Below are positions 1 to 11,509 of a stretch of 11,509 nucleotides of DNA, in pieces. A program made the position numbers and the translations under genes. Each line of letters opens with the position of its first letter. Positions within the stretch are counted from its first letter, which is position 1. The notes beneath the pieces were generated by a model. That model saw only the letters and a list, made by a program, of their open reading frames with translations. It made no database searches and was not told the origin of the DNA. Origin of the DNA: Candidatus Thorarchaeota archaeon (GTDB taxonomy: Archaea; Asgardarchaeota; Thorarchaeia; Thorarchaeales; Thorarchaeaceae); the NCBI GenBank assembly GCA_016839605.1, contig JAEOTX010000155.1, positions 1-11,509 on the forward strand, written 5' to 3'.

Positions 1-50
1 CATTGATGGATAGCATATCTGAAGACCTAAGCAAATTAGCCGAGAACTAG
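1..50 (+). CDS. 3' end of an upstream CDS truncated by the window edge (...LMDSISEDLSKLAEN*), product unknown
   Basis: Frame open from position 3 to TAG at 48-50, encoding an amphipathic-helix-like peptide. Too short to assign a family. Confidence 0.45.
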   Translation, partial: LMDSISEDLSKLAEN

Positions 51-212
51 GAATTCGAGCATGTTGTCTAAGAGAGATAATGTTCATTGATGTACACTAA
101 TGTTGGGACTCTTCTTATGGTTGTTCATTCCATAAGTCAGAAGAGCTGACAGAAGGCTCACGTCTATGTCGCAATTCAGGTTCGACTCGGAAAGTCATGG
201 AGCGGTCTTGTA

Positions 213-1508
213 ATGGTCAATAGAGATGAAATAATCAAGAAAGAGTCCAAGTATATGGTTCCAGCTTACGCTCGTAAGCCCATAGTCATCTATGAGGGGA
301 AAGACACTGTTGTACGAGATCTTGATGGAACGGAGTATATTGATTGCATTAGTGGAATCTCAGTGGTGAATGCGGGCCACAGTCCAGAACGACTCGTTAA
401 AGCTGGTTCGGAGCAATTATCGAAGCTCATTCACTGCTCTGGTCTCTATCACAATGTCCCCCAGACTTTGCTGGCTGAAAAACTCGCTGACCTCACGCCA
501 AGCAATCTGACCAAATCATTCTTCTGCAACAGCGGAGCAGAAGCGGTCGAGGGTGGAGTCAAAATTGCAAAGAAGTATAGTGTTACTCAGGGTCGCACAG
601 GTGCAGGGGTAATCGCATTAGAGGGCTCCTTCCATGGAAGACTCAGCCTTTCCCTCACCCTGACAGGTCAGGCGAAATACAAGCACGGTTTTGGGACCTT
701 TGCCAATGCCCCTGGCGTAGCTCATGCACCAATGCCATATTGCTATAGATGCCCGCTTGAATTTCCTGATTGTAGCACTGAATGTGCTAGAAGAGTAGAG
801 GACATCGTCAAGTATCATACTACGGGCGACGTTGCGGCTATGATTGTGGAGCCAATCCTAGGTGAGGGTGGCTTAGTCGTGCCCCCTCAGGAGTATCATG
901 ACTTGGTGCTAAAGATATGCAAAGAACACGATATTCTCTACATCGCTGATGAGGTACAAACCGGCTTCGGAAGAACAGGAAAAATGCTTGCGATTGAAGA
1001 GTTTGGAATCAAGCCAGACATCATTACAATGGCCAAGGGATTGGGCGCAGGGATGCCAATTGGTGGCTACATCACCACAGACGAGATAGCAAACTGTCTA
1101 GAGTCAGGTGATCACTTCTCAACCTTCGGTGGGAATCCTGTGAGCTGTGCAGTGGCACTAGAGAATCTCATCTATCTCGATGATGCTGGACTAGTCAAGA
1201 ATTCTGAGAAGATGGGTGGCATGCTGATGAAGCAACTGAAAGAGATTCAGCAGAGCAACAAGTACATCGGTGAGGTGCGAGGTAGGGGTCTTATGATCGG
1301 CATCGAGCTTGTGAAAAACACTGGTACAAAAGAACCTGCAGTTGATGAAACACAGACAGTAGCCAAGAATCTGATGAAAAATGGAGTTCTAGTTGGAACA
1401 GGCGGTGTCAAGAAGAACGTAATTCGCCTCCAACCTCCGTTGTGCATCACTGAAGAAGAATCTCAGAAAGTCCTGAGTCTGCTCGAGACCGAGTTCAAAC
1501 AGCTATAG
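213..1508 (+). CDS. Class-III PLP-dependent aminotransferase (GabT/ArgD-like omega-amino acid/amine transaminase)
   Basis: Motifs FCNSGAEAVE, SFHGR, EPILGEGG, ADEVQTGFGRTG, DIITMAK (K275 = PLP lysine, codon 1035-1037), STFGGNP and IRLQPPL. Length of 431 aa is typical. Confidence 0.95.
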   Translation: MVNRDEIIKKESKYMVPAYARKPIVIYEGKDTVVRDLDGTEYIDCISGISVVNAGHSPERLVKAGSEQLSKLIHCSGLYHNVPQTLLAEKLADLTPSNLTKSFFCNSGAEAVEGGVKIAKKYSVTQGRTGAGVIALEGSFHGRLSLSLTLTGQAKYKHGFGTFANAPGVAHAPMPYCYRCPLEFPDCSTECARRVEDIVKYHTTGDVAAMIVEPILGEGGLVVPPQEYHDLVLKICKEHDILYIADEVQTGFGRTGKMLAIEEFGIKPDIITMAKGLGAGMPIGGYITTDEIANCLESGDHFSTFGGNPVSCAVALENLIYLDDAGLVKNSEKMGGMLMKQLKEIQQSNKYIGEVRGRGLMIGIELVKNTGTKEPAVDETQTVAKNLMKNGVLVGTGGVKKNVIRLQPPLCITEEESQKVLSLLETEFKQL

Positions 1509-1522
1509 CTACTCGTCAGTTT

Positions 1523-1527
1523 GGAGG
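1523..1527 (+). promoter_or_regulatory. Shine-Dalgarno site GGAGG for the M28 gene
   Basis: GGAGG lies 7 nt upstream of GTG 1535. Confidence 0.6.
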
Positions 1528-1534
1528 CCATGAT

Positions 1535-3316
1535 GTGGAGAAACCCTCAATCGCCAACATCAGAGAAACCATGAGTGCTCTCAACTCATTCGAGCACAAA
1601 ATAGCAGGAACGCCTAATGAACGTCTAGCATCTGAGTACGTTGTGGAAAGACTTCGGAGCCTCGGATTCGAAAAGATAGAAGCGACCACTTTTCGTGTTC
1701 ATGGATGGAATCCCAAATCATGCAAAATCAGAGTCTTGAAGCCAGTTGATAGGACAATCAAGGCCTTTCCTTTTCCTTACTCGCAGAGTTTCAAGACTAA
1801 GGGAACTCTTACACAAGTCAATCAAGTGGATGAATTTGGCAAAAGCAATGATGGAGGTTCAATAGGCCTCTCCTCTTGGGGTTCTCGGCTCTACCTATCT
1901 CCAACGCGAACGTATTATCAAGCAGTCAAGCGAGAACTTGATGCTGTGCTGATCGCATCTCCTGATGAGGGTGACCTTCACAAAGTAGTTGTTATAGAGT
2001 CCGGACGTCAACTCAAGTTCCCAGTGATCAGCATCTCAAAAGAAGATGGGGATTTCTTATCAAGCCTTCTCGAAAAGGGTGAGGTAGAATTAGAAATAGA
2101 TCTGAACATTGAGACTTCTTCAGATGCAGAGTCTATGAATATTGATGCCGTTTTGGAGGGTCAAGAGAATCCAGAACTGGAGGTCTGTATTGGAACCCAT
2201 GCAGATAGCTGGTTCTCAGGAGCGGCAGATAATTGCGCTCCCGTGGCGATTATTCTGGAACTTGCACGCTTGCTCAAGGGGTATGTTGAGAATGGTGGAG
2301 TCTTGAAAAGAAGTGTCAGATTCCTATTCTTCGGAGCAGAGAACGGTGGGGCTGAGGGCTTCTACAACTGGTGCAATGGGTCCAAGGCTTATCTCAACAA
2401 GAACAAGAAGGCTCCTGATAAGATGGTTGCGTACCTTAGTCTTGATTCCGTTGGGTTCCCAAAGCCTGCTCAAAAGTGGATGGGGGCCACCGCTGATCTA
2501 CTTCAGTTTGCTAAAGGCATCGAATCTACAAACTCATCTACTCTAAGATTCGAATACTATGACCCTCCTGGTTACGGTAGCGACCATTGGTTCTTTGAGA
2601 TATCGGGAGTGCCGACTATATATGGCATAACCTTTCCAAGTCATCTCTATCAGACACAGAAAGATGATCTTGATCATATAGACTACAGGGTCGTTCAGGA
2701 CTATGCTGTGTTCATGAATGATGCGCTGTTCAAGATTGCCAACGAAGATTTGTTGCCAATCGACTTGTTCACTCCCCTAGAGAGGTTCGAAGTTATACTC
2801 TCAAAGTACAGCAAGAAGAAAGAATGCCCTATTGACATGACGTCACAATTACTTAGAATCAGAGATATACGTGCAAAGAAATCTGCATTCAAAAAGACAC
2901 TGAGAACCATAGCAAAGAGTGGTGATAAGAAACTACTTCGAAAGACCAATAAATTTCTGACCACAACCTCTCATCTTTTCAACAAGACAATAGGGTGGCT
3001 CTGGAGAATTACCGAGCCAGACGATATTGACTATCTCTCACGCATAGAGATGATTGATGACTATATAGCACTGAACGCTTCAATAATGTCGCTAAAAAGC
3101 ACGCCTGTTGGTATGCTCGCTCTTGAACATGTTGAGCGACTAGAGAGTCAATCCGATAATGCTTACAATTGGATATCAATACATAAGCCGCTAGCAAAGC
3201 TTGAGAAAGAGCGATCCAGAATCTACAAGCTCATTGAAGGAGAGCTTGAATATGTTTCAAAGATACTCGCCACAATGGAGAGTGGGATTAGGGAACTGCA
3301 ATATGAGGATAGGTGA
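1535..3316 (+). CDS. M28-family metallohydrolase with PA-domain insert and helical C-terminal domain (GCPII/transferrin-receptor-like layout); atypical metal site; apparently cytoplasmic
   Basis: N-terminal AGTPNERLASEYV and PA-like FPVISISKEDG. M28 motifs GTHADSW..GAADN (H222, D232), FFGAEN (E269), LSLDSVG (D304), GSDHWFF and YQTQKDD. No signal peptide visible. Confidence 0.88.
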   Translation: MEKPSIANIRETMSALNSFEHKIAGTPNERLASEYVVERLRSLGFEKIEATTFRVHGWNPKSCKIRVLKPVDRTIKAFPFPYSQSFKTKGTLTQVNQVDEFGKSNDGGSIGLSSWGSRLYLSPTRTYYQAVKRELDAVLIASPDEGDLHKVVVIESGRQLKFPVISISKEDGDFLSSLLEKGEVELEIDLNIETSSDAESMNIDAVLEGQENPELEVCIGTHADSWFSGAADNCAPVAIILELARLLKGYVENGGVLKRSVRFLFFGAENGGAEGFYNWCNGSKAYLNKNKKAPDKMVAYLSLDSVGFPKPAQKWMGATADLLQFAKGIESTNSSTLRFEYYDPPGYGSDHWFFEISGVPTIYGITFPSHLYQTQKDDLDHIDYRVVQDYAVFMNDALFKIANEDLLPIDLFTPLERFEVILSKYSKKKECPIDMTSQLLRIRDIRAKKSAFKKTLRTIAKSGDKKLLRKTNKFLTTTSHLFNKTIGWLWRITEPDDIDYLSRIEMIDDYIALNASIMSLKSTPVGMLALEHVERLESQSDNAYNWISIHKPLAKLEKERSRIYKLIEGELEYVSKILATMESGIRELQYEDR

Positions 3317-4215
3317 TGACGAAAATGGGAAGTCGTCTTGGTGTTGCTGGACTTCAGCTAAAGAAAGATCCGTATGATGAAGATAAGAACTTCAGTAATC
3401 TGGAACAAACAACCAGAGGCGTGCGGTCCATGTATCCATGGGTGGATCTAGTATTCACAGGCGAACTCTATCTCCAACAGTATGGAAAGGACGACTGGAA
3501 AGAGCATGCTGAACCAATGCCAAACAGCATGACGGAGAAACTAGCAGAAATCGCTAGGGATACTGAATGTTGGTTTGTGCCTGGTTCGTTTCTGGAGCGG
3601 GATGGTGACAAGATATACAACACAGCTCTTGCATTCAGTCCGAAGGGAGAATTAGTCGCCAAATACAGAAAGATCTATCCCTGGATGCCTTTCGAGGACA
3701 CGAATTTTGGGACTGATTTCGTAACGTTTGATATTCCAGGAATCGCAAGAGTAGGTCTTGTCATCTGCTATGATTTGTGGTTCCCCGAGATCTTCAGAAC
3801 GCTAGCATGGATGGGTGCCGATGTCATTCTACAACCTTCCGCAACATACACCCCCGATCGGCAGGCCGAGTTGATTTTAGTACCAGCTCAAGCAATCATG
3901 CATCAGTGTTATGTCCTCAACTCGAACATTGTAAGCGCAAAGGGCGGAGGACTCTCCATCTTCGCAGACCCAGAAGGCAGAGTATTGCAGCAGGTTGGCA
4001 CACATGAGGAGATAATGACTGAAATCTTAGATCTGGACAGAGTTGAATGGATTCGTCAGAATGGATCCTTTGGCATTACACCCCTCTGGAAGAGTCTTCG
4101 GGATTCCCCTCTAAACATGAAATTCCCTGTCTATGAGCGATTCGAGGATGGAGAGATTCTCAAGAAACTAGGCAAAATGAAAGTTCAGAAGAGCATCCGT
4201 GAGTGGAAGGACTAG
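3316..4215 (+). CDS. Carbon-nitrogen hydrolase (nitrilase superfamily amidase/carbamoylase)
   Basis: Intact Glu-Lys-Cys triad: FTGELY (E50), YRKIYPW (K119), ICYDLWFPE (C151). ATG 3316 overlaps the upstream TGA (TGATG); GTG 3313 is an alternative start. Confidence 0.93.
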   Translation: MTKMGSRLGVAGLQLKKDPYDEDKNFSNLEQTTRGVRSMYPWVDLVFTGELYLQQYGKDDWKEHAEPMPNSMTEKLAEIARDTECWFVPGSFLERDGDKIYNTALAFSPKGELVAKYRKIYPWMPFEDTNFGTDFVTFDIPGIARVGLVICYDLWFPEIFRTLAWMGADVILQPSATYTPDRQAELILVPAQAIMHQCYVLNSNIVSAKGGGLSIFADPEGRVLQQVGTHEEIMTEILDLDRVEWIRQNGSFGITPLWKSLRDSPLNMKFPVYERFEDGEILKKLGKMKVQKSIREWKD

Positions 4216-4281
4216 GCGGTACTACCTTTCGGTATATTTTTCGCTGAGTTACGTCACTGACAACCCAAACTGGAGGAATAG

Positions 4282-5112
4282 TTGACCATGGAGTGGAAAG
4301 ATGGTGCGAAGTGTGCAGTATGTCTGACCTTCGACCTTGATGCCGAGATATCGTGGCGCAATATCCTGGAACGAAACAAGATTGACCGTGATAATCCTGT
4401 AGTGTTATCACTTGGTGAATACGGACCGAAAGCTGCACTCCCTCGGATATTGAGGCTTCTTGAGAAGCACGAAGTCAAAGCTGGTTTCTATATTCCAGGC
4501 GAAGTAGCTGAACGCTACCCCGAAAGTGTGAAGGAGATAGACGGCTTTGGTCACGAAATAGGGCATCATGGTTACTCCCATCGGAATCCAGCAAGCTTGA
4601 CAGTGAAGGAGGAGCGTGAAGAGCTTGAGAAAGGATTTGCCGCATTGGAGCCATTAGTTGAGGAACGTCCTCAAGGTTATCGTGCACCAGCTGCTGACAT
4701 GAGCGAAAGTACGTATTCACTTCTGGCTGAAAGTGGTCTGATGTATGATAGTACAATGATGGGAGCTGACCTCCCATATGTTGTGGAAATCGGAGAACAG
4801 AAGATGGTTGAACTCCCCTTCAAGTGGATCTTAGATGACTGGGCTTTCTTTGGATTCAATTACTTTCCACCTCTTGAGTATCAGAGTGGCATCGATAGCC
4901 ATAGGAAAGTGTATGAGATCTGGGCTGACGAGTTTGAAGCAGTCTACGATGAGGGTCTCTACATGATGCTCGTTATGCATCCTCAAATCATGGGTGTACC
5001 GTCTCGAGCAAAGATGCTTGAGAATCTGATTACAAAGATGAAGACAGATGGAGATGTATGGATCACAACTCCCCTAGAAGTGGCACAGTTCTGGCTAGAG
5101 CAGGAGGGCTGA
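4282..5112 (+). CDS. CE4/NodB-fold 'polysaccharide deacetylase' of the PuuE/HpPgdA-like subgroup
   Basis: Motifs LTFDLDAE, GEYGP, HEIGHHGYSH, GYRAP, YDST, ELPFKWILDDW and MHPQIMG.PSR. SD GGAGGA at 4272-4277; start is TTG 4282 or ATG 4288. No signal peptide. Confidence 0.92.
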   Translation: MTMEWKDGAKCAVCLTFDLDAEISWRNILERNKIDRDNPVVLSLGEYGPKAALPRILRLLEKHEVKAGFYIPGEVAERYPESVKEIDGFGHEIGHHGYSHRNPASLTVKEEREELEKGFAALEPLVEERPQGYRAPAADMSESTYSLLAESGLMYDSTMMGADLPYVVEIGEQKMVELPFKWILDDWAFFGFNYFPPLEYQSGIDSHRKVYEIWADEFEAVYDEGLYMMLVMHPQIMGVPSRAKMLENLITKMKTDGDVWITTPLEVAQFWLEQEG

Positions 5113-5117
5113 CAGCA

Positions 5118-5876
5118 TTGAAGAGACTCGGGAACAAGATAGTCGTGATTACTGGGGTGAGTGCAGGAATTGGTCGAGCTTCAGCTCTCTTGTTTGCAGA
5201 AGAAGGTGCTACTGTTATTGGTGCAGACATCGACGAGATTCAAGGAGCAGAAGTAGAAGCAGATATTCGAGAGGCAGGAGGTATGGGTTATTTCGTGAAA
5301 GCCGATGTGTCCAAACAAAAGGATGTTGCGAACCTATTTGTTAAGGCAAAAGAACTCGGTGGAGTTGACGTACTCTTCAACAATGCTGGTGTGGAGGTTG
5401 TGAAGAGTCTGCCCGATACAACGGAAGAAGAGTGGGACCGGTCAGTCAGTGTCAATCTGAAATCGGTGTTTCTATGCATCAAGCATGCTCTCCCTCAAAT
5501 GGAGGAGAAAGGAAAGGGAGTGATAATCAGTAATTCCTCTGCAGCTGGCTTGGTTGGCTCATTCTCTCCAAGCTATTCAGCAGCCAAGGGGGGGATTATT
5601 TCACTGACAAAAGCACTTGCAGTGGATTTGGGTCCAAGCAACATCAGAGTCAACTGCATTTGTCCTGGTGCAATTGAGACCCCGATGTTGGAACGAGTCA
5701 TCGAGATGCAGGGCAATCCAAAGAAAGTAAGAGAGAGGCGGATAAAGAATTACCCAATAGGACGATTCGGAACTGCTGAGGAAGTTGCCTATACTGCATT
5801 GTTCTTGGCGTCTGATGACTCTTCATTTATCACGGGTGCGGTTCTTCCAGTGGATGGAGGTTTTACTTCACGATAG
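5118..5876 (+). CDS. Classical short-chain dehydrogenase/reductase, probably NAD(H)-preferring
   Basis: Motifs TGVSAGIG, acidic ADID after beta-2, NNAG, catalytic YSAAK, VNCICPG and VDGG. Start moved from ATG 5058 to TTG 5118, which has SD GGAGG at 5103-5107 and avoids a 55-nt overlap with the CE4 gene. Confidence 0.93.
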   Translation: MKRLGNKIVVITGVSAGIGRASALLFAEEGATVIGADIDEIQGAEVEADIREAGGMGYFVKADVSKQKDVANLFVKAKELGGVDVLFNNAGVEVVKSLPDTTEEEWDRSVSVNLKSVFLCIKHALPQMEEKGKGVIISNSSAAGLVGSFSPSYSAAKGGIISLTKALAVDLGPSNIRVNCICPGAIETPMLERVIEMQGNPKKVRERRIKNYPIGRFGTAEEVAYTALFLASDDSSFITGAVLPVDGGFTSR

Positions 5877-5940
5877 GTTCTCACAGTTTCATGATCACAA
5901 CGCGGTCTTTCAATCTTTAGTGCTCCCAAAAGACTGATGT

Positions 5941-5980
5941 GAAAGGTCAGCTTAATACTAACGATTTCGCTAAGAGGGAG
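5941..5980 (+). promoter_or_regulatory. Putative archaeal promoter (purine-rich BRE-like GAAAGG plus TATA-like CTTAATA) and SD-like GAGGGAG for the TPR gene
   Basis: CTTAATA at 5951-5957 lies about 35 nt upstream of GTG 5990; GAGGGAG is at 5974-5980. Confidence 0.35.
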
Positions 5981-5989
5981 AATCATTCT

Positions 5990-7474
5990 GTGAAACCACT
6001 TGGAACTATAACGGCCTGTTTTCCACATGTGGACCCGGATACAAAATCCACTCTGGAATCAATCATGCATGAGGCTAAAGATTACAACGATTTTGCAGAT
6101 AGATTGAGTGAGAGAGCTATCAAAGATTCTGTTCTTCCATTGGTGAATTACTTTGCATACTTTCATGCATATAATCAGAACAGATACAATCTGGTTCGCA
6201 AAATCATAGAGGAGGACACAGTATCAGAACTTGTAAGACCCTTTGCACTCATGATTCAGCCACAAGACTCGACGGATTGGGTCGAGTTTCAGAAGGCAAT
6301 CATATCGGCCATCAAAGCTGCACCAAATGACTGGATTGGCTGTCACATCTACCTCACGTGGCGTGGTTTGATGGAAAGTGCGTCGTATTATCCTGAGAAG
6401 GACACAGACCTGAAGCCACTTCGTATTCTTGAATCCAAGATTGAAAATGATGAAATGTTCAGTTACTTCTCACATCATCTTCATTTGTACAATGCATGGA
6501 AAATGATGGCAGAGGGTAATACTGAATCTGCAACGAAATCCTACAATAGAGCTATAACGCTGGCCAAGAAGCATGACGATTTGGAATCTGTAGCGATACT
6601 TCTAACCGATAAGGCAAACATTATCAAATGGAGCAATTTCCAAGAGGCATTGAGCATCCTCAAGATCTCGAGAGAAATCAGCGAGCAATTGGGGTACACT
6701 TATGGTCTTGCACTGAATGAGCGAATCTTGGGGTTAATTGCTCAAGCACGCGGTGAATATGAAAAGGCTATTGAATACTTGACTGAATTTGCCACATCCG
6801 CAGAGTCTCTTGGTCATGACATTGTCTTTCACAAATGCGTCATTGGAAGAAACTACAACCTGATGAATGATGGGCGAAAGGCTTTGGAACTCACAACTGA
6901 GGCGTTGGAGGAAACATCGTCACCATCACCTTGTTTTCCTTACATACAGAATGCGTGGGCGCTGCTGATTCTCGATAGGCTTGAGGAGGCTATGATTAGT
7001 CTGGATAAGGCCAGAGAACCAGCAATGAAATCGGGTGTTGAGTGGCTTCTTGGACAGATATATTTCTTGGAGGGACTGATTCACCATAAACAAGATGATC
7101 TTGCATCAGCGAAATACGCACTAGAGCAGGCACACTCAATTTCTGAGAGGCAAATCGGATTTTCTAACTTGACACTACTGAAATTAGCAGACGTGGAGAT
7201 TGAAACATACTCGTATAAAGAAGAGAATGCAGACAATGATGTATCAGGACCATGGTTGAAGCAGCTGTTGGACCATGTCCAGCAAAAGGATGTTCCAGGA
7301 ATAGCGGCTCAGGCTATACTTCTCAAAGCCAAGTTTAGATTCAAGCAAGGGCACACTATGGAAGCAAAGAAACTGCTTCAAAGAGTTCTGAGGACCTCGG
7401 ATACATCAGGAATGCACTACCTCAGAAATATGGCTGAGTTGATGTTTCCAGATCTCATGATTTCCGGTCGCTGA
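5990..7474 (+). CDS. Tetratricopeptide-repeat (all-helical) protein with an uncharacterised N-terminal domain
   Basis: TPR-like helix pairs such as GNTESATKSYNRAITLAKK, LGLIAQARGEYEKAIEYL, EGLIHHKQDDLASAKYALEQA and FKQGHTMEAKKLLQRVL. Likely start is GTG 5990 (MKPLGTITACFPHVD), 9 nt after GAGGGAG. Confidence 0.82.
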   Translation: MKPLGTITACFPHVDPDTKSTLESIMHEAKDYNDFADRLSERAIKDSVLPLVNYFAYFHAYNQNRYNLVRKIIEEDTVSELVRPFALMIQPQDSTDWVEFQKAIISAIKAAPNDWIGCHIYLTWRGLMESASYYPEKDTDLKPLRILESKIENDEMFSYFSHHLHLYNAWKMMAEGNTESATKSYNRAITLAKKHDDLESVAILLTDKANIIKWSNFQEALSILKISREISEQLGYTYGLALNERILGLIAQARGEYEKAIEYLTEFATSAESLGHDIVFHKCVIGRNYNLMNDGRKALELTTEALEETSSPSPCFPYIQNAWALLILDRLEEAMISLDKAREPAMKSGVEWLLGQIYFLEGLIHHKQDDLASAKYALEQAHSISERQIGFSNLTLLKLADVEIETYSYKEENADNDVSGPWLKQLLDHVQQKDVPGIAAQAILLKAKFRFKQGHTMEAKKLLQRVLRTSDTSGMHYLRNMAELMFPDLMISGR

Positions 7475-7657
7475 TTCTCCAAGCATGAGGTGTCTCACTG
7501 TTTTCCTCATCTCTGCATTACCTGATGTAGTTACAGAATGGGTTTTCTCTTTCGAATCACTATCTTCTCTGTTCTAGCGCCAATACCAATTCTCTTAAGG
7601 CTAGGAGTCTGAGCGCTTTGCACCAGAACAACATGATCGCCACAGTCATTCAACCTG

Positions 7658-7663
7658 GGAGGA
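7658..7663 (+). promoter_or_regulatory. Shine-Dalgarno site GGAGGA for tldD
   Basis: Lies 9 nt upstream of ATG 7673. Confidence 0.65.
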
Positions 7664-7672
7664 ATAATATTC

Positions 7673-9103
7673 ATGTTTGACAAGTTACAGCAAAGTGTAG
7701 ATGCCGCAGAGAAATTCGGAGCTGATTTTGTAGAGGCACGCTATGATGACCTCACATTGAGAACCCTACAACGAACTGACGATATCTGGAAAGACATCCA
7801 GATTAAATCAAGAATGGGCGTGGCCATCACGAGCTATGTCGAGGGCGTATCAGGCTTCTCCTTCTCTGCAAGCAGTGATACGAAGGACATCTTGATAGCT
7901 GCTGAGAAGTCGGTAAAGATGGCAAAAGCATCAGCGGCTGTGGCTAGTTTGAAACTGCCATTTGAAGGCCGTGACCCTGTTACAAGCAAAAAATCCGACA
8001 CAAAGAGTGTGAAGAAACATCCCAGAGATTTCGATCTCGCATACAAAACAGACTTGGTCAATAGATCTGTAGAAACTGCGCGAGAATTTGGTGACAGTAT
8101 TCGCAACATCAGGGGCCTCTATGGTGAGCTCTATGGACCCAAGTATCTTGTGAATAGTGATGGCTCACGCATTGAATGGAATTTCTTAGTAACAGACTTG
8201 CGGTGCCTAGTCACTTCGATGACCCCGTCTGGTGACATGGTCAATGGCAGTGAGGGTAAGGGCGGGACATATGGCCTGGAGATATTTGACGCCAAGGATA
8301 CTACACCTGAATCCATCGGTGAAGCTGCAGGTTCTCGAGCAAAAGAACAACTAAAGGCGAAAGCCTGCCCTGCAGGGAAGTTCCGGGCAATGATTGAGAA
8401 CCGGCTCACTGGCGTGCTAGCTCACGAGAGTTTTGGCCATCTCAGTGAAGCCGATTTCATTGTCACTGGTGGATCTCCTCTAACTGACAAGATTGGGGTT
8501 GGACTCGGAACTGAACATGCCACTATTATTGACGGCGGAAAGATAGACATCGAAAAGTATGGTGGATTGTGGCTTCCTTACGATGATCAAGGGACTCCTA
8601 CATCGAAGACAACCGTTCTTGACAATGGAACTCTCAGACATTACCTCCATGACAGAGGCACTGCAACAAAGCTCGGTCAGGATCCAACCGGTAATTCAAG
8701 AGCAGTGAATTTCGTGTTTCCGCCAATATGTAGGATGACTAATACTTACTTTGCGCCAGGTGACTTGACTGAGGATGAGGCTCTAGAACTACTTGGAACG
8801 GGAGTGTATGCAATCCAATCATCAGGAGGTCAGGTCCAGGGTGATGGTAGTTTTCTATTCAAGGCCATACGTGGCTACTGGGTTGATAAAGGTGAGATGC
8901 AATATCCAATCAGAGAGGTTTCACTCTCTGGCAATATCCTAGAATTACTATCCAAGGTTGAAGGAGGGACGAAGGAGCTGAAGATTTCCTCAGGCTACTT
9001 TGGAGGTTGCGGAAAAGGTGACCAGTATCCATTACCCACAGGATTGGGCGGCCCGAAGCTGGTCATTGATGGCGTTACATTTGGAGGAGAGGCTGGCGCT
9101 TAA
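7673..9103 (+). CDS. tldD: TldD-family metalloprotease, catalytic subunit
   Basis: HESFGH metal motif (H251, 8423-8440), YDDQG, TGNSRA, RMTNTY, and C-terminal GGCGK.DQ with the conserved Cys ligand (C446). Confidence 0.93.
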   Translation: MFDKLQQSVDAAEKFGADFVEARYDDLTLRTLQRTDDIWKDIQIKSRMGVAITSYVEGVSGFSFSASSDTKDILIAAEKSVKMAKASAAVASLKLPFEGRDPVTSKKSDTKSVKKHPRDFDLAYKTDLVNRSVETAREFGDSIRNIRGLYGELYGPKYLVNSDGSRIEWNFLVTDLRCLVTSMTPSGDMVNGSEGKGGTYGLEIFDAKDTTPESIGEAAGSRAKEQLKAKACPAGKFRAMIENRLTGVLAHESFGHLSEADFIVTGGSPLTDKIGVGLGTEHATIIDGGKIDIEKYGGLWLPYDDQGTPTSKTTVLDNGTLRHYLHDRGTATKLGQDPTGNSRAVNFVFPPICRMTNTYFAPGDLTEDEALELLGTGVYAIQSSGGQVQGDGSFLFKAIRGYWVDKGEMQYPIREVSLSGNILELLSKVEGGTKELKISSGYFGGCGKGDQYPLPTGLGGPKLVIDGVTFGGEAGA

Positions 9104-9109
9104 GGAGGT
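9102..9109 (+). promoter_or_regulatory. Strong Shine-Dalgarno site AAGGAGGT for pmbA, overlapping the tldD stop codon
   Basis: Lies 7 nt upstream of ATG 9117. Confidence 0.8.
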
Positions 9110-9116
9110 AACAAAG

Positions 9117-10511
9117 ATGGAATATGATAGTCTGAAAGATGAGCTCTTGTCGATTGCTGATACATCATTGAAGTACGCTACCTCACTAGACAGTTCTGCT
9201 GAGTTTGAAGTGTTCCTGTTCTTTAATAGCGAAACCCATGCTGAGATATCACAGGGTGTTGTTAAGGCGAAAGACGGCATAACTTTAGGCAATGCTGTTC
9301 GAGCCGCAAAAGGGAAACGTGTGGGATTTGCCTGCGCAAGTGGCATAGCAATTGAAAGAGTGAAACTGAGTGTAACTGAAGCACTTGGCATAGTCAATAG
9401 CATCAAGGTTGAGGATGAAAGATTCCAGGGCTTCTCTGATCCTAGTCCTCCTGGAAAGGATGGCGTTTTCGCAGAAGAGATTCTAGAGATTGATACCGAT
9501 TTCCTACTGAAGTCTAGTGAAGCAATGATAGCTGAAGCCAAGTCTGTTGACGAGCGTGCAAAAATCATTAGTGGAGAAGCTTCGGCATCTTGGGGTGGCT
9601 ATGCTGTTGCAAATAGCCGCGGAGTTCTCCAAGGCTCAGTCTTTGGTGATAATGGTTGTGTAGTCCAAGTTCAAGCTATAGAAGGAGAGGAACGTAGGGG
9701 TGCTTTCGAGTTTGATGTGGCACGTGACCGTGTGTACAAAGCCGATGGATTGGGAAGAATGGCAGCTGAGGAAGCTGTGTCTCTACTTGGCGCTAAGAAA
9801 TTGGATATAACATCAAAAATGAGGACACTCTGGACCCATATCCCAGCAGCATTGTATGTTCTATCAAGTTTGGGACAGTCTGTACTAGGGCAGCCAGTGG
9901 TTGAGGGTAGATCACCGCTTAACGACAAGATTGGAGAAGCTATCGCCAAAAGTGACCTGACCATCGTAGATAATGGACAGAAACCCATTGGTTTAGGAAC
10001 GCATGCTGTCGACCAAGAGGGGCATCCACAGAGGAAAAATCCGATTATTGAAAAAGGAGTCTTGAAGGGCTTCTTGTTCAATACATACTATGCACGTGCT
10101 TTTGGGGTTGAGTCAACAGGGAATTGTGCTCGCGGCGGTGGTGCATTTCAGAGCAGCAATCCGTATGAATCCTCACCAGGAGTTGTCACCAAATGGTTAG
10201 AGATCAGTGCAGGAACGAAGTCTGAGGAGGACATCATCTCAGAAGTAGACGATAAAGCTGTACTCATCAAAGGATTCCCTTTGGGAATATTCCACACGAA
10301 TGTCAGCACTGGCGAATTCTCCATTGTAGCGGGTGAGGCCTTTTTGGTCGAGAAAGGTGAAGTCAAGTATCCAATCCAGCCTGTTTCAATCGCTGGCAAT
10401 TTCTACGAGGGTTTCAAGAATCTGACAGGAATCTCCAGCGAATTACGTCCACTTCCTTGGGGTATAGAGAATCCAATGTTTGCCTTTGATGGGTTTTCTG
10501 TCACCGGATAA
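9117..10511 (+). CDS. pmbA: PmbA/TldE-family non-catalytic partner subunit
   Basis: Motifs ANSRG, DQEGHP, IIEKGVLKGFL..TYYAR, STGNC.R, TGEFS and IAGNF; no HExxH. Directly follows tldD. True start is ATG 9117 rather than TTG 9000. Confidence 0.92.
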   Translation: MEYDSLKDELLSIADTSLKYATSLDSSAEFEVFLFFNSETHAEISQGVVKAKDGITLGNAVRAAKGKRVGFACASGIAIERVKLSVTEALGIVNSIKVEDERFQGFSDPSPPGKDGVFAEEILEIDTDFLLKSSEAMIAEAKSVDERAKIISGEASASWGGYAVANSRGVLQGSVFGDNGCVVQVQAIEGEERRGAFEFDVARDRVYKADGLGRMAAEEAVSLLGAKKLDITSKMRTLWTHIPAALYVLSSLGQSVLGQPVVEGRSPLNDKIGEAIAKSDLTIVDNGQKPIGLGTHAVDQEGHPQRKNPIIEKGVLKGFLFNTYYARAFGVESTGNCARGGGAFQSSNPYESSPGVVTKWLEISAGTKSEEDIISEVDDKAVLIKGFPLGIFHTNVSTGEFSIVAGEAFLVEKGEVKYPIQPVSIAGNFYEGFKNLTGISSELRPLPWGIENPMFAFDGFSVTG

Positions 10512-10535
10512 GTGATTCACCAGAATAAGCCAATC

Positions 10536-11468
10536 CTAGAACAGCGCCAAGTATAATCCAAGCAACGCCAAGGCTAATGCAACTATCAAGATAGGCACTG
10601 TGCCGTAATCCCGCTCAGAAACGACCTCTTGACCCATTTCTGCTCTGAGTGTCACAACCTCATTCAAGACCTCTCTCTCATTGACACGACTTGCCATTGC
10701 TGTAGCAAGTAACATAGCTACTGTGGATAGGGAGACTGTTACTGAGATTCTTTCTGCTATTGCTTCTTGAGCATTGGCTTCGTCAAGCTTCTGATCAATT
10801 TGGTTCTGCAGGTCCTGTATCTGGCTCAATAGGAAGTATTCGCAGAGGAATTCAACTCCTGCATCCTCACGAATGAACATCTCTGCACCAGTTTCGCGGT
10901 CATGAGGCCGCATTAGAAACGGCAATTCTTGAATTGCGGAATAGCTGAAATACATTCCATAGTACTCCATAGGGGTTTCAATTGCTACCGGGGAGCCGTG
11001 CTCATCAATGAAGGCAGTCCACATTTCCCAAGTGATAGAGAAGTCGTAGCCCTCGCTTTCTTCACTGGCAATCCAATAGGTGCTGGTTGACCCATTGAAA
11101 TGTCTATACAGATGCAGGATGAGTAGCATGCTTTGATAGCTATTCAACTGGTCAAGCATTTCGGCAGCTTTTCTGACATAGATTTCTCGCCGCTCGGGAA
11201 TAATACTGCTATTCAGCAACTCAAACTCTCTATCTACCCATATTGTTTCCATCAGGAGATCATTGTACTCCCGAACCCTCGTAACATCTCGCTGCATTAG
11301 GAAATAAGCTTTGGACTCCATTCGTTGGAGATCATCCTGCATTGCACGAGCATCTTCATGCATTTGAGTTGCAGCTGAGGAGTAGTCTTCTTGGAAACTT
11401 CCTGCGACATAAGCTATACCGGAGATCAGTAAGATTGTAAGAGTCGCAAGTATGTATTGCTTCTTCAT
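10536..11468 (-). CDS. Hypothetical membrane protein: N-terminal signal/anchor, helical/coiled-coil ectodomain, two C-terminal hydrophobic helices
   Basis: MKKQYILATLTILLISGIAYVAG at the N-terminus; coiled-coil-like segments (DARAMQDDLQRME, IQDLQNQIDQKLDEANAQE); hydrophobic ISVTVSLSTVAMLLATAMA and TVPILIVALALALLGLYLALF. Preceded by a perfect SD. Confidence 0.85.
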   Translation of the reverse strand: MKKQYILATLTILLISGIAYVAGSFQEDYSSAATQMHEDARAMQDDLQRMESKAYFLMQRDVTRVREYNDLLMETIWVDREFELLNSSIIPERREIYVRKAAEMLDQLNSYQSMLLILHLYRHFNGSTSTYWIASEESEGYDFSITWEMWTAFIDEHGSPVAIETPMEYYGMYFSYSAIQELPFLMRPHDRETGAEMFIREDAGVEFLCEYFLLSQIQDLQNQIDQKLDEANAQEAIAERISVTVSLSTVAMLLATAMASRVNEREVLNEVVTLRAEMGQEVVSERDYGTVPILIVALALALLGLYLALF

Positions 11469-11472
11469 ATCT

Positions 11473-11480
11473 TCACCTCC
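11473..11480 (-). promoter_or_regulatory. Shine-Dalgarno site GGAGGTGA for the membrane protein gene
   Basis: TCACCTCC on the + strand, 4 nt before the ATG at 11468. Confidence 0.8.
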
Positions 11481-11509
11481 TTAACATTGCGTAGCCCGTT
11501 AGGACATAC

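Follow-up and report, generated by a model that had tools for sequence, protein, structure and literature searches.

An Asgard archaeal M28 protein with a predicted GCPII/transferrin receptor-like architecture carries amides in place of both Zn1-specific ligands

The co-catalytic di-zinc centre of M28 peptidases is built from five ligands (His, a bridging Asp, Glu, Asp/Glu and His). In 1amp, Zn1 has the ligands Asp117, Glu152 and His256, and Zn2 the ligands His97, Asp117 and Asp179 (PMC7522609, Table 1). GCPII binds Zn1 through Glu425 and His553 and Zn2 through His377 and Asp453, with Asp387 as the bridging residue, and the oxyanion-hole tyrosine, Tyr552, is paired with Zn1 (PMC8538779). Glutaminyl cyclases carry their sole zinc at the Asp/Glu/His site, and all known, characterised single-zinc M28 proteins make use of Zn1 (PMC7522609). 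Proteins of the GCPII type form homodimers through their helical domain, and the transferrin receptor (TfR) is a non-enzymatic relative within the M28B group (PMC10794815).

We analyzed an M28 gene, here called M28b, that lies in a stretch of 11,509 nucleotides from Candidatus Thorarchaeota (the window). M28b combines a predicted GCPII/TfR-like fold with the replacement of both ligands that are specific to Zn1. Literature searches on Asgard M28 proteins and on M28 pseudopeptidases retrieved no description of the M28b family or of a Zn2-only M28 protein, and NCBIfam contains no model for M28b.

Ligand residues and predicted fold of M28b

M28b is encoded by a forward-strand ORF of 593 amino acids at 1535..3316, which begins with a GTG start codon and carries the motif GGAGG 7 nt 5' of the start. 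The ORF matches the Pfam family Peptidase_M28 (PF04389) over residues 202-391 with an E-value of 2.7e-25. Its score of 89.6 bits against a Pfam gathering cut-off of 21.3 places the protein in peptidase family M28 (clan MH). The gene and its parts are as follows.

1535..3316, forward strand: M28b, a predicted three-domain, M28B-like protein with an ablated Zn1 site (Pfam, alignment, AlphaFold2 model)
1817..2119, forward strand: putative apical/PA-like insertion, approximately residues 95-195 (secondary structure of the model; the PA-containing BSAP, 3iib and 2ek8 align across it)
2198..2446, forward strand: retained Zn2-type ligands H222, D232 (bridging) and D304, the general base E269, and N270 in place of a Zn1 ligand (codons, alignment)
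2642..2653, forward strand: S-H370-L-Y372-Q373 loop, with Q373 in place of the Zn1 histidine (alignment)
2747..3313, forward strand: predicted C-terminal helical domain, about residues 405-593, counterpart of the GCPII/TfR dimerisation domain (model helices 412-592, structural alignment)

An earlier note on this DNA had described H222, D232, E269 and D304 as intact and had reported two changes in the active-site motifs, AEE to AEN and YHT to YQT. Codon reading confirmed this description: H222 is encoded by CAT (2198-2200), D232 by GAT (2228-2230), E269 by GAG (2339-2341), N270 by AAC (2342-2344), D304 by GAT (2444-2446), H370 by CAT (2642-2644) and Q373 by CAG (2651-2653). In a phmmer alignment with the solved aminopeptidase 2ek8, N270 pairs with the second Glu of GAEE and Q373 with the His of YHT, and the family alignment agrees. 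M28b thus keeps three of the five residues of the co-catalytic set, with Glu exchanged for N270 and His for Q373. Y372 is the counterpart of GCPII Tyr552 (PMC8538779). The general-base Glu ahead of the ligand Glu is present as E269 in the window gene and in 10 of the 11 members of its clade; it is Gln in the remaining member, L003 (protein P0003).

Because N270 and Q373 replace both Zn1-specific ligands, both substitutions strike a single site, Zn1. The same note had assigned E152 and H256 to one zinc and H97 and D179 to the other, with D117 as the bridge, which is in line with Table 1 of PMC7522609 and with the GCPII ligands in PMC8538779. M28b also departs from the zinc set of the glutaminyl cyclase type (Asp at site 2, Glu at site 3, His at site 5), as Asn and Gln occupy its sites 3 and 5. 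The zinc of glutaminyl cyclases sits at the Asp/Glu/His site (PMC7522609), and the claim that M28b shows the opposite arrangement therefore holds. Judged by its residues, M28b has kept the half of the centre that goes unused in known single-zinc M28 proteins.

The AlphaFold2 model of M28b reached a pLDDT of 92.8 and a pTM of 0.92. Foldseek ranked PSMA/GCPII, GCPIII, NAALADase L and transferrin receptor 1 (TfR1) highest, with E-values of about 1e-28. With VIA-align, TfR1, PSMA, GCPIII and NAALADase L superposed on 520-529 residues over model residues 1..590 (Z 31-34), the helical domain included. The PA-domain aminopeptidases BSAP, 3iib and 2ek8 matched the first 410-490 residues of the model (Z 37-40), and for SGAP/AAP only about 245-254 residues were aligned, over model residues 1..403-406. 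In the model, protease-like, apical and C-terminal helical domains follow in one chain, as in the M28B architecture, and M28b is thus predicted to adopt the three-domain fold of GCPII/PSMA and the transferrin receptor. This similarity is structural only, as the isolated C-terminal and apical parts gave no Pfam match to PF04253 (TFR_dimer) or PF02225 (PA), even at an E-value of 10. The N-terminus of M28b contains no signal peptide or membrane anchor, and a family-specific insertion of 7 residues directly follows the EE motif.

Conservation of the substitutions and selection on the gene

A search of 5.8 billion proteins yielded 95 relatives of M28b, and almost all of these come from MAGs of Asgard archaea under the labels Thor-, Hod-, Sif- or Promethearchaeota. 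Their alignment gave the family consensus GAEESGS and LYHTQKDD and placed the N270/Q373 pair exclusively in the query's own clade, where it occurs in 11/11 members at 66-79% identity. Close orthologues carrying AEE and YHT had been named by the earlier note as evidence against its reading; we looked for them, and all 11 clade members carry N and Q. In the wider family, 115 of the 138 representatives at 50% identity possess the full ligand set, and the EN..Q combination is confined to the cluster of the query.

At the eight loci for which DNA was available, the codons of the altered residues and of H370 vary synonymously (AAC/AAT for N270, CAG/CAA for Q373, CAT/CAC for H370). Four close pairs gave a dN/dS of 0.14-0.23 for M28b; in close pairs the neighbouring aminotransferase reached 0.03-0.09, the CN hydrolase 0.09-0.12 and the paralog M28a 0.13-0.18. 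Of the 593 positions, 212 (36%) do not vary within the clade, and the active-site blocks are the best conserved, with 85% invariant positions in residues 221-240, 70% in 261-280 and 70-75% in 341-380. H222, D232, E269, D304 and Y372 are kept in 10/11 clade members across ~34% sequence divergence. Only 8 positions show fixed differences between the clade and its canonical relatives, and N270, G271 and Q373 are among them. As predicted from sequence, M28b has the hallmarks of a pseudoenzyme, namely loss of catalytic residues with purifying selection on the rest.

The source genome is a MAG of 80% completeness, and an assembly or binning error, or a decaying pseudogene, might in principle explain the two changes. 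However, identical residues are found in 11 independent assemblies with synonymous variation, and the reading frame is intact with a dN/dS of 0.14-0.23. Moreover, the whole M28b gene was recovered from a second metagenome run of the same study (X4), which is not marked as its source, with 2 differences, none of them in the N270 or Q373 codons, which are identical there (in runs X5 and X7 the two codons lay outside coverage). The 11 assemblies, the synonymous codons, the dN/dS values and run X4 rule out error or pseudogenisation, and we consider such an origin extremely improbable. The proposal that the changes reflect selection rather than decay is borne out by the shared N/Q in 11 orthologues, their synonymous codons and this dN/dS range.

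Operon context and the two M28 slots

M28b lies in a conserved gene neighbourhood. The order M28a - class-III aminotransferase - M28b - CN hydrolase recurs in 20 Asgard loci, often followed by a PuuE-like deacetylase and an SDR gene. We refer to the two M28 positions as slot a and slot b. In the window the unit comprises the following elements.

3..50, forward strand: last 15 codons (LMDSISEDLSKLAEN) and stop codon of the upstream M28 paralog, slot a, canonical in relatives and cut by the contig end (C-terminus comparison)
81..127, forward strand: four-box operator-like element upstream of the aminotransferase-M28b unit, with TGTTCA at 81, TGTACA at 91, TGTTGG at 101 and TGTTCA at 122 (offsets 0, 10, 20 and 41)
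213..1508, forward strand: class-III (omega) aminotransferase, which opens the unit (Pfam PF00202, E 9e-117)
3313..4215, forward strand: CN hydrolase of the nitrilase superfamily, whose start overlaps the M28b stop (Pfam PF00795, E 2.6e-34)
4282..5112, forward strand: polysaccharide-deacetylase-fold protein, best match allantoinase PuuE (TIGR03212, 1.3e-28, far under the cut-off)
5058..5876, forward strand: SDR oxidoreductase, at the end of the conserved part of the unit (profile match, locus comparison)

The tail LMDSISEDLSKLAEN shares 9/15 residues with the C-termini of slot a in L003, L005, L007, L008 and L010 and 0-5/15 with all other paralogs. Because of this resemblance to M28a C-termini, we conclude that M28a adjoined the unit upstream and was truncated by the contig end; the remaining body of M28a is missing from the 80%-complete assembly. 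The genome of L006 likewise has an M28a tail at a contig start. The four-box pattern is found at the equivalent place in 20 related loci, and in L007 it stands ahead of both slot a and the aminotransferase. The aminotransferase scores under every NCBIfam equivalog cut-off and is 90-95% identical in orthologous loci. The CN hydrolase comes next after slot b in 19 loci. A TldD/PmbA pair is also present in the window.

The two slots differ in the state of their active sites. Slot a is canonical (HDEEDH at all six sites) in 11/11 copies that span them, and two fragments are canonical where covered. In slot b the EN..Q state is found in the window and at seven related loci. Another clade combines D232E with E269Q (GAQES). 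In the clade sister to EN..Q, the bridging residue is E, K or G and the general base is replaced by Q or L; positions 304 and 372 are occupied by E and H, respectively. With both the bridging Asp and the general base changed, the metal pair cannot be held in this sister clade. Canonical copies occupy slot b in L012, L013, L017, L018 and L021. The closest relative of the window gene, L003 (79% identity), additionally carries E269Q and D304S; its terminal branch of 0.11 is similar to that of the window gene (0.12), and the dN/dS of the pair is 0.17.

An IQ-TREE tree recovered the slot-a clade as monophyletic (100/100). The EN..Q clade, itself supported at 100/100, groups with its sister clade at 100/99, and the GAQES clade is nested with the canonical L012 and L013_9929 (100/99). 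From this placement of the EN..Q and GAQES clades it follows that the active site in slot b has been remodelled at least twice independently.

Altered slot-b genes were seen only together with slot a, in the 15 loci in which slot a is visible. In whole-genome searches, the genomes that contain no gene of the slot-a clade (G002, G003 and G004, with loci L013, L017 and L021) had a canonical slot b. Two genomes that bear slot a still possess a canonical slot b (L018, and G001 with L012), and we therefore dropped the absolute rule that slot b is altered whenever slot a is present.

Both M28 paralogs evolve faster than the neighbouring genes by pairwise dN/dS. Tree paths had suggested that slot b evolves about twice as fast as slot a; the pairwise dN/dS values rejected this as a general rule, slot a being sometimes the more diverged, as between L005 and L007 (63.5% identity for slot a, 76% for slot b). 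Between L009 and L010, dS is 0.87 for slot a and 0.05 for slot b, a gap which indicates that the two genes recombine independently.

Readings of function and comparison with known systems

We propose that M28b, a paralog of a cytoplasmic M28B-type (GCPII/TfR-like) peptidase, is maintained by selection in a state with strongly attenuated or no hydrolytic activity. It would retain the fold, the substrate pocket, a Zn2-type site (H222/D232/D304), Glu269 and Tyr372, and a co-catalytic two-zinc centre would be impossible because both Zn1-specific ligands are amides. Most likely, M28b would still bind one metal together with a substrate or product of the pathway. It would act with the intact, co-regulated M28a, probably as a partner subunit through the common helical dimerisation domain, an idea made plausible by the dimerisation of GCPII-type proteins through this domain (PMC10794815). 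We infer the loss of hydrolysis, the binding of a ligand and any complex between the two paralogs, and overall we consider a partnership with M28a, in which M28b binds a metal or ligand and hydrolyses weakly or not at all, to be as likely right as wrong.

The earlier note had left open whether M28b catalyzes new chemistry or is a ligand-binding pseudoenzyme, and the comparative evidence leans away from the former and towards the non-hydrolytic, ligand-binding option. Three lines of evidence suggest this: an intact paralog lies one gene upstream under a common operator, the orthologous slot has lost other catalytic residues in other lineages, and the nearest relative L003 has lost E269 and D304 as well. 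Several observations speak against this reading. In ten of the 11 members the base, the tyrosine and three ligands are still in place, which would fit a mono-metal enzyme equally well. Slots a and b recombine independently (dS of L009/L010), a canonical slot b stands beside slot a in L018 and in G001 with L012, and slot a overall evolves no more slowly than slot b. In GCPII the E424Q exchange lowers Vmax only 8-fold (PMC8538779). The slot-b clades with Gln in place of this Glu may thus be attenuated instead of dead, which weakens the argument by analogy; we rejected a description of these clades as fully dead as too strong.

The main competing view is that M28b is an active mono-metal hydrolase (an amidase, deacylase or carbamoylase-like enzyme) with one metal at H222/D232/D304 and Glu269 as the base. 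The amides of N270 and Q373, together with Tyr372, would take over the role of Zn1 by donating hydrogen bonds to the scissile carbonyl. To our knowledge, such a catalytic arrangement has not been described for M28. In its favour, 10/11 members keep the oxyanion-hole tyrosine along with three ligands and the general base, the changes are highly targeted (N270, G271 and Q373 among just 8 fixed differences) and no part of the protein is better conserved than the active-site loops. Furthermore, the gene keeps its place between aminotransferase and CN hydrolase, a slot that is filled by a canonical enzyme in genomes that do not encode M28a. On the other hand, the single-zinc M28 proteins characterised so far all rely on the other site (PMC7522609), and in GCPII it is Zn1 that pairs with the oxyanion-hole tyrosine (PMC8538779). 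L003 also does without E269 and D304 under unchanged constraint, the sister clade occupies the same slot without the bridging ligand, and altered slot-b genes are found only beside an intact slot a. We therefore regard an active mono-metal hydrolase as rather unlikely. A broader and slightly less probable version sees M28b as a working enzyme that performs hydrolysis or other C-N chemistry on the 'auxiliary' Zn2 alone, with Asn270, Gln373 and Tyr372 forming an organic oxyanion hole in place of Zn1, as an Asgard subfunctionalisation that followed the duplication of a GCPII-like peptidase. If true, such a Zn2-only M28b would work by a mononuclear M28 mechanism, the mirror image of that in glutaminyl cyclases.

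The site might also still be binuclear, with H370, three positions ahead of Q373, and the side-chain oxygen of Asn270 coordinating a second metal, perhaps a harder one (Mn, Fe or Mg); M28b would then be an ordinary peptidase with a changed metal preference. Asn oxygen ligands are established in binuclear hydrolases such as the metallophosphoesterases. H370 is present in 11/11 members of the clade with both CAT and CAC codons, and in other clades the position is filled by P, H, D, K, E, A, R, Q, T, V or Y. Yet H370 coexists with H373 in many canonical members and is therefore no compensatory novelty, and the L003 orthologue has lost D304 and E269. A binuclear M28b is for these reasons improbable.

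Under the preferred reading of M28b as a non-hydrolytic or attenuated partner, slot b would constitute a natural experiment in disarming a two-metal hydrolase. Within one operon slot, different Asgard lineages have removed the Zn1 ligands, the bridging Asp together with the general base, or nearly everything, and this disarming is seen only beside an intact paralog, while the gene is kept under selection. M28b may thus be a prokaryotic, cytoplasmic counterpart to the evolution from GCPII to the transferrin receptor, and the model predicts that Asgard archaea possess the three-domain PSMA/TfR architecture. Such genes are named 'M28 family peptidase' by NCBI and 'Iap family predicted aminopeptidase' by JGI; with these names, peptidase counts in metabolic reconstructions of Asgard archaea include copies that probably do not cut.

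Among known proteins, GCPII (PSMA), GCPIII and NAALADase L (MEROPS M28B) share with the M28b model the three domains, and about 525 of 593 residues superpose (Z 31-33). The order of motifs in GCPII and M28b is equal, and equivalents of His377, Asp387, Glu424, Asp453 and Tyr552 are present, whereas those of the Zn1 ligands Glu425 and His553 are Asn and Gln. In contrast to this group, M28b is predicted to be cytoplasmic without a membrane anchor, sequence identity is 14-19%, and the 7-residue insertion after EE sets the M28b family apart. The fold of TfR1 is shared over 520-525 residues (Z 31-34), and this receptor sets a precedent for an M28B protein that is kept for binding without peptidase activity (PMC10794815). 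TfR is a eukaryotic membrane receptor, whereas M28b keeps the residues of one metal site and the general base and is encoded in a metabolic operon beside its paralog. The bacterial PA-domain aminopeptidases BSAP/YwaD (6hc6), 3iib and Aneurinibacillus 2ek8 are closest to M28b by sequence (profile E-values of 1e-38 to 5e-47) and also in how their protease and PA domains fold (Z 37-40), but they possess all five ligands and lack the helical domain of ~190 residues.

Glutaminyl cyclases and GPAA1 combine the M28 fold with one metal and changed chemistry, a combination that M28b may share (PMC7522609). Their zinc lies at sites 2, 3 and 5, whereas M28b has only sites 1, 2 and 4, the opposite half. 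M28b resembles, by analogy, the M28 relatives that are non-peptidases or bind a single metal (TfR, glutaminyl cyclase, GPAA1), and possibly also the inactive partners MPP-alpha and PmbA/TldE. In MPP alpha/beta (M16) and in TldD/TldE-PmbA, an intact subunit is encoded beside a retained homologous subunit from which metal ligands have been lost. These pairs serve only as a working analogy for a putative complex of M28a and M28b, and their folds are unrelated to that of the two Asgard paralogs.

Active-site variants in the second M28 slot

The M28b of the window (1535-3316) belongs to the EN..Q group. In the clade that is sister to this group, the Asp at the position of the bridging ligand D232 is replaced by E, K or G and the general base E269 by Q or L, with further changes of D304 to E and of the oxyanion-hole residue Y372 to H. 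Judged from its sequence, this clade is a more thoroughly disarmed form of M28B that is retained in the identical operon slot (slot b). In a separate clade with the motif GAQESGS, D232E is coupled to E269Q. This coupling looks convergent because the same pair is found again in the sister clade. In the wider family the EE pair (E269 and position 270) recurs as HS, a degenerate signature (HDHSDH) seen in five 50%-identity clusters of proteins of about 570-590 aa, which possibly represent another non-canonical M28 lineage.

Sister clade of the EN..Q group, slot b: proteins P0013-P0017; loci L011 (1548-3350) and L020 (9980-11782)
D232E/E269Q clade: slot b of loci L014, L015, L016, L019 and L023; 16 proteins of A1
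HS clusters, representatives: P0128, P0156, P0204, P0206, P0230
Window 2345-2374, residues 271-280: family-specific 7-residue insertion immediately C-terminal to the EE/EN motif

The insertion reads S.DFY.W in canonical members versus G.EGFYNW in the window M28b, was not present in any solved M28 relative and is modelled with reduced confidence (pLDDT 76).

Operon structure and mosaic divergence

The contig starts inside the last 15 codons of M28a, the canonical paralog, and the remainder of this gene was not found in the assembly.

Window 3-50: 3' end of M28a, up to the stop
Window 81-127: four-box element 5' of the aminotransferase gene (TGTTCA, TGTACA, TGTTGG, TGTTCA; offsets 0, 10, 20, 41)
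M28a: L009 6002-7831, L010 6692-8524
M28b: L009 9128-11083, L010 9821-11776
Window 7673-10511: TldD (HESFGH motif) and PmbA pair, downstream of the M28b operon

The four-box element occupies the identical position in 20 related loci and has a second placement 5' of M28a in L007, L014, L015, L019, L020, L022 and L023. Between the related loci L009 and L010, dS differs across one operon (0.05 for M28b, 0.26 for the aminotransferase and 0.87 for M28a), and this mosaic divergence suggests recombination between M28a and the remaining cluster genes. In L005 the aminotransferase (7775-9106) is spread over a pair of ORFs, with 155 aligned residues in one and 275 in the other; either a frameshift or a stop has split it, or the assembly is wrong at this point. 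In L006 an additional, distant class-III aminotransferase-like gene (4355-5773, 26% identity) separates the CN hydrolase gene from that of the deacetylase-fold protein.

The TldD/PmbA neighbours

In L006 the SDR gene is followed directly by TldD/PmbA, and in the window a TPR gene (5939-7474) intervenes; the window pair is 92% identical to its L006 counterpart. TldD/PmbA is a known metallopeptidase pair of one active and one inactive member, and it shares the window neighbourhood with the M28 operon.
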